From an uncultured Clostridia bacterium (GTDB lineage: Bacteria > Bacillota > Clostridia > Christensenellales > QALW01): a stretch of 64,000 nt of DNA. The translations under genes were made by a program, and so were the position numbers. The notes below the pieces were generated by a model. It worked only from the letters and a program-made list of their open reading frames with translations, did no database searches and was not told the DNA's origin. How positions within the stretch are numbered: position 1 is the first letter of the stretch; each line of letters begins with the position of its first letter. Location: the NCBI GenBank assembly GCA_958448705.1, contig CAUDEY010000008.1, forward strand, positions 7,323 to 71,322. Direction: 5' to 3'. This document shows, piece after piece, positions 1 to 64,000 of this stretch.

Positions 1-897
1 ATTTCTCGGTCTGCTGTTATCCAGCGGTGACGGGAACATCCATTCCGAATCCACCGATTTTCTGTACTCTGCAAGTATTTTTACAAGCGACCCAGGCAGT
101 ATCACCGTGCGGACAGACGCCTTTGTTTTCGGCGCTGATATGATCACCTCTGCCTTGATAATATATACCTGCCGTTCGATGCGAAGCTCACCTGTTGAGA
201 AGTTGAGATCGCTCCATTTGAGAGCCAGTATTTCGCCTCGGCGCATTCCCGTTCCGAGTTCCAGGAGAAACAGTTCGTAATATCCTTCATCTTTTGCCTG
301 ATGAAGAAACCGCAGTATTTCATTTTGTGTCAGCACCTGCATTTCTCTCGCTTTTTTCGGTGGCAGTTTACAGCCGACAGCGGGATTTGTTCGAATCAGT
401 CCGTCCTGTACCGCTCGCTGTAAAGCTGTGCGGCAGTTGGCGTGTATCGCTCTTATCGTTCTGTCCGAAAGTCCCTTGCCAAGTGTTTCGGCGTGCAGTT
501 TTCTTCCGCCAGTCTTTTCCTTTGCGTAGAATTGCTGCAAATCAGATTGCGACAGCTTGTTCAGCGGAATTTTTCCGATTTCGGGAATGATATGATTGTA
601 GATGCGGTTTTCGTATTCGCTTTTTGTTGTGATGCGCAGTGTGTGCCTGCAGTAGGTCTGATACCAGAAGTCGATCCACTCGCCGAACGGCATATTCGAC
701 TTTATCTTTTCTGTAGCACTGCCGTACTGTTCTTTCAGTGTTTCAAGCTTAGCGGCACATTCCGTTTTTGTTTTCGCCGTTACGCATTTTGTAATAGGCA
801 GGCTTTTCTCATTGTACCCGACAACGATTCTTCCTTCCCAACGTCCGTCGTTTCGTTTCCTGAGAGTTCCTTCTCCCTTTGATCGTTTTTTATTCAA
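1..897 (-). CDS. Tyrosine recombinase/integrase, N-terminal 299 codons (gene runs off the left window edge)
   Basis: Absent from the ORF track because it is open to the window edge. My reverse-complement translation starts at TTG 897, with RBS GGAAGGTGAT upstream. It reads MNKKRSKGEGTLRKRNDGRWEGRIVVGYNEKSLPITKCV... and is still open at nt 1 (..KSVDSEWMFPSPLDNSRPRN). The N-terminus parallels the neighbouring integrase. The + strand ORFs 294..590 and 442..882 are its antisense shadows. Confidence 0.8.
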   Translation of the reverse strand, partial: MNKKRSKGEGTLRKRNDGRWEGRIVVGYNEKSLPITKCVTAKTKTECAAKLETLKEQYGSATEKIKSNMPFGEWIDFWYQTYCRHTLRITTKSEYENRIYNHIIPEIGKIPLNKLSQSDLQQFYAKEKTGGRKLHAETLGKGLSDRTIRAIHANCRTALQRAVQDGLIRTNPAVGCKLPPKKAREMQVLTQNEILRFLHQAKDEGYYELFLLELGTGMRRGEILALKWSDLNFSTGELRIERQVYIIKAEVIISAPKTKASVRTVILPGSLVKILAEYRKSVDSEWMFPSPLDNSRPRN

Positions 898-1040
898 TAG
901 ACATCACCTTCCTGTTGCAACATAGTCGTCTTGCTCGCTTGGAGCGCATCGCAATACTCCTTGTTGCGCCACTCCTTTTTGCTCGCTGTATCCGCCACCG
1001 GTGGCGCTCGCAAACGTCCCCTTCGCCGTTTTTTCGTTTT

Positions 1041-2216
1041 TTAGCTATTGGTATCATCTCCTTCAAGCATAATTTCGTCCATAAAGCTGCCTACAATGTT
1101 GGAAGCGTTTTTTTGCATATCGGTGGTCACATGAGTATAGGTATCCAGCGTAAAGCTGGCGTTTGTATGACCTAAGATTCCCGACAGTGTTTTTGCATCC
1201 ACACCGCTAACCAATGCATGTGTCGCAAATGTATGCCTGAGATCGTGAAAGCGTATCAGCGGAAGTTCGGCTTGCTTTAACAGCGTTTTTAATCGGTGGT
1301 AAGCGTAGTCGGGGTTCATCGGTTCTTCCGGCTTGTAGATATTCGGGAATATCCATTCGCTGACGGATTTTTCTTTTCGCTTTCGCAACAGCTCAGCTGT
1401 ACTCGGCGGCAAGAGGACTGTGCGTGTTCCTGTTTCGGTTTTTGTTTCGCCGACAGTAAGTTCCCCGCCTTTCTTTTTATGGATCGCGCGCCTGATCTTA
1501 AGTCTTCCTGTATCAGCATTAAAGTCTTCCCATCTGAGTCCGCAGATTTCCCCTCGGCGCATACCTGTTGTCAGCTCCGTGTAGAAAAAATCGTACCACT
1601 GTTCATCCTGTCGGATGCGCTCCATAAATCTGTCAAGCTGTTCGTCATTCAAGATCTGCTTCGGTGCATAATTATTTTTCGGTATTGTCGTTCCGTTTGT
1701 AGGATTTTTTATGATCAGCCGTTGTGCCACCGCCATATCCAACGCTTCATGCAGCATCATGTGAATTTTGCGGACTAAGCTGTCAGCAAGTTCTGTTCCG
1801 TGAAGTTTGTCCGCTCTTACTCTGCCGTACTTTTTTACTGTGTTATAGAATTTTTGTATCTCCTGCGTGGACAGCGCCGACAGAGGTCTGTCACCGAGAT
1901 ACGGCTTGATCTGATTTTTTATCATAGCCTTGTAAGCATCCAGCGTAGTTTCCCGAACTGTGAATATCATATATTCATTGATCCATCGGTCGAGCCATTC
2001 GCCGAGCGTCATATTGCAATCCTCGGTAAGATCGGCATCGCGGTACATCTCAATATGATCGTGAAGTTTTTTCATCAGTTCCTTTTGCGTTCTTGCAAGA
2101 ACATACCGATGTATGGGATCACCGTTCTTTTTGTGACCGACAACAATTCTGCCTTCCCACCGTCCGTCATCGCGCTTTCGCACCATACCGTCGCCTGCCG
2201 GTCTTCGTTTTGCCAT
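1041..2216 (-). CDS. Tyrosine-type site-specific integrase
   Basis: 391 aa. N-terminal GDGMVRKRDDGRWEGR arm-type motif. C-terminal catalytic region RFHDLRHTFATHALVSGVDAKTLSGILGHTNASFTLDTYTHV, matching the R..HxxR..Y signature of tyrosine recombinases. Confidence 0.92.
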   Translation of the reverse strand: MAKRRPAGDGMVRKRDDGRWEGRIVVGHKKNGDPIHRYVLARTQKELMKKLHDHIEMYRDADLTEDCNMTLGEWLDRWINEYMIFTVRETTLDAYKAMIKNQIKPYLGDRPLSALSTQEIQKFYNTVKKYGRVRADKLHGTELADSLVRKIHMMLHEALDMAVAQRLIIKNPTNGTTIPKNNYAPKQILNDEQLDRFMERIRQDEQWYDFFYTELTTGMRRGEICGLRWEDFNADTGRLKIRRAIHKKKGGELTVGETKTETGTRTVLLPPSTAELLRKRKEKSVSEWIFPNIYKPEEPMNPDYAYHRLKTLLKQAELPLIRFHDLRHTFATHALVSGVDAKTLSGILGHTNASFTLDTYTHVTTDMQKNASNIVGSFMDEIMLEGDDTNS

Positions 2217-2242
2217 ATAGAGTCACCTTCCTTTGTCCCTTG

Positions 2243-2530
2243 TTATTCATATATGATTTCAAATTCATAGATGCTGTTTTTCGTTGTCATAGTAAGAATA
2301 TTCCCATCTATAACATATTTACCGTATCCCGTGTTGAGCCAATTTCGGCTGTGGTCAGTGAAGTTCAGATACAGTTTTCCGGAATGTTTTTCCGTACTCT
2401 CGAACACGAATAGTTCGCCTTGAAATCCGATGTACCGTTCGCGCCACTTCCATTCGTCATACGGTTTGTCGCTGATATTTGTAACCGATTTGAATTCGAC
2501 TACAGTAAAAGCTCCGATATATTTCGGCAT
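2243..2530 (-). CDS. Hypothetical small protein (95 aa from internal ATG)
   Basis: The track ORF 2243..2668 overlaps the relaxase 3' end. The ATG at 2530 is preceded by AAAGGAAGTGG. No recognisable motif. Confidence 0.45.
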   Translation of the reverse strand: MPKYIGAFTVVEFKSVTNISDKPYDEWKWRERYIGFQGELFVFESTEKHSGKLYLNFTDHSRNWLNTGYGKYVIDGNILTMTTKNSIYEFEIIYE

Positions 2531-2609
2531 TTTACCACTTCCTTTCATCCTAACGATACCACACCGCGTGCCACATATCCAGTGAGAATAAAAAAGTTTA
2601 TCAAAGAGT

Positions 2610-3956
2610 TCACATATGCATTTCAAAGCCTTGCTCCTCATCGCTGTATTCGGGAACGCTTCGGTCAATTTTCAGTCCGTGCGCCTGCTTTTTCTGCTCA
2701 ATTTTAGATTTCAATTTGGAATCCATTTGTGCACTGAGTTTTGCTCTGCGTTTATGACAGCTTGATGCTATCGCTTTGGCAAGCTGAAGAATAAGATTTC
2801 CGACAGAAGAATTGACCGATATCGACTGTCCCTGCTGTTCGGCTTTCATCATAAGAACAGCGGAACGGATAACCGCATTTTTTATATCCCTGAATTCTTT
2901 GTTTTCTTCCAAAGGTATATCAGGTTTTTTCTTGTCATAATAAACAGACAGCTTTTCACGGTTCGCTTTATTCCACTCTGCATATAACTCTGCAATTCTC
3001 TCATCCTTGGCAAGCTCGGCAACAATAGAATCAACTGTCTCCTTAACATTCTTCGGCAAATATCCGTATACCTTTTTACCTTTGTATTTTGAGAGTTGTC
3101 TAATCAGTTCAACATACAGATTTTGAATTTCATCCGATGCAGGACTCGGTGCTTCTGCACTCTTCAGCAGTTCGTCTATTCTCTTTTTAGTTTCCGCACG
3201 AACTTCATCACGCATTTGTGTTTCCAAGGTGAACGCAAGATACATTTCGTTCCGAAAAATATCCTTTGCAAACAGCGAATGCATATCTTCAATTCCTTTG
3301 TTCGTAAGATAACCTTGTTTCGCATCTTTTGAATATACCATCAAGTGAATGTGCGGATGGTGTGTTGTGTTATGAAACGCGCCGTACCATTGCATTTGAG
3401 ATGGCTCTATTTTGTGTGCCTCGGCAATTTGCAAAGCATTTCGGCGAACAAGTTCTTTCCACGCTTCTGCATTGTTGTATCCGAGCCGTTCTGCATCTTC
3501 ACGCCTCAGGCTGATTACATGTGTCCACAATATGCCTTCGTGATTTGATACCTCATCTGCCACTTTATCAATATCGATTTTATCATCCGTCTGCGAAAAC
3601 AAACCGTGTCTGCTGAGCTTTTCAACACTCGGGCGTTCACCGTAATATTTGACCAACTTTTTTACGCCGTCAATACGTTCAGCGTTGCGTTCTATGAATG
3701 CGTCAAGAAATTCCGATGCCGTATATCTTGTTTCCTGTTCCTGATACATTTTCAATTCGGGATACATAAGAGCTTCGGGAACGGCGGTTATATATTCGCA
3801 GATTAACTCCCTCTGCTTTTTCATAGGAGGTTTGCTGTCAATCCCGTTGGGCAGTTTTTCAACGCCTTCACGAGTTCCCATATATCTAATGAGTTTTCCT
3901 GCATTAACCCTTGCGGGATTTTTGATATATCTGCTTGTAAATATTATCTTCGGCAT
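2610..3956 (-). CDS. Mobilisation relaxase (MobL/MobA-like, three-His motif)
   Basis: 448 aa. N-terminal ..LIRYMGTREGVEK.. and metal-binding FHNTTHHPHIHLMVYS (H-x-x-x-x-x-PHxH) resemble Firmicute MobL-type relaxases. The family name is from memory, not searched. Confidence 0.75.
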   Translation of the reverse strand: MPKIIFTSRYIKNPARVNAGKLIRYMGTREGVEKLPNGIDSKPPMKKQRELICEYITAVPEALMYPELKMYQEQETRYTASEFLDAFIERNAERIDGVKKLVKYYGERPSVEKLSRHGLFSQTDDKIDIDKVADEVSNHEGILWTHVISLRREDAERLGYNNAEAWKELVRRNALQIAEAHKIEPSQMQWYGAFHNTTHHPHIHLMVYSKDAKQGYLTNKGIEDMHSLFAKDIFRNEMYLAFTLETQMRDEVRAETKKRIDELLKSAEAPSPASDEIQNLYVELIRQLSKYKGKKVYGYLPKNVKETVDSIVAELAKDERIAELYAEWNKANREKLSVYYDKKKPDIPLEENKEFRDIKNAVIRSAVLMMKAEQQGQSISVNSSVGNLILQLAKAIASSCHKRRAKLSAQMDSKLKSKIEQKKQAHGLKIDRSVPEYSDEEQGFEMHM

Positions 3957-3958
3957 TG

Positions 3959-4363
3959 TTATTCACCGTGCTGCCATTCATAGGCATCCTCAAATGTTAC
4001 AACACCGCCGAGCCGCGCAACCTCTTTCGCACACTCTGTTCGCAGAGTTTCCATTGAGGCGGGGGTAATCTCTTTTTCAAATGCAACCAAATTATTTACA
4101 ATTGACTGCTCCACTGGCAGCTTGAAGAGCATTTTTGATATATTCTGTTCTACACTTCCGATCTCACTTTTGATGCTTTGCGCAAGCAGGGGCGATATGA
4201 AATCTATACATTTTTTCTGCCTTAAATATCCGATATAGAATTTTATTGCCTGTGTTACAAAATCGCTTTTTGAGGTGGCGTTTGCTTCATTTTTCATGTT
4301 CTCCATTTCCATAACCAATGACGGTCTCAGCCAGTATGAATGCTTCTGTTTTTTATCGTCCAT
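3959..4363 (-). CDS. Putative relaxosome accessory protein
   Basis: 134 aa. It abuts the relaxase start (stop at 3959, relaxase ATG at 3956). The call rests on position and size only. Confidence 0.4.
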   Translation of the reverse strand: MDDKKQKHSYWLRPSLVMEMENMKNEANATSKSDFVTQAIKFYIGYLRQKKCIDFISPLLAQSIKSEIGSVEQNISKMLFKLPVEQSIVNNLVAFEKEITPASMETLRTECAKEVARLGGVVTFEDAYEWQHGE

Positions 4364-4417
4364 AATTCCGTCCTTTCTAATAGACCCCGTTTTCTTTTTT
4401 CAAAAATTGCCCGAAAT

Positions 4418-4470
4418 GCGGTCGGCTCTGCCGTCCGCTGTGGTATGTGAGGGGATAATCGACCCCTCAC
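4418..4470. promoter_or_regulatory. Candidate oriT: two adjacent hairpins upstream of the accessory/relaxase genes
   Basis: First hairpin GCGGTCGGC-TCT-GCCGTCCGC at 4418-4438 has a 9-bp stem with one T.T mismatch. Second hairpin GTGAGGGG-ATAATCGA-CCCCTCAC at 4447-4470 has a perfect 8-bp stem. Neither is followed by a U-run on either strand. Confidence 0.3.
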
Positions 4471-4481
4471 TTTAACCTACT

Positions 4482-4763
4482 TCACTCTAAATTCGGCATA
4501 TCTTCCGCATATGCCACCGCCAGTTCTGCGAAAGGATCGGGGAGAGGATTGGTTTTGCATCGCGGTACAAACTCATCCATCAGACTGTCAAAGCATTTAC
4601 AGCATAATTTGAGATCCAGCTGATAACAGTCATACTTTGAGCCGTATCCGAAACGGTGACGAAAACAGAAGTTTTCTTCTTCATCCCACATATCAAATTT
4701 CTTTCCGCATAAGCTGCACTTCTTAACTGATTTCGCTCTGATTCTTTTTATCTTTATTTTCAT
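4482..4763 (-). CDS. Small zinc-ribbon protein (hypothetical)
   Basis: Cys pairs CSLCGKKF ... CCKC. The ATG at 4763 is preceded by GAGGAG. The longer track start at 4787 overlaps the upstream gene. Confidence 0.45.
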   Translation of the reverse strand: MKIKIKRIRAKSVKKCSLCGKKFDMWDEEENFCFRHRFGYGSKYDCYQLDLKLCCKCFDSLMDEFVPRCKTNPLPDPFAELAVAYAEDMPNLE

Positions 4764-4764
4764 T

Positions 4765-5226
4765 TCATGCTCCTCTCTTTCGGTCATACCGTTCTAATTT
4801 TCTGATCGCTTTTTCATGCGCCTGCTGACAGGCAACTCTCTGCAACTGCTGCTCCAAATACAAGTTCTTTGCCTGCTCAATAGGAAGAATCGTATAAAGC
4901 AGATTGCCGTTGCGTTTCATTCCGCTTGCTGTTCGGACTTCCGTCGGCTCGGTTCGAATCAATTGCTTTTCCTCCAGCCGTTTTACATATTTGCTCACCG
5001 TATTACGGGACATCTTCAATGCATCGCCGATTGTTCTGAAGCTCGGATGGCATTGGAATGTTTTTCTGTCCTCACAGTAGAGCAGATATGCATAGACAGC
5101 GATCTCTCCATAGGAAAGATTTAAACAGAAAATTTCGTTCGGAAGAGGAAAATAATCTCTGATCGCATCGCGTTTTTGATAACGGTTATACTTCAAATGC
5201 TGCCTCCTGTCTTTTCTTCTATCCAT
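4765..5226 (-). CDS. Winged-helix DNA-binding protein, replication-initiator-like (element maintenance)
   Basis: 153 aa. FRTIGDALKMSRNTVSKYVKRLEEKQLI is a clear HTH. The resemblance to DnaD/Rep-N-like proteins of Firmicute mobilisable elements is from memory. Confidence 0.5.
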   Translation of the reverse strand: MDRRKDRRQHLKYNRYQKRDAIRDYFPLPNEIFCLNLSYGEIAVYAYLLYCEDRKTFQCHPSFRTIGDALKMSRNTVSKYVKRLEEKQLIRTEPTEVRTASGMKRNGNLLYTILPIEQAKNLYLEQQLQRVACQQAHEKAIRKLERYDRKRGA

Positions 5227-5402
5227 TGTCTGAACTTTTCTTTCGGTACAATGAGCCGTGAGCCGATACGAAGTGAAGGAAATCCTTTTTCATGCATCAG
5301 CTCATAGCTGCTTGATATGGAAATACCCAACAGCTTCGCCACAGTTTCCGCATTGAGAAATAGCGGCAGTTCATCATAAGGGGTGTAAACAGATTCTTTC
5401 AT
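5193..5402 (-). CDS. Excisionase-type (MerR-like HTH_17) DNA-binding protein
   Basis: MKESVYTPYDELPLFLNAETVAKLLGISISSSYELMHEKGFPSLRIGSRLIVPKEKF is the typical Xis/AlpA-like HTH. The ATG at 5402 follows AAAGGAGG. Confidence 0.65.
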   Translation of the reverse strand: MKESVYTPYDELPLFLNAETVAKLLGISISSSYELMHEKGFPSLRIGSRLIVPKEKFRQWIEEKTGGSI

Positions 5403-5743
5403 CAGGCTTGTGCCTCCTTTCAAATTCACACAGTTTTATCCGTGTATGTATTCAATCAGTCTGTTTTGCAAAACAAAAAAGACCTTACCTTACATTTCAT
5501 CACGGAAATACAAATAAAGCGGACAGGCGTTCGCTTTTCAAAATGTTCCGTGCCTAAATATGTAAGTAAGATCTTTGCGTTTAATAAGTATGTATGCTCC
5601 GCTACTATGCGGCAATTTAATTTGTCATGTCGGCACTTTATTCAATTGTGAAATTAGTATAACATAATCAGAAATTTTTGTCAAGGCTTTTGAATAAATG
5701 GGGCAGTTTACGGGAATAATATTAGATTTGCTTGTTATTGAAA

Positions 5744-5783
5744 GAGACAAGGCTGAACCGTTAATTTAGCTCAGCCTTGTCTC
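5744..5783 (-). terminator. Rho-independent terminator closing the minus-strand defence operon
   Basis: Perfect 13-bp stem GAGACAAGGCTGA / TCAGCCTTGTCTC with a 14-nt loop. On the minus strand it is followed by TTTCAATAA. Confidence 0.6.
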
Positions 5784-5789
5784 ACGAAT

Positions 5790-6071
5790 TTAGTCTTCTT
5801 TATCGGACGGTTCATGCATCACTTCTACCATGATTCTTGATGCAAGCTTGAAGCCGCTGATAAACGCCTTAACCTCATTCATTCCGTGCAGCTCCGATTC
5901 ACAGTCCTTGAGCTTCTCAAAGATTTCTTTCTGTTGTTCGGTGAGCGTTGGTATTAAATCATCCTGATGCCGGACGATATATCCTAACACCTCACTGTAT
6001 GCACTTCCACGCTTAAAGCTGTGTTCATGAGGAATGATGTTGCCGTAATACAGATCTTCAAGCGTCGTCAT
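5790..6071 (-). CDS. Hypothetical protein (93 aa)
   Basis: ORF with a GAGGTGG RBS, overlapping the upstream ORF stop. MTTLEDLYYGNIIPHEH... resembles small proteins I recall from Clostridial mobile elements. No function assignable. Confidence 0.5.
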   Translation of the reverse strand: MTTLEDLYYGNIIPHEHSFKRGSAYSEVLGYIVRHQDDLIPTLTEQQKEIFEKLKDCESELHGMNEVKAFISGFKLASRIMVEVMHEPSDKED

Positions 6072-6306
6072 CGTCCCACCTCACATAAGAAGAGGACGAC
6101 ACATCATCGGTCATACCCGATACTGTGTCGCCCTCTTGTCTCATTTTTTCTGCTACAATTAACGCATGCTTTACAAGCAGTATGTCAACCCAAGTCCGCT
6201 CATCGTACTCCGACGGTCGACCGTTGCCCATATAATCTGCAATCGATGCACTCATAACTCCGTACTTTTCACCACTGTAAATTTCAGCAATGCTTATCTG
6301 TGCCAT
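6058..6306 (-). CDS. Hypothetical acidic protein (82 aa)
   Basis: The ATG at 6306 is preceded by AAAGGAGGTG. The C-terminus is acidic and serine-rich (..DDVSSSSYVRWDDDDA). The track start at 6372 is probably too long. Confidence 0.45.
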   Translation of the reverse strand: MAQISIAEIYSGEKYGVMSASIADYMGNGRPSEYDERTWVDILLVKHALIVAEKMRQEGDTVSGMTDDVSSSSYVRWDDDDA

Positions 6307-6388
6307 ATCCGCACCTCCTTTGCAGTACAACACAATACCACAGGAGTTTGCGAAAGTCCAGAGAAAGTGCAATTTTTAGCTTAGAAAA

Positions 6389-8272
6389 CTAATCAACATC
6401 GTAAAAAACTAAACCGTCGGGAAATTTTATATTAGGAATCCAAATCTCTTTTCCGTCCCATCCCTTAGTACCTGTAACTTTATACATTGTTAACGATACT
6501 TGATCAGTTATTTTTGAAACCAGCGCGCGATCATTAGGAGATAACAATGTTCCTGTTCCTTTTGCAATGTCTCGGTCTCTTCTAACAATCAAAACTCCCT
6601 GTCTAGACGGATCTTCTGATATATAAGAGTTCAAGAAAGATAAATATGATTTCTTGTTCCAATCACCTTTTTCGCTATCAATCATTTGGATAATTTGATA
6701 AATCAATTGAAGATTCACAGAATATCCCTCGGTTTCGCTAAAAGCCGACAGCATATTGTCAATTTGAGAAATGTCGTCATTGGTCGGATAGAATGGAAAA
6801 TAACTTACTCCGCCTACGAGCATATTCAAATGTGAATTATCAATTACATTCTTCCTAGTTGGACGTAAAGTTTTCGGATAATACATTTTGATATCATCCG
6901 CGTTCTTTGCTTTCTTAATTTGATTAATAATGGAATTGTTAGTTTTATTAATTTCGCTAAACCGTTTAATTAACAGTGGAGGCATGAAAACTCGCACAAG
7001 TCCTGGATCTCTATCGTATCCAAACATTCTCGAGTGCTGCCATATCGTATCAGCCTGAGGATTCTTAGCAACTCTGCAATAGTATATTGTTTGAAGCATG
7101 GGAAAAGTAATACCTCTTCCCAAACTATTGCCACCTACAACTATATTGAGCCCTGTTTCATATCGAGTGTTTTCATCATAAGAAGCTTTTGAATTGATAA
7201 CCAAAACATTAATTTGATCTTTTTCAAGTGTTTCCTTTATGTATGAGTAAATGTCATCAAACGGTGCAATATCCGGCTTTGTAGTCTTCAAATTTTCGTA
7301 TGTTTGCTGTAAGGTTTCAATGGTACAATCTTCGTCAATAGAAAGATTCAATTCATTTAAATATTCTCCAATTTTATTAGCGAACTTTTGATGTTCAGAA
7401 ACTTTAACGCTTGGATGAACAACAAAGTTACTAACTTGAGAACCATTAAGAAACAAATGCGCAGATGATACCAAGTGCATTAATAATGCTTGTTTTAATC
7501 CGTTTTCAGGAAATTCATCATCTGATAACAGCTCTTTTCCTTCATCATTGTCTGTCGGTATGACATACGGACAGTTCTCATCAGAAAAGAAAAAGTCACC
7601 TCCAAGATACCCCGCTCCGGGCTCAAAATAATATATAAACGCGGGTTTCCATCCGGCAATTTTAGTTTGCAACAATAAAGACTGCGGGGTACCTGTCACT
7701 TGTAAATAAATGCTGCTAGCGCTGGTTTTCTTGATAGCGTTAAGAGTTCTATTTATTGCACTTACATCCTTTTGATTAACTTTGGTATTAGGACTGGCTG
7801 CATCTGCCTCGTCATCAACAATAAATAGAGGATTTCCCGCGCAAAAATTCGTAGAACTAAAATTGTTTTTCCACTGTTTCAGAACATGAACATTCTTCTT
7901 CAATACGATCAATACAGGCTTTTTCAACGCATTGGCTTGAAAACGAATATAGTCATTTTCTCCGCACACACAAAATGTATCCAAGTCGGCAAGAGCGCGT
8001 TTAAATGTTTGTTCTTGTAACAATGTGTTATCAGTTGTTAGTAATACAAAAATATTAAAACCTTCATCCGCGGCAGCGGCAATAAGTCCAAACATATGGC
8101 TTGTTTTTCCGCTTTGTACATTTCCCATAAGGAGACTTACAATATGCTCTCGATATGAAAAGTTTGAAATGTATTGAGGGACAATATCATTAATCGTTTT
8201 CTTCACAGCATCCGCAAGTGATGCTCTGTTCCGTTGTAATAATTCGTTTATGTAATTTTCTGCGTGACTCAT
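6389..8272 (-). CDS. Restriction N-protein: SF2 helicase-like ATPase with Z1 domain (CglI/NgoAVII type)
   Basis: Walker A is GNVQSGKTS and DEAD-like Walker B is IVDDEADAAS, followed by a long C-terminal region. The ATG at 8272 overlaps the R-gene stop (ATGA) behind GGAG. The partnership with a PLD/B3 R-protein and a C5-MTase matches the published CglI/NgoAVII architecture. Confidence 0.75.
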   Translation of the reverse strand: MSHAENYINELLQRNRASLADAVKKTINDIVPQYISNFSYREHIVSLLMGNVQSGKTSHMFGLIAAAADEGFNIFVLLTTDNTLLQEQTFKRALADLDTFCVCGENDYIRFQANALKKPVLIVLKKNVHVLKQWKNNFSSTNFCAGNPLFIVDDEADAASPNTKVNQKDVSAINRTLNAIKKTSASSIYLQVTGTPQSLLLQTKIAGWKPAFIYYFEPGAGYLGGDFFFSDENCPYVIPTDNDEGKELLSDDEFPENGLKQALLMHLVSSAHLFLNGSQVSNFVVHPSVKVSEHQKFANKIGEYLNELNLSIDEDCTIETLQQTYENLKTTKPDIAPFDDIYSYIKETLEKDQINVLVINSKASYDENTRYETGLNIVVGGNSLGRGITFPMLQTIYYCRVAKNPQADTIWQHSRMFGYDRDPGLVRVFMPPLLIKRFSEINKTNNSIINQIKKAKNADDIKMYYPKTLRPTRKNVIDNSHLNMLVGGVSYFPFYPTNDDISQIDNMLSAFSETEGYSVNLQLIYQIIQMIDSEKGDWNKKSYLSFLNSYISEDPSRQGVLIVRRDRDIAKGTGTLLSPNDRALVSKITDQVSLTMYKVTGTKGWDGKEIWIPNIKFPDGLVFYDVD

Positions 8273-9330
8273 CTTCTCACTCCAAAATCTATATACCATT
8301 TATTAGATTCTTCTAACTTTGTTAATGTGAAACTTGTTCGACCGTAACGTACTAGCGTTTCTTGCATTACAGGTTCACCAACTTTTAATACGCCAGCGTT
8401 TTCAAGACGGCCTTTTATCCATTTCCCTAGAATTTTCAGGTCATTTTCAGATCTGAGGTTTTTGTTTTTTTGCCCACTAACTTTACATGAAAATTCCCAT
8501 CCGTCATCAGTTATAACATTGAATACAGCATCCTCGGTTCCGCTAACCGGATAATTCGGAAGTGTTGCAATTTCCGCAGGTACGATTAATTCAATCTCAT
8601 ACCAATGTCTTGGCATAATTAAACCATTTGGAGTTCTTCGCCCCTCACCGAAAAATACATTCAAATTACTTCTAGGCGCAACCTCATATCCCTTTAGCGG
8701 AATTTCAAAACCAATATTTGACAAATGATTTCGATAAGCTTCTACATCCGGTTCAGATATTTTCCGGACATGTTCATGATTTTCGAGAAGTGGATTGGCA
8801 TTTCTGAATTCAGTTATTTCTATATTCGAAATAACATCCGCTGATTTTACGTTTAAATCAGCAATAAAACCATTAAGCTGATTAACTATAGGTTGCTGAG
8901 AAACAAGAATAGCCGATTCATAAGTTCTATGTCCGCTGTCTATGATGCTGCTTAAATTATTCGAGCCAATTATACCGCTTTGCGCATTACCGTTTTGATC
9001 CACAAATGAATAAAGTTTTCCGTGGTACATGAAAGTGGTTACCAAATTAACTTGTCCAATATGATTTTCTTGCAAAAATGAATTGAGATCGAGAGCGGCA
9101 TTGTATTCCAAAGCTGTGAATTTCTCAAAATAATGCATTCCGATTGTAAGATTCATTCTATGTATATCATTTTGCTCTACCATTCCTTTTAATTCAGTTA
9201 AGGAATCAGCGGTTATATATCCAACTGAAATATCTGCACCTTTATGAATTTGTAACTGTTCATAAAAACATTCAGAAAACTTTCTAAATGGCGTTCTCAT
9301 TGGCGGTAAGTTCGAAAACAATAGCTCCAT
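8269..9330 (-). CDS. Restriction R-protein: PLD-family (HKD) nuclease plus C-terminal B3-like DNA-binding domain (NgoFVII/BfiI/CglI type)
   Basis: A single HKD motif, FMYHGKLYSF...IIGSNNLS. The beta-rich C-terminal ~150 aa resembles BfiI/NgoAVII R subunits. Confidence 0.75.
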   Translation of the reverse strand: MELLFSNLPPMRTPFRKFSECFYEQLQIHKGADISVGYITADSLTELKGMVEQNDIHRMNLTIGMHYFEKFTALEYNAALDLNSFLQENHIGQVNLVTTFMYHGKLYSFVDQNGNAQSGIIGSNNLSSIIDSGHRTYESAILVSQQPIVNQLNGFIADLNVKSADVISNIEITEFRNANPLLENHEHVRKISEPDVEAYRNHLSNIGFEIPLKGYEVAPRSNLNVFFGEGRRTPNGLIMPRHWYEIELIVPAEIATLPNYPVSGTEDAVFNVITDDGWEFSCKVSGQKNKNLRSENDLKILGKWIKGRLENAGVLKVGEPVMQETLVRYGRTSFTLTKLEESNKWYIDFGVRR

Positions 9331-9343
9331 AATATGATACCCC

Positions 9344-10447
9344 TTATTTCATTTCATTATTAATGCGCTCCAAGCGTTCTTGTATAGATAATTTTTTTAG
9401 TTCTTCATATTCTTTTTCTAAATCGACACGCTTATACTCATCTGTAAATAACGGCATCAATCTCTTTGCAACAAGACGTACTCCTTCAGGAGGAACAGCA
9501 TTGCCAATTTGCCTGCGTACCTCTGTAATATTGCCTGCAAATACGAAATCATCGGGGAAAGATTGTAATCTCGCTCTTTCTCTGTTTGTAAGAGGACGAG
9601 GCTCTGGATAATGATATCCCCATGTTCCGCCACCGCCGGCAGCAATAATTGTTTTTGCAGGTTCATTTCTGTTTATACGGCGGTAAACGTGACTTATCAT
9701 ACCTTTGACATATAACGGACTGTCTTTAGGTATATCAGTAAAATTGCCCCCCTCCGGAATTAATTCTAACATTTGACGTGTTTTTTCTTTGCAACCCAAT
9801 GGCTCATTGTTAAAAGGTACTTTCTCAACATCCTTAAGTGCTTCGCCTGCGGTGAAATATGGTTTATTTGTACTTGGACCGCATATTGGTTTTGGATGTA
9901 CAAAATTAAAACCTGTGTCTTTTCGTATTCCGACTATCAAAACTCGTTCTCTAAATTGAGGTACACCATATTCTGCAAAATTGTACAAATGCGGCTTAAC
10001 AATATATCCGGGTGCAATTGTTTCGAAATCCTTGATAATCACATCGATAGCTTTTCCTTTGTTTGCAGTAAGCAATCCTTTAACATTTTCTGCAACAAAA
10101 GCCTTCGGCTTTTTTGCATCAACAAACTCCGCAAAATGTCGGAACAAACCGCCGCGTTTTCCATTTAACCCGGGTTGTTTCCATATAATTGAAAAGTCTT
10201 GACACGGAAAACCTCCTAAAACCAGATCGCATTCGGGGATATCTTTGTCTTGGTATGGGTTGATTTGAGTAATATCTCCGTGAACAATTACATTTCCGAA
10301 ATAATTTGCAAATGATTGACAAGCCCATTCAGAAAAATCATTTGCCCATACTGTATCATATCCTTCTAAATGAAATCCAAGGTCTAACCCTCCGCAGCCG
10401 GAAAACAAAGAAATAACTTTGGGCTTATTATTGTTGCTTATAACCAT
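9344..10447 (-). CDS. DNA (cytosine-5)-methyltransferase
   Basis: Motif I is LFSGCGGLDLGF. Motif IV is GGFPCQDFS. Motif VI is ENVKGL. Motif VIII is QFRERV. Motif X is GNAVPP. Confidence 0.95.
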   Translation of the reverse strand: MVISNNNKPKVISLFSGCGGLDLGFHLEGYDTVWANDFSEWACQSFANYFGNVIVHGDITQINPYQDKDIPECDLVLGGFPCQDFSIIWKQPGLNGKRGGLFRHFAEFVDAKKPKAFVAENVKGLLTANKGKAIDVIIKDFETIAPGYIVKPHLYNFAEYGVPQFRERVLIVGIRKDTGFNFVHPKPICGPSTNKPYFTAGEALKDVEKVPFNNEPLGCKEKTRQMLELIPEGGNFTDIPKDSPLYVKGMISHVYRRINRNEPAKTIIAAGGGGTWGYHYPEPRPLTNRERARLQSFPDDFVFAGNITEVRRQIGNAVPPEGVRLVAKRLMPLFTDEYKRVDLEKEYEELKKLSIQERLERINNEMK

Positions 10448-10871
10448 TTGAAATACCTCTTTCTGCTTGTAAAGACCTTTCTATTAACTCGATACATCTA
10501 TCAGTTTCTTTTAATATTTCAGTTTCCCAAAATCTAAGAACAATCCAGCCTTGTTCTTCTAAAGTCTGAGTCACTTCTATATCACGTTCTATGTTACGCT
10601 TGATTTTTTGTTTCCAATATGAAGAATTTGTTCCTATTCGATCAACGCAAGCGTGATAATCTTTTCCGTGCCAAAATTCACTATCGCAAAATACAGCTAC
10701 TCTTTTACTGATAAAAACTATATCTGGTTTGCCGATAAGTTTTTTGTAGTTTTTTCTATACCTATATCCTTTTGCCCATAGCGCTTTTCGTAGAACAACT
10801 TCGATTTTACTATCTTTTGACCGAATTGCTTGCATATTCTTTTTTCTCTGCTCAGGAGTGTGATTATCCAT
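10428..10871 (-). CDS. vsr: Very-short-patch repair endonuclease
   Basis: MDNHTPEQRKKNMQAIRSKDSKIE...KPDIVFISKRVAVFCDSEFWHGKDY is the Vsr signature. The ATG at 10871 follows AAGGGGTGA. The gene overlaps the MTase start by 20 nt. Confidence 0.9.
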   Translation of the reverse strand: MDNHTPEQRKKNMQAIRSKDSKIEVVLRKALWAKGYRYRKNYKKLIGKPDIVFISKRVAVFCDSEFWHGKDYHACVDRIGTNSSYWKQKIKRNIERDIEVTQTLEEQGWIVLRFWETEILKETDRCIELIERSLQAERGISNGYKQQ

Positions 10872-10931
10872 ATTAATCACCCCTTTGTATTAACTATGAT
10901 ATCACAATTGTTGTCCAATAAAACGAACTTA

Positions 10932-11798
10932 CTATATTTTAGAAAAATATTCTTCATCAATTTCATAATCTTTTATCTCTCTTACACCGATACCATATTC
11001 AGCCAACTTAGTCATAAACTCTTCACCGTCAATTAAATCTATTTGCTGTTTTCCGGGATTGCTAGCTTCTTCGATAGCTGGCTTAGAAAAAGATCCTGTT
11101 GTTATAAAAACTCCTTTTTCAATATCAGTTGTCAGAGAACCGCGAAAATCTCTTATCTCGGCAGCACCAACAGAACCTTGATAACGCTTGCACTGAAACG
11201 CTATATTAAAACTAAAAATACCGTTAATTCTTAATTTTCCAGTTCCGTCAATGCCTCCGTCTCCAGATTTTTTAGTAACATGTACATCATCAAAACCACA
11301 TTCTCTTAAGAGTCTTTGAGAAAGTTTTTCAAATGAATATGGATTCATTTTTATTAATATTTCATATAATTTTTTTCGCCACGGTTTAATTTCATCAGGT
11401 AAATCCAAGCCGCTATTTTCGAGTTGATCATCTGAAATTTCCGGAAAACTATTAGGCCTGGCTCTTTGATGAAAATTTTTTTGAATATATAAACCGTCAA
11501 CAGACTTTTTATTTGAAAAATTTGGTGTTATTGTCCAAACACTTCTTGCACTATTGGCAATCGCACCATAGTTTTTTAACAGTGTTCTAGCCCATGCTAA
11601 TCTATAATGAATTTCAGACAAACTTGTACTGTTTAGGTGAGGAATATCTAAAATTTCATCTGACAATTTTAAGCCTGAAACTGCCTTTGCGTTGATTTCA
11701 TCGTTTTTCCCCGAACCTCCAAGTTCTCTTAGCGCAACGTATGTTGCCTCCACAAGCTGAGCATATGTCGGCATCTGTACATTTTCGTTTTGTTTCAT
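10932..11798 (-). CDS. mrr: Mrr-family type IV (modification-dependent) restriction endonuclease
   Basis: The N-terminal Mrr_N-like wHTH is MPTYAQLVEATYVALRELGGSG. The C-terminal PD-(D/E)xK core is SGDGGIDGTG...FQCKRYQGSVGAAEIRDFRG. The start is coupled to the XRE stop (TAAATG). Confidence 0.85.
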   Translation of the reverse strand: MKQNENVQMPTYAQLVEATYVALRELGGSGKNDEINAKAVSGLKLSDEILDIPHLNSTSLSEIHYRLAWARTLLKNYGAIANSARSVWTITPNFSNKKSVDGLYIQKNFHQRARPNSFPEISDDQLENSGLDLPDEIKPWRKKLYEILIKMNPYSFEKLSQRLLRECGFDDVHVTKKSGDGGIDGTGKLRINGIFSFNIAFQCKRYQGSVGAAEIRDFRGSLTTDIEKGVFITTGSFSKPAIEEASNPGKQQIDLIDGEEFMTKLAEYGIGVREIKDYEIDEEYFSKI

Positions 11799-12026
11799 TT
11801 ACAACTGCCTCTCAATATTTTCGTCTGAAACAATTTCTACGATATCATCCATCGTACAATCAAGAGCCGTACATATCTTCACAAGAACATCGCTGGAGAT
11901 ACTAGCGCCGTCTTTGCCCATTTTAGTGATTGTGGCAATGCTGATGCCAGCTTTTTCGGCGAGTTCTTTCTTTTTCATATCGCGGTCGATCAAAAGCTTG
12001 AACAATTTTTTATAGCTTGCGGCCAT
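11799..12026 (-). CDS. XRE/Cro-C1 family HTH regulator (possible controller protein)
   Basis: 75 aa. KKKELAEKAGISIATITKMGKDGASISSDVLVKICTALDCTMDDIVE is the classic HTH_3 pattern. It is the first gene of the operon. Confidence 0.85.
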   Translation of the reverse strand: MAASYKKLFKLLIDRDMKKKELAEKAGISIATITKMGKDGASISSDVLVKICTALDCTMDDIVEIVSDENIERQL

Positions 12027-12078
12027 TTTATTACACCTCGTAAGTAGTTATAGTCAGTGCATTATATCACTAATCCAC

Positions 12079-12107
12079 ATTATACCACACTGCGTGCCAA
12101 ATAGCAA
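12079..12107 (-). promoter_or_regulatory. Sigma-70-type promoter for the XRE-Mrr-RM operon
   Basis: On the minus strand: TTGCTA, a 17-nt spacer, then TATAAT, upstream of a GAGGTG RBS and the ATG at 12026. Confidence 0.5.
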
Positions 12108-12195
12108 CAGCTTTCGGCAGAGAAATACTGCAATTTCAGCATTTGTCGACTTTTCGTTGCAAAGTTTCTGCTTTGTTTTATATGTCGTAAAATAT

Positions 12196-12213
12196 TTTGT
12201 TTACTGCAGCGCA
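12196..12213 (+). repeat. 18-bp direct repeat, copy 1 (TTTGTTTACTGCAGCGCA)
   Basis: Matches 15248-15265 at 17 of 18 positions. It lies between the divergent promoters. Confidence 0.7.
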
Positions 12214-12238
12214 TCTCAAACACTATTACGGGGACGCA

Positions 12239-12267
12239 TTGAAACACCGAGAAAAATATAGTATAAT
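12239..12267 (+). promoter_or_regulatory. Sigma-70-type promoter for the 940-aa helicase gene
   Basis: TTGAAA (12239-12244), a 17-nt spacer, then TATAAT (12262-12267). RBS AGAGGTG lies 7 nt before the ATG at 12335. Confidence 0.55.
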
Positions 12268-12334
12268 GAATGCAAACAATTACCAAAATCCCACAGCCTA
12301 TATAGGATCATATGAAAGATAGAGGTGTAAAACC

Positions 12335-15157
12335 ATGATTTCAGAAATGTTAAAAGTAGATGAGGCAATTTATGAAAGTAACAAGATTATTTGCCGTCAA
12401 ATCAGTCGAATAGGCGAATCAACACGCGGAGAGATTTCCCAAGAAGTATTGGAATCATTACGACATTTTGTAGAACACATCATTCTCAAAGTATACGCAA
12501 ATGGCAGAGATATAGAAGACACACACGACAATCTTAAAATTGCAGTCAAATATGCAAAAAGCAATCCTAAATTAATACATATATCTCGTTTTCATCATTT
12601 CTTACAGGTATCTGCGTCACATAGAGCGTTAAAGGAAGAAAACGCAGAGAGACTTATGATAAAATATTACGAATACTTGCTACGCATCAAAAACTTTTTG
12701 CGCGACAATTATTCTATGGATGTGCTTCAAAATCTCGAGCAATTCCCCTTGAATATTGATGACGAGTTAGTTGAGTATTATGCCAAAATTGCAAATAAAG
12801 TCGATTCATACAGAACTCCTATACATGGAGAATTTCGCTATGACAGATTTTATGTGCAAAAAATCAAGCCGTTTTTTGCAAACAACAAAATATATTATGA
12901 AATAACATTTGTGTCGGCAAATGATAACGCAAGTAAAACAGATGGCATTATTGCTTTCACTGATATGGAAATAACCAGTTACTATGCGGTCAAATTTGCT
13001 ATCGCCAATGACAATGTTGAAATATTTGATAAGCATATGCCGATTCGCGTTATTGTAGATTGGGAGGTAAATATTCGTCCTTGCGAACTTACGAACTTCA
13101 ATAAAATATTGACAAACACCTCAAGAAGCTATGGACAAGCAGAACAACGAAACATCAACCGTTTTCTAACCCAAACAGGTTTTAGCTTATCAGAAATAAT
13201 TTTGTTTTCTGACGAATCCTATGCACATGTAAGAAATCAGCTTGTTCCACCAACAACAGCAACACACTTTTTTGATTGCCTTGACACATGCAGAGATATA
13301 ATTAAGCATAACTCTCCTGGAAGCAACATACTGCGCTACCTATTACATCACTTGAAAAATCGAATCCTCAAAAAGCAATACAAAGATCTTTGGGTACGCA
13401 ATTATCAAGATGGCAGTTGGAAACATATTGGTGCTAATATAAATCTTTCCAACCTTTATTTAGCAAACGAATGTATTCCGTTTGATGAAATGCCCTTCTG
13501 CTCCGGATTGAAAAACCATGTTCCAAGTCTTTCTGATTTGTTTGAGTGCCTGGATGCAACGGGCCGAGAACATGAAATACTAGCGTGGATCGTTCAAAAC
13601 AACACCGAAAAGAAAAACGTACTTTTTACACCGCTTGAAAAGAACGAGGGGGGCAGATACATACTTGGTCAATTTAATGATGTAGAAGCACTTATTTCTA
13701 CATACAATCAAAAACTATACAATTCATCCAAGCAACAACTTCGTAAGATGATAGTCAAATATGATCATCTATTTATCGAACACTACAAAGAAAATACCGT
13801 ATCAATTATTAACACAATTAAAAACCTAACGCAAAACGGCATTAATAACTATACTAACATGGTGAATTATTGGATGCAAACAACAAGCCCCGTACTTTGT
13901 GATGAAAAGCAAAACGCATTGCTTAATATGTTTTCTCAGTCCAAAGTAGCCCTTATTTATGGTTCAGCCGGCACAGGAAAAACATATTTGATAAACCACA
14001 TATCAAATTTGTTTTCAAGCAAGTCTAGGCTATACTTAGCACAAACCAATCCAGCTGTAAACAATTTAAGGAGAAAAGTCACGGCATCTTCAAATTGTAC
14101 ATTTATGACAATTTCAAAATTCATAAGCAAAAGATACACGGGAAAAACGACATTTGATATTTTGATAATTGACGAGTGTAGCACCGTAAATAACCATGAT
14201 ATGAAAGAAGTCCTTAATCGAGCCAATTTCGAGTTGCTTATATTGGTTGGAGATACATACCAGATCGAATCTATAGAGTTTGGGAACTGGTTTGATTCTG
14301 TACGGTTCTTTTTACCTAATTCATCTGTATGCGAATTAACAAAGCCATATAGGAGCGACAGCAAGGAATTGCTTAATGTTTGGACAGATGTCAGAGAAAT
14401 GAAGGGAGATATTTACGATCTTCTTCAGACCTATGGGTTCTCTGCCGTTTTGGATAAATCCATCTTTTCTCCTGCTGTACATAATGAAATAATTCTATGT
14501 CTTAATTACGGGGGATTGTATGGCATAAATAATATAAATCATTTTCTGCAAGAAAGTAACTCTGGCAAGGCGATATGGAGAGGAATTCAACGCTACAAAG
14601 TGGGAGACCCAATTTTGTTCAATGATGCAGCTGATAACTTTTTCACACGAACAGCTGACCAAATTCCAATTGTACACAATAACATGACTGGGCGTATTAT
14701 TGATTTCCAGTTGCTTAACGAAGGAAAAGCAAACGAAGGAATACAATTCGACATTGAAATTGAAAGACCTCTCATTGATATGGATACAAATGGCATGGAT
14801 TTTACCATTGTCAGCAATGCTCCAAACGGGAACTCTATAATACGTTTCGTTGTAAACAAAAATAAGACAACCGACGAAGATGACGATGGTTCGTCAAAAG
14901 CAATAGTTCCGTTCCAAATTGCTTATGCTGTATCGATCCACAAAGCTCAAGGCTTAGAATATGATTCGGTAAAAGTTATCATTACTGACGAAATAGATGA
15001 ATTGATAACTCATAGTATTTTCTATACCGCAATAACTCGCGCAAGAAAATCACTAAAAATCTACTGGTCTCAACCTGTCGAAGAAAAAGTATTATCTCAG
15101 ATTAAACCACAAGACCACAAGAAAGATGTATCTTTGCTAAAGCTCGAAATAACCTAA
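12335..15157 (+). CDS. Orphan 940-aa protein: unassignable N-terminal ~530 aa plus C-terminal SF1B (Dda/RecD/AAA_30-UvrD_C_2 type) helicase
   Basis: Walker A is IYGSAGTGKTY (nt 13961-13984). Walker B is ILIIDECS. Motif III is LILVGDTYQIESI. The C-terminal motifs are AYAVSIHKAQGLEYDSV and FYTAITRARKSLKIYW. I can place nothing in residues 1-~530. Confidence 0.85.
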   Translation: MISEMLKVDEAIYESNKIICRQISRIGESTRGEISQEVLESLRHFVEHIILKVYANGRDIEDTHDNLKIAVKYAKSNPKLIHISRFHHFLQVSASHRALKEENAERLMIKYYEYLLRIKNFLRDNYSMDVLQNLEQFPLNIDDELVEYYAKIANKVDSYRTPIHGEFRYDRFYVQKIKPFFANNKIYYEITFVSANDNASKTDGIIAFTDMEITSYYAVKFAIANDNVEIFDKHMPIRVIVDWEVNIRPCELTNFNKILTNTSRSYGQAEQRNINRFLTQTGFSLSEIILFSDESYAHVRNQLVPPTTATHFFDCLDTCRDIIKHNSPGSNILRYLLHHLKNRILKKQYKDLWVRNYQDGSWKHIGANINLSNLYLANECIPFDEMPFCSGLKNHVPSLSDLFECLDATGREHEILAWIVQNNTEKKNVLFTPLEKNEGGRYILGQFNDVEALISTYNQKLYNSSKQQLRKMIVKYDHLFIEHYKENTVSIINTIKNLTQNGINNYTNMVNYWMQTTSPVLCDEKQNALLNMFSQSKVALIYGSAGTGKTYLINHISNLFSSKSRLYLAQTNPAVNNLRRKVTASSNCTFMTISKFISKRYTGKTTFDILIIDECSTVNNHDMKEVLNRANFELLILVGDTYQIESIEFGNWFDSVRFFLPNSSVCELTKPYRSDSKELLNVWTDVREMKGDIYDLLQTYGFSAVLDKSIFSPAVHNEIILCLNYGGLYGINNINHFLQESNSGKAIWRGIQRYKVGDPILFNDAADNFFTRTADQIPIVHNNMTGRIIDFQLLNEGKANEGIQFDIEIERPLIDMDTNGMDFTIVSNAPNGNSIIRFVVNKNKTTDEDDDGSSKAIVPFQIAYAVSIHKAQGLEYDSVKVIITDEIDELITHSIFYTAITRARKSLKIYWSQPVEEKVLSQIKPQDHKKDVSLLKLEIT

Positions 15158-15247
15158 TTATGAAATGCTGATTGCTGTTCATTGTGAACACGTTTCCAAC
15201 AATAAAAATACATTAACTACTTTCTCGATTTTTTCAACCCATTATTC

Positions 15248-15265
15248 TTTGTCTACTGCAGCGCA
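15248..15265 (+). repeat. 18-bp direct repeat, copy 2 (TTTGTCTACTGCAGCGCA)
   Basis: Lies 91 nt after the helicase stop. It matches copy 1 at 17 of 18 positions. Confidence 0.7.
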
Positions 15266-15527
15266 AAATTTGACTTGAATTCTGTGTCATTTTGAGTTAC
15301 AATATCAGCAGAAAAGAAAAATGCCTCTCGTTCATAAGCGGGAGGTGTTTACCGTATTATTCCGCAAAAACCCTGCTGACCACATAACTGACCACTTACC
15401 GTTTCGGAGTACTTGGAATATATGCAGAGAAGAGTGCCGAAGAGCATTGTTTTCGGAGCGGAAAGGGCTGAAAAAAGCCTATATAAGCAGAAAATGCCTT
15501 GCGATATCTCTTTGGGACCATCAGGCC

Positions 15528-15555
15528 GCAGGTTCGAACCCTGTCACTCCGACCA
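15528..15555 (+). pseudogene. tRNA 3'-end fragment (T-arm, acceptor 3' strand, ACCA); putative attR core
   Basis: GCAGG-TTCGAAC-CCTGT is a T-arm, followed by CACTCCG-A-CCA. The sequence 5' of it does not fold into D or anticodon arms, so this is a fragment rather than a gene. Confidence 0.6.
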
Positions 15556-15556
15556 C

Positions 15557-15594
15557 GTCGCCGCAAGCTGCATATCGCTTGCGGCGACTTTTTT
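15557..15594 (+). terminator. Rho-independent terminator directly after the tRNA fragment
   Basis: Perfect 12-bp stem GTCGCCGCAAGC / GCTTGCGGCGAC, an 8-nt loop, then TTTTTT. Confidence 0.85.
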
Positions 15595-15739
15595 ACAAAA
15601 GCGCTCATTTCGCAGCGTCTCCTTTTCGCTGCTCGCTTGTAAACGCGCTTTTAACGGTTTCGCTTGCTACCAACCTTTTGCAGGTGTATGTCTATTAATT
15701 TTTTCGATGGCATCTTTTTTATAACTTCTTTACATTTCT

Positions 15740-15780
15740 AAGCGATTTCAGTATTTTTTACTGCAATCGCTTATTTTTTT
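15740..15780 (+). terminator. Second terminator-like hairpin
   Basis: AAGCGATT (15740-15747) pairs with AATCGCTT (15765-15772) across a 17-nt loop, followed by ATTTTTTT. Confidence 0.45.
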
Positions 15781-15791
15781 CAGAATGAGTA

Positions 15792-15819
15792 TTGACAAAT
15801 AAAATTTTTCTGATATAAC
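15792..15819 (+). promoter_or_regulatory. Near-consensus promoter of the nucleotidyltransferase gene
   Basis: TTGACA (15792-15797), a 16-nt spacer, then an extended -10 TGATATAAC (15811-15819). AGGAGA RBS precedes the ATG at 15885. Confidence 0.6.
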
Positions 15820-15884
15820 TTAACGATTTAGTTCTGCAGGACTGAATGGTTGGTTTGGGAAATAATTTTTAGGAGATAAACATA

Positions 15885-16517
15885 ATGCATGATTTCAGGT
15901 ATGTAACAAAAAACGAGGCAAAACCTATAAAGAAAGAACTATATCAAATTCTTTACGAGGCGCAGGATTTAGTAAGAGATAAGTTTACTTTTAGTTTTAC
16001 ACCGATCGGTAGTTCAAGCCATAACATGATAACCTATGATGTAAAATCAAATATCGGTTTTGATTTTGATATCAACATTGAGGTCAATGACGATAATGAG
16101 GATTTCGAGCTGAAAGAAATACGGACGATAATCCGTACTGCTATTGACCGTATTGCGTCTCGCTATGGATACAGGTTTTGCGAAGATTCCACAAGAGTAC
16201 TGACCATTAAGAAAGTCAACACTTTTACTTCTCATATTATTCATAGCTGCGATTTTGCAATAGTGTATAACTGCGCTGATGGCAGACAACAGTATATTCG
16301 GTTCAATAAAGATAACAACTATTATTCTTGGGAATATCAGGGCAAAGGTTTTGCTGATCTGAATAAAAAAATGTACTGGCTGAAAAAGAACGGGTTATGG
16401 GGAAATTTGCAGGATTATTATATCGAAAAGAAAAACGCAAATCCGGACAAGCACTCTCGCTCAATTTTTGCGGAGTCAATAAATGAAATGTGTCAGAAAA
16501 ACGGCTATCGCAAATAG
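15885..16517 (+). CDS. Minimal Pol-beta-fold nucleotidyltransferase (210 aa), family unassigned
   Basis: PIGSSSHNMITYDVKSNIGFDFDINIEV fits the hG[GS]-x(9-13)-DhDh NTase signature. A candidate third acidic residue sits in HSCDFAIVY. The helical C-terminal part is ..KKMYWLKKNGLWGNLQDYYIEKKN.. Confidence 0.65.
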   Translation: MHDFRYVTKNEAKPIKKELYQILYEAQDLVRDKFTFSFTPIGSSSHNMITYDVKSNIGFDFDINIEVNDDNEDFELKEIRTIIRTAIDRIASRYGYRFCEDSTRVLTIKKVNTFTSHIIHSCDFAIVYNCADGRQQYIRFNKDNNYYSWEYQGKGFADLNKKMYWLKKNGLWGNLQDYYIEKKNANPDKHSRSIFAESINEMCQKNGYRK

Positions 16518-16523
16518 CCTATT

Positions 16524-16745
16524 CTTTCCTTCGTACAGATGATCGTTAATCATGGTGACACAGCCTGTCCCAGGTTTGCGTATTTTGGGCGTATACGGCT
16601 TGAATTCAATCTGAGAGGTATCTTTCTTTGTCGGCTCAATCGTCGGCATTTGGGGGTTTGTGCCGCCGATTTTGCGGCCTATCCGCACCGCTGCCTGCCT
16701 CTGCATTGTGTCGGTGATATGGCTGTAAATATTAAGCGTAGTGCA
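16524..16745 (-). pseudogene. Tyrosine-recombinase gene remnant
   Basis: Minus-strand translation gives ..TLNIYSHITDTMQRQAAVRIGRKIGG...KPGTGCVTMINDHLYEG. This combines a C-terminal ..Y.H.T..MQ box with an arm-type GTG....WEG-like motif. It is GC-richer than its flanks, and there is no start codon and no catalytic domain. Confidence 0.5.
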
Positions 16746-16911
16746 TGTTGATAGTGTGCATGTAGCGTATCAGAATTTAATCAAGAAAGGGATAAATATT
16801 GAAACGATTAAAAAGACGGATTGGGGTGGTGAGCAATTGATTTTACCAATAAATAATGATATAATTCATACGATTATTTTACGCGGTGATTGGAGAGTTG
16901 ATTTGTGTTAG
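16741..16911 (+). pseudogene. C-terminal fragment of a glyoxalase/VOC-family gene
   Basis: VHVDSVHVAYQNLIKKGINIETIKKTDWGGEQLILPINNDIIHTIIL resembles the last beta-alpha-beta-beta-beta unit of VOC proteins. An in-frame stop lies at 16726-16728 upstream, and the N-terminal half is missing. Confidence 0.35.
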
Positions 16912-17435
16912 ATAGTCAATTAAAACTGTATGTTCCTCAATACCGTGATTTATGGTATCGACAACAATTGCTAAATGATGCTGCTACTATGGACTATAAT
17001 AAGGGATATGATTTGGACTTTAGAGGATATCACAAAGATAGCGGCTGTATTGATTTTCCCCAAGGACAATGGAAAGATTGGTACGATTGGTTTATTGATC
17101 AAGAACCGAAACGATTTTATGCCTATATAACACGGTTGCATGATGGTAAGTTTATCGGTGAGGTTAATGTCCATAAAAGTGATGCTGCACCGTGGCATGA
17201 AATGGGAATCGTTTTAGAGGCTAAATTTCGAGGGCAAGGTTATGCGGTCGAAGCGTTGAAATTACTCCTAGAGTATGCTTTTGTGAACTTAAATGTTGAT
17301 GCTGTCCATAATAGTTTTGAAATGAATCGGGTGGCTGCTATTCGAACACATCTTTCAGCTGGTTTTAAAGAATACAACAAGGAAAACGATAATATCGAAC
17401 TATTAATTACCAGAGAGCAGTATTTCTCCCAATAA
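16905..17435 (+). CDS. GNAT-family N-acetyltransferase
   Basis: 176 aa with the acetyl-CoA motif GIVLEAKFRGQGYAVEALKLLLEYAF. Confidence 0.8.
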   Translation: MLDSQLKLYVPQYRDLWYRQQLLNDAATMDYNKGYDLDFRGYHKDSGCIDFPQGQWKDWYDWFIDQEPKRFYAYITRLHDGKFIGEVNVHKSDAAPWHEMGIVLEAKFRGQGYAVEALKLLLEYAFVNLNVDAVHNSFEMNRVAAIRTHLSAGFKEYNKENDNIELLITREQYFSQ

Positions 17436-17488
17436 CCAATTTCCCAATCCGAAAATGCAAATATATCTTTTTCGTAGTCCCTTGCCGC

Positions 17489-17525
17489 GTCGGAGCAAAG
17501 TCTTCTTTGCTCCGACTTTGTTTTT
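17489..17525 (+). terminator. Rho-independent terminator after GNAT
   Basis: GTCGGAGCAAAG-TCTT-CTTTGCTCCGAC, followed by TTTGTTTTT. Confidence 0.85.
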
Positions 17526-17776
17526 ATTTAATAAGTGTAATATATACTAATCAATTCAATTATACGCCTATGTTTTATCAGAAGGAGATGTAATTGGATT
17601 TTGTATATTATAACGAATTTATATGATATGTGTTTTTAAATTCAGGTCAGATAGCCGTAGATAATACTGTTCTTAAACACCGTTTTTGTAAAAGAGTATT
17701 GATTTTTTTTTTACAATTGTGTTATATTATAAATAGATTTGTATATTGTTCGATATAAAGAAAATAAATTATAAAA

Positions 17777-18494
17777 ATGATTCGATTTAATCTGATTGAT
17801 AGGGAAATAAAAGTGTTTGTATGCTGAATGTTATGAACCTTCCATGTTCAAGCATTGCACTGAGGATTTTGATTCAAACAATCCCATATTATTCAATTTA
17901 GATATTTATTATCTTCGCAGAATACTCAAGAAGGAATTGTTAATTTCGAAAAAAGAATATAAATAATTATAAATCTGTACATATTGATTGGTTCGGAGGA
18001 GAACCTCTTTTAGATAGAAAAACAATAGAGTATATTTCAACATATTTCATTAGTATTTGTGCCAAAGCCATATGAGGAAGTTATTACCACTAATGGATAT
18101 TTATTAACAGAAAATGATATTGTGGATCTTGGAATTGTGTTTGATAAGCTTGGAAAAATAGTTGATAAAATAAAATTCCATGCAAATTTCATTGATCTTA
18201 GTGTGGGCGGAATGCGTTGTTATGCAAATAGTTTTAATCAAGTTATCATAGGGGGGATGGCTTAATTTCGAAGTGTGATGAATCTGTTGTTGAGATTAGT
18301 ATAGATCATTTAACTTCTGAAGGTGAGATGATAATAATAAACATGCGGAATGGTTCTATTCAGCACAATGTAGCGAAGAATATGACGACTGTTTTTATTG
18401 CTGTTGTTGTTTTACCGATCCTTGTCCTAAGGTACAAATAACAAAAGATGTGGAAACATGTTCTGCTGTTTGTGTAAAATCCTATAAAGCGTAG
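17777..18494 (+). pseudogene. Decayed radical-SAM/SPASM peptide-maturase gene
   Basis: The pieces sit in different frames. They are MIRFNLIDREIKVFVC*, ..MNLPCSSIA.. (a degenerate CxxxCxxC), IDWFGGEPLLDRKTIEYI, ITTNGYLLTENDI, GGMRCYANSFNQVIIGG and ..CCCFTDPCP.. (SPASM-like). The total span is far shorter than an intact enzyme. Confidence 0.55.
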
Positions 18495-18735
18495 AGTATA
18501 TAGGAGAAAACGTTGAGGTAGTTGTTAAAGATAGTTGATGGATTAATGATTTAGTAATCAAGCTCACAAATTCCGATTTATAATTATATAGAATCCCATA
18601 GAAATTGATATAAAAAATTGGAGCCACTTTAATTGCAAAGGAAGCGAAAGTGAAACTTGTGCCGAACCCGGAGGTAAGTATTCTACGGGATGTCAAATCC
18701 TCGTGGCTGTGGATGTACAGCTTGCTAATCGCTAA

Positions 18736-18766
18736 CAAGAGGCCTCCTTTTTAAGGAGGCCTCTTG
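18736..18766. repeat. Perfect 14-bp inverted repeat (hairpin, 3-nt loop) with AAGGAGG in its right arm
   Basis: CAAGAGGCCTCCTT-TTT-AAGGAGGCCTCTTG. No canonical U-run follows on either strand. Confidence 0.7.
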
Positions 18767-18797
18767 ACCAAAAATAATTTTGGAGATTTTTAAATAC

Positions 18798-20549
18798 ATG
18801 AGCAGAATAGCTACATTCTTTAAGTATAATATTAATTGTTTTATTTTCTATATAAAGACTATATGGTCAACTTGCAAAAGGGTCTTTTTTCTTACTTTTC
18901 TAGATGGAATTTTAGGTGCGCTTATTTCTTTTATATGGATGTATTTCTTTAAATACCTCCTTGATTATTTAGCTTTGCAAATTTTTAACAAGGCAATACT
19001 ATGGATATTATGTTGTATCTGTCTTAGCGGCATAATTGAATTGTTTAGAAGTTTAATTAACATAGTGGAAAGGAATGCCTATTTTGATATTAATGTATTT
19101 CTTCAATCGAAATTATCAGAATTAAGTTTTAAAATTTCTTATGAAAAAATGGAAGATTCTGAAACTATTCAGCAGTTTGAAATGGCACATAAGTGCATCA
19201 ATCGTAATTATATGGAAAAATATACTTTGGGGTTAGCAAATATTGTTTCATGTATTCTTGTATTTGCCGGAGTGGGAATTATAACTTCATCATTAAATTT
19301 ATGGATAACGTTGATTCTATTTATCGTTATTACAGTAAATGCTGTGTGTCATTTCATTCAATCTCAATATGAAGTAGCGCAATTTACCGAAGAAACTACG
19401 GTTAGTAGACAACTTGAATATACAAGATTTTGGCTTACAGAAAGAAGTCGAGCGAAGGAAGTGCGGACTTATTTATTGCATGATTTTGTAGTGGGTAAAC
19501 TTAAAGAATACAATGAAATGTTTTTTCGTGTGCTTCAAAGCTTTACAAAAAAGCAAAAAAAGACTTATATTGCGGTACATTTAATCAATGGTATACAAAT
19601 GATAATACTATATTTATATTGTGCTTATTTATTGTCACAAGGTATTATAACTGCAGGTGATTTTATGCTTAATATTTCCGCATTATTATCCTTTGGAGCT
19701 GCGCTTACTAACATACTGAAATCACTAATTGATGTATACAAAAATAATATGTATATTGATAAATTGAAAAATTGTATGGAATTTAATGTTGATGCGTATG
19801 ATAAGGTTTTTTTGAACAAAGAAATAGATACAATAGAATTTCGGAACGTTTCTTTTCGGTATCCAGGAGAAAGTAGAAATGCTTTAGATAATATTAATTT
19901 TATCATGTATGGAAATGAAAAGCTTTCTTTGATTGGTGAGAACGGCGCAGGAAAAAGCACATTGGTTAAATTACTTTCTGGACTATATACACCTACTAGT
20001 GGCGAAATATTGATTAATGGAATACCGATTGATTCTCGGCGGAAGAATTATTTATCTTTGTTTAGTATGGTGTTCCAAGACTATACAATTTTTAATTTTT
20101 CAGTGGAAGAGAATATTAGTATGGGAAAGAATGGGCAGAAGCAAAAAATGCGTGAACTTCTTAACAAAATGGGACTTCGTGATGTTGAACCCGAAGCATA
20201 TATCTCACAAATTTTTAGTGATAAAGGAATAGAATTATCGGGAGGAGAGAATCAAAAACTTGCAATTATTAGAGCTCTTTTTAAAGATGCTCCCATTTTG
20301 ATATTAGATGAGCCAACCTCTGCTTTATCCCCTCAAAGCGAATATGACATATATAAAATGTTCAGTGAATTAACAACAAATAAAACGGTGCTTTTCATAT
20401 CACATCGATTATCAAGCTGTCGTATTTGCGATAGAATACTATTATTACAAGATGGAAAAGTTGAAGCTATGGGTTCGCATAATGAACTTATGGAATCTTC
20501 CTCCAAATATAGAGAAATGTTTAATGCACAGGCCGAATTATATGCGTAG
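18798..20549 (+). CDS. ABC exporter, fused permease/ATPase (half-transporter 1)
   Basis: The N-terminal part is hydrophobic (a TMD). Walker A is GENGAGKST, the signature is LSGGENQKLAIIRAL, and Walker B is ILILDEPT. The ATG at 18798 follows GGAGA. Confidence 0.9.
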   Translation: MSRIATFFKYNINCFIFYIKTIWSTCKRVFFLTFLDGILGALISFIWMYFFKYLLDYLALQIFNKAILWILCCICLSGIIELFRSLINIVERNAYFDINVFLQSKLSELSFKISYEKMEDSETIQQFEMAHKCINRNYMEKYTLGLANIVSCILVFAGVGIITSSLNLWITLILFIVITVNAVCHFIQSQYEVAQFTEETTVSRQLEYTRFWLTERSRAKEVRTYLLHDFVVGKLKEYNEMFFRVLQSFTKKQKKTYIAVHLINGIQMIILYLYCAYLLSQGIITAGDFMLNISALLSFGAALTNILKSLIDVYKNNMYIDKLKNCMEFNVDAYDKVFLNKEIDTIEFRNVSFRYPGESRNALDNINFIMYGNEKLSLIGENGAGKSTLVKLLSGLYTPTSGEILINGIPIDSRRKNYLSLFSMVFQDYTIFNFSVEENISMGKNGQKQKMRELLNKMGLRDVEPEAYISQIFSDKGIELSGGENQKLAIIRALFKDAPILILDEPTSALSPQSEYDIYKMFSELTTNKTVLFISHRLSSCRICDRILLLQDGKVEAMGSHNELMESSSKYREMFNAQAELYA

Positions 20550-20586
20550 TAATTGTTATAAATTGTAAATAATTGGAGGGTACAAT

Positions 20587-22362
20587 TTGAAGTTTATTAA
20601 TTACATTATTGATACATTTCATAGCTCGTATACGCTATCAAAAATGTTTATTAAAGATAATAAAAAACTCTTACTGATGGATATATTGCTTGGATTCAGC
20701 CGTGAATGCAATAAAATAATTGGTATTATTCTACCTACCATTATTATTCAAACAGCATTTTTAGGAGAAAAATTTAATGTAACTTTAGCAGCCATATTTC
20801 TTTGTTGTATTTTACTTATGATTTTAGGAATTATAATAGAAGCAATTCAGCGTAATTTATCTGATCATTCGATTCGTGCTACTAACAGCTTATACTATAT
20901 ATTAAATGGGAAATCCGCACATTTAGACTTAAAAGATTGCGAAGATGAACATATAATTGATGACTATTATAAAGCCTTTGATAACATCTACCAATTTTCT
21001 GACGTTCATTACAATATATTTTGCATTTTGATTGGTAAATTATTTTCATTCTCAATTATGAGTTATATACTTATTTCTATTAATTTTTGGCTTTATTTCG
21101 TTGTGCTTTGCATCCATATATTTAAAATGTTTATTAGAACAAAACAAGATGAAATCGATCATGAATTTGATTTGAAAAAATCAGAAAGTTCTAAACGATT
21201 AAAATATTTACAGGAATTAATGTACAACTTTGAAGCTGGACGGGAAATGAGAATTTATGATGCCGGAGAATTGGTTAGCAAAAAGCTTCTTGATGAAACA
21301 AATAAAGTACATCAAATAGATCTCCAAATGCAAAAAATAGATTTTAGATTTCAAATTTTACATAAGGTGCCCGATATTATTCAATTATTACTTATATATA
21401 CAATTTCAATAAAAGAATATGCAGTAGGTAAAATTGCATTAGGAAATTTTGTAATGTATATGAATGCTACAACGATTATGGCGGCATCTATCTCAGCAAT
21501 AACAAATGCTATCAGTTTTTTACATAAAACATCAATTGCTTTTAAAGACTTTGAGAGTTTTTTAAAAACCAAAGAATCGTTGAGAGATTCTGGTAGTTTG
21601 AGAAATTTATCTCATAAGGGCGATGTACTATTTGAATTCAGAAATGTTTCCTTTAAATATCCTAATAAGGAAGAATATGCACTTGAAAATATAAGTTTTA
21701 AAATATGGAAAGGCGATTCCATTTCTATTGTAGGTAATAACGGTGCTGGAAAATCCACATTAGTTAAACTATTATTAAGATTGTATGATCCCACAGAGGG
21801 GTGTATTTTATACAATGGTGTTGACATAAGAAACTATGATTATGATATGTATCAATCCATTTTGGCTCCAGTGTTTCAAGATTATATTATGTATGCATAT
21901 ACTTTGCGTGAAAATTTAATTTTTAATCATAGAGAACACGAACAATATATTATTGACTCGTTATTAAAAACAGGTATGAATGAGAAAATTCAAAGTATCG
22001 GATTGGACAGAAATTACAGCAGAAGGTTTTTCAAAGATGGGATAGAGTTGTCTGGAGGAGAGGAACAAAGAATTGCAATTGCACGTGCACTTTGCAAAAA
22101 TACGGAAATCCTTATTTTAGATGAGCCAACAGCAGCAATAGATCCTCTTGCAGAAAGCAAATTATTTAAAGAAATATTTCAAGCAACAAAAGGAAAAACT
22201 GTTATTTATATTTCACATAGGATGTCCAGCACACGTTTTTCAAATAATATCTTAGTTTTAAAAGACGCCAAATTAGTTGAAAACGGGCCTCATGAAGAGT
22301 TATTAAAACGTAAGGGTATTTATTCGAAAATGTTTCAGCAGCAAGCCAATTTTTATTTATAG
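20587..22362 (+). CDS. ABC exporter, fused permease/ATPase (half-transporter 2)
   Basis: Walker A is GNNGAGKST, the signature is LSGGEEQRIAIARAL, and Walker B is ILILDEPT. TTG start behind GGAGGG. Confidence 0.9.
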   Translation: MKFINYIIDTFHSSYTLSKMFIKDNKKLLLMDILLGFSRECNKIIGIILPTIIIQTAFLGEKFNVTLAAIFLCCILLMILGIIIEAIQRNLSDHSIRATNSLYYILNGKSAHLDLKDCEDEHIIDDYYKAFDNIYQFSDVHYNIFCILIGKLFSFSIMSYILISINFWLYFVVLCIHIFKMFIRTKQDEIDHEFDLKKSESSKRLKYLQELMYNFEAGREMRIYDAGELVSKKLLDETNKVHQIDLQMQKIDFRFQILHKVPDIIQLLLIYTISIKEYAVGKIALGNFVMYMNATTIMAASISAITNAISFLHKTSIAFKDFESFLKTKESLRDSGSLRNLSHKGDVLFEFRNVSFKYPNKEEYALENISFKIWKGDSISIVGNNGAGKSTLVKLLLRLYDPTEGCILYNGVDIRNYDYDMYQSILAPVFQDYIMYAYTLRENLIFNHREHEQYIIDSLLKTGMNEKIQSIGLDRNYSRRFFKDGIELSGGEEQRIAIARALCKNTEILILDEPTAAIDPLAESKLFKEIFQATKGKTVIYISHRMSSTRFSNNILVLKDAKLVENGPHEELLKRKGIYSKMFQQQANFYL

Positions 22363-22399
22363 CAAGTATAACAAACTATGGAGATAGAAAGATTGAATC

Positions 22400-22723
22400 A
22401 TGAAATACGATGTGTATGCTGCGGAAAGTGATGTAGATATTTTTGTAAAAGACCTCTATATAGACGTTAATCCTAAAAACTATGACCCGCAAAACAACGT
22501 AACGGTTGAGGTTGTTGCTAAAAAAGATATCAAGACGAAGATTTCGCTTTTCTGCGCTCAAAGCAGTGATAATTTAGCTTATGGAGAGCAAAAAGAACTT
22601 ACCTTGAAAGCAGGAATAAAGCAGACGCTTACATTGGAATTTAGCGGATGGACTCGATTTTCCTTTACCCTTGAAATTCGAGCAGAAAATACGAAAGTAA
22701 GTATTTTTATTGATCCTACATAA
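22400..22723 (+). CDS. Hypothetical beta-rich protein (107 aa)
   Basis: ORF with a GGAGA RBS directly after the ABC pair. No motif. Confidence 0.5.
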   Translation: MKYDVYAAESDVDIFVKDLYIDVNPKNYDPQNNVTVEVVAKKDIKTKISLFCAQSSDNLAYGEQKELTLKAGIKQTLTLEFSGWTRFSFTLEIRAENTKVSIFIDPT

Positions 22724-22821
22724 TAGGAGAAGCCGTGCACCTGGGGGAATGGCCATGATGAAAAAAGCCGGCCATTGGCAGGCAAGGGTGGGCCTGTTAG
22801 GTTGGGTTTTTGCAATTTTAT

Positions 22822-22865
22822 AAAAAAAGCAGTTTTGCCGGATTTTTGGTAAAACTGCTTTTTTT
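22822..22865. terminator. Bidirectional terminator between convergent genes
   Basis: AAAAAAAGCAGTTTT pairs with AAAACTGCTTTTTTT, giving A- and T-runs on both sides. Confidence 0.8.
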
Positions 22866-22867
22866 AG

Positions 22868-23053
22868 TTATTCTTTAGGAAGTTCGATAACGCCATGTAC
22901 TGTTTCAAAATCTTCGATGTGCTTTTTGATGAGCTGTTCGATTTCTTTATTTTTTGTTCGGCCTTCATATTCTGCAATATAGGCAATTTTACTCAGGAGA
23001 GTTTGTGAAATTCTCAAGGTAAAACGTGGCAGACTGTCCTTCAATTGACTCAC
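22868..23053 (-). CDS. Ribbon-helix-helix (Arc/CopG-like) DNA-binding protein
   Basis: 61 aa. RFTLRISQTLLSKIAYIAEYEGRTKNKEIEQLIKKHIEDFE is the typical Arc-type beta-alpha-alpha pattern. Confidence 0.65.
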   Translation of the reverse strand: MSQLKDSLPRFTLRISQTLLSKIAYIAEYEGRTKNKEIEQLIKKHIEDFETVHGVIELPKE

Positions 23054-23306
23054 CCCTGACTTATTATTGACTCAATTATATCGTCGTATTATAATTATGT
23101 GTAAAAAAGACTAAATTTGGACGTAGCCGTGACGCAATTATTTTTTTTTGAAAAAGAAGCGGTCAGCAATTGTTTTCTTTCGCAGGTGAATAATAGAAAG
23201 AATTGTAAATAATTGCTGAATTTTGACGAAAAACGACATAAAAATTGAAAAAAGTCAGCTTTTCATTATAAAAACATGAAAATATTAAAAAATTAAATAT
23301 TTAAAC

Positions 23307-23334
23307 TTGACAATATTAAACAAATGGATATACT
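23307..23334 (+). promoter_or_regulatory. Sigma-70-type promoter
   Basis: TTGACA, a 16-nt spacer, then TATACT. TAGGAGG RBS precedes the ATG at 23373. Confidence 0.5.
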
Positions 23335-23372
23335 ATAGGTGATAAAAATGAGTATTTAGGAGGACATAGAAT

Positions 23373-23771
23373 ATGAGGAAATTTCGTTCGAATGCAGAGG
23401 AAATAAAATTCTATACCAGAGAATTGCTTGATGAAGGAGAGGAAAAGACCATTCAGGAGATCATAGCTTATGTAAAGAAGCGGTCCGGCAAAGAATTTAG
23501 CAGCGGTATGTTCAGTGGCGCGGTCAATGATTTGATTGACAGAGAGAAAGAATATTGCCGTGTTGGCAGAGGAATGTATGCTAAGCGCTCCGTGGCGGAA
23601 GAAACGGAAGATGTATTTGACAGTATCCTTAAAAATGCGATTCAAGAAGTCGAACAGGCACGGCATGTAGATATCCAGGGATTAACCCCGGGACGTTTGA
23701 ATAGGCTGCAGAGGAAATATCAGAAAATTCTGTCTGGCTTACAGGCATTGCTTGAGGCGGAGGAGAAATAA
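23373..23771 (+). CDS. Hypothetical protein, possible N-terminal winged-helix
   Basis: 132 aa. TIQEIIAYVKKRSGKEFSSGMFSGAVNDLI..RVGRGMYAK resembles Mrr_N/HARE-type wHTH. This is a weak call. Confidence 0.45.
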   Translation: MRKFRSNAEEIKFYTRELLDEGEEKTIQEIIAYVKKRSGKEFSSGMFSGAVNDLIDREKEYCRVGRGMYAKRSVAEETEDVFDSILKNAIQEVEQARHVDIQGLTPGRLNRLQRKYQKILSGLQALLEAEEK

Positions 23772-24299
23772 GAGGGTTTTTGTGTGAGCAGGACAAACAC
23801 CGTTGCAAATATCGACATTTTTTTTATAAAGGGAAATTGGGTGACTTGCAATATATACATTGTTCCTTTGAAAAAAAGCAGCTTTTTTAAGTTAAAAGAC
23901 AGGAAAAAAAGGGTTTGAAACAAGTGAAAAGGAAGCACAAAATTGGCATAAAAGGACAGATTTGTTCTGCGTTCCCTAAAGGAACGACATATAATATACA
24001 TTTTAAAATGATAATTTTAAGGTAATTTATAAATATTAAAAAAATAAAATAATTATTTGCTTATATTCTGGTAAAATGTGATAAAAATCTACAAAACTTA
24101 TGAATAAACTGATAAAAATATCAAAGATGTATGTTTTTTCGGAAAAAAATATGTCGATTTTACAAAAAATTTTTTATAAATTTGTCCCCTAACGGTATCG
24201 TTTTGTTGTGTATATGGTGGAAGGGAGCGAATGGGAAAAAATTTCTTGTTAAAATGACTGTTTAATGTTAATATATCTGGGCAGGAGATTTAAAGTCAT

Positions 24300-24854
24300 A
24301 TGTTAGTAGTTTATTTAAGTACAATAGGTGAAAACAAACCAAAAGGAGATAAGTTCGTATGGATATACGAAAATTACCGGGGCCATATGATGAAAGCGGC
24401 ATATATGGTATGCAAGGACATGTATATTTCAGAAGATGCCGTGCATGAAACTTTTATGAGGATTATCAAGTACATGGACAGGATCGATGAAAATGATTAT
24501 GAAGGGAATTTAGGTTTCCTGAGTATCATAACGAAGAATATCACCAGAAATCTTTGCAGGAAAAACAAACGCATGGAAAGCTGGGACGTTGACGATATGG
24601 ATCTGGTTGATGTTGGATGCAATGTAGAGGCTGAAGTTATAGAAAAAGAGATGGACCGCGAAATGCTGGAAATATTGCGGAAGCTGCCGAAAAAAGCGTT
24701 TGATGTAATATGGCAGTATTATGTGAAGCATTTTAATACAACAGAAATTGCAGAGATGCTGGATATGAAGGTAGATAGTATTAAGAAAAGACTGATAAGA
24801 GGAAGACAAGAATTGTATTTTTATTTAAGAGGGATGAATGATGAAAAGAAATAA
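24300..24854 (+). CDS. ECF-type RNA polymerase sigma factor
   Basis: Region 2 is ..AYMVCKDMYISEDAVHETFMRIIKY.. Region 4 is LPKKAFDVIWQYYVKHFNTTEIAEMLDMKVDSIKKRLIRGRQEL. Confidence 0.85.
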   Translation: MLVVYLSTIGENKPKGDKFVWIYENYRGHMMKAAYMVCKDMYISEDAVHETFMRIIKYMDRIDENDYEGNLGFLSIITKNITRNLCRKNKRMESWDVDDMDLVDVGCNVEAEVIEKEMDREMLEILRKLPKKAFDVIWQYYVKHFNTTEIAEMLDMKVDSIKKRLIRGRQELYFYLRGMNDEKK

Positions 24855-25572
24855 GAGATATGATGCGGAGATTACCAGAGTGCTCCGGAATAATATCGCT
24901 GTGTTTTGGGATACATCTCAAAAGGAGGAAACTCTTTTGCAAGAGTTTGCACCCAGTGAAAATTTCTTTTATCGGATGCAGTTGGTGATTGATCAGCTTC
25001 AGCGAAATGGCCGATATCGCTATTATACGCCTTCGCAGGCTGTGGCGAGGCGGGCAGCAATTATTATTATCAGTACGGCGCTTGTATTGGGTACGGTCTC
25101 CTTCTCTGTAAAAGCAATTCGGGAACCGATTATTAAGTTCTTTAAAGAAACGTTTGATAGGTTTACGGAGTTTAGCTGGATAAAAGAGGGAGCAGATGTA
25201 AGTATTAGTGATTATAATATTGATGAAATACATTTTGCACCTACATATGTTCCTAAAGGTTATATTATAGAAGAGAAAAATGTTGGATATGGACGATGCA
25301 ATATAGTGTATCAGAATAGCGAAGGAGATAAAATATGGTATCGACATATGGCTATGGGAATGACTAATATGAGGCTTGATACCGAAAATACTGAGGTGCA
25401 TGAAATCGCGGTAAACGGTGAAAAGGCTATTTGGTTTAAAAATAAAGGCTATACGAATCTTTTTGTTTATAATACAAAGGGATGTTATCATATCTATTGG
25501 AAAGGTTCTTTGGAAGATTTAATTCAGATGGCGGAATCCTTAGAGCCGGTTGAAGAAAGTAGCATAAAATGA
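24838..25572 (+). CDS. Membrane anti-sigma-like protein with DUF4367-type C-terminal domain
   Basis: The gene overlaps the sigma stop. It has a single TM (AAIIIISTALVLGTVSF). The extracytoplasmic domain PTYVPKGYIIEEKN...VNGEKAIWF... is typical of Clostridial DUF4367 partners. Confidence 0.65.
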   Translation: MMKRNKRYDAEITRVLRNNIAVFWDTSQKEETLLQEFAPSENFFYRMQLVIDQLQRNGRYRYYTPSQAVARRAAIIIISTALVLGTVSFSVKAIREPIIKFFKETFDRFTEFSWIKEGADVSISDYNIDEIHFAPTYVPKGYIIEEKNVGYGRCNIVYQNSEGDKIWYRHMAMGMTNMRLDTENTEVHEIAVNGEKAIWFKNKGYTNLFVYNTKGCYHIYWKGSLEDLIQMAESLEPVEESSIK

Positions 25573-25680
25573 GGAAAGAAAAAATTTTTTGATTTTTTTT
25601 GTCCCCAAAAGGGAAGCTCGTTTTGTGTATATTATGTGACGGGTGGCAGTCACGATCATAAGAGAAAGGAGGAATTAAAA

Positions 25681-26139
25681 ATGAAGAAACTATTGAAAGC
25701 AATGATTACTTTTGCGCTGCTGCTGTGTATTCTTTCTACAGGAGTTTTTGCTGAAGAAAACAGTTCGAGTTCTGCGGAAGGAATTTCCTTCAGCCGGACC
25801 TATTCTGATGACGGGATCATGCCGTTATATTTGTATATAGCAGACTTTAGTTGTGGCGCTACTATAGAAAATGGGAATGTAGTTTGTATTGCATCAGTAG
25901 ATGGCTATGAAGGGATTACCACTCAGATCCGTATAGAGATGAGACTTCAGAAAAGAGGATTTTTAGGTATCTATAGTGATGTCGTCACCTGGAGCGACGG
26001 CTTTGACGCCGCTTCGGGAGAAATGGTTAGAACATATCCTTATGAAAGCGGAGCTAAATATAAATTGTATGTGTATATTGAAGTATACCATGGCTCTGAT
26101 TATGAGAGTGATTCTTTTACAAGCGATCCATTCCCGTAA
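25681..26139 (+). CDS. Secreted hypothetical protein
   Basis: The ATG follows AAAGGAGG. The signal peptide is MKKLLKAMITFALLLCILSTGVFAEE. Confidence 0.6.
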   Translation: MKKLLKAMITFALLLCILSTGVFAEENSSSSAEGISFSRTYSDDGIMPLYLYIADFSCGATIENGNVVCIASVDGYEGITTQIRIEMRLQKRGFLGIYSDVVTWSDGFDAASGEMVRTYPYESGAKYKLYVYIEVYHGSDYESDSFTSDPFP

Positions 26140-26544
26140 TGAATTTAACAAGCCTGGAACCGGAGGCTAAGAACAATGACCGGAAAGTAGAATGATGTAG
26201 TTTTATTCAATGTGAATCTGCGGAGTATTTCTGTTATATTGACCCTGCTGTCAATAAAAGGCACAGAACCACCAGTATATGCGGAAAGAATGCCATTTGG
26301 AAAATTGGGTTTTGTTAACGTTTTGCGTTATGTCACCGTAAGGCAAAACATTTATCAGTACTTGATTTGAGTATGAAAACAAAAGAAGGCGAAAAATCTA
26401 ACCATTATTTTACATAAGATAATATATAGATTTTGTCATGATTTGGTTTTAGAGCTTACTTAATAATGGAGATTTAAAATTCGGAAATTGTCTCAAAAAA
26501 TAAAAGAGAAGGAGATATTTATTCTTTCGGTTATAGAATAAATA

Positions 26545-26808
26545 TTGTGCAAGATTATGAGGTATGTTTATGAGGTGAATAAAGAAAAAAATTCACACAT
26601 AGATATTGGCACATATAACTCTTATGGTATTAATGTGTATGTTCATGTAAATGATAGCAATATGTTTTTGATGAATGTACCGGATTTGTTTCTTGATGAG
26701 CATAAAGCACTGGAGTTTGCTGATTTGTGTAACGAACAACAGTTAGAATTGGTTCACTTAAGTGATGTGATTGAAGACATTCTCTCCGACCGTGAGATGC
26801 TTGCATAG
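26545..26808 (+). CDS. Hypothetical protein
   Basis: ORF only. The start is uncertain (TTG 26545 or ATG 26557) and there is no good RBS. Confidence 0.35.
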   Translation: MCKIMRYVYEVNKEKNSHIDIGTYNSYGINVYVHVNDSNMFLMNVPDLFLDEHKALEFADLCNEQQLELVHLSDVIEDILSDREMLA

Positions 26809-27193
26809 TACATAAAAAGGAACCAATGAAGTATAAGATTTACCAAAGATGATTAGGATGAGGCGCCTTGCTTTTCTTTTGGGTGTTGCTCTTTTCCTGC
26901 AAAAAAAAAATAAAAATTGAATAAGGAAACATAACATCTGAGAAATTTATCATCTCAGCTCATTACCGAAAGAGGATTTGATGCTACACATCACAACCTT
27001 GCATCAAACGTTCGGACAAGCAGGAAAGAGTATCGCTATATCTGCGCATGAAAATGCGCAGATATTTTTTTGCAGCGTTTGCGGTAACGCGTGCTGAACA
27101 AGAATATTCTTGCCTGCTGCTTCAGAGTGTGCTACAATGCTTCTGGTACGTTTTATATTGGTGTTTTTAAAGAAATGCAGGGGGAACGGAGAT

Positions 27194-28036
27194 ATGATCT
27201 ATTCGTTCTTGTTGATCGGTCAATCCAATATGGCCGGCCGGGGAGATTTGAAAGAGGTTTCGCCAATCAGCGATACACGGCTGCTTATGATGCGCAATGG
27301 CCGGTGGCAGCCTTTGCATGAACCGGTAAGCAGTGACCGCCCGATGGCCGGAGCCAGCCTTGGCGTCAGCTTTGCCAAGCGGTTTATTGAGGAACATCCC
27401 GGCGACAGCGCGGCGCTGATTCCCTGTGCTGACGGCGGTACTACGCTGCAGGAGTGGCACAAGGGAGAACCGTTGTATGAGCATGCGGTGTTTTGTGCCA
27501 GACAGGCACAGCGGAACAGCCGGCTCACGGCGATTTTGTGGCATCAGGGGGAATCGGATACACTGCCGGAGCAGTATTCTTCTTATCGTATCCGTTTGGA
27601 AGAGATGATAACCGCGCTCAAGAAGGATATCGGTGCGGATATTCCCGTGCTTATGGGCGCGCTGGGGGAATACCTGTCGTATATGATCTATGATGAAAAA
27701 TATCAAAACTATGGTTTTGTAAATCAGCAGCTGATCGAATGTGCACAGAACAACCCCGATTATTACTATGTTTCGGCAAAAGGCCTTTCCTGTAACAGGG
27801 ATATGCTGCACTTCTCAGCCAAAGCATTGCGGGAATTCGGTTTGCGTTATTATACGGCTTTTTCGCAAAAGCGCAGTATTTTTGATGAAGAGATTACGGA
27901 ATCTCTTCTTTTGCCCGCGGCGGAGGAATCCGGATTTTTAAAAAATATGGAAAGACTGTGTGCGGAATATAAGGCCGGCCGGCTTTCACGGGAAGCTTTT
28001 GAAACTGCCAAGGCGGAGCTGGTGCGCAATGCGTGA
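27194..28036 (+). CDS. Sialate O-acetylesterase-like (SASA/DUF303) carbohydrate esterase
   Basis: LLIGQSNMAGRGDL and ILWHQGESD motifs. The ATG at 27194 follows GGAG. Confidence 0.8.
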   Translation: MIYSFLLIGQSNMAGRGDLKEVSPISDTRLLMMRNGRWQPLHEPVSSDRPMAGASLGVSFAKRFIEEHPGDSAALIPCADGGTTLQEWHKGEPLYEHAVFCARQAQRNSRLTAILWHQGESDTLPEQYSSYRIRLEEMITALKKDIGADIPVLMGALGEYLSYMIYDEKYQNYGFVNQQLIECAQNNPDYYYVSAKGLSCNRDMLHFSAKALREFGLRYYTAFSQKRSIFDEEITESLLLPAAEESGFLKNMERLCAEYKAGRLSREAFETAKAELVRNA

Positions 28037-29054
28037 GGATATTTGGGGAAAGCTGCAGCGGTTGAATCGACCGTTAGTGCTCTACGGCATGGGCAATGGG
28101 GCAGAAGCAATGATTCGTCAGCTTGCAAAATACGGATTGGCGCCCTCCGGCTTTTTTGCCAGCGATGATTTTGTACGCGGGCAGAGCTTTTTAGGGTTTC
28201 CGGTTCTCACGTTTTCCCAAGCGAAGGAAAGGTTCCCGGATATGGTGGTACTGGTAGCCTTCGGCACCCAACGGCCGGAGGTGATACAAAATATTCTTTC
28301 GCTGGAAGCCGAGGTTTATGCGCCGGAGGTGCCGGTTGCCGGAAACGAAGTGTTTACCCTTGCTTTCGCCCGCGAAAACCGAAAAGCAATCGAGGCGGCC
28401 TATGCGCTGCTTGCAGACGACCGTTCCCGCCGGGTATTTGAGGAATTGATTGCCTATAAGCTGGATGGCGAGATTCGTCATTTGCTTGCCTGTGAAAGCG
28501 AAAGGGATGAGCTATATGCATTGCTTTCTTTTCATAACCGGGAAAGGTACCTTGACCTTGGTGCTTATAATGGCGATACTGTGCTGGAATTTATTCAGCA
28601 AAACCGGGAATGGGAAAGTATTACCGCAGTGGAACCGGATGCGAAAAATTTCAGAAAGCTGATGAAAAATACGGCCGGCATCGAAAATATAACCTGTATA
28701 CAGGCGGTAGCCGGTGATGCCTGCGGTATCGCACATTTTTCCTCTTTCGGCGGCAGAAACTCGCGGCCCGGAAACGGCGGGCAGGTACCGGCGATAACGG
28801 TGGATTCCCTGAAAAAACCGTTCAGCTTTATTAAAATAGACGTAGAGGGCAGCGAAGCAGCGGTACTTCAAGGGGCGCGTGAAACGATTCGGAACGATCG
28901 GCCTAAAATGCTGGTGGCGGCATATCACCGAAGCGGGGATCTCTTTTCATTGCCTCTTACTGTGCATCGGTTGAATCCGAACTATAAAATCTATTTGCGG
29001 CATCAGCGATATATTCCTGCATGGGATACGAACTATTGCTTTATAGAAAGGTAA
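28029..29054 (+). CDS. FkbM-family methyltransferase
   Basis: LDLGAYNGDT.., VEPDAKNFRKL.., AVAGDACG.., FIKIDVEGSEAAVLQGA. The ATG overlaps the upstream stop. Confidence 0.8.
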   Translation: MREDIWGKLQRLNRPLVLYGMGNGAEAMIRQLAKYGLAPSGFFASDDFVRGQSFLGFPVLTFSQAKERFPDMVVLVAFGTQRPEVIQNILSLEAEVYAPEVPVAGNEVFTLAFARENRKAIEAAYALLADDRSRRVFEELIAYKLDGEIRHLLACESERDELYALLSFHNRERYLDLGAYNGDTVLEFIQQNREWESITAVEPDAKNFRKLMKNTAGIENITCIQAVAGDACGIAHFSSFGGRNSRPGNGGQVPAITVDSLKKPFSFIKIDVEGSEAAVLQGARETIRNDRPKMLVAAYHRSGDLFSLPLTVHRLNPNYKIYLRHQRYIPAWDTNYCFIER

Positions 29055-29220
29055 GAAAAGAAAGGCCGTCTTACGGCTTTTTCTTTTTGTTCAAAAGATA
29101 TCCCGTTCCCGGAAAATCGGCAGCGCATATTGCTGCTTGCAAAAAAACAGTAAATGTAGTAGAATGAATTTGTTTTGATATGTAGATCAAAAAACTTTTT
29201 GAATATCAGGAGGAATACTC

Positions 29221-29772
29221 ATGAAAGCAATACAGACAAGCCTTCCGGGAGTAGTCATCATTGAGCCGGATGTTTTTGGGGACCATCGGGGATGGTTTAT
29301 GGAAACATGGTCAAAAAAGAAACTGGAGGAACTTGGCATTTTTGCAGACTTTGTGCAGGATAACCAGAGCTTTACCGCAAAAAAAGGAACGCTCAGGGGC
29401 TTGCATTTTCAGATGGACCCCATGGCACAGGCAAAGCTTGTTCGCGTAGTGGCCGGTGCGGTGCTGGATGTGGCGGTGGATATCCGCAAAAATTCCCCTA
29501 CGTATTTGAAATGGGTCAGTGTGGAGCTTTCGGCGGAAAACAAGCGCCAGTTCTTTATTCCCCGCGGGTTTGCCCACGGCTTTGTAGCGTTGACGGATAA
29601 CGTGGAGTTTGTGTATAAATGCGATAACTACTACAGCAAGGAATGTGACCGATCCATTAAATTTGACGATCCCGCTATCGGGGTGGATTGGGGCATTGAA
29701 AACCCCATCATTTCGGAAAAAGATGCAAACGCGCCTTTGCTCAAGGACAGCGACTGCAATTTTATAATGTAA
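29221..29772 (+). CDS. rfbC: dTDP-4-dehydrorhamnose 3,5-epimerase
   Basis: VFGDHRGWFMETW...GTLRGLHFQ...KLVRVVAGAVLDVAVDIRKNSPTY is the RmlC signature. Confidence 0.93.
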   Translation: MKAIQTSLPGVVIIEPDVFGDHRGWFMETWSKKKLEELGIFADFVQDNQSFTAKKGTLRGLHFQMDPMAQAKLVRVVAGAVLDVAVDIRKNSPTYLKWVSVELSAENKRQFFIPRGFAHGFVALTDNVEFVYKCDNYYSKECDRSIKFDDPAIGVDWGIENPIISEKDANAPLLKDSDCNFIM

Positions 29773-29785
29773 AGGAGAATTTGCT

Positions 29786-30805
29786 TTGAATATTATTGTT
29801 ACAGGCGGCGCCGGATTTATCGGCAGCAATTTTGTATATTTCCAGTTAAAAAACCACCCGGAGGATCGGATTGTCTGCTTTGACGCGCTTACCTATGCAG
29901 GGAATTTAGCCACGTTGGAGGAGGCGATGAAAAACCCGAACTTCCGTTTTGTAAAGGGTGATATTGCCGATAGGGAATGTGTTTTTAAGCTGTTTGAAGA
30001 AGAAAAACCGGATATAGTGGTAAATTTTGCGGCGGAAAGCCATGTGGACCGCTCGATAGAGAATCCGGAAATCTTTTTGCGTACCAATATTTTGGGTACG
30101 CAGGTGCTGATGGATGCCTGCCGTAAATACGGCATTACGCGTTATCATCAGGTTTCTACCGACGAGGTTTACGGCGACCTTCCGCTGGATAGGCCGGAGC
30201 TGTTCTTTACGGAGGAAACGCCGATTCATACCTCCAGCCCGTATTCGGCCAGCAAGGCCTCGGCCGATTTGCTGGTGCTGGCGTATTACCGCACCTTTAA
30301 GCTGCCGGTTTCCATTACGCGCTGCTCCAATAACTACGGTCCGTATCATTTCCCGGAAAAGCTGATTCCCTTGATGATTTCACGCGCTTTAAACAATGAG
30401 AGCCTTCCTGTATACGGCAAGGGCGAAAATGTGCGGGATTGGCTGTATGTAGAGGATCACTGCTCGGCGATTGACCTGGTTATCCGTAAGGGCCGGGTAG
30501 GCGAAGTGTATAACATCGGCGGCCACAACGAGCGCACGAACTTGCAGGTGGTAAAGACGATTTTAAAGGAGCTGAATAAGCCGGAATCCTTAATTACCTA
30601 TGTTACCGACCGTCCCGGCCATGATATGCGGTATGCGATTGACCCCACAAAAATTCATAATGAGCTGGGCTGGCTGCCGGAAACAAAGTTTGATGACGGT
30701 ATTCACCAAACCGTACAGTGGTATTTAGATAATCGCGCCTGGTGGGAAAACATCTTAAAAGGGGACTATCAAAATTACTATGAAAGAATGTACAGTAAGA
30801 GGTAA
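29786..30805 (+). CDS. rfbB: dTDP-glucose 4,6-dehydratase
   Basis: VTGGAGFIGSNF, YSASKA, and the typical RmlB C-terminus. Confidence 0.93.
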   Translation: MNIIVTGGAGFIGSNFVYFQLKNHPEDRIVCFDALTYAGNLATLEEAMKNPNFRFVKGDIADRECVFKLFEEEKPDIVVNFAAESHVDRSIENPEIFLRTNILGTQVLMDACRKYGITRYHQVSTDEVYGDLPLDRPELFFTEETPIHTSSPYSASKASADLLVLAYYRTFKLPVSITRCSNNYGPYHFPEKLIPLMISRALNNESLPVYGKGENVRDWLYVEDHCSAIDLVIRKGRVGEVYNIGGHNERTNLQVVKTILKELNKPESLITYVTDRPGHDMRYAIDPTKIHNELGWLPETKFDDGIHQTVQWYLDNRAWWENILKGDYQNYYERMYSKR

Positions 30806-30811
30806 AAGGGT

Positions 30812-31663
30812 ATGAAGGTTTTGGTTACCGGCGTGAAAGGGCAGCTGGGTTATGATGTGGTAAAGCGCCTGCATGTGCTGGGCATTGAATGTAAAGGCGT
30901 GGATATTGAGGATTTTGATCTGACCGACGAGGCAGCCGTATTAAACGGCATTTGTGCGTATCAGCCGGATGCTGTGGTACACTGCGCAGCGTATACGGCG
31001 GTGGATAAGGCGGAGGAAAACCGTGACCTTTGCTACCGTGTAAATGTGCTGGGTACCCGGAATGTGGCGATGGCTTGCCGGGAAATCGATGCCAAGATGA
31101 TTTATATCAGCACGGATTATGTGTTTAACGGCCAGGGCGAAGCGGCATTTGCGCCGGAAGATAAAAAAGAGCCCATCAATTATTACGGTGAAACAAAAGC
31201 GCTTGGGGAAGAGGAAGTTACACGCCTTTTAAACAAATATTTTATTGTGCGCATTTCCTGGGTATTTGGCATAAACGGCGCCAATTTTGTAAAAACGATG
31301 CTTCGTTTAGGCAAGGAAAAGGAAGAATTAACAGTGGTGGGGGATCAGATCGGCTCGCCCACCTATACCTTTGATTTGGCAATCCTTTTGTGCGATATGC
31401 TGCAGACGGAAAAATACGGTATTTATCATGCTACCAACGAGGGGCTTTGTTCCTGGGCGGAATTTGCACAGGAAATTATGGCCCAGGCGCATTTAGGAAT
31501 GAAGATCCGGCCGATTTTATCCAGTGAATATCCGGCAAAGGCAAAAAGACCCTATAATTCGCGTATGAATAAGGATAAATTGGTGCAGAATGGATTTTGC
31601 AGGCTTCCGGATTGGCAGGATGCTTTAAAAAGATATCTTCTGGAGCTTGAAAAAGCAGATTAA
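30812..31663 (+). CDS. rfbD: dTDP-4-dehydrorhamnose reductase
   Basis: VLVTGVKGQLG..., YISTDYVFNG, YGETKALGE. Confidence 0.9.
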   Translation: MKVLVTGVKGQLGYDVVKRLHVLGIECKGVDIEDFDLTDEAAVLNGICAYQPDAVVHCAAYTAVDKAEENRDLCYRVNVLGTRNVAMACREIDAKMIYISTDYVFNGQGEAAFAPEDKKEPINYYGETKALGEEEVTRLLNKYFIVRISWVFGINGANFVKTMLRLGKEKEELTVVGDQIGSPTYTFDLAILLCDMLQTEKYGIYHATNEGLCSWAEFAQEIMAQAHLGMKIRPILSSEYPAKAKRPYNSRMNKDKLVQNGFCRLPDWQDALKRYLLELEKAD

Positions 31664-31674
31664 AGGGGAATTTT

Positions 31675-33045
31675 ATGAGAAGAACATTGTCGTTTCTGGC
31701 AGTGATTTTAAGCGCAGTATTGCTTATCGCAGGCTGCGCTGTTTTTCAAAAAAATGAAATGGTACCCGGTGAGGCGGTGGGGCAGCAGATAACGTCGCCA
31801 ATGCTGACGCCAACGTCTACAGAGCCGGTCTGCCAAAGCTTGACGGGGGTTGTGTGTGCCTATAACGATGAAACGTTTTCACTGGCGTTATCCGATGGTT
31901 CGGTTGTTGTTTTTGCACGCCCGGCCAAGGAGGAGGAAAGCTGCATTTTCTTGGATAACACTGTTACGGTAGAATATAGCGGCCGTTTGGAGGAAGGCAT
32001 AACGCCGGCTGCACTTTCCGGGGAAACAAAGACGCGCACGGCCATCCGGGCGGGAGAAATACTCCGCCAAATGACGCTGGAGGAGCAAGTAGGGCAGCTG
32101 TTTATTGCCCGCTGCCCGGCGGAGCAGGTGGCAGCAAAAGCGGCGGAATATTCGCTGGGCGGCTATATCTTATTTAAAAGAGATTTTACGGATAAAAGCG
32201 CATCGAAGGTGCAGGCGGAAATACAAAGCTATCAGGCGGCGGCAAAGCTTCCCATGCTGATTGGCGTGGATGAAGAAGGCGGCACGGTAAACCGTGTCAG
32301 CAGCAATTCCCAATTGCGAGAAACGCCGTTTTTATCACCGCAGGAACTGTACCGGCAGGGCGGCTGGGAAGGTATTCAAAAGGATACTGTTGAAAAGTGT
32401 GATTTATTGCAATCGCTGGGTATCAATTTGAATTTAGCGCCGGTATGCGATATTTCGGTGAATGAAAAAGATTATATGCATAAGCGAAGCTTTGGTCAGG
32501 ATGCGCAGACGACAGCTTTTTATGTAAAAACGGTGGTAGAACAGATGGATGCTGCACGCATAGGTTCTGTCCTTAAGCATTTTCCCGGGTATGGGAACAA
32601 TGCGGATACGCATACGGGTATGTCGATCGATAAGCGGCCGTATGAAACCTTTGTGCAGGAGGATTTTCTTCCTTTTTCTGCGGGGATTGAGGCTGGCGCC
32701 GGGGCGGTGCTGGTATCGCATAATATTGTGGAGTGTATGGATGCGTCAGCGCCGGCGTCTCTTTCAAAAAACGTGCACCGAATATTGCGGGAGGAGCTGG
32801 GTTTTTCGGGTGTTATTATGACCGATGACCTCTATATGGATGCTATAAAAAAGTATACCGGTGACCGGGAGGCAGCTGTGGCGGCTGTTTTAGCCGGCAA
32901 TGATATGCTTTGCTGTACGGATTTTGAAAAGCAGATCCCTGCCGTACTGGAAGCGGTACAAGGGGGAATAATCGAACGCCGGCAGATTGCACAGGCAGCT
33001 GAGCGGGTACTGATATGGAAGATAGAACTGGGGATTTTGTCTTAA
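31675..33045 (+). CDS. GH3 beta-N-acetylhexosaminidase-like lipoprotein
   Basis: Lipobox LLIAGC. GH3 motifs EEQVGQLF, GVDEEGGTVNRV, KHFPGYGN and VIMTDDL. Confidence 0.85.
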   Translation: MRRTLSFLAVILSAVLLIAGCAVFQKNEMVPGEAVGQQITSPMLTPTSTEPVCQSLTGVVCAYNDETFSLALSDGSVVVFARPAKEEESCIFLDNTVTVEYSGRLEEGITPAALSGETKTRTAIRAGEILRQMTLEEQVGQLFIARCPAEQVAAKAAEYSLGGYILFKRDFTDKSASKVQAEIQSYQAAAKLPMLIGVDEEGGTVNRVSSNSQLRETPFLSPQELYRQGGWEGIQKDTVEKCDLLQSLGINLNLAPVCDISVNEKDYMHKRSFGQDAQTTAFYVKTVVEQMDAARIGSVLKHFPGYGNNADTHTGMSIDKRPYETFVQEDFLPFSAGIEAGAGAVLVSHNIVECMDASAPASLSKNVHRILREELGFSGVIMTDDLYMDAIKKYTGDREAAVAAVLAGNDMLCCTDFEKQIPAVLEAVQGGIIERRQIAQAAERVLIWKIELGILS

Positions 33046-33067
33046 AAGCTTTATAGAATAGGGATGG

Positions 33068-33256
33068 ATGAAAATGAAAAAATGTTTTGTGCTGCTGTGC
33101 TGTATGTGCCTGCTTTTGGGCGGGTGTCAAAACGGTGCGGAAGAAGCCGCGGCGCCTACATCAATTGAAGGAACGGCAGCACCGCAGCCGACGCCATCGC
33201 AAACAGAGCCGCTGAAGGAAAGCACAATACGTTTTTTAGATCTGCTGGAGGCGTAG
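33068..33256 (+). CDS. Small putative lipoprotein
   Basis: MKMKKCFVLLCCMCLLLGGCQNG has a lipobox. It is short and unsupported otherwise. Confidence 0.35.
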   Translation: MKMKKCFVLLCCMCLLLGGCQNGAEEAAAPTSIEGTAAPQPTPSQTEPLKESTIRFLDLLEA

Positions 33257-33433
33257 ATTTATAAACGGCAGGCATGGCAATAGCCCGGCTTGCTTTTTTT
33301 ACGGGAATTTTTGGCAGAAAGGAATGTGAAAGAACGCCGAAATTTTTATCAAAGCATTTTCGGTTGCTTTATTTTTTATGCAGCAGTATGATAATATAAA
33401 AATAGGAGTATTGTATAAACAAGCAAAACGGGA

Positions 33434-34144
33434 GTGAGTGCGTTGGCATATATAGAATTTAAAGACGTATGTAAATTTTATAAAAGCGGCGATCATACGA
33501 TTGCCGCAGCAGATCATATTAATTTTGAGGCAGAAAAGGGAGAGTTTGTAGTTATTGTAGGCCCTTCCGGTGCGGGCAAGACTACGGTGCTGAATATGCT
33601 GGGCGGTATGGATACCTGCGATGCCGGCGATATTGTGCTTGACGGCAATCTGGTAAGCCGATATACCAATAAACAGCTTACCAAATACCGCCGGTATGAG
33701 GTGGGCTTTGTTTTTCAGTTTTATAATTTGGTACAAAATCTTACCGCATTGGAAAATGTGGAACTGGCCTCGGAAATTTGCCGTGAGCCGCTGGATGCGG
33801 CGGAAACATTGGAGTCGGTAGGATTAAAGGAGCGTATGGGAAATTTCCCCGCGCAGCTTTCCGGCGGGGAGCAGCAGCGTGTTTCTATTGCCCGGGCAAT
33901 TGCCAAAAATCCCAAAATTTTGCTTTGCGATGAGCCTACGGGAGCACTGGATTACAACACCGGTAAGGCGATTTTGAAGCTGTTGTATGATACTTGTAAA
34001 AAAACAGGTAAGACCGTGATTGTTATTACCCATAACCAGGCGATTTGTGCTATGGCTGATAGGGTAATCAGAATAAAGAATGGAAGTGTCTCGGATATGC
34101 AGATGAATCCGGAACCGATAGACGCTGAAAGGATTGAATGGTAA
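33434..34144 (+). CDS. ABC transporter ATP-binding protein (MacB/LolD-like)
   Basis: [34 protein letters not shown]. The start may instead be TTG 33443. Confidence 0.9.
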
Positions 34145-37100
34145 TGAAGAAAAACTATCGTAAAATAGTTTTAGGACAGATCCGCCATTCCTTCAGCCGG
34201 TTTTTGGCTATTTTGGCGATCACCGCATTGGGCGTGGGCTTTTTGGCAGGGCTGCAGTCTACTGGACCGGATATGTATGATTCCATGGATCGTTATTATG
34301 ATGCGCATCACTTTTTTGATATTGATATCAAATCTACGATGGGACTTACCGAGGCGGATGCAGAAAGCCTGCGTGCACTTGACGGAATTCAAAAAGCGGC
34401 GGGCGTCTATACAGCGGATGTTTTGTTTCAAAACGGCGGAGGCGAAACCGGTGTTTTGCGGATATCTACGGCGGATTTTACAGATAACGAGCTTATTAAC
34501 GGTATGACCCTGCTGGAGGGCAGATTTCCGCAGAACAGCGGGGAATGTGTGGCTTTGGCGTCTATTGGGTTTGGAAATTCTTTTCAAGTGGGGGATGAGA
34601 TCCTTCTTGCACAGGAAAGTGAGAACCTTGCCGGTACCCGCTTTACGGTTACCGGTATTGCAGATTCCCCGGCATATATGTCTATTGAGCAGGAGCCCAG
34701 TACGGTGGGAAAGGGCTACATTGACGCCGTGATTTATGTCACTGCTGATGCGGTAACGGCAGAGTACTATACTGATATATATCTGCTGGCAGAAAACGCG
34801 CAAGCATTGAATACGTTTTATGATGCATATGATGCGTGCATAGCGGAAGTGAAAAATAAAATTGATACGATAAAAATGGATTGTACGCAGCGGCGGCTGG
34901 CGGAAATTCGCCGGGATTATGAGGTTGACCTTGCTGACGGAAGAAAAGAATATGAACAGGCGAAAGCCGAAGCCGAACAAAAATTTGCTGAAACTGAGGC
35001 TGAACTCAATAAGGCGGAAGCCGAACTGAATGAGGCGGAGGCCACCCTGATGCGTACCAGAGAGCAGCTGGAGACCGCAAAGGAGCAGTTGGATGCTGGC
35101 AAGCAGGAGCTTGCGGATGCAAGAGTGCAATATGATGCGGGCTTAACCGCGTATGAGACAGGGGTTCAGGAATTGCAAAGTGGTGAACTGCTGTTACAGG
35201 AGAAGGAACAGCAGCTTTTGGGATTAAAGACTGCCGCAGAAATGCTTTCCGGCAGCAGCGAACAAAAGCTGCAGGCGCTTAGGATACTGGAGCCGTTTGA
35301 TGAAACCGGCGTGGTGACCTCTCTGATTGCTTTGGCTCAAGTGCGGCCCTTGACGGAAGAGGATGTATTGCCGTTAACGGCAATACTTTCGCAGAAAATT
35401 TCTGAGGCAGAGGAAGCGCTTGTTCAGGGAAAAAGAGAGCTTGCGGAAGTTAGGGAGGAGCTTGCAGCAGCCAAAACGGAGTTAGATGGTGCATTGGCAC
35501 AGATAGAAAAAAATGAAGCATTGCTGCAGGTGTCACAGCAGGAGTACGAAGCGGGGAAAAAGCAGGCTGACCAGGGATTTTTGGAGTATGAAGAGGGAAA
35601 GGCAGAATTCATACGGGGAAAAGAGGAGTATGCTGCCTCAAAGGCTGATGCGGAAAAAGAGCTTGCCGATGCGGAAGAAGAACTGAAACAGGCTGAAAAA
35701 GAATTGAATGAGTTGAATGCCCCTTCCTGGTATGTGCTGGATAGAAATACAAATCCCAGCTATGTGAGCTTTTCTTCTAATGCTGAAAAAATCGTGGCAA
35801 TTGCGCGTGTGTTTCCGATTTTCTTCTTTTTAGTGGCGGCACTGGTCGCTTTAACGACAATGACGCGTATGGTAGATGAAGAGCGTGTGCTGATCGGAAC
35901 ATTAAAGGCGATTGGTTACAGCAATCGAAGGATTGTTTTTAAATATGTGGCTTATTCCTTTGCCGCTGGTGTTTTGGGCAGCGGAGTAGGTCTTGCCGGA
36001 GGTCTTACGGTATTGCCTGTAGTCATATGGAATGCTTACAGCATGCTCTACAGATTTCCGCAATTGATTCTTTCGTTTAATCCCGGAATCTCTTTGTTTT
36101 CAGCGGCAGCACTGATCTTATGTGTAACGCTGGCTACGTTGTGGGCTTGTGCGGAAAGTTTAAAAGAGGTACCGGCACGGCTGATGCTTCCGCGTGCACC
36201 GAAAGCGGGAAAGCGGGTGTTCTTGGAACGCATTAAGCCGATATGGAACCATATGAAATTTACCCATAAGGTGACAGCCCGAAATATTTTGCGGTATAAG
36301 AAGCGTTTTTTTATGACGGTGATCGGTGTTGCCGGCTGTACGGCACTTTTGCTTACCGGTTTTGGCTTAAAGGATGCTATCGGCGATATTGTCAATGTAC
36401 AGTACGGAGAAATACAAAAATATGATCTTACCGTCAATACTGCTGAACCTGAGCCGGCTATTGAATATTTAAAAGAGGTGGGAGCAGACGCGTTTGCAGT
36501 AATAAGCAGCCGGGAAATGACGGCACAGGGAGAAAAACCGCAGGAAATTAAAGTTTGGACAGCGCCAGGCAGTGAAGATCTTTTGGAAGTTATAAACCTG
36601 CGCAGCCGAAGGAGCGGACAAAAAATTGCATTTGATGATCAAAGCGTTGTTCTTACTGAAAAAGCCGCTAAAAATTTAGGGATATCTGTCGGTGACGAAA
36701 TTACGCTGGAGGATGAAGACGGTAGGGAATACCGCGTGACGATTACTGCGATCTGTGAAGGATATATCGATCATTATCTCTACCTGACGCAGACGAAATA
36801 TGAACAGCTTTTTGAGGAAACACCTGAATACAACACGCTTTTAGCATCGGTGCACGCGCAAAACGAAGATGATGTTATGCGCGGACTGCTTGCTCTTGAT
36901 GCGGTGGATTCAGCGTCATTTTCCAGCGTTGTAGTCAACAGCTTTGCCAATATGATTGATAAGATCAACTATGTAGTATATGTTTTAATCATTGCTGCCG
37001 GTATGCTGGCGTTTATCGTACTGTACAATCTTACCAATATTAATATCGGTGAACGGCAAAAAGAGATTGCTACCATTAAGGTGCTTGGCTTTTATGACGG

Positions 37101-37365
37101 GGAAGTTTCTGCTTATATTTGCCGGGAAACGATTATTCTTAGCTTGATTGGTACGGCCGCAGGGTTGCTTTTGGGCATTTTGCTGTGCCGGTATGTGGTA
37201 GTAACAGCTGAAATGGAGGATATCATGTTCGGCCGAAATATTAAGGTATGGAGCTACGTGCTTTCGGCAGTGATTACTATGATTTTTTCTACATTGGTAA
37301 ACCTAATTATGTATAAAAAACTGCAGAAGATCGATATGGTAGAATCCCTGAAATCGGTTGATTGA
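34144..37365 (+). CDS. Large FtsX/MacB-type ABC permease with a long coiled-coil extracytoplasmic insert
   Basis: TAATG coupling to the ATPase gene. Two FtsX-like TM blocks flank an A/E/K/Q-rich region (AEAEQKFAETEAELNKAEAELNEAEATL...). Confidence 0.85.
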   Translation: MKKNYRKIVLGQIRHSFSRFLAILAITALGVGFLAGLQSTGPDMYDSMDRYYDAHHFFDIDIKSTMGLTEADAESLRALDGIQKAAGVYTADVLFQNGGGETGVLRISTADFTDNELINGMTLLEGRFPQNSGECVALASIGFGNSFQVGDEILLAQESENLAGTRFTVTGIADSPAYMSIEQEPSTVGKGYIDAVIYVTADAVTAEYYTDIYLLAENAQALNTFYDAYDACIAEVKNKIDTIKMDCTQRRLAEIRRDYEVDLADGRKEYEQAKAEAEQKFAETEAELNKAEAELNEAEATLMRTREQLETAKEQLDAGKQELADARVQYDAGLTAYETGVQELQSGELLLQEKEQQLLGLKTAAEMLSGSSEQKLQALRILEPFDETGVVTSLIALAQVRPLTEEDVLPLTAILSQKISEAEEALVQGKRELAEVREELAAAKTELDGALAQIEKNEALLQVSQQEYEAGKKQADQGFLEYEEGKAEFIRGKEEYAASKADAEKELADAEEELKQAEKELNELNAPSWYVLDRNTNPSYVSFSSNAEKIVAIARVFPIFFFLVAALVALTTMTRMVDEERVLIGTLKAIGYSNRRIVFKYVAYSFAAGVLGSGVGLAGGLTVLPVVIWNAYSMLYRFPQLILSFNPGISLFSAAALILCVTLATLWACAESLKEVPARLMLPRAPKAGKRVFLERIKPIWNHMKFTHKVTARNILRYKKRFFMTVIGVAGCTALLLTGFGLKDAIGDIVNVQYGEIQKYDLTVNTAEPEPAIEYLKEVGADAFAVISSREMTAQGEKPQEIKVWTAPGSEDLLEVINLRSRRSGQKIAFDDQSVVLTEKAAKNLGISVGDEITLEDEDGREYRVTITAICEGYIDHYLYLTQTKYEQLFEETPEYNTLLASVHAQNEDDVMRGLLALDAVDSASFSSVVVNSFANMIDKINYVVYVLIIAAGMLAFIVLYNLTNINIGERQKEIATIKVLGFYDGEVSAYICRETIILSLIGTAAGLLLGILLCRYVVVTAEMEDIMFGRNIKVWSYVLSAVITMIFSTLVNLIMYKKLQKIDMVESLKSVD

Positions 37366-37414
37366 GAAAAGAAAAAATGGTATACTAATAAAAACGCATT
37401 GTGAGGATTGTTTT

Positions 37415-38245
37415 ATGGGATGCACACATCATTGCTCCGACTGTACGTCTAATTGCAGCGGAAACGGTAAAAATGAAAAAGAAAGTTTTGTGGAAGAAGC
37501 AAATAAACTCAGCCATATCAAAAAGGTGATCGGCGTTATCAGCGGTAAAGGAGGCGTGGGAAAATCTTTTGTAACGTCTCTTTTGGCCTGTGATATGACC
37601 CGTCGGGGGTATCAGTGCGCCGTTTTGGATGCGGATATTACCGGTCCCTCTATTCCTAAAGGATTTGGTATTTCGGAAAAAGCATCAGGCAGTGAGGATG
37701 GAATCCTTCCGGCTAAAAGTGATACCGGTATTGAGGTGATGTCTGTTAACCTGATGCTGGAGAATGAAAGCGACCCGGTTATCTGGCGCGGCCCGGTAAT
37801 TGCCGGCGCAGTAAAACAGTTCTGGACCGACGTCATATGGGATAATGTTGATTTTATGTTTGTAGATATGCCGCCCGGAACGGGGGATGTGCCGCTTACC
37901 GTGTTTCAGTCGCTGCCGGTAGACGGCGTGGTTATTGTTACATCTCCGCAGGAGCTTGTTTCTATGATTGTGGAGAAAGCGGTAAAAATGGCCGAACAGA
38001 TGAAAATTCCGATTCTCGGTCTCGTGGAAAATATGGCTTATTTTACCTGTCCTGCGTGCGGAGAGCGGCATTACATTTACGGGCGGACAAAAGCAGAGGA
38101 TATTGCGGGAAAATTTGAGATTCCGTCTTGGGCAGAACTGCCTTTGGTACCGGAAAATTCGGCGTTGGTAGATCAAGGGCGTATTGAGGAAATTGATACC
38201 GCTGCCTTGAAGACTGTGGCCGATGTTGTGGAAAAGCTTTTATAA
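37415..38245 (+). CDS. Mrp/NBP35 (ApbC) family Fe-S cluster carrier ATPase
   Basis: SGKGGVGKS P-loop, a Cys-rich N-terminus and CPACG. The ATG at 37415 follows GTGAGGA. Confidence 0.85.
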   Translation: MGCTHHCSDCTSNCSGNGKNEKESFVEEANKLSHIKKVIGVISGKGGVGKSFVTSLLACDMTRRGYQCAVLDADITGPSIPKGFGISEKASGSEDGILPAKSDTGIEVMSVNLMLENESDPVIWRGPVIAGAVKQFWTDVIWDNVDFMFVDMPPGTGDVPLTVFQSLPVDGVVIVTSPQELVSMIVEKAVKMAEQMKIPILGLVENMAYFTCPACGERHYIYGRTKAEDIAGKFEIPSWAELPLVPENSALVDQGRIEEIDTAALKTVADVVEKLL

Positions 38246-38432
38246 ATGTCGGGATATCTGAATCGCTTCTGCTCAAAAAAAATAGAATTTTTTACTATTG
38301 ATACCGTTCTGTTGCATGGCAGGACGGTTTTTGTTATGGGGGGAATCTTAAAAGAAAAGATACAGATAGAGCGATTTTCTTGTGTATTTGCATCTGTGTG
38401 AAATTATAGGAGGAGAGAGATAGAAACGACTC

Positions 38433-38468
38433 TATTGTCACCTAAATTATATATAATAGTTGACAATA
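38433..38468. promoter_or_regulatory. Putative BirA operator overlapping the birA-bioY promoter
   Basis: TATTGTCA, 20 nt, then TGACAATA. The right arm overlaps the -35 TTGACA at 38460-38465. Half-sites resemble the Firmicute bioO TTGT.A.C pattern. Confidence 0.5.
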
Positions 38469-38511
38469 TGTGCTGTTTAGGGTATGCTATAACAAAAAAG
38501 GAGCGATAGTT

Positions 38512-39477
38512 TTGTCAGTTACAGATGAGGTTCTTGAAATTCTGGCACGGGATCCGCAAAAAACGCTTTCGGGTGAAATGATTGCGCAGCAGTTGCAAAT
38601 CAGTCGGAATGCTGTGTGGAAGGCAGTAAATACCTTAAAAAAACAGGGCTTTCATATCACTGCTTCTACAAACAGCGGTTATTGCTTTTGCGATGATGTT
38701 GTGACCCGGCGGGGAATGCAGGCGTGCCTGCCTGATTTAGAAGTAAGGATACTCAATTCGGTGAGCTCTACCAACAGTTATTTAAAAGCAGAAGCGGAAA
38801 CAAACAGGGAAGGGCTTGTGATTGTTGCGCGCCGTCAGACCGGGGGACGGGGCAGAATGGGCAGAAGTTTTTCTTCGCCGCCGAATACAGGCTTGTATAT
38901 GAGCCTTTTTTTAAGACCTGCAATGCAGGCAGAAGAAGCAGTGAGAATTACGACGATGGCGGCAGTTGCCGTATGCCGTGCTATTGAAGCTTTTACGGAG
39001 CAAAAGGCAGAAATAAAATGGGTCAATGATGTTTTTCTTGCGGGGAAAAAAGTGTGCGGCATTCTTACGGAAGCGTCGGTAAATGTTGAAAACGGGCGAA
39101 TAGAATATGCAATTTTGGGTATCGGCGTCAATCTCTATGAGCCGGAAGGGGGCTTTGCGGCGGAAATTAAAGGTGTAGCGGGCGCAGTTTTTGGAGAAAA
39201 AACGGGACATTATGCTGACCGGTTTGCCTGCGAGATTCTTCGGCAGTTTTTTTCATTTTATCACGGTCAGCCGTATATAGAAGAATATAGGGCGAGGTCA
39301 CTGTTAACTGGCAGGGAAATTGTGTACAGCATGCAGGGGGAGGAAAGGCGTGCCACAGTAGTAGGGGTTGACGACAATGGCGGCCTTATAGTAAGAAATA
39401 CTGTGGGAGAGCTTTCTGTTTTGTGCTCGGGGGAGGTAAGCGTAAGATATGATAAAGATGAAATTAAGAACGGTTGA
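38512..39477 (+). CDS. birA: Bifunctional biotin-[acetyl-CoA-carboxylase] ligase / biotin operon repressor
   Basis: The N-terminal wHTH is SGEMIAQQLQISRNAVWKAVNTLKKQG. The ligase motif is GGRGRMGRSFSSP. The TTG at 38512 follows AAGGAG. Confidence 0.9.
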   Translation: MSVTDEVLEILARDPQKTLSGEMIAQQLQISRNAVWKAVNTLKKQGFHITASTNSGYCFCDDVVTRRGMQACLPDLEVRILNSVSSTNSYLKAEAETNREGLVIVARRQTGGRGRMGRSFSSPPNTGLYMSLFLRPAMQAEEAVRITTMAAVAVCRAIEAFTEQKAEIKWVNDVFLAGKKVCGILTEASVNVENGRIEYAILGIGVNLYEPEGGFAAEIKGVAGAVFGEKTGHYADRFACEILRQFFSFYHGQPYIEEYRARSLLTGREIVYSMQGEERRATVVGVDDNGGLIVRNTVGELSVLCSGEVSVRYDKDEIKNG

Positions 39478-39982
39478 TATGGTATTTATTGCACTGTGCG
39501 TTGCTTTGATAGCAGTGTTTTCTCAGATTTCTTTCCCGATTTTACCCGGAGGCGTACCGCTTACGCTGCAAACTTTGGCGGTTACCTTTTGCGGATATTT
39601 TTTGGGACTGAAAAGCTTGCTGGCAGTGGCAGTATATATTTTGCTGGGATTTGTGGGCGTGCCGGTGTTTGCGGGATTTCAAGGTGGCGCTGGCGTCATA
39701 GCTGGCCCTACCGGCGGATTTTTGTGGGGCTTTTTATTAACGGCGTTTTGCTGTGGTCTTGGTACAAGAAAGAAAATCTGGGCGGGGGTGCTGCTGGGGG
39801 CGGTGGGAATCCTGCTATGCCATGCTTTGGGGGTTTTACAGTATAGGCTGATCTCCGGCCGAAATTGGGGTGATGCTTTTATGCTGGTTTCTGCACCGTA
39901 TCTGCTTAAAGATTTTGTTTCCGCAGCCATTGCGCTGTGGTGTGCGAATTTGTTAAGAAAAAGAGGAGTTTCGGCGGAATGA
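39458..39982 (+). CDS. bioY: Biotin ECF-transporter S component
   Basis: VFSQISFPILPGGVPLTLQTLAVTFCGYFLG is the BioY hallmark. Confidence 0.9.
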   Translation: MKLRTVDMVFIALCVALIAVFSQISFPILPGGVPLTLQTLAVTFCGYFLGLKSLLAVAVYILLGFVGVPVFAGFQGGAGVIAGPTGGFLWGFLLTAFCCGLGTRKKIWAGVLLGAVGILLCHALGVLQYRLISGRNWGDAFMLVSAPYLLKDFVSAAIALWCANLLRKRGVSAE

Positions 39983-40067
39983 TCGGATGTTTTTTTGAGG
40001 AATCGGCATAAAGTATGAATAATACATGGAGGGTCTTTTAATATTTTATTTAACTTAAAAAGAGTGG

Positions 40068-40096
40068 TTGACAAAGGCAATAAAACTTTATATAAT
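40068..40096 (+). promoter_or_regulatory. Consensus sigma-70 promoter
   Basis: TTGACA, a 17-nt spacer, then TATAAT, upstream of the lipoprotein gene. Confidence 0.65.
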
Positions 40097-40140
40097 TCAA
40101 ATGTAGAAAAAATAATTTATTTCTTATAGGAGGAATAAAA

Positions 40141-40815
40141 ATGAAAAATTTAAAAAAATTGTTCGTTATGCTTCTTGTAGGTGCTATGGCGTTTTCGCTG
40201 GTTGCCTGCAATAATGGCGAAGGTGACGGAGTAGAAGTTACACCTACAGTTCCCCCGGTGTATAAGGATACCACCAGCGGTTTGAGCGATACGGAACTTT
40301 CTAATTATTTCCTGAAATTTTCTGCAACACAGACCGTAACGGAGCCGGATGAAAATGGGAACATGGTTACTCAGGAAAAAACTACCAACTATATTGAGGT
40401 AGGCTACAGCGGACTGTATCTTATCAGTCAGGATGGCGGAGAGTCCTTTAACGTAGCTGGAACTTCAAGCTTTGGTGTTTCTTCACAGACTTCTGTATTT
40501 GGAACCTTCAGTGCCCATAAGCAGTATGAAGCAAGCGGTGCTGAAATGGATAATCAGGGAGAGGAAACAGTTGCAGATCTGCAAACGACCCATTACTATT
40601 ATAAGAGCGGTCCCATGGAGATCAATATGTATGTTAATGCGGATTACGATGTTTGCTTAAAGTATAGCAGAGAAGGAAAAGATGCTATCAAAATGGAAGT
40701 TCAGGAGTTGAAATTCGGCGTTATCGGCCAGGATGGATATAAGTTTGAAGATTTCCAGAATAGAATTGCTACTCCCGAACCTACAGAGGAAGTTACCGAA
40801 GCACCGGCTGCGTAA
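40141..40815 (+). CDS. Hypothetical lipoprotein
   Basis: The signal and lipobox are LLVGAMAFSLVACNNG. No other motif. Confidence 0.7.
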   Translation: MKNLKKLFVMLLVGAMAFSLVACNNGEGDGVEVTPTVPPVYKDTTSGLSDTELSNYFLKFSATQTVTEPDENGNMVTQEKTTNYIEVGYSGLYLISQDGGESFNVAGTSSFGVSSQTSVFGTFSAHKQYEASGAEMDNQGEETVADLQTTHYYYKSGPMEINMYVNADYDVCLKYSREGKDAIKMEVQELKFGVIGQDGYKFEDFQNRIATPEPTEEVTEAPAA

Positions 40816-41099
40816 GCTTGCTTTCGGAAAAATGTGTAGAAGCAGATTCGAGATGAAACGGCTGAAAATGATTTCAGCCGTTTTTTTTGTTTTAAGGCAG
40901 AATGACTGAAAAATCCATAAAATGAAATAGGAAAATCCATTGTAATTCAGATGAAAAACATTTATGATATAAAAAATGCTGAAAAAGGTACAGAGTATGC
41001 CGGAAAGAGAAGGGGCCGTCTTGCGTTTGCGGGATTTTAATATTGCAATCTGTTTTTATTAATGCTATAATAGAGCGTATTGAAAATGGAGGAAAATTT

Positions 41100-43160
41100 A
41101 TGTATCATCAGGAATTATATGATCAGGTGCTTTCAGGGGCACATCATGGCTTTAGACGTCCCTTTGATGTAGCACGGGCGTCTGATTTTACAAATCCTTC
41201 CATTGCACCGGTCATGCGTATGGCTATGCGATTAGAGGACGTGTTTGCCCAGGAGGAACCGGTCATTTTAAAAAAACAGCGGATCGTGTTCCTTCGCACG
41301 GTAATAGATGTGCCCAGTATCTTCAGTGAAGAAGAATGGGCGGATATTACAAATACACATTTTGTGCATGAGCTGGGGTATGTATCCAATCTTTGCGCGG
41401 ATTATGGTTCTACGATAGCCTGCGGTTTGGATGTGCGGCGGGCAGAAGCGGTAAAGCGTTTTGAGCAGTGCTGCAAAGAAGGCGATACCGAGGGGAAAAT
41501 GTTTTTAGAGGCGGTTATTCGCACGATCGATGCAGTATTTAGCCTTTGTGATCGGTACCGTATAGAGGCTGAGGAGCTGGGACGGATGGACATTGCCGCT
41601 GTATTTACAAATATTCCGCATAAAGGGGCAACTTCGTTTTTAGAGATGCTGCAGTTCTTCCGTGTACTGCATTACACCCTTTGGGCTGAGGGGGAATATC
41701 ACAATACGATCGGCCGATTCGACCAGTTTGCGTATCCTTATTTAAAAAGAGATATGGAGGCTGGGATCCTTACCAGAGAGCAGGCAGAGAGCCTGCTTGA
41801 GGAATTCTTTTTAAGCTTTAACTGGGATAATGATACATATGTGGGCGTGCAGCTGGGGGATAATGGTCAGTCCATGATGCTGGGCGGTGTGGATGAAGAA
41901 GGCAGGGATGCCTATAATCTTCTTTCGGAAATGTGCCTGCGCGCCAGCTGCGAGCTGAAGCTTATTGATCCTAAAATCAATCTGCGGGTTTCCTCGGATA
42001 CGCCGTTTGAGCGATATGTTGAAGGGACGCGCCTTACAAAAGCGGGCTTGGGATTTCCGCAGTATTCTAATGACGACATTGTGATTCCGGGCCTGATGGC
42101 ACTGGGGTATGATGAGAGAGCGGCACGGAATTATTCGGTTGCCGCCTGTTGGGAATTTATTACCGCCGGATGTGCGATGGATATTCCTAATATCGGCGCG
42201 CTGTCCTATCCGAAGGCCGTACAGAATGTGTTGCTGCAGAATTTGGAAAAAGTAAACAGCTTTGAGGAATTGCTGGAGCAGGTCAGGCAGGAGATTTATG
42301 CCCAGGCAGAAAGCATCTGCGCGGATATTCATGATCTTTACGTAGTTCCCGCACCGTTTTATTCGGTTTTAATGGACGATTGTATTCAAAATGCACGCGA
42401 TATCTCAAGGGGAGGCCGCTATAATAATTTTGGAATTCACGGTACTGGTCTTGCTACTGCGGCTGATTCCCTGGAAGCGGTTCGCATACATGTGTTTGAA
42501 AAAAAGACGGTTACTGCCGTACAAATGATAGAAGCCATAAAAAAGGATTTTTCCGGTTACGAGGAGCTTTTGCATGCCTGCCGCTATGAAACGCCGAAAA
42601 TGGGCGATAACATTGACAGCGTGGATGCTATTGCCGCTGCGTTAATGGGATGGTTTGCGGACAGCCTGGAGGGCAGGAAAAATGAACGCGGAGGAATCTA
42701 CCGCGCCGGTACGGGCTCTGCCATGTTTTATTTGTGGCATGCCAATGAACTGGAGGCGTCTCCTGACGGGCGGCGCAAGGGAGAACCTTTTGGCACCAAT
42801 TTTTCTCCAAGCCTGTATGTAAAATCAAAAGGACCGTTTTCGGTTATCCAGTCCTTTACTAAGTGCCCTGTACAGCGGGCGATCAACGGCGGACCGCTGA
42901 CGATGGAATTTCATTCTACTGTATTCAATACCGAGGAGGGGATCGAGCAGGTAGCAGCGCTGGTTAAAGCGTATATCGATAAAGGGGGGCATCAGCTTCA
43001 GCTCAATTCCATTAATCGGGAACGTATGCTGGATGCGCAGAAGCATCCGGAAAACTATAGGAATATGATCGTTCGTATTTGGGGCTGGAGCGCCTATTTT
43101 GTGGAACTGGATAAAGAATATCAAGATCATTTGATTGCAAGGCAGGAATTCAGCGAATAG
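41100..43160 (+). CDS. Glycyl radical enzyme, PFL2 (eliminase/dehydratase)-like, substrate unknown
   Basis: The C-terminal glycyl-radical motif is MIVRIWGWSAYFVEL (Gly codon 43083-43085). The Cys loop is VAACWEF (Cys codon 42147-42149), of the C-x-E type. The ATG at 41100 follows GGAGGA. Confidence 0.85.
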   Translation: MYHQELYDQVLSGAHHGFRRPFDVARASDFTNPSIAPVMRMAMRLEDVFAQEEPVILKKQRIVFLRTVIDVPSIFSEEEWADITNTHFVHELGYVSNLCADYGSTIACGLDVRRAEAVKRFEQCCKEGDTEGKMFLEAVIRTIDAVFSLCDRYRIEAEELGRMDIAAVFTNIPHKGATSFLEMLQFFRVLHYTLWAEGEYHNTIGRFDQFAYPYLKRDMEAGILTREQAESLLEEFFLSFNWDNDTYVGVQLGDNGQSMMLGGVDEEGRDAYNLLSEMCLRASCELKLIDPKINLRVSSDTPFERYVEGTRLTKAGLGFPQYSNDDIVIPGLMALGYDERAARNYSVAACWEFITAGCAMDIPNIGALSYPKAVQNVLLQNLEKVNSFEELLEQVRQEIYAQAESICADIHDLYVVPAPFYSVLMDDCIQNARDISRGGRYNNFGIHGTGLATAADSLEAVRIHVFEKKTVTAVQMIEAIKKDFSGYEELLHACRYETPKMGDNIDSVDAIAAALMGWFADSLEGRKNERGGIYRAGTGSAMFYLWHANELEASPDGRRKGEPFGTNFSPSLYVKSKGPFSVIQSFTKCPVQRAINGGPLTMEFHSTVFNTEEGIEQVAALVKAYIDKGGHQLQLNSINRERMLDAQKHPENYRNMIVRIWGWSAYFVELDKEYQDHLIARQEFSE

Positions 43161-43993
43161 TGGGACTTATATTTGATATTAAGGAATTCGGACTTCATGA
43201 CGGCAGGGGGATGCGTACGACGGTATTTTTAAAAGGCTGTCCGCTGCATTGCCTTTGGTGTCATAATCCTGAGGGAATCTCTTCGGAGATTGAAGTAGCC
43301 AGAAATACCGGAAAATGTACCGGCTGCGGACTTTGCCGGCAGAAATGTGCGCATGAGGAATGCCGGGGGCTCGGCGTGTGTTTGAAAAGATGCCCCGGCG
43401 ATTATGTGCGGAAGATCGGCCGGGAGTATTCCCCGGAAGCGCTGGCGGCGCAATTAAGAAAAAATGAGTCTTTTCTGAAATATGGCGGCGTTACGTTTTC
43501 CGGAGGAGAGCCGCTGGAACAGGCGGATTTTATTTGGGAAACATTGCGGTATCTTTCAGGACTTCCTACCGCGATAGAAACCTGCGGGTTCGTTCCTGGC
43601 AGAGTTTTTCAGCAGGCAATTGCAAAAATTAATGATATCTTTATTGATATCAAGCATATTCAAACGCGCAAACATCGCCAATTTACCGGACAAGGGAATG
43701 AATTGATCCTTCAAAATGTACGGCAGTTAATGGAGAGCAGGAAGAATTTTACCGTACGTGTGCCGTTGATTCCCGGACTGACTGATACCGAAGAGAATTT
43801 TAGCGGGATAGCAGAATTTCTTGCTCCGGCAAAGGACAGGATAACAGTGGAACTGATTCCCTATAATAGAATGACGGGTGCAAAATATAGAACCGTAGGC
43901 AGATCGTACCTGCCATGTTTTGATGAAACGCAGGCGGTAAATAAGGACGTATCTGCTTTTGCTGAGAGAAATATTTTGTGTATTGCATATTGA
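43160..43993 (+). CDS. Glycyl-radical enzyme activating protein (radical SAM)
   Basis: CPLHCLWCHNPE plus ferredoxin-like CTGCGLCRQKC. The GTG start overlaps the GRE stop. Confidence 0.9.
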   Translation: MGLIFDIKEFGLHDGRGMRTTVFLKGCPLHCLWCHNPEGISSEIEVARNTGKCTGCGLCRQKCAHEECRGLGVCLKRCPGDYVRKIGREYSPEALAAQLRKNESFLKYGGVTFSGGEPLEQADFIWETLRYLSGLPTAIETCGFVPGRVFQQAIAKINDIFIDIKHIQTRKHRQFTGQGNELILQNVRQLMESRKNFTVRVPLIPGLTDTEENFSGIAEFLAPAKDRITVELIPYNRMTGAKYRTVGRSYLPCFDETQAVNKDVSAFAERNILCIAY

Positions 43994-44003
43994 GGAGAAA
44001 ATT

Positions 44004-46082
44004 ATGTACAAATTTAAAAACAAAGAGGATATTTCCGTTTATTTTAATGATATCGAGGTGCTCTCTACTTTAAGTGTTTGGATGAATTCTACCTTAGGCA
44101 GCCGCATCGATTTGGCAGTGGTCGAGGCCGGTGAAAAAGAGGTGCGGTTTGAAAGCCGGGATAAAACGGCGGTACTTATGCTCACATTGATTGAGCGGGG
44201 CGGCTGCTTTGCGTTAAAAGCAACCGGCAGGTATGACCCTTCCGGCACGTATGGACGCGGTTCTCATTTGCAGGATTTTAAAGGGATAGGCATTGATTTC
44301 GGAATGCCGCATGAGGGAAAGTATATTGATGCATTTATGAACTGCATGTTTTGGCAGCGTCCTTTTATCGGAAGGAAGATCAGCGAAATGAAAGAGCGTA
44401 CGCAGGCGCTGGTTTTTGATAGGGGCGGTTTATATGAGCTCTTTATGACCGTTTGCGATAAGGATTTTAAAACGGAGCTGTTTCCTTTTGGAAGGAGGGC
44501 TTCTTTGATCGCACATTCCAATACGGTGCAGGATCAGATCGATGAATATATTTTTATCGGCGGTATTGGAAACGATGTGTATGCTTTGCCTGAATTGGTT
44601 GTGGATTTTGGATTGAAGCAGATGAAAAAGCGCGGTAAGCTTAGAAAGGCAAAAAAATATCCTGAAATATTTGAGTATCTCGGGTGGTGCAGTTGGGATG
44701 CCTTTCATATGGATGTTACTGAGCAGAATCTGTTGGATAAAGCGCAGGAATTTAAAGAAAAAGATATTCCGGTGCGATGGATCATCTTGGATGATATGTG
44801 GGGAGATGTTCCGTGCAATGATTTAAAAACAATGCATTCGCGTGAGCTTAACAGCTGGGAGGCTGCGCCCGAACGTTTTCCGAATGGATTAAAAGGTGCC
44901 GTAAAAAAGCTGAAGGAGCAATACCGGCTTGCAGTGGGGATATGGCATCCGACCAGCGGCTATTGGTGGGGGATCGATCCAAACGGGCCCCTGGCAAAAA
45001 CGCATGGGGACCTATTGGAATATACCATTCCGGGTCTTTGGCCTGATGGCTCGCGTTATATGCATAGCTTTGAAAAGAGGAAAATCGAAAAATATTATGA
45101 TGCACAACATGCCTTCTATAAAGATTGTAGTATCGATTTTGCCAAAGTGGATAATCAGGGCTCTACAGAACGGTTTTCTTACCGTAAGGGCTCCATTGGC
45201 GTTTGTTCAAAAAATCTTCATCGCGCAATAGAACAAACAGCAAAAAAATATTATGACGGCGCATTGATTAACTGCATGGGCATGCCGGTAGAAAATTTTT
45301 GGAACAGAACCTACAGCAATGTCAATCGTTTCAGCGGCGATTTTAAACCAGAGAACCGGAGCTGGTTTATCCAGCATCTGCTTCAATGCAGCTATAATGC
45401 TTTTTTTCAGGGAACGGTCTATACTGGTGATTGGGATATGTGGTGGTCTGATGATGCACAGGCAAAAAAGAATGCTGTGCTGCGCAGCATGAGCGGCGGT
45501 CCGATCTATATGTCCGATGAGCTGGGCAGAAGTGTAAAAGAGGTGATCATGCCCACGGTATTTTCCGATGGCAGAATTATTCGGTTGGAAAATCCGGCTT
45601 TGCCCTGTCAGGAATGTTTGTTTGAGGATTGTGAGACAAACGGAAATATTTTTAAGGTCTTTAATACGATCAGGGATTGCGGTGTTCTTGCGGTATTCAA
45701 TCTCAATAAGGAGGAAAAGCCCGTTCGGGGAGAGATCTCTTCCCGGGATGTTAATGCACTTAGACGGAGTCGGTATTGTCTGTATGACTGGTTCCGCCAG
45801 GAAGCACGTGTTTTAGAAAAAGGAGAAAAATTCAAGATCGTTCTTGAAAATTACGATGATTTTCGTTTGTTTTTGCTGGTTCCAATCAAAGAGGGCAGGG
45901 CAGAGCTTGGATTGATGGAGAAGTATATGATGCCGGCAACCTTTCGCAATATCAAAGAAGGTGTCCAGGTTCTGGATCAGGGGACCTTTGCTGTATACAG
46001 TGAAACGCCGCTTTCGGGTTTTGAAAAAATGCGGGAGAATATTTATGTTAAAAAAGTACAGGCAAATGAGATCTTAAAATAG
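44004..46082 (+). CDS. GH36-clan, raffinose-synthase/Sip1-like alpha-galactosidase-family protein
   Basis: EYLGWCSWDAFHMDV and VRWIILDDMWG resemble the Sip1/raffinose-synthase family. This is from memory, not searched. Confidence 0.6.
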   Translation: MYKFKNKEDISVYFNDIEVLSTLSVWMNSTLGSRIDLAVVEAGEKEVRFESRDKTAVLMLTLIERGGCFALKATGRYDPSGTYGRGSHLQDFKGIGIDFGMPHEGKYIDAFMNCMFWQRPFIGRKISEMKERTQALVFDRGGLYELFMTVCDKDFKTELFPFGRRASLIAHSNTVQDQIDEYIFIGGIGNDVYALPELVVDFGLKQMKKRGKLRKAKKYPEIFEYLGWCSWDAFHMDVTEQNLLDKAQEFKEKDIPVRWIILDDMWGDVPCNDLKTMHSRELNSWEAAPERFPNGLKGAVKKLKEQYRLAVGIWHPTSGYWWGIDPNGPLAKTHGDLLEYTIPGLWPDGSRYMHSFEKRKIEKYYDAQHAFYKDCSIDFAKVDNQGSTERFSYRKGSIGVCSKNLHRAIEQTAKKYYDGALINCMGMPVENFWNRTYSNVNRFSGDFKPENRSWFIQHLLQCSYNAFFQGTVYTGDWDMWWSDDAQAKKNAVLRSMSGGPIYMSDELGRSVKEVIMPTVFSDGRIIRLENPALPCQECLFEDCETNGNIFKVFNTIRDCGVLAVFNLNKEEKPVRGEISSRDVNALRRSRYCLYDWFRQEARVLEKGEKFKIVLENYDDFRLFLLVPIKEGRAELGLMEKYMMPATFRNIKEGVQVLDQGTFAVYSETPLSGFEKMRENIYVKKVQANEILK

Positions 46083-46100
46083 CAGCAAAGGTGGACTTCC

Positions 46101-47006
46101 ATGGGATATCTTTATGTAGTTATCGCTGTATTTTCCGGGGTATCAAAAGGCTTTTTAGCTAAAAAACTCAGCGGGAGGACTTCAACGCTCAGACAAGCAG
46201 CATTCTACAACCTTCTTCGGATGACGGTCTGTGTTGTGATCGGCTTTTTGCTTTGTACGGTACAGAGCGGATTCGGGGGACTTGTTATTAATACGCCGAC
46301 CGTCGGGCTTTCGCTCCTTTACGGAATCGGAACGGCCGCAATGGCGGTATCCTGGCTTTTTGCTGTACAATACAGCGCCTATGTTATGCTGGATATTTTT
46401 CTGGTATTAGGTACGGTTGTTCCGATCATCGGGTCAGCGATTTTGTTTGGGGAAATACCTTCCGTCCATCAGATTATCGGAGTGCTGATTTTATGTGCCG
46501 CTGTCTATTTGATGTGCGGCTACAGCAATTCCATTAAAGGAAAGCTGACCGTGAAAGGCATTGCCATTCTGCTTGTGTGCGGATTTTCCAACGGCCTCAG
46601 CGGGCTTGCTCAAAAAATGTTCAGCAGATCAGCGGCCGAAACAGGCGATATCAATGCTGCGTTTAATTTTTATGGGTATGTATTTGCCTCAATAACACTG
46701 CTGCTTGTTTTTTTGATGATAAAAAATTTTAGTAAGACGGAAAAAAAGCCCGAGGATTCTCAGGCGGTTACACCTAAAATTTATCTTATTATTGTGTTGA
46801 TGTCAATTTTTCTGTTCCTCAATTCTTTTTTTCAGACAGCTGCCGCTGCAGAACTGGAGGCTTCCGTACTTTTTCCGATGGTGCAGGGACTGTCACTGGT
46901 TTGTTCAACGGTAATGTCCGCTATTGCTTTTAAAGAGCGGGTTAATGCCAGAAGCATTGCAGGTACTGTGATTGCGTTTGTAGGAATGGTCATTTTAAAT
47001 TTATAA
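46101..47006 (+). CDS. EamA/DMT-family transporter
   Basis: 301 aa, about ten hydrophobic segments, with a two-fold repeat architecture. Confidence 0.65.
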   Translation: MGYLYVVIAVFSGVSKGFLAKKLSGRTSTLRQAAFYNLLRMTVCVVIGFLLCTVQSGFGGLVINTPTVGLSLLYGIGTAAMAVSWLFAVQYSAYVMLDIFLVLGTVVPIIGSAILFGEIPSVHQIIGVLILCAAVYLMCGYSNSIKGKLTVKGIAILLVCGFSNGLSGLAQKMFSRSAAETGDINAAFNFYGYVFASITLLLVFLMIKNFSKTEKKPEDSQAVTPKIYLIIVLMSIFLFLNSFFQTAAAAELEASVLFPMVQGLSLVCSTVMSAIAFKERVNARSIAGTVIAFVGMVILNL

Positions 47007-47092
47007 AATTTTACGCGTAACAATTGGACTTTTTATAAAGATATTGTATATTTTATAAAAATAAGCACAGACTTTTAATGAGGTGAAAGTCT

Positions 47093-47599
47093 GTGCTTTA
47101 TTTGTTGCTTTTCATTGTTGTTTTGCTGCTGCCTTTTACATTCAGGATAGCGGCAGACACGAAAAACGATGCTGTTAACCTGCAGGCAGATTTTATGTTT
47201 TTGGGCTTGATTCCGATTAAGCTGTTTCAAAAAAGCATAACTGTAAAAAACGTTATAGCATCTTTCTTTTCAGGCAAAAAAAGCAAATACAGTAAAGCAC
47301 GGATTTTCAGAGCGTTCAGAAAACATATAAAAATAAAAAAACTTATTTTGAATTCTCATATCGGTACGGGTGATGCTGCATCTACAGCAATTATCAGCGG
47401 ACAGGTTTTTGGATTTCTGGCGCCTGCAGTGGCGAATCTTTCTAAAAATCAGGAGTATAAGCTGGATATTAATCCTGTTTTTGATAAAAAAGAATTTGAT
47501 TTTTTAGGCGAATGTATATTGCGTACCAATATGGTACATACTGTAATTGCCATATTTGAAATTTTAAGGAGTAAGAAAAATGGAAAAGCATCCTATTGA
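47093..47599 (+). CDS. DUF2953/YtfI-like sporulation protein
   Basis: N-terminal TM, and a position directly upstream of ytfJ as in Bacillus ytfIJ. Confidence 0.55.
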   Translation: MLYLLLFIVVLLLPFTFRIAADTKNDAVNLQADFMFLGLIPIKLFQKSITVKNVIASFFSGKKSKYSKARIFRAFRKHIKIKKLILNSHIGTGDAASTAIISGQVFGFLAPAVANLSKNQEYKLDINPVFDKKEFDFLGECILRTNMVHTVIAIFEILRSKKNGKASY

Positions 47600-47966
47600 A
47601 AACATTATGTCCTCTACGATGGAAAGCCTCAATAAAATGATCGATGTGGATAAGGTGATCGGTCATGCGGTAATTGCTCCCAACGGCGCTACGATTATTC
47701 CGGTATCTCAGTTAGCCTTCGGATTTGCTTCCGGCGGCGGAGAATATGAATTTCCGCAGAGTAAAAAAGAAGAATTTCCTTTTGCCGGCGGTGCCGGTGC
47801 GGGAATTTCGGTAAAACCCAGCGGATTTTTAGTAATCTCCGGGGATCTGATTCGCTTTTTGCCGATACAAAAAAGCAGCAGCTGTGATAAAATTATCGAT
47901 CTTGTTCCGCAGGTGGTAGAACAGATTAAGAATATGGGGAAGGAAGAAGATACCACTGTTGAATAA
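47580..47966 (+). CDS. ytfJ: Sporulation protein YtfJ (GerW family)
   Basis: IIPVSQLAFGFASGGGEY...GAGAGISVKPSGFLVI is the GerW/YtfJ signature. Confidence 0.85.
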   Translation: MEKHPIENIMSSTMESLNKMIDVDKVIGHAVIAPNGATIIPVSQLAFGFASGGGEYEFPQSKKEEFPFAGGAGAGISVKPSGFLVISGDLIRFLPIQKSSSCDKIIDLVPQVVEQIKNMGKEEDTTVE

Positions 47967-48036
47967 AACGAAACTGTAAATACTATAAAACGAGGGTTAA
48001 ATTACATTAACCCTATTTTTGTTTTTGGAGGAATTT

Positions 48037-49104
48037 ATGAAAAGAGTATTTGCGGCTTTTTTTGTTATTGTCAGCTTTTTAACAATTCCGGTATCCGCAC
48101 TGGAGGCTTCGGCTTATATTGTGATTGAACAAAGTACAGGCCGGGTGTTGTATGAGGCCAATGCGGATTCTCCGATGCCTATGGCCAGTACGACCAAGGT
48201 GATGACGGCTGTTTTGGTGATTGAGAATCTTGACTTGGCAAAGGAATATGATATTCCCGACGGTGCCGTGGGGATTCCCGGCTCTTCGATTTATTTGAAA
48301 AAAGGCGAAAAATTAACGGGGGAGGAACTCTTGTATGGGCTGATGCTGGCTTCCGGAAATGACGCCGCTTACGCCTTAGCCGAACTGACAAGCGGCAGCG
48401 TTGAGGCTTTTGTTGAAAAAATGAATCAAAAGGCTGTAGAGTTGGGGTTGGAACATACCCGCTTTGCAGATCCCTGCGGACTTGCAGCGCAAAATCATTA
48501 TACTTCTGCGCGGGATTTGGCCGTATTGTGTGCCTATGCACTGAATAATGAAATTTTTGCTCGTGTCGTAGCCACACAAAATTACCAGATACCGGGAGCG
48601 GAAGAGGGAACCTTGCGTTATTTGCATAATAAAAATCGAATTTTGGGGGAATGCTTAGGCGGAAACGGTATAAAAACCGGATATACCCGTGCAGCGGGGC
48701 GATGCTTATGTTCATCTGCTACCCGGAACGGCATGCAGCTGATCTGTGTTACGCTGAATGACTATAACTGGTTTAATGATTCTAAAACATTGCTGGAAAA
48801 GGGTTTTGCCGAATATACAATGGTCAGCCTGTTTGAAGAAAATAAAGTTGCAGGCGTCTGCAATATTTTAGACGGAAAAGAGGAAAAGTGTGATATAATA
48901 TGCAAAACAGAATTGGCATATCCCTTAAAGAAAGGGGAAAAGCTTTCTGTGGTAACAGATGTCATGCTCGAAAGGCAGGCGCCGGTTTCCCGTGGGGAAA
49001 AGGCCGGGGAGATTAGGGCGTATCTCAACGGTGAGCAGGTTGCTTCCAGCGAGTGTGTCTTTTATACCAGTGTGGAGAAAAAAATGAAATGGTTTGGACG
49101 GTAA
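48037..49104 (+). CDS. D-alanyl-D-alanine carboxypeptidase (PBP5-type)
   Basis: Signal peptide, then SxxK (ASTTKVM), SGN (ASGNDAA) and KTG (KTGYT). Confidence 0.9.
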   Translation: MKRVFAAFFVIVSFLTIPVSALEASAYIVIEQSTGRVLYEANADSPMPMASTTKVMTAVLVIENLDLAKEYDIPDGAVGIPGSSIYLKKGEKLTGEELLYGLMLASGNDAAYALAELTSGSVEAFVEKMNQKAVELGLEHTRFADPCGLAAQNHYTSARDLAVLCAYALNNEIFARVVATQNYQIPGAEEGTLRYLHNKNRILGECLGGNGIKTGYTRAAGRCLCSSATRNGMQLICVTLNDYNWFNDSKTLLEKGFAEYTMVSLFEENKVAGVCNILDGKEEKCDIICKTELAYPLKKGEKLSVVTDVMLERQAPVSRGEKAGEIRAYLNGEQVASSECVFYTSVEKKMKWFGR

Positions 49105-49108
49105 AAAG

Positions 49109-49813
49109 ATGAGATTGCAAAAGTATATGGCTGCCTGCGGTATAGCTTCTCGGCGGGCCTGCGAGCAATTGATCCTGCAGGGCAGGGTAAGCGTGAATGG
49201 AGAAACGATAACGCATTTGGGGACGCAGGTAGAAGAAAAGGATATCGTGGTATTTGACGGACAACAAATACAACCTGCTGAAAAGCGGGTATACATAATG
49301 CTGTATAAGCCGGATAAGGTGATTAGTACGGCAAATGATCCTGAGGGGAGAAAAACCGTGCTTGATCTGATAGAAACAAAACAGCGGCTCTATCCTGTAG
49401 GACGTCTGGATTATCATACGGAGGGACTGATCCTTTTGGTGAACGACGGCGATGCAGCGTATCATTTGACACATCCTAAGTTTGAAATCGAAAAGGAATA
49501 TCTGGCGGTAATCGCCGGAGGAATTGAGCGAGAAGAAATTCTAAAGCTTCAGTCTGGCGTAATCATTGACGGGATAAAGACTTCTCCCTGCAAAATCAAG
49601 CGCTGTGATGCTACGGAACATACGACCTCGCTTTCGGTGATTCTTCATGAGGGACGCAACCGGCAGGTTCGTAAAATGTTTGAAGCTGTTGGTAAAAATG
49701 TGCTTCATTTAACCAGAATACGCCACGGTGAGCTTGTGCTTTCTGGGTTAAAGCCGGGGCAGTGGAGGTATTTAAATGCAGAGGAGATTGCTTACCTTGA
49801 AAATTTAAAATAA
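49109..49813 (+). CDS. rluB: RsuA/RluB-family pseudouridine synthase
   Basis: The S4 domain is RLQKYMAACGIASRRACEQLILQGRVSVNG. The catalytic motif is GRLDYHTEGLILL. Confidence 0.85.
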   Translation: MRLQKYMAACGIASRRACEQLILQGRVSVNGETITHLGTQVEEKDIVVFDGQQIQPAEKRVYIMLYKPDKVISTANDPEGRKTVLDLIETKQRLYPVGRLDYHTEGLILLVNDGDAAYHLTHPKFEIEKEYLAVIAGGIEREEILKLQSGVIIDGIKTSPCKIKRCDATEHTTSLSVILHEGRNRQVRKMFEAVGKNVLHLTRIRHGELVLSGLKPGQWRYLNAEEIAYLENLK

Positions 49814-50099
49814 GTGGTAAAAAATTGATAAAAAGTGTTTGCCAAACGAGCCTGTTTTGTGATATTATAAAGTGCGATAATTTTTACAAAGCGAAAGGGT
49901 TTGCAATGAGCAGGCATGTTCAAAAATCAGCATTGCACAGTAGTATAGGTATGGCATTGGGAGCCGGCCTTAGTGCAGCATTCCTGTTTTTAAAATACGG
50001 CACGGCAAAGGCGTCTTGCAAAAAAGCAACGGCGGGCTGTGCTTTTATTTTTGCCGCGCAGTAAATTTTTCGTGTGTTAGAATAAAGGGGTGATAGAGT

Positions 50100-50453
50100 A
50101 TGGTATTTCATTTTCAGGTAATGGCCGAAGCGCTGAGTATAACCGATTCCTTAAAAGTTACGGCAATCGGATTGCTCGTTGTTTTTGCAGTACTGGCTAT
50201 CCTTATATTTTTTATTGAAGGTATCCACGCCGTATTTAAGGATAGAAAGCCTAAGGCGGAAACAAAAGCGGAGCGCACACCGGTAAAACAACAACCGGAA
50301 GAGCGTATTTCCGCAGGTGTTATGGCAGAGGTGCCGCCGGCAGAAGAGGCTGCCGAAGACGGTGAGTTTATTGCTGCGGTTTCGGCTGCGGTTTCTCTGG
50401 CAACGGGAAAGCCCAATACTTCATTTGTTATCAAATCCATTAAAAACGGTTAA
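50100..50453 (+). CDS. oadG: OadG-family decarboxylase gamma subunit
   Basis: A single TM (VTAIGLLVVFAVLAILIFFI) followed by an A/E/P-rich tail. First gene of the decarboxylase cluster. Confidence 0.7.
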   Translation: MVFHFQVMAEALSITDSLKVTAIGLLVVFAVLAILIFFIEGIHAVFKDRKPKAETKAERTPVKQQPEERISAGVMAEVPPAEEAAEDGEFIAAVSAAVSLATGKPNTSFVIKSIKNG

Positions 50454-50467
50454 AACAGGAGGAAACG

Positions 50468-50836
50468 ATGATGCGTAAATTTAATATCAATGTAAACGGA
50501 AAAATATATGTAGTGGAAATAGAAGAAACAGGGGAAGCGGCTCCGGTTATTGAGCCTTTTAAGGCAGCAGAAGCGCCTAAGGCAGAAACACCTAAAGCCG
50601 CAGAAGCACCGAAGGCAGCAGCCGGCGCGACAACAATCAACGCGCCTATGCCCGGAACGATTCTCGATGTAAAGGTTGCCGTGGGTACGGCGGTAAAAGC
50701 CGGGGATGTGATCTGCATTTTAGAGGCGATGAAAATGGAAAATGAAATCGTTGCTCCGCAGGATGGTACAATTACCAGTGTAGTTGCCAAGGGCGCCAGT
50801 GTAAATTCGGGCGATCTTTTAGCGGCTATGGAATGA
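50468..50836 (+). CDS. Free-standing biotin carboxyl carrier (biotinyl domain) subunit
   Basis: A/P/K-rich linker, then the biotinylation motif CILEAMKMENEI. Confidence 0.88.
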   Translation: MMRKFNINVNGKIYVVEIEETGEAAPVIEPFKAAEAPKAETPKAAEAPKAAAGATTINAPMPGTILDVKVAVGTAVKAGDVICILEAMKMENEIVAPQDGTITSVVAKGASVNSGDLLAAME

Positions 50837-50856
50837 AAATATGCGGGGGTAGTTAC

Positions 50857-52107
50857 ATGAATTTTATTGCTCTTGCGGAAGCTCCCAGCATTGATATCAG
50901 CCAAACCATTAGGGATTTATGGGCTGAGAGCGGATTATATGATATTTTTCATAATTTTTTAGACAGCGGCTGGCAGACGTTGGCGATGATTTTCATTGCC
51001 TGCGTGCTGCTTTATCTGGCAATCGGCAAAAAATTTGAGCCATTACTGCTGCTGCCTATCGCAACAGGCATTCTGTTGGCTAATGTCGGCGGCGGAGAGA
51101 TTTTTAACAGTCAGTGCTTTGCCGATGGACATGTCAACTGGGAATGCTTTAACGGTACTGGCGCTGTGATCGACGGCGAACTGGTAAAGGCCGGATTGTT
51201 TGATTATCTTTATCTTGGTGTAAAGCTGGGAATTTATCCGTGCTTGATTTTTATGGGGGTAGGCGCGATGACGGATTTCAGTCCTTTGATTGCCAACCCC
51301 AAAAGCTTGATTCTCGGTGCGGCGGCGCAGCTGGGGATTTTTATAGCGCTGATTATTGCAGGTCTTCTGGACTTTTCGGGCAATGTGGCAGCCAGTATCG
51401 GAATTATCGGCGGTGCCGACGGCCCCACGGCAATTTTGGTTACCTCGCTTTTAGCACCGGATAAGCTGGCACCGATTGCGATTGCAGCCTATTCCTACAT
51501 GGCGCTGGTACCGGTTATTCAGCCGCCCATTATGCGTTTGCTTACGACAAAAAAAGAACGCGAAATTGTTATGGAGCAGCTTCGGCCGGTTTCTAAACGG
51601 GAATTAATCATATTCCCTATAGCTACTGCGGCAGTTATTATTTTGATTTTGCCGTCTACTGCACCGCTGATTGGCAGCTTGATGTTCGGTAACTTGCTGC
51701 GTGTTTGCGGTGTGACAGAGCGTTTGAATAAAACAGTGCAGAATGAGCTTTGCAATATCGTTACGATCTTTTTAGGCGTTACGGTAGGTGCTACGGCCGT
51801 AGGGGAATCGTTCCTGAATTTGGAAACGGTACTTATTATTTGCTTGGGACTTGTTGCGTTTGCAATGGGAACAGCAGGCGGTGTACTGCTGGGCAAGCTG
51901 ATGTGTTTGCTGACCAAAGGCAAGATCAATCCGCTGATCGGCGCGGCCGGCGTTTCAGCTGTGCCGATGGCAGCGCGTGTTGCACAGAAGGAAGGACAGA
52001 AAGCTAACCCCAAAAATTTCCTGCTGATGCATGCTATGGGACCCAATGTGGCCGGCGTTATCGGCTCGGCTGTTGCTGCGGGCGTATTGCTTTCAATTTT
52101 CGGTTAA
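50857..52107 (+). CDS. oadB: Na+-translocating decarboxylase beta subunit
   Basis: Polytopic membrane protein. MIFIACVLLYLAIGKKFEPLLLLPIATGILLANV and GAAGVSAVPMAARV are typical OadB/GcdB/MmdB blocks. Confidence 0.88.
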   Translation: MNFIALAEAPSIDISQTIRDLWAESGLYDIFHNFLDSGWQTLAMIFIACVLLYLAIGKKFEPLLLLPIATGILLANVGGGEIFNSQCFADGHVNWECFNGTGAVIDGELVKAGLFDYLYLGVKLGIYPCLIFMGVGAMTDFSPLIANPKSLILGAAAQLGIFIALIIAGLLDFSGNVAASIGIIGGADGPTAILVTSLLAPDKLAPIAIAAYSYMALVPVIQPPIMRLLTTKKEREIVMEQLRPVSKRELIIFPIATAAVIILILPSTAPLIGSLMFGNLLRVCGVTERLNKTVQNELCNIVTIFLGVTVGATAVGESFLNLETVLIICLGLVAFAMGTAGGVLLGKLMCLLTKGKINPLIGAAGVSAVPMAARVAQKEGQKANPKNFLLMHAMGPNVAGVIGSAVAAGVLLSIFG

Positions 52108-52122
52108 TATAGGAGGACGATT

Positions 52123-53508
52123 ATGGGAAAAGTATTGATTACGGATACGATCCTCCGTGACGCGCACCAATCGCAGGCGGCTACCAGGATGCGCCTGGAT
52201 GAAATGCTTCCGGCATGCGAGGTTCTTGATAGCATCGGCTATTATTCATTAGAAGCATGGGGCGGTGCCACGTTTGATTCGTGCCTGCGCTTTTTGAATG
52301 AGGATCCGTGGGATCGGCTGCGTGCTTTGCGTAAGGCACTGCCCAATACGAAGCTTCAAATGCTGCTTCGCGGCCAGAATATTTTAGGTTACCGCCATTA
52401 TGCGGATGATGTGGTGGATAAGTTTGTACAAAAGAGTATTGAAAACGGGATAGATATCATTCGTATCTTTGATGCGCTGAATGATTTGCGCAATATGGAA
52501 CAAGCGGCAAAAAGCACTAAGAAATACGGCGGTATCGCTGAACTTGCCATGAGCTATACGATCAGCCCGGTGCATACTACCGACTATTTTGTGGATTTGG
52601 CAAAGCAGATGGAACAGATGGGCGCGGATACCATATGTATTAAGGATATGGCCAATCTGCTGCTGCCTTACGATGCATATGACCTTGTGAAAAAGCTGAA
52701 AGCCGCCGTAAAAGTGCCGATTCATCTTCATACCCACAATACCAGCGGAACCGGTGATATGACCATTTTAAAGGCTATTGAAGCCGGTGTAGATATCGTG
52801 GATACGGCGCTTTCCCCGCTTGCTAACGGCACTAGTCAGCCTGCAACCGAATCATTGGTAGCGACGCTCAGGGGGACTGCGTACGATACCGGACTGCAGC
52901 TGGATAAGCTTGTTGAGGCAAGTAAACACTTTAAAAAGGTGGCTCAGCGGCTGAAAGATGATAAGATTTTGGATCCGAAAGTATTGGCAGTGGATATCAA
53001 CACGCTGCTCTATCAGGTTCCAGGAGGAATGCTTTCCAATTTGATTTCCCAGCTGAAAGAAGCGGGGCAGGAGGATAAACTGACCCAATGCTTGGCGGAA
53101 GTACCGAATGTTCGAAAAGATTTCGGCTACCCGCCGTTGGTTACGCCTACCAGCCAAATTGTAGGCACTCAGGCGGTGCTTAACGTTCTTTGCGGCGAGC
53201 GGTACAAAATGGTTACTAAAGAATCCAAAGGTCTTTTGGCGGGCGAGTACGGTCATTTACCGGCACCGGTGAATGAAGAGGTGCGCAAAAAATGCATCGG
53301 TGATACACCGGTGATTACCGGCCGGCCGGCGGATGCCTTGAAGCCTGAATTTGATAAATATATTGAGGAAATCAAGGATTATATGATTCAGGAGGAAGAC
53401 GCACTCTCTTACGCACTATTCCCCCAGGTTGCCATGAATTTCTTTAAAAAACGTAAGGAGGCGGCCCAGGGAAGTTTGGATATTAAGGTAAGTGTAACGG
53501 AAATTTAG
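52123..53508 (+). CDS. oadA: Oxaloacetate decarboxylase alpha (carboxyltransferase) subunit lacking a biotinyl domain
   Basis: ITDTILRDAHQS, ICIKDMANLL and HLHTHNTSGTG (HMGL-like TIM barrel plus PYC_OADA). The protein ends without an AMKM motif. Confidence 0.88.
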   Translation: MGKVLITDTILRDAHQSQAATRMRLDEMLPACEVLDSIGYYSLEAWGGATFDSCLRFLNEDPWDRLRALRKALPNTKLQMLLRGQNILGYRHYADDVVDKFVQKSIENGIDIIRIFDALNDLRNMEQAAKSTKKYGGIAELAMSYTISPVHTTDYFVDLAKQMEQMGADTICIKDMANLLLPYDAYDLVKKLKAAVKVPIHLHTHNTSGTGDMTILKAIEAGVDIVDTALSPLANGTSQPATESLVATLRGTAYDTGLQLDKLVEASKHFKKVAQRLKDDKILDPKVLAVDINTLLYQVPGGMLSNLISQLKEAGQEDKLTQCLAEVPNVRKDFGYPPLVTPTSQIVGTQAVLNVLCGERYKMVTKESKGLLAGEYGHLPAPVNEEVRKKCIGDTPVITGRPADALKPEFDKYIEEIKDYMIQEEDALSYALFPQVAMNFFKKRKEAAQGSLDIKVSVTEI

Positions 53509-53535
53509 TATTTTACCTGAAACGGGGAAGAAAAA

Positions 53536-54390
53536 ATGAATGCGGATTTTACGGAAAAGATAGATCTTGCATACAAAAAAATGAGCAAAGGGCAAAAAAG
53601 CATAGCCAAATATATTTTAGAGAATTATGATAAGGCGGCTTTTATGACGGCCAGTAAGCTTGGAGGCAGTGTCGGCGTAAGCGAATCTACGGTGGTTCGC
53701 TTCGCCGATTCCTTGGGTTATGACGGATATCCGGAGCTTCAGCGTGAGCTGCAGGAAATGCTGCGCAGCCGTTTAACCGGCATGCAGCGTATGGAGCTTA
53801 CAGGACAGCTGCCGAATACCAAGCTGTTTGAAAAGGTTTTAAAAACAGATATTGAGAATATTCGCGTTACTTTAAATCAAATTGATCGGCAGGCCTTTGA
53901 GCATACCGTAAGCGCTTTGATTGACGCTAAAAGAGTATATATTATGGGAATTCGTTCAGCCGGAACCATAGCAAATCTCTTGGGATATTATTTGGATTTT
54001 ATTTTAGATAACGTGCGTACAGTGAATGGCTCTCCCAATGATACCATTGAACAGATCATTCATATAGGAGAAGGCGATGTGTTCGTAGGGATTAGTTTTC
54101 CCAGATATTCCCGGCGTACAGTAGAGGCAATGAAATTTGCACGGGCGCACGGTGCAAAATGTATTGGAATTACAGATAGTGCCTTTTCGCCTTTAATGGA
54201 ACTTTCAGATATCAATATGGAGATCCGATGCGATACGGTATCATTTGTGGATTCCCTTGTGGCGCCGCTGAGCGTAGTAAACGCTTTGCTTGCGGCTATC
54301 AGTCAAAAGAAGAAAGAAGCGCTTTCGTTAAATTTAAAGGAAATGGAAAATATATGGAATCAAAATGATTTCTATGCAGGAAAAAAGTAA
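53536..54390 (+). CDS. MurR/RpiR-family transcriptional regulator
   Basis: N-terminal HTH_6 (SKLGGSVGVSESTVVRFADSLG) plus a SIS domain. Confidence 0.85.
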   Translation: MNADFTEKIDLAYKKMSKGQKSIAKYILENYDKAAFMTASKLGGSVGVSESTVVRFADSLGYDGYPELQRELQEMLRSRLTGMQRMELTGQLPNTKLFEKVLKTDIENIRVTLNQIDRQAFEHTVSALIDAKRVYIMGIRSAGTIANLLGYYLDFILDNVRTVNGSPNDTIEQIIHIGEGDVFVGISFPRYSRRTVEAMKFARAHGAKCIGITDSAFSPLMELSDINMEIRCDTVSFVDSLVAPLSVVNALLAAISQKKKEALSLNLKEMENIWNQNDFYAGKK

Positions 54391-55606
54391 GAGGGTCTTT
54401 GTAGTTGGCGGCGGTCCTGCCGGCATGATGGCAGCGGCGCAGGCAGCGGCACAGGGGTATGAGACCATATTGCTTGAAAAAAATGAAAAATTGGGTAAAA
54501 AACTGTTTATCAGCGGCAAGGGCAGATGTAATGTTACCAATAGCTGCGATATGGTGGATTTTTTTGAAAATATTGCTCATAACAGCAGTTTTTGTTACTC
54601 TGCCGTCTATACATTTCCTCCGGAGCTGACGATGAATTTGATTGAGGAGCAGGGGGTGCCGTTGAAGATTGAGCGCGGCGGCCGTGTCTTTCCGGTAAGC
54701 GATAAATCCAGCGATGTGATTAAGGCGCTTGAAAGATATGTGCGGCAGGCGGGGGCGGAAATACGGCTGAATACGAGGCTGGAAAATATTTTTACGGCCG
54801 ACGGCAAAATTACTGGCATTCAGTATGACGGAAAAGTTCATTCGTGTGATGGCTTGATTCTGGCAATGGGCGGGGCATCATATGTTTCTACAGGATCCGA
54901 TGGCGCCTGGCGTGATCAGCTGGTGCGGCTGGGGCATACTGTGGAAGAATTTATACCGGCATTGGTGCCGTTAACGAGTCCGCAGCTGTGGGTGCGCCAG
55001 CTCCAGGGACTCTCTTTAAAAAATGTAAGGTTAAAGGCGGTTTTCGGTTCAAAGATTGTTTTTGACGAACTGGGAGAAATGCTTTTTACGCATTTTGGCC
55101 TGTCAGGACCGCTGGTGCTGTCTTTAAGCAGCCGCTTAGAACAGCCGGACTTTAAGAAGCTGAGGCTTTTGATTGATCTAAAACCCGGACTTACGGTTGA
55201 ACAGCTGAACAACCGGCTTTTGCGGGACTTTGCTAAATACGGGAGCAAAACGCTGAAAAACGCAATGGTTGAGCTGCTTCCCGCCCGGTTGATTCCTGCG
55301 GTGATTACGGCGGCCGCACTTGAGGAAACGCTTGCTGTGAGCCAGCTTTCTCAGGAAAAGAGGGCACGGCTTATAAAGGCATTCAAGGAGTTGCCCATAG
55401 AGGTTGACGGTTTCCGGCCGTTGAATGAGGCCATTGTGACAAGAGGCGGAATCTCAGTAAAGGAAATTGATCCTTCCACGATGCAGAGCAAGCGGATAGC
55501 AGGTCTGTTTTTTGCAGGGGAAATGATCGATATTGATGCTTATACAGGCGGATTTAATATTCAGTTGGCGCTTTCTACCGGTTTTTTGGCGGGAAGTTCC
55601 TGTTAG
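54365..55606 (+). CDS. HI0933/BaiN-like NAD(P)/FAD-dependent oxidoreductase
   Basis: VFVVGGGPAGMMAA..., RVFP, and C-terminal GLFFAGEMIDIDAYTGGFN. Confidence 0.85.
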   Translation: MISMQEKSKRVFVVGGGPAGMMAAAQAAAQGYETILLEKNEKLGKKLFISGKGRCNVTNSCDMVDFFENIAHNSSFCYSAVYTFPPELTMNLIEEQGVPLKIERGGRVFPVSDKSSDVIKALERYVRQAGAEIRLNTRLENIFTADGKITGIQYDGKVHSCDGLILAMGGASYVSTGSDGAWRDQLVRLGHTVEEFIPALVPLTSPQLWVRQLQGLSLKNVRLKAVFGSKIVFDELGEMLFTHFGLSGPLVLSLSSRLEQPDFKKLRLLIDLKPGLTVEQLNNRLLRDFAKYGSKTLKNAMVELLPARLIPAVITAAALEETLAVSQLSQEKRARLIKAFKELPIEVDGFRPLNEAIVTRGGISVKEIDPSTMQSKRIAGLFFAGEMIDIDAYTGGFNIQLALSTGFLAGSSC

Positions 55607-55615
55607 GAGAATTTT

Positions 55616-56275
55616 ATGCAAATAGCACTTGATGGTCCGGCCGGCGCCGGAAAGAGCACCGTAGCCAAAGCAATCGCTAAAAAATTAGGCATTGTATATT
55701 TGGATACCGGAGCAATGTATCGGGCGGTAGCTTTATTTATGTTAGAGCATGGCATTGCGCCGGAAAATATACCGGCTGTTGAAAAAGCACTTGAAAACGT
55801 GGAGCTTTCTATAAAGTACGATGATGGTGTGCAGAGAATTTATTTGTGCGGGCAAGATGTTTCGGATGCGATACGGGAAAACCGGATTTCAGCTGCAGCG
55901 TCAAGCTTTTCAGCAATACCGGCAGTAAGAGTGTTTTTAGTACAAATGCAGCGCAGACTTGCCGAAAAAAATGATTGCGTGCTTGACGGACGGGATATCG
56001 GAACTTTTGTGTTGCCGAATGCGGATTTTAAATTTTATCTTACCGCTGATGCGGCAGAACGGGCCAAACGCCGTGCGGCAGAATTGGAAGCTCGCGGTGA
56101 GCCGGCAGATGTGGAAAAAATTCAAAAAGAGATTGAAGCGCGGGATTATGCGGATTCCCATCGGGAATTTGCTCCCCTGCGTCAGGCTGAGGATGCCCTG
56201 CTGGTAGACAGCACGCATCTTTCAGCAAAACAGGTAACAGATTTTATCATTAACAAGATAAAAGAAGGAAGATAG
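55616..56275 (+). CDS. cmk: Cytidylate kinase
   Basis: IALDGPAGAGKSTVAK...LDTGAMYRA...DGRDIGT. Confidence 0.92.
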   Translation: MQIALDGPAGAGKSTVAKAIAKKLGIVYLDTGAMYRAVALFMLEHGIAPENIPAVEKALENVELSIKYDDGVQRIYLCGQDVSDAIRENRISAAASSFSAIPAVRVFLVQMQRRLAEKNDCVLDGRDIGTFVLPNADFKFYLTADAAERAKRRAAELEARGEPADVEKIQKEIEARDYADSHREFAPLRQAEDALLVDSTHLSAKQVTDFIINKIKEGR

Positions 56276-56878
56276 ATGTTTCATGGATTTGTGCGTGGTC
56301 TGGCAAGACTTATATTTGCCTTGTTCAGCCATACGAAGGTGTACGGCAAAGAAAATATATTGCATTGCGGCAATGTGATCTATGTATGCAATCATCAGAG
56401 TGTTGTGGATGCGTTTATCAGTTTTTATGTGCTGCCTTCAGAAACATATTTTATGTCAAAAAAAGAAGTATTCAACAATAAGTTTTATGCCTTCTTTTTA
56501 AAACGGCTGCAAATGTTTCCGATCAATCGGGAAACGGTAGATTTAAAGGCTATTAAATATGCCTGCGATATATTAGAAGAAGGAAATGCACTATGTATTT
56601 TTCCTCAAGGGACACGGCATACGGAGCCATGGGTTCGTTTAGAGGATATGCATGCGGGCATCGGTATGATTGCCCTAAGGCAAAAAAGCCGTGTTGTGCC
56701 AATGATGTTTAAGGAAAAGCCGGCATTCTTTAAAAAAAACGAATTAGTGATCGGGAAGGAAATCGATCTTTCTTCTTTTGAAGGAAAAAGGCCGAATTCG
56801 GAAGAGATGAAACGTTTTGTACAACTGGTTACCCAAAAGATGAATGAGCTTCTGGAGAATGGATCATGCGGTTTTTGA
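56276..56878 (+). CDS. plsC: 1-acyl-sn-glycerol-3-phosphate acyltransferase
   Basis: NHQSVVD (HxxxxD) and FPQGTR motifs. Confidence 0.85.
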   Translation: MFHGFVRGLARLIFALFSHTKVYGKENILHCGNVIYVCNHQSVVDAFISFYVLPSETYFMSKKEVFNNKFYAFFLKRLQMFPINRETVDLKAIKYACDILEEGNALCIFPQGTRHTEPWVRLEDMHAGIGMIALRQKSRVVPMMFKEKPAFFKKNELVIGKEIDLSSFEGKRPNSEEMKRFVQLVTQKMNELLENGSCGF

Positions 56879-58833
56879 TTGCAAAAAGCGCCGGCTTCTG
56901 TTTTGGTGTGCAAAAGGCCGTAGAGGCGGTTGAAGGAGAATTGGGGAAACATGAAAATCTTTACACCTACGGAGAGATTATTCATAATCCGCAGGTGGTA
57001 GCAAATTTTAAAGAGAAAGGTGTTTTGCCGATTGAAGATCCCGGCGAGGCACAGGCGGGAGCTGTGATTATCCGCAGCCATGGTTCGCCGGAGGAAAAAA
57101 TAGAGCAGTTTCGTCAAAAAAAGCTTACAATTATTGATGCTACTTGTCCTTTTGTAAGAAGAATACAAAAAATTGTGCAAAAAGCTTTACAAAAAGGCGA
57201 ATTTATTGTTATAATAGGCGAGAGTAAACACCCGGAAGTTATAGGAATAAATGGTCATTGTCAAAATTCCGGTTTTGTAGTGAACAGCATCGCTGAAATA
57301 CAGCAGCTGCCGGATACGGAAAATTCGGTCTGTGTAGTAGCGCAGACGACTACCAGAAGGCAATTGTATGAAACACTGATACAGGCAGTAAAAGAGCGGT
57401 ATCCGCAAAAGCAGGTTACATTTTTTGATACGATCTGTGACGCCACCGCACAAAGGCAGGAAGAGGCTATGCGCCTGGCAAAGAATGTTGATGTTATGCT
57501 TGTGATCGGCGGGCGGCAAAGCTCTAATACTGCAAAGCTGTATAAAATATGTAAGGAATATTGTAAAAGGACCTATGCGGTTGAAACCGTGCAAGATGTT
57601 TCGGCCATAAAAACATATAATAACGATATCATAGGTGTAACCGCCGGTGCTTCCACCCCGGATTGGTTAATAAAGGAGGTTGTGGATAGAATGAGCGAAA
57701 ATGAAATTCTCGCAGAACAGGGCTTGAGTTTTGAGGAGGAGATGAACAAAACTCTGGTTAAAATTCGCCCCGGTCAGGTCATCAGGGGCAAGGTTATCTA
57801 TGTTAAAGACAATGAAGTCAGCGTAGATATAGGATATAAGGCAGATGGCTTAATTACGAAAGAGGAATTGACAGCCTCCGGTATGGAAAATCCTGCAGAG
57901 CTCTTTCATGAGGGCGATGATATCGATGTTGAAGTTGTTAAGGTCAATGATGGAAACGGAAATGTCATTCTTTCCAGAAAAAAAGTGGTTGCGCGCCTGG
58001 AGGCAGATAAAACCCTTGCAACAATTCAAAATGGTGAGATTTTTGAAGTAACCGTAGCCGAAGCCGTAAAAGGCGGGCTTACCGCCGATTATGACGGCGT
58101 AAGAGTTTTTATTCCCCGTTCGCAGATCCGCCCCAATGGTTTTGTGCGGGATGTTGATCGGTATGTAGGGCAGACGCTGCGCGTTCGTGCGATTGATATT
58201 GACTTGAAACGGCGTAAGGTCGTGGCAACGCATAGTGCAGTTGTAGCAGAGGAAAGAGAAGCGGCACTGGAGGCGGCATGGTCTAAATTGGAAGAGGGCG
58301 CTACTGTAAAGGGAATTGTCCGCAGATTGACCGATTTTGGCGCGTTTGTGGATTTAGGCGGCGTTGATGGGCTTGTACATATTGGAGATATTGCTTGGTA
58401 TCATATTAATAAACCTTCGGATATCCTCAGTGTGAACCAGGAGATCGAGGTAGTGATTCTTTCGTTAGATCGTGAAAAAGAGCGTATTTCTTTAGGATAT
58501 AAGCAGCTTCAGCCTAAGCCTTGGGATCATGCTGCAGAAAAATATCCGATTGACAGCATCGTAAAGGGAACGGTAGTTCGTATTACGTCCTTTGGGGCGT
58601 TTGTAGCGCTTGAGCCGGGAATCGACGGGTTGGTTCATATTTCGGAGGTTTCTAATAAATTTGTTTCTAAGGTAGAGGAAGCTGTTAAAGTAGGGCAGGA
58701 GATTGAAGCACTTGTATTGGATGTGGATCCTGAGGAGAAGCGTATTAGCCTTAGTATTAAAGCATTGCTTCAGGATGAAGCCGATGAAGAGCTGGATACC
58801 GAGCTGGAAGAGGTTGAAGCGACTGAAGAATAA
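56866..58833 (+). CDS. ispH: Fusion of 4-hydroxy-3-methylbut-2-enyl diphosphate reductase (IspH) and ribosomal protein S1 repeats
   Basis: The N-terminal LytB part is GFCFGVQKAV, IIDATCPFV. It is followed by four S1 motifs (..G.V..+T.FGAFVDLGGVDGLVHI..). This fusion is common in Clostridia. Confidence 0.9.
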   Translation: MRFLIAKSAGFCFGVQKAVEAVEGELGKHENLYTYGEIIHNPQVVANFKEKGVLPIEDPGEAQAGAVIIRSHGSPEEKIEQFRQKKLTIIDATCPFVRRIQKIVQKALQKGEFIVIIGESKHPEVIGINGHCQNSGFVVNSIAEIQQLPDTENSVCVVAQTTTRRQLYETLIQAVKERYPQKQVTFFDTICDATAQRQEEAMRLAKNVDVMLVIGGRQSSNTAKLYKICKEYCKRTYAVETVQDVSAIKTYNNDIIGVTAGASTPDWLIKEVVDRMSENEILAEQGLSFEEEMNKTLVKIRPGQVIRGKVIYVKDNEVSVDIGYKADGLITKEELTASGMENPAELFHEGDDIDVEVVKVNDGNGNVILSRKKVVARLEADKTLATIQNGEIFEVTVAEAVKGGLTADYDGVRVFIPRSQIRPNGFVRDVDRYVGQTLRVRAIDIDLKRRKVVATHSAVVAEEREAALEAAWSKLEEGATVKGIVRRLTDFGAFVDLGGVDGLVHIGDIAWYHINKPSDILSVNQEIEVVILSLDREKERISLGYKQLQPKPWDHAAEKYPIDSIVKGTVVRITSFGAFVALEPGIDGLVHISEVSNKFVSKVEEAVKVGQEIEALVLDVDPEEKRISLSIKALLQDEADEELDTELEEVEATEE

Positions 58834-58840
58834 GAGAAAG

Positions 58841-58867
58841 AAGCCGCAGCGGTCGCTGCGGCTTTTT
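58841..58867 (+). terminator. Rho-independent terminator
   Basis: AAGCCGCAGC-GGTC-GCTGCGGCTT, followed by TTT. Confidence 0.8.
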
Positions 58868-58935
58868 ACAAATTTCAGTCTGTGAAAAGGCGAAGAAGGA
58901 TATGCGCCAAATGTGTTTTGGAAGGAGATTTGCTG

Positions 58936-59130
58936 ATGGCAAAAATCAATAGGGAGTATCTGTTTAGGCTTTCCGCTATGGACGAAGAAGATGCCTTTGA
59001 TCCGGCAGATCTTTCACCGGAGGAATTGTTTGCGCTCAACAGGGAGGCCTCTGCGGCCTTTGTTGAGCAGTATAAGGCTTATTACGATGATATTAAAACA
59101 AGTGATAAATTACATAAGGAGGATTGGTAA
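58936..59130 (+). CDS. Hypothetical small acidic protein
   Basis: The ATG follows GAAGGAG with 8-nt spacing. 64 aa, no motif. Confidence 0.45.
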   Translation: MAKINREYLFRLSAMDEEDAFDPADLSPEELFALNREASAAFVEQYKAYYDDIKTSDKLHKEDW

Positions 59131-59131
59131 A

Positions 59132-59971
59132 ATGAATCTTTTTATGCGTTTTCCGGGGCATCGATCCAAAGTGCTGACATTGAGCTATGATGATGCGGTA
59201 GAGCAGGATATTCGGTTAATTAAGATTATGAAAGAACATGGCTTGAAGGGAACCTTTAATATCAATACCGGGAGCTTTGCACCGGAGGGCACAGTGTATT
59301 CCGCCGGGCAAATCCACCGCCGCATGACAAAGAAACAGGCTTATGAGCTTTACGCCGGCAGCGGCATGGAGGTTGCGGTGCATGCAGCGACGCACCCCTT
59401 TTTAGAGCAGCTGCCTTTGAATATGTGTACCCGAGAAGTGATGCAGGATCGGGAGAATATTGAAAAAATGTTCGGCACTATCTGCCGGGGAATGGCGTAT
59501 CCTTACGGTACTACAAGTGATGCTGTGGTGGAGATTCTTAAAAGCTGCGGGATTCTCTATTCCCGCACCACAGTAAGCAGCCGTAATTTTATGATTCCTG
59601 AGGATTGGCTTCGCCTTTCGGCAACCTGCCATCATGGGGATGTGCAGCTCATGGACCTTGCAGAAAAATTCTTGGCGGTAAATGAACCGTACAGGGCACC
59701 GAAGATGTTTTATCTTTGGGGACATAGCTATGAGTTTGATATGCATGAGAATTGGAATGTTATGGAACAGTTTGCTGAAAAAATGGGCGGCAGAGATGAT
59801 ATCTGGTATGCTACCAACATTGAAATCTTTGAATACATCGAGGCATTTCGTCTTTTGCGTGCTTCTAATGACGGAAAAATATTGTTTAATCCTACGGCAT
59901 ATACGCTGTATTTTAGTACAGGAACAGAGCACTTTGAGATTAAACCCGGTGAAACCCTGAAGCTTTTATAA
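59132..59971 (+). CDS. Polysaccharide deacetylase (CE4/NodB) family protein
   Basis: LTLSYDDAVEQD and HAATHP motifs. The ATG at 59132 follows AAGGAGGA. Confidence 0.8.
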   Translation: MNLFMRFPGHRSKVLTLSYDDAVEQDIRLIKIMKEHGLKGTFNINTGSFAPEGTVYSAGQIHRRMTKKQAYELYAGSGMEVAVHAATHPFLEQLPLNMCTREVMQDRENIEKMFGTICRGMAYPYGTTSDAVVEILKSCGILYSRTTVSSRNFMIPEDWLRLSATCHHGDVQLMDLAEKFLAVNEPYRAPKMFYLWGHSYEFDMHENWNVMEQFAEKMGGRDDIWYATNIEIFEYIEAFRLLRASNDGKILFNPTAYTLYFSTGTEHFEIKPGETLKLL

Positions 59972-59994
59972 AAAAGCAGGCATGGATGCCTGCT

Positions 59995-60633
59995 TTATAT
60001 ATTTTTTGGAAGCTCTGTATTTAAGGCGCCAAGATGACCGTTATACCCGCGTACGATGACCTTCCAGCAGCCCTGATCAAAGTCCACAACCGATATAGAA
60101 GCGTTGGATACCCAAGGGAATTTTTGCATATGATCGTAGGAACGGGAATTCCATACGGCTTCCATTGCCCGAATCGGCGTAGCATGTGTGGCAAGGCAAA
60201 TAGTTTTTCCGGAATTTTGATCGATGATGTTCATTACAGCAGTTTTTACACGGGAATACAGCTGCGCTACGGATTCTCCTTGCGGTAATATTGCCCTTCC
60301 GATATTCTGCGTCCAAATAGTATGCATTTGCGGATAGTCTTTGGCAATGGTATCAAAAGAACAGCTTTCCCAAAGACCGGCCGAAATTTCCCGCAGACCG
60401 CTGTTTTTATAAATAGGGCATGGCTGGCTCCGGGCGATTGCAAGGCCGGTGTAATAAGCCCGCTGTAGATCAGAGGCATAGACGGCATCAATTTTATACT
60501 TTTTTAATTCCTGTGCGGTAGCCTGCGCTTGCGCAACTCCTTTTTCTGTAAGAGCAAAATTACTGGAGCCCGCAAACAGGCGCAGTTGATTGGCCTGGCT
60601 TTCTCCGTGGCGGACAAAGATTAAACGCGTCAT
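59995..60633 (-). CDS. Histidine phosphatase (phosphoglycerate-mutase-like) family protein
   Basis: LIFVRHGESQAN (RHG motif) and ATHATPI. Confidence 0.85.
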   Translation of the reverse strand: MTRLIFVRHGESQANQLRLFAGSSNFALTEKGVAQAQATAQELKKYKIDAVYASDLQRAYYTGLAIARSQPCPIYKNSGLREISAGLWESCSFDTIAKDYPQMHTIWTQNIGRAILPQGESVAQLYSRVKTAVMNIIDQNSGKTICLATHATPIRAMEAVWNSRSYDHMQKFPWVSNASISVVDFDQGCWKVIVRGYNGHLGALNTELPKNI

Positions 60634-60771
60634 AAAAGCACCTTAAAAACAAAAAATCTATTAATACTATAGCATGTAAGCGGCTTTTTGAAAAGGGATT
60701 CTTTACAAATTATACTTTATTTTGCGTAAAAAGTAGTGTATAATATTGTTTGTTTTTAAGGAGGAATTGAG

Positions 60772-61308
60772 ATGGAAGAAATAAAACTGCAGGTAAGACA
60801 GGCATTATTAGAAGTTTTGAAAGCTGCTGACTTAAAAGAGAATGATTTATTTGTGGTAGGCTGCTCCTCCAGCGAGATTGTAGGGCAGAAGATCGGAAAA
60901 GGATCCAGCCTGGAAGCGGCCCAAGCTGTATTGGAAGGAATATATCCCATATTAAAGCAGCGGGGAATTTATCTTGCAGCACAGTGCTGCGAGCATTTAA
61001 ACCGTGCATTGGTTATTGAAAAAAAAGCAGCTGAAAAATTTGGTTATGAAACGGTTTGTGTAGTCCCTCAGCCTAAGGCCGGAGGCTCTTTTGCAACTGT
61101 GGCATACCGAAGTTTTGAAGAACCGGTAATGGTGGAGAGTATCCGTGCCCACGCAGGTATGGATATTGGCGGAACCTTAATTGGTATGCATTTAAAAGCG
61201 GTTGCGGTTCCGGTACGGGTTTCAGCAGACAGAATCGGTAAGGCTGTTTTGCTTTGCGCCAGAACCCGGCCAAAGTATATCGGCGGGGAAAGGGCAAAAT
61301 ATGAGTAG
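60772..61308 (+). CDS. TIGR01440/UPF0340 family protein
   Basis: LFVVGCSSSEIVGQKIGKGSS...CCEHLNRAL is the conserved UPF0340 pattern, from memory. Confidence 0.7.
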   Translation: MEEIKLQVRQALLEVLKAADLKENDLFVVGCSSSEIVGQKIGKGSSLEAAQAVLEGIYPILKQRGIYLAAQCCEHLNRALVIEKKAAEKFGYETVCVVPQPKAGGSFATVAYRSFEEPVMVESIRAHAGMDIGGTLIGMHLKAVAVPVRVSADRIGKAVLLCARTRPKYIGGERAKYE

Positions 61309-61385
61309 TTGTTTCTTGCGCGCTTGAAAGAGCCGGTATATCGGCTTGAATCGCAACAGTGCAGACGGAGAAGGAGCACACTTTT

Positions 61386-63281
61386 ATGGAACCGAGTTTT
61401 ATGCCGCCAAAGCATGCGGCAGCTGAAAAAAATAAAGAACCTTTGCCGAAGCATCTTAAAGAGGTTCCCCAATATTTGATTCGATTGATCAGTTCTTTCT
61501 TTTCAAGGCTCTTTTATATTTTTCGCCTGGTGTGGGAAACCAAGCCTTTAATTTTGATTTTGATGATTGCTGCAGCCGCAGCGAATGGTTTGCTTCCAAT
61601 CTTTGGGGCGTATATCAGCGCAGAGATCATCAATGCGCTTGCTGAAAATCTTTCTGGTCGTGCAGTAACGGCCGCAGCGATCGGTATGCTGTTTGGATAT
61701 CAGTTTCTCTATTTATTTCTTAACCGAATCGTGAATGATATCAATCATATGGTATCCAGTCTTTCGGGGGAGATGATTACCAATCACATTCGGCGGAAGA
61801 TCATGCAAAAGGCAAAAGAAATTGATGTTTCCTGTTTTGATCAGCCTGATTTTTATGAAAAATTGGAAAATGCAAACCGTGAAGCCGGAATGCGACCGGT
61901 ACAGGTGCTGAATTCTTCGCTTACAGTTATCAGTACTTTGATCAGTATGATCAGCTTTATTGCAGTGCTGGCGGCGATTGGTTTGTGGGCACCGTTTCTT
62001 GTGATCATATTGGCGGTACCGTCGGCGGTAATTAGTTTTATATACCGCAGAAAGACTGTAGGCTATATGCGCAGAAGATCGAAGGCAAGAAGGCAAATGA
62101 ATTATTATTCTGAGGCGGTGGTTGATAAGGATTTGGTGAAAGAGATTCGTCTGCTGGGAATCAGCGGCGATTTTGAAAAGCGGTATGACGCAGTATTTAA
62201 GGATTATTTTAAAGGGTTGAAGCGCATTATTCTTTCTGAAGGAGCTTGGAATATTGCGTTTGGGATCGTGCGGATTGCAACAAACTGCTTGTTGTTTTGG
62301 TTTATCGCGGCAATGGCATTGAATCATCAAATACAGGTGGGGGATTACGCGCTGTATACCGGTGCGTTGAATTCCATTGCTGTAGGCGTGGCCTCTCTTG
62401 TGAGCAGTACGGCGGTTATTTATGAGGGAACGCTGTTTATCGATAATCTGATTTCCTTTATGAAGCAGGAGAAAAAAATTATTGCGGAGGAGACTCCGCC
62501 GCTGCTGCCGGAACGGCATGTAGGGCATACGATTGAATTTAAAAATGTGAGCTTTCAGTATCCGCAAACGGAGCGCTATGTGCTTAAAAATGTGAATTTA
62601 AAATTTGAGGCAGGGGAGACAATCGTTCTTGTAGGCCTTAATGGTGCGGGAAAGACGACATTGATCAAATTACTGACCCGCCTTTATGATCCTACTGCAG
62701 GGCAAATTCTTTTAGACGGAAAAGATATCCGCCGATATGATGTGCAGGCGTTATATCATATTTTTGGCATTGTCTTTCAGGATTTTGGAAAATATGCTGT
62801 TACGGTAGAAGAAAATATTTTGTTTGGCAATATTCAGCAGGCACCGGATAAAGCGCGCGTAGAAGAGGCTGCCCGGCAAAGTGATTCTTTAGGATATATC
62901 CGGACTTTGCCGCAGGGCTTTGATACGCCGCTGATGCGTTACTTTGAAGAGAACGGCCTGGAACTTTCTATTGGACAATGGCAGAAGCTTGCTGTAGCCA
63001 GAGCTTTTTACGGGGACTCAGATATTCTGGTACTGGATGAGCCGACGGCTTCACTGGATGCTTTGGCCGAACAGGAGATTTATAATCAATTTGATCGGCT
63101 GCGCAAGGGCAAAACGACTATTTTTGTTTCACATCGCCTTTCCAGCGCGGTAGGGGCTGATCGGATTATTGTATTGGAAAACGGCAGTGTGATAGAAGAG
63201 GGAACCCATCGGCAACTGATGCAGCAGCAGGGGAAATATTATCAGATGTTTTCTACGCAGGCAAAGCGCTATAGAGAATGA
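61386..63281 (+). CDS. ABC exporter, fused permease/ATPase
   Basis: GLNGAGKTT, LSIGQWQKLAVARA, ILVLDEPT. The ATG at 61386 follows AAGGAG. Confidence 0.9.
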   Translation: MEPSFMPPKHAAAEKNKEPLPKHLKEVPQYLIRLISSFFSRLFYIFRLVWETKPLILILMIAAAAANGLLPIFGAYISAEIINALAENLSGRAVTAAAIGMLFGYQFLYLFLNRIVNDINHMVSSLSGEMITNHIRRKIMQKAKEIDVSCFDQPDFYEKLENANREAGMRPVQVLNSSLTVISTLISMISFIAVLAAIGLWAPFLVIILAVPSAVISFIYRRKTVGYMRRRSKARRQMNYYSEAVVDKDLVKEIRLLGISGDFEKRYDAVFKDYFKGLKRIILSEGAWNIAFGIVRIATNCLLFWFIAAMALNHQIQVGDYALYTGALNSIAVGVASLVSSTAVIYEGTLFIDNLISFMKQEKKIIAEETPPLLPERHVGHTIEFKNVSFQYPQTERYVLKNVNLKFEAGETIVLVGLNGAGKTTLIKLLTRLYDPTAGQILLDGKDIRRYDVQALYHIFGIVFQDFGKYAVTVEENILFGNIQQAPDKARVEEAARQSDSLGYIRTLPQGFDTPLMRYFEENGLELSIGQWQKLAVARAFYGDSDILVLDEPTASLDALAEQEIYNQFDRLRKGKTTIFVSHRLSSAVGADRIIVLENGSVIEEGTHRQLMQQQGKYYQMFSTQAKRYRE

Positions 63282-63338
63282 TGCTGTGCCAGGGATGAAG
63301 GCAGCCGGATAAAATTAAGTTTTGGTTTAAAAAAGCAG

Positions 63339-63492
63339 TTGACAGGCTATAACTTTTATAGTATGATCTATAAGCAAGCAGAAGCTACCCGCTTCTCACC
63401 TGTCAGCAATTGCGCTGCACATGGTTTCCTATAGGTGTTTTTTTGCGGGTGGTTTTGTGCTGTCCGCATTATTTTTTTTGGAGGTGTTCAAC
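63339..63492 (+). promoter_or_regulatory. infC promoter plus probable L20-type leader/attenuator
   Basis: The promoter is TTGACA, a 17-nt spacer, then TATGAT. It is followed by hairpins (AGAAGC-TACCC-GCTTCT) and a terminator-like TGCGG...CCGCA ending in ATTATTTTTTTT just before the GGAGGTG RBS. Confidence 0.45.
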
Positions 63493-63996
63493 ATCATAGA
63501 TTTAGCGATTAATGACGAAATCAGGGAGAAAGAAGTCCGCGTTATCGGTTCACAGGGGGAGCAGTTAGGGATCGTTCCTATTGACCAGGCGCTTCGGATG
63601 GCGGATCAGGCGGATTTGGATCTTTGCCTTATTTCACCTAAGGCGGTTCCGCCGGTGTGCAAGATAATGGATTACGGCAAGTATCGTTTTGAGGCGCAGA
63701 AGAAGGAGAAGGAATCACGTAAAAATCAGAAGATTATTGCGATGCATGAAATTCAGCTTTCCGCCACCATTGAAAAGCATGATATGGAGGTAAAGGCAAA
63801 AAAGGCTCGGGAATTCCTGAAGGACGGCGATCGTGTAAAGGTTTCTATTCGGTTTCGTGCCCGTCAGATTACACACCCTGAGATCGGTCACCAGATTATG
63901 TCGCTTTTTTGCGAAATGTTGAAGGATGACGCCAAAGTTGAGAAGAAACCCGCGCTGGAAGGGCGGAATCTTATCATGATAATGTCTGCAATTTAA
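63493..63996 (+). CDS. infC: Translation initiation factor IF-3 (probable non-AUG start)
   Basis: INDEIREKEVRVIGSQGEQLGIV...VPPVCKIMDYGKYRFE. The track's upstream ATG extension looks non-coding. ATC/ATA codons lie 6-9 nt after GGAGGTG, consistent with the known unusual infC starts. Confidence 0.85.
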   Translation: MIDLAINDEIREKEVRVIGSQGEQLGIVPIDQALRMADQADLDLCLISPKAVPPVCKIMDYGKYRFEAQKKEKESRKNQKIIAMHEIQLSATIEKHDMEVKAKKAREFLKDGDRVKVSIRFRARQITHPEIGHQIMSLFCEMLKDDAKVEKKPALEGRNLIMIMSAI

Positions 63997-64000
63997 AATT

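Follow-up and report, generated by a model that had tools for sequence, protein, structure and literature searches.

To our knowledge, helicases are common among defence proteins, and in nearly all of those characterised the motor is joined to an effector, a nuclease or another kind, that can be recognised as such. Nhi of Staphylococcus epidermidis (SERP2475), a protein of 606 aa, depends for immunity on a short PD-(D/E)xK nuclease at its N-terminus (bioRxiv 10.1101/776245), and an N-terminal PD-(D/E)xK nuclease has likewise been predicted for lactococcal AbiO (FEMS Microbiol Rev 2026, PMC13064643). Further proteins of interest come from the 145 phage defence candidates (PDC) of Payne et al. 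2024 (bioRxiv 10.1101/2024.01.29.577857), which were chosen by 'guilt-by-embedding' as genes lying inside BREX, DISARM or type I restriction-modification (RM) systems; PDC-S53 is one of them. In a cold-seep study, four of the eight PDC candidates assayed gave protection, and PDC-S53 was not one of the eight. Our literature searches, which covered PDC-S53 by name as well as single-gene defence by RecD-like or SF1B proteins, found no characterisation, experimental test, domain description or mechanism for this family.

Here we describe a gene found in a 64,000-nucleotide stretch of DNA (the window). It occupies positions 12335–15157 of the forward strand and encodes a protein of 940 aa, a reading frame borne out by ORF calling and translation. 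The ATG start is preceded, at a distance of 7 nt, by the ribosome-binding site AGAGGTG (12321–12327, forward strand). The near-consensus promoter attributed to the gene by the original prediction is also present as a sigma-70-type TTGAAA-17-TATAAT sequence (12239–12267, forward strand) that retains 11 of the 12 consensus positions. It is the top-scoring site within 11800–16000, a region without an excess of promoter-like sites (16 found versus 15.9 expected). As had been claimed, the gene is divergent from an XRE-Mrr-RM operon. The first gene of that operon, encoding an XRE-type HTH protein (11799–12026, reverse strand; Pfam HTH_26 and HTH_3), has its own promoter, TTGCTA-17-TATAAT, at 12107→12079. 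The element on which the helicase gene is carried also bears an integrase and MobL.

The protein matches PADLOC-DB v2 model PDLC05035 (PDC-S53) from end to end (1163.4 bits, E=0, residues 5–937 against profile positions 1–892 of 900), and the next-best PADLOC models match only its helicase part. By sequence, then, it is a typical member of this widespread, catalogued candidate defence family, with which it shares the full-length profile, a single-gene architecture and a context embedded in or adjoining RM genes, and from which it differs in no architectural respect. The original prediction had presented an orphan protein and a candidate undescribed system. Scanning the locus with PADLOC sustains the defence candidacy but not the novelty, which was overstated given that the program would label the gene automatically. 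'Orphan' is apt for a stand-alone gene but not for a protein with 2,076 homologues. Searched alone, the N-terminal half yields 833 clusters and is nearly always fused to the helicase.

The SF1B motor in the C-terminal half, of the RecD2/RecD/Pif1/Dda type, is intact and strongly conserved. Its core (residues 536–925; 13940–15109, forward strand) was delimited from Pfam, Foldseek and motifs. It is preceded by a pre-1A helical extension (residues 456–535; 13700–13939, forward strand) common to RecD2-type helicases, as judged from an alignment in which positions 246–475 of the RecD2 profile TIGR01448 pair with residues 456–673. The helicase motifs quoted in the original prediction were all located, namely motif I GSAGTGKT (residues 543–550), motif II IIDECS (611–616), motif III VGDTYQ (638–643), motif V SIHKAQGLEYD (867–877) and motif VI TAITRARKSL (898–907); motif Ia lies at residues 569–575 and motif IV at R673, completing the set of seven. 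Residues K549, D613, D640, R673, K870, E875 and R902 are invariant across the alignment of 92 homologues. The Pfam families AAA_30, Viral_helicase1, UvrD_C_2 and SLFN-g3_helicase (PF09848, also DUF2075; 46.1 bits versus a cut-off of 24) score above their cut-offs over the core. Foldseek with the full-length model retrieved RecD2 (3gpl, E=2.9e-21), RecD (7.5e-19), Pif1 (~1e-14) and Dda (7.6e-14), with target-normalised TM-scores of 0.5–0.65.

Given these relatives, the gene might encode no more than a housekeeping DNA-repair helicase, a paralogue of RecD2. RecD2 is the top structural match, and homologues are labelled 'ATP-dependent RecD-like DNA helicase' in their source annotation. However, the protein falls below each curated equivalog cut-off, and far below those of RecD2 (TIGR01448, 106.4 bits versus 500) and RecD (TIGR01447, 112.3 bits versus 310.15). 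Its N-terminal module of ~455 aa is unrelated to any part of RecD2, or to RecD, Pif1 or Dda, and the gene is accessory and horizontally moving rather than part of core repair or replication. The family is distributed patchily across phyla, with flanks that are not syntenic between loci. We find the housekeeping explanation scarcely credible.

The N-terminal ~455 residues were modelled with confidence by AlphaFold (pLDDT 92.7), and the complete protein was modelled as a single compact body (pTM 0.86). According to the model, this module would comprise a six-helix domain, an OB-like barrel and an alpha/beta domain, and it is nearly as conserved as the motor (identity of 35–40% for the N-terminal half versus 40–47%). 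The six-helix domain (residues 1–158; 12335–12808, forward strand), delimited from AlphaFold secondary structure and conservation, displays the conserved polar residues R43, E47, H87, S95, H96, R106, K110 and Y111. The predicted five-stranded, OB-fold-like beta-barrel (residues 171–245; 12845–13069, forward strand) conserves Y173, Y188, E189, K201 and Y217, followed by R248 and E251. The mixed alpha/beta region (residues 246–455; 13070–13699, forward strand), drawn from the model and from conservation, contains an invariant F383/P387 motif (CIPFDxMPF...H395) as well as Q348, N331, Y335 and E414. Invariant or near-invariant polar residues of the module as a whole are R43, H96, E189, K201, R248, E251, Q348 and H395. 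This level of conservation is easier to reconcile with a conserved role in nucleic-acid binding or catalysis than with a sensor of phage proteins that evolves fast.

Sequence and fold searches alike uphold the description of this half as unrecognisable. The N-terminal ~455 residues have no above-threshold match in Pfam or NCBIfam and no sequence match in the PDB, and no PADLOC model besides PDC-S53 covers the N-terminal half. Foldseek searches of the model against PDB and BFVD returned no match at E≤1e-3. The only recurring structural match, a weak one, is that of the OB-like barrel to SSB, RPA70N, LEF-3 and DUF3127 (80–100 aa, rmsd 4–6 Å, probability ≤0.87 in PDB and ≤0.99 in BFVD, all at E>1e-3); the six-helix domain and the alpha/beta region have no match in the Pfam, PDB or Foldseek searches. 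Within residues 1–530, no nuclease was indicated by a Pfam match, among the Foldseek matches or by a D...(D/E)xK conserved among the aligned homologues. The module shows no PD-(D/E)xK, HNH, PLD, GIY-YIG or HEPN signature, and the family conserves no Cys/His cluster for metal binding.

Several candidate assignments were considered and rejected. The original prediction had singled out an R-x4-H string (RHFVEH, residues 43–48); it is present in this protein but is not a family trait, with R43 kept in 90 of 92 sequences and H48 in only 38 of them. A HEPN reading of the string was dropped, as H48 is poorly conserved and the sole HEPN match of Foldseek ranks 44th (E=2). We attribute a DYW_deaminase match over residues 48–94 (E=0.015–0.07, below the cut-off and without a CxxC motif) to chance; this family is also absent from the list of those recurring over 21 N-terminal homologues. 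A GIY-YIG-like pattern, 'YYI...YYE', was spotted by eye in the barrel. Both of its tyrosine motifs lie on long hairpin strands of the OB-like fold, and Foldseek retrieved no GIY-YIG structure. Finally, residues 246–535 were considered as an internal duplication or a second, degenerate helicase; comparing sliced profiles by hhalign gave no match, but this test is insensitive, as it also missed the link between domains 1A and 2A.

How does this architecture compare with those of known systems? Like Nhi and AbiO, the 940-aa protein joins an N-terminal module to a Dda/Upf1-like SF1 helicase in a single protein encoded on mobile DNA, and PF09848 is common to it and Nhi. Unlike theirs, its N-terminal module spans 455–530 aa and has neither a nuclease motif nor a structural match. 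Dna2 presents its parts in the same order, with an N-terminal domain, a beta-barrel and an SF1B motor (Foldseek 5ean, E=1.6e-10). However, the PD-(D/E)xK/Fe-S nuclease of Dna2, an enzyme of eukaryotic replication and repair, has no equivalent in this protein, and the overall TM-score is low (0.22). PDC-S68, the type IV CRISPR-associated RecD and PADLOC 'RecD_like' (a RecD/Tra ATPase with an N-terminal HHH domain) are all catalogued in a defence context and have related SF1B cores (E=2e-29, 7e-22 and 2e-13, respectively), but they match only residues ~480–916 and their N-terminal modules differ.

The parallel in layout with the validated Nhi and the predicted AbiO invites an alternative in which the N-terminal module of this defence protein is a cryptic enzyme of unrecognised fold, be it a nuclease, an NTPase or a modifying enzyme, and constitutes the real effector, while the helicase, as in Nhi, AbiO and Dna2, would act solely as a sensor or as a motor for delivery. 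Conservation close to that of the motor, the invariant or near-invariant polar residues and a high-confidence model that nonetheless has no structural analogue are all consistent with such an enzyme. The absence of the five signatures searched for and of a conserved Cys/His metal cluster, the poor conservation of the R-x4-H string and the empty Pfam and PDB profile searches argue against it, and we grant it a small though appreciable chance.

We then turn to the homologues, whose distribution is patchy and spans phyla, with 66 loci among the genomes of 185,579 species in a pattern-limited scan. The original prediction had set its SF1B-helicase fusion among defence genes and mobile elements, and this setting recurs for distant homologues. 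By raw tallies, type I RM, Gabija, Avs4, McrBC, GmrSD and AbiE genes adjoin them. In Streptococcus cristatus (L048, 42% identical), the homologue lies between HsdR and HsdS-HsdM. One locus (L035) reads HsdR, GajA, GajB, homologue, one ORF and Avs4, so that Gabija stands between HsdR and the homologue, and another (L051) reads HsdR, GmrSD, homologue. Elsewhere HsdR, McrB and McrC occur with the homologue two ORFs downstream of McrC (L006), a TIR-STAND protein (PDC-S73) follows the homologue (L052), and AbiEi, AbiEii, PDC-S27 and the homologue form an islet flanked by housekeeping genes (L077). A PADLOC scan of 133 pooled neighbours was less informative than Pfam tallies, the top 25 families listed all being redundant methyltransferase models. 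The Pfam tallies show that housekeeping and mobility genes are common among the neighbours, with serine recombinases, integrases and transposases frequent.

Such neighbours raise the possibility that the protein is an accessory helicase in the service of its mobile carriers, whether ICE, plasmid or phage, working in their replication, transfer or recombination, and that the defence genes nearby are shared cargo. The gene does reside on an integrase/MobL element in the window, on plasmids and on two temperate phages. In a 10.6-kb L. plantarum plasmid, it comes immediately after rep and DUF536 in the same orientation, a position that would also suit plasmid maintenance, and its helicase part resembles that of the TraA/TraI relaxases. 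However, the match to relaxase model TIGR02768 (62.3 bits versus a cut-off of 590) is restricted to residues 516–656, within the helicase region. No relaxase domain was found by Pfam in the 940-aa protein or among the Foldseek matches of the N-terminal model, and there is no Rep domain. In the two temperate phages, the homologue is apart from the replication genes and on the opposite strand, adjoining genes for a repressor-like HTH protein and RM or methyltransferase proteins, and a helicase, a primase and a polymerase are already encoded in the phage replication module. Homologues are also embedded within operons of type I RM and in the small chromosomal AbiE islet, which has no mobility gene nearby, and few occur in plasmids (5 of 72,556 records) or phages (2 of 50,697 records, plus 6 IMG/VR loci). 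A role in the upkeep of the carrier elements is rather improbable on this evidence.

The gene is repeatedly found within RM operons of types I and II or immediately next to them, which could alternatively reflect a second-line guard that is coupled to RM, as PrrC is to EcoprrI, and becomes active once the adjacent RM system has been inhibited or overwhelmed. The XRE-family regulator, which heads the RM operon in the window, likewise recurs beside the gene in varied arrangements; its homologues adjoin the helicase homologue divergently in three loci (L001, L002 and L026) and in tandem in two phages (L067 and L068). DNA homology between loci does not extend beyond the gene itself or, in the same three loci, the gene and the adjacent XRE gene. 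However, the idea is based purely on context, the partner RM type varies (I, II or IV) and is absent from many loci, and no RM subunit is conserved alongside the gene. An HsdR-like cluster of neighbours occurs in 8 of the 55 genome loci, and the largest neighbour cluster on either side, by raw tally, in only 10 of them, revealing no conserved partner. We judge a guard of this kind very unlikely. The gene represents a candidate single-gene ('S' class) system with its own promoter and no obligatory partner.

Taken as a whole, the comparative context supports a role in defence. We favour, with confidence only slightly better than even, the reading that this stand-alone PDC-S53 member moves horizontally, forms a single-gene component of defence islands and protects against phages or other invading DNA. 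By analogy, such a protein would load on the single-stranded DNA that intermediates of phage replication or recombination expose; loading would be mediated by the barrel, which conserves aromatic and basic residues. The motor would then use ATP to translocate along the single strand, probably 5′→3′, a polarity that we infer from structural class only. Translocation could dismantle the intermediates together with their bound proteins, or it could feed DNA to a cryptic catalytic site in the N-terminal module, for which the cluster R43/E47/H87/H96/R106/K110/Y111 is a candidate new active site. Without a known nuclease motif, the protein would carry out its effector step either independently of a nuclease or by means of a new active site. 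We can only infer this mechanism, because the protein lacks a nuclease motif and its R-x4-H string is not conserved, and it rests on analogy because no effector motif was found.

A more specific proposal, which we advance tentatively and hold to be doubtful, is that PDC-S53 is a nuclease-free immune protein in which a new N-terminal fold senses single-stranded phage intermediates and the SF1B motor is itself the effector, acting on them by stripping or unwinding, or else one that harbours a new N-terminal catalytic site. Either mechanism, if true, would be new among bacterial defence helicases. PDC-S53 has no recognisable effector and contains ~455 well-conserved, confidently modelled residues without a structural or sequence relative; demonstrated protection, together with a mechanism, would promote it from database candidate to system and could reveal a new effector fold or motor-only immunity.

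Downstream of the gene lies a conserved non-coding element (15377–15588, forward strand) in which a tRNA-like T-arm, acceptor and CCA (15528–15555) are followed by a terminator hairpin (15557–15588). ARAGORN called no tRNA or tmRNA at the element and Rfam gave no family match. The original prediction had placed a putative attR beyond the gene. A tRNA-like 3′ end is indeed there, but it is single-copy in the window, and an attL/attR pair was rejected, as the integrase end and the 15.1–19 kb region have no repeat of ≥12 nt in common. The element may be an att remnant. It is kept downstream of the homologue in two other loci (L026 and L002), and the conserved module reaches no further downstream than this element.

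The window protein, encoded at 12335–15157 on the forward strand, is a typical member of an already catalogued family, PDC-S53. The original prediction regarded it as an orphan, a view that does not survive database comparison: a word-indexed search returned 2,076 homologues, the best 120 of which are 64–92% identical at query coverages of 95–100% and about 940 aa long, except two shorter proteins (895 and 920 aa). An exhaustive search of 1.84 billion cluster representatives with residues 1–520 alone recovered 833 clusters at E≤1e-3, 301 of them at E≤1e-30. Complete members of these clusters are nearly all about 900 aa long; the N-terminal module is therefore almost always fused to a helicase. 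Nor is the protein undescribed, since the PADLOC check matched its residues 5–937 end to end with positions 1–892 of the 900-position PDC-S53 profile (PDLC05035, PADLOC-DB v2; 1163 bits). The PDCs comprise 145 'phage defence candidates', of one or several genes each, that Payne et al. drew from genes lying within BREX, DISARM and type I restriction–modification (RM) systems and entered into PADLOC explicitly as untested (bioRxiv 10.1101/2024.01.29.577857). The name 'PDC-S53' is absent from the text of the literature we searched, and it is not among the eight candidates of a cold-seep study in which four proved protective.

The C-terminal half is an intact and strongly constrained SF1B motor. 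All five helicase motifs quoted in the original prediction lie at the expected residues, and the Pfam matches (AAA_30, Viral_helicase1, SLFN-g3_helicase and UvrD_C_2) are confined to residues 524–907. The SF1B core (residues 536–925) is preceded by a helical extension (456–535) that aligns with the RecD2 profile, and the full-length model matches RecD2, RecD, Pif1 and Dda (E=1e-21 to 1e-13).

The N-terminal module is an integrated and conserved unit (35–40% identity among distant homologues, versus 40–47% for the motor) and, as modelled, includes an OB-like barrel with many conserved aromatic and basic residues. AlphaFold2 predictions, with 92–102 homologues as input, were confident for both residues 1–530 (pLDDT 92.7, pTM 0.88) and the full length (pLDDT 88.6, pTM 0.86), and place a six-helix domain at residues 7–158, a five-stranded β-barrel at 171–245 and a mixed α/β region at 249–455. 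The impression that this half resembles nothing nameable was borne out: the N-terminal model had no structural match at E≤1e-3 in the PDB or BFVD, a profile of 21 N-terminal sequences matched no PDB sequence, and no Pfam match was common to the 21. Its only recurrent domain-level matches, over 80–100 residues at E>1e-3, were OB folds (Rim1, RPA70N, LEF-3, bacterial SSBs and DUF3127). Near-invariant residues are R43, E47, H87, S95, H96, R106, K110, Y111, Y173, Y188, E189, K201, Y217, R248, E251, N331, Y335, Q348, F383, P387, H395 and E414. PD-(D/E)xK, HNH and PLD signatures are missing from the module, as predicted, and so are a GIY-YIG signature and any conserved Cys/His cluster. The one string originally singled out here, R-x4-H, was rejected as a family motif because H48 is kept in just 38 of 92 sequences.

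The nearest validated analogue is Nhi, a single protein combining a PD-(D/E)xK nuclease with a Dda-like helicase containing PF09848, which stops phage DNA accumulation and is counteracted by phage SSB (bioRxiv 10.1101/776245); AbiO has a similar predicted layout (PMC13064643). That class has a nuclease feature whereas the window protein does not, and the latter therefore falls outside it, though it may act likewise. We propose that the protein would load onto single-stranded DNA of phage replication or recombination intermediates, and that ATP-driven 5'→3' translocation would then dismantle these or hand DNA on to an as yet unrecognised active site in the N-terminal module. That PDC-S53 confers immunity through its motor without a nuclease, or contains a new effector fold, strikes us as rather improbable.

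The helicase gene stands alone, with its own promoter, in a defence-island setting. The predicted ORF is real (940 aa, ATG start, ribosome-binding site AGAGGTG 7 nt upstream), and the near-consensus promoter claimed for it (TTGAAA-17-TATAAT, 12239–12267, +) agrees with the consensus at 11 of 12 positions and ranks first in a 4.2-kb scan, over a region with no overall surplus of promoter-like sites. A second, opposite-facing promoter (TTGCTA-17-TATAAT, TG-extended) leads into an HTH_26/XRE gene (11799–12026, −). Also upstream on the reverse strand are genes for Mrr (10932–11798), Vsr followed by a C5 cytosine methylase, and an NgoFVII-type PLD restriction enzyme; genes for a MobL relaxase and a tyrosine integrase are found farther left. 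The helicase gene thus has restriction genes as neighbours and lies on a mobile element, in agreement with the original prediction. A helicase serving that element itself would suit the same surroundings, but is less well supported than a defence role.

Downstream of the gene is a noncoding stretch of about 180 nt (15377–15588, +) ending in a tRNA-like T-arm, acceptor and CCA (15528–15555), with a strong terminator hairpin immediately after and a promoter-like TTGAAT-17-TACAAT at 15275–15303. It is 72–77% conserved 3' of the homologous gene at L026 (12985–13163) and L002 (12012–12161), two of the loci compared. Neither ARAGORN nor Rfam assigned it, and it occurs only once in the window; a tRNA/tmRNA integration-target remnant is one possibility, a small RNA outside assigned families another. 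Closely downstream, a 210-aa ORF (15885–16517, +) shows by eye a GSS...DFD pattern recalling minimal nucleotidyltransferases, without a match in Pfam, PADLOC or the loci compared; a 176-aa ORF (16905–17435) follows, with no match in the PADLOC scan.

The distribution of PDC-S53 is patchy and crosses phyla. A pattern-limited scan of 185,579 genomes, each representing one species, gave 66 loci, the majority in Clostridia and others assigned to Streptococcus cristatus, Aeromonas, Cyclobacteriaceae, Fulvivirga, an actinobacterium, a Lentisphaeria MAG and archaeal MAGs; the family is rare on plasmids (five records) and in IMG/VR (six loci). DNA similarity to the window ends at the gene borders, save at L001, L002 and L026, where it runs on through the intergenic promoter region and the XRE gene. 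When all neighbours up to 6 kb away at 55 loci were clustered, no conserved partner gene emerged; the most frequent cluster occurs at 10 loci, on either side. Among 232 near neighbours, Pfam families included those of defence type (ResIII, SWI2_SNF2, T1R_D3, HSDR_N, N6_Mtase, C5 methylase, McrBC, AAA_5, PLDc_2, DUF3427, AAA_15, AAA_21, Abi_2 and SLFN_AlbA_2) and of mobility type (serine recombinases, integrases and transposases), with housekeeping genes of ordinary metabolism and transport a minority. A housekeeping RecD2 paralogue, to which the top structural match might point, is less well supported.

At individual loci, a 42% identical homologue lies between HsdR and HsdS-HsdM (L048), and others follow HsdR and GmrSD (L051), HsdR, McrB, McrC and two ORFs (L006), or a PLD-helicase-DUF3427 protein (L017). 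The gene precedes a TIR-STAND protein (PDC-S73) at L052, and at L077 and similar contigs it completes a four-gene islet with AbiEi, AbiEii and PDC-S27, with housekeeping genes on both sides. A Clostridiales MAG (L035, 2314–21961) packs HsdR, GajA and GajB (Gabija), PDC-S53, a 342-aa ORF, full-length Avs4 (E=0) and a ResIII/DEAD helicase densely into one island. A guard coupled to RM systems would suit the HsdR-bearing loci, and is likewise less well supported. The comparative context supports a single-gene component of defence islands; the defence reading originally offered was reasonable and gains from these distant neighbourhoods, albeit for a family already catalogued.

Among 50,697 phage records, two carry a homologue: TPDSL_ph1 (L067; Terrisporobacter) and phi1605 (L068; Erysipelothrix), temperate phages whose hosts belong to separate genera. 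In each, the homologue and the replication genes are on opposing strands; a small HTH gene, which one of the records annotates as a repressor, comes next, and RM or methyltransferase genes are nearby. Both phages share a module (8146–12013 and 8146–12009, respectively) made up of three genes, for a 278-aa protein, a PDC-S53 homologue and the small HTH protein; identity is 83% between the two 278-aa proteins, whose N-terminus matches PADLOC LmuA (E=1e-13), and 77–78% between the HTH proteins. The module looks like a mobile defence cassette swapped between phages. Homologues of the 75-aa window XRE protein (46–89% identical) adjoin PDC-S53 genes in varying arrangement, divergent in three Clostridia genomes (L001, L002 and L026) and directly 3' on the same strand in the phages (11810–12013 and 11791–12009), with an extra copy in phi1605 5' of type IIS RM genes. 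The protein may be a controller-type regulator common to RM and defence genes.

Two homologues appear interrupted: that of a Methanosarcinaceae MAG (L054, 9983–12750) comprises separate ORFs of 285 and 585 aa, and that of an Aeromonas sp. (L047, 10001–12676) stops at 749 aa while the tblastn match runs on. Pseudogenes or assembly errors could account for this.
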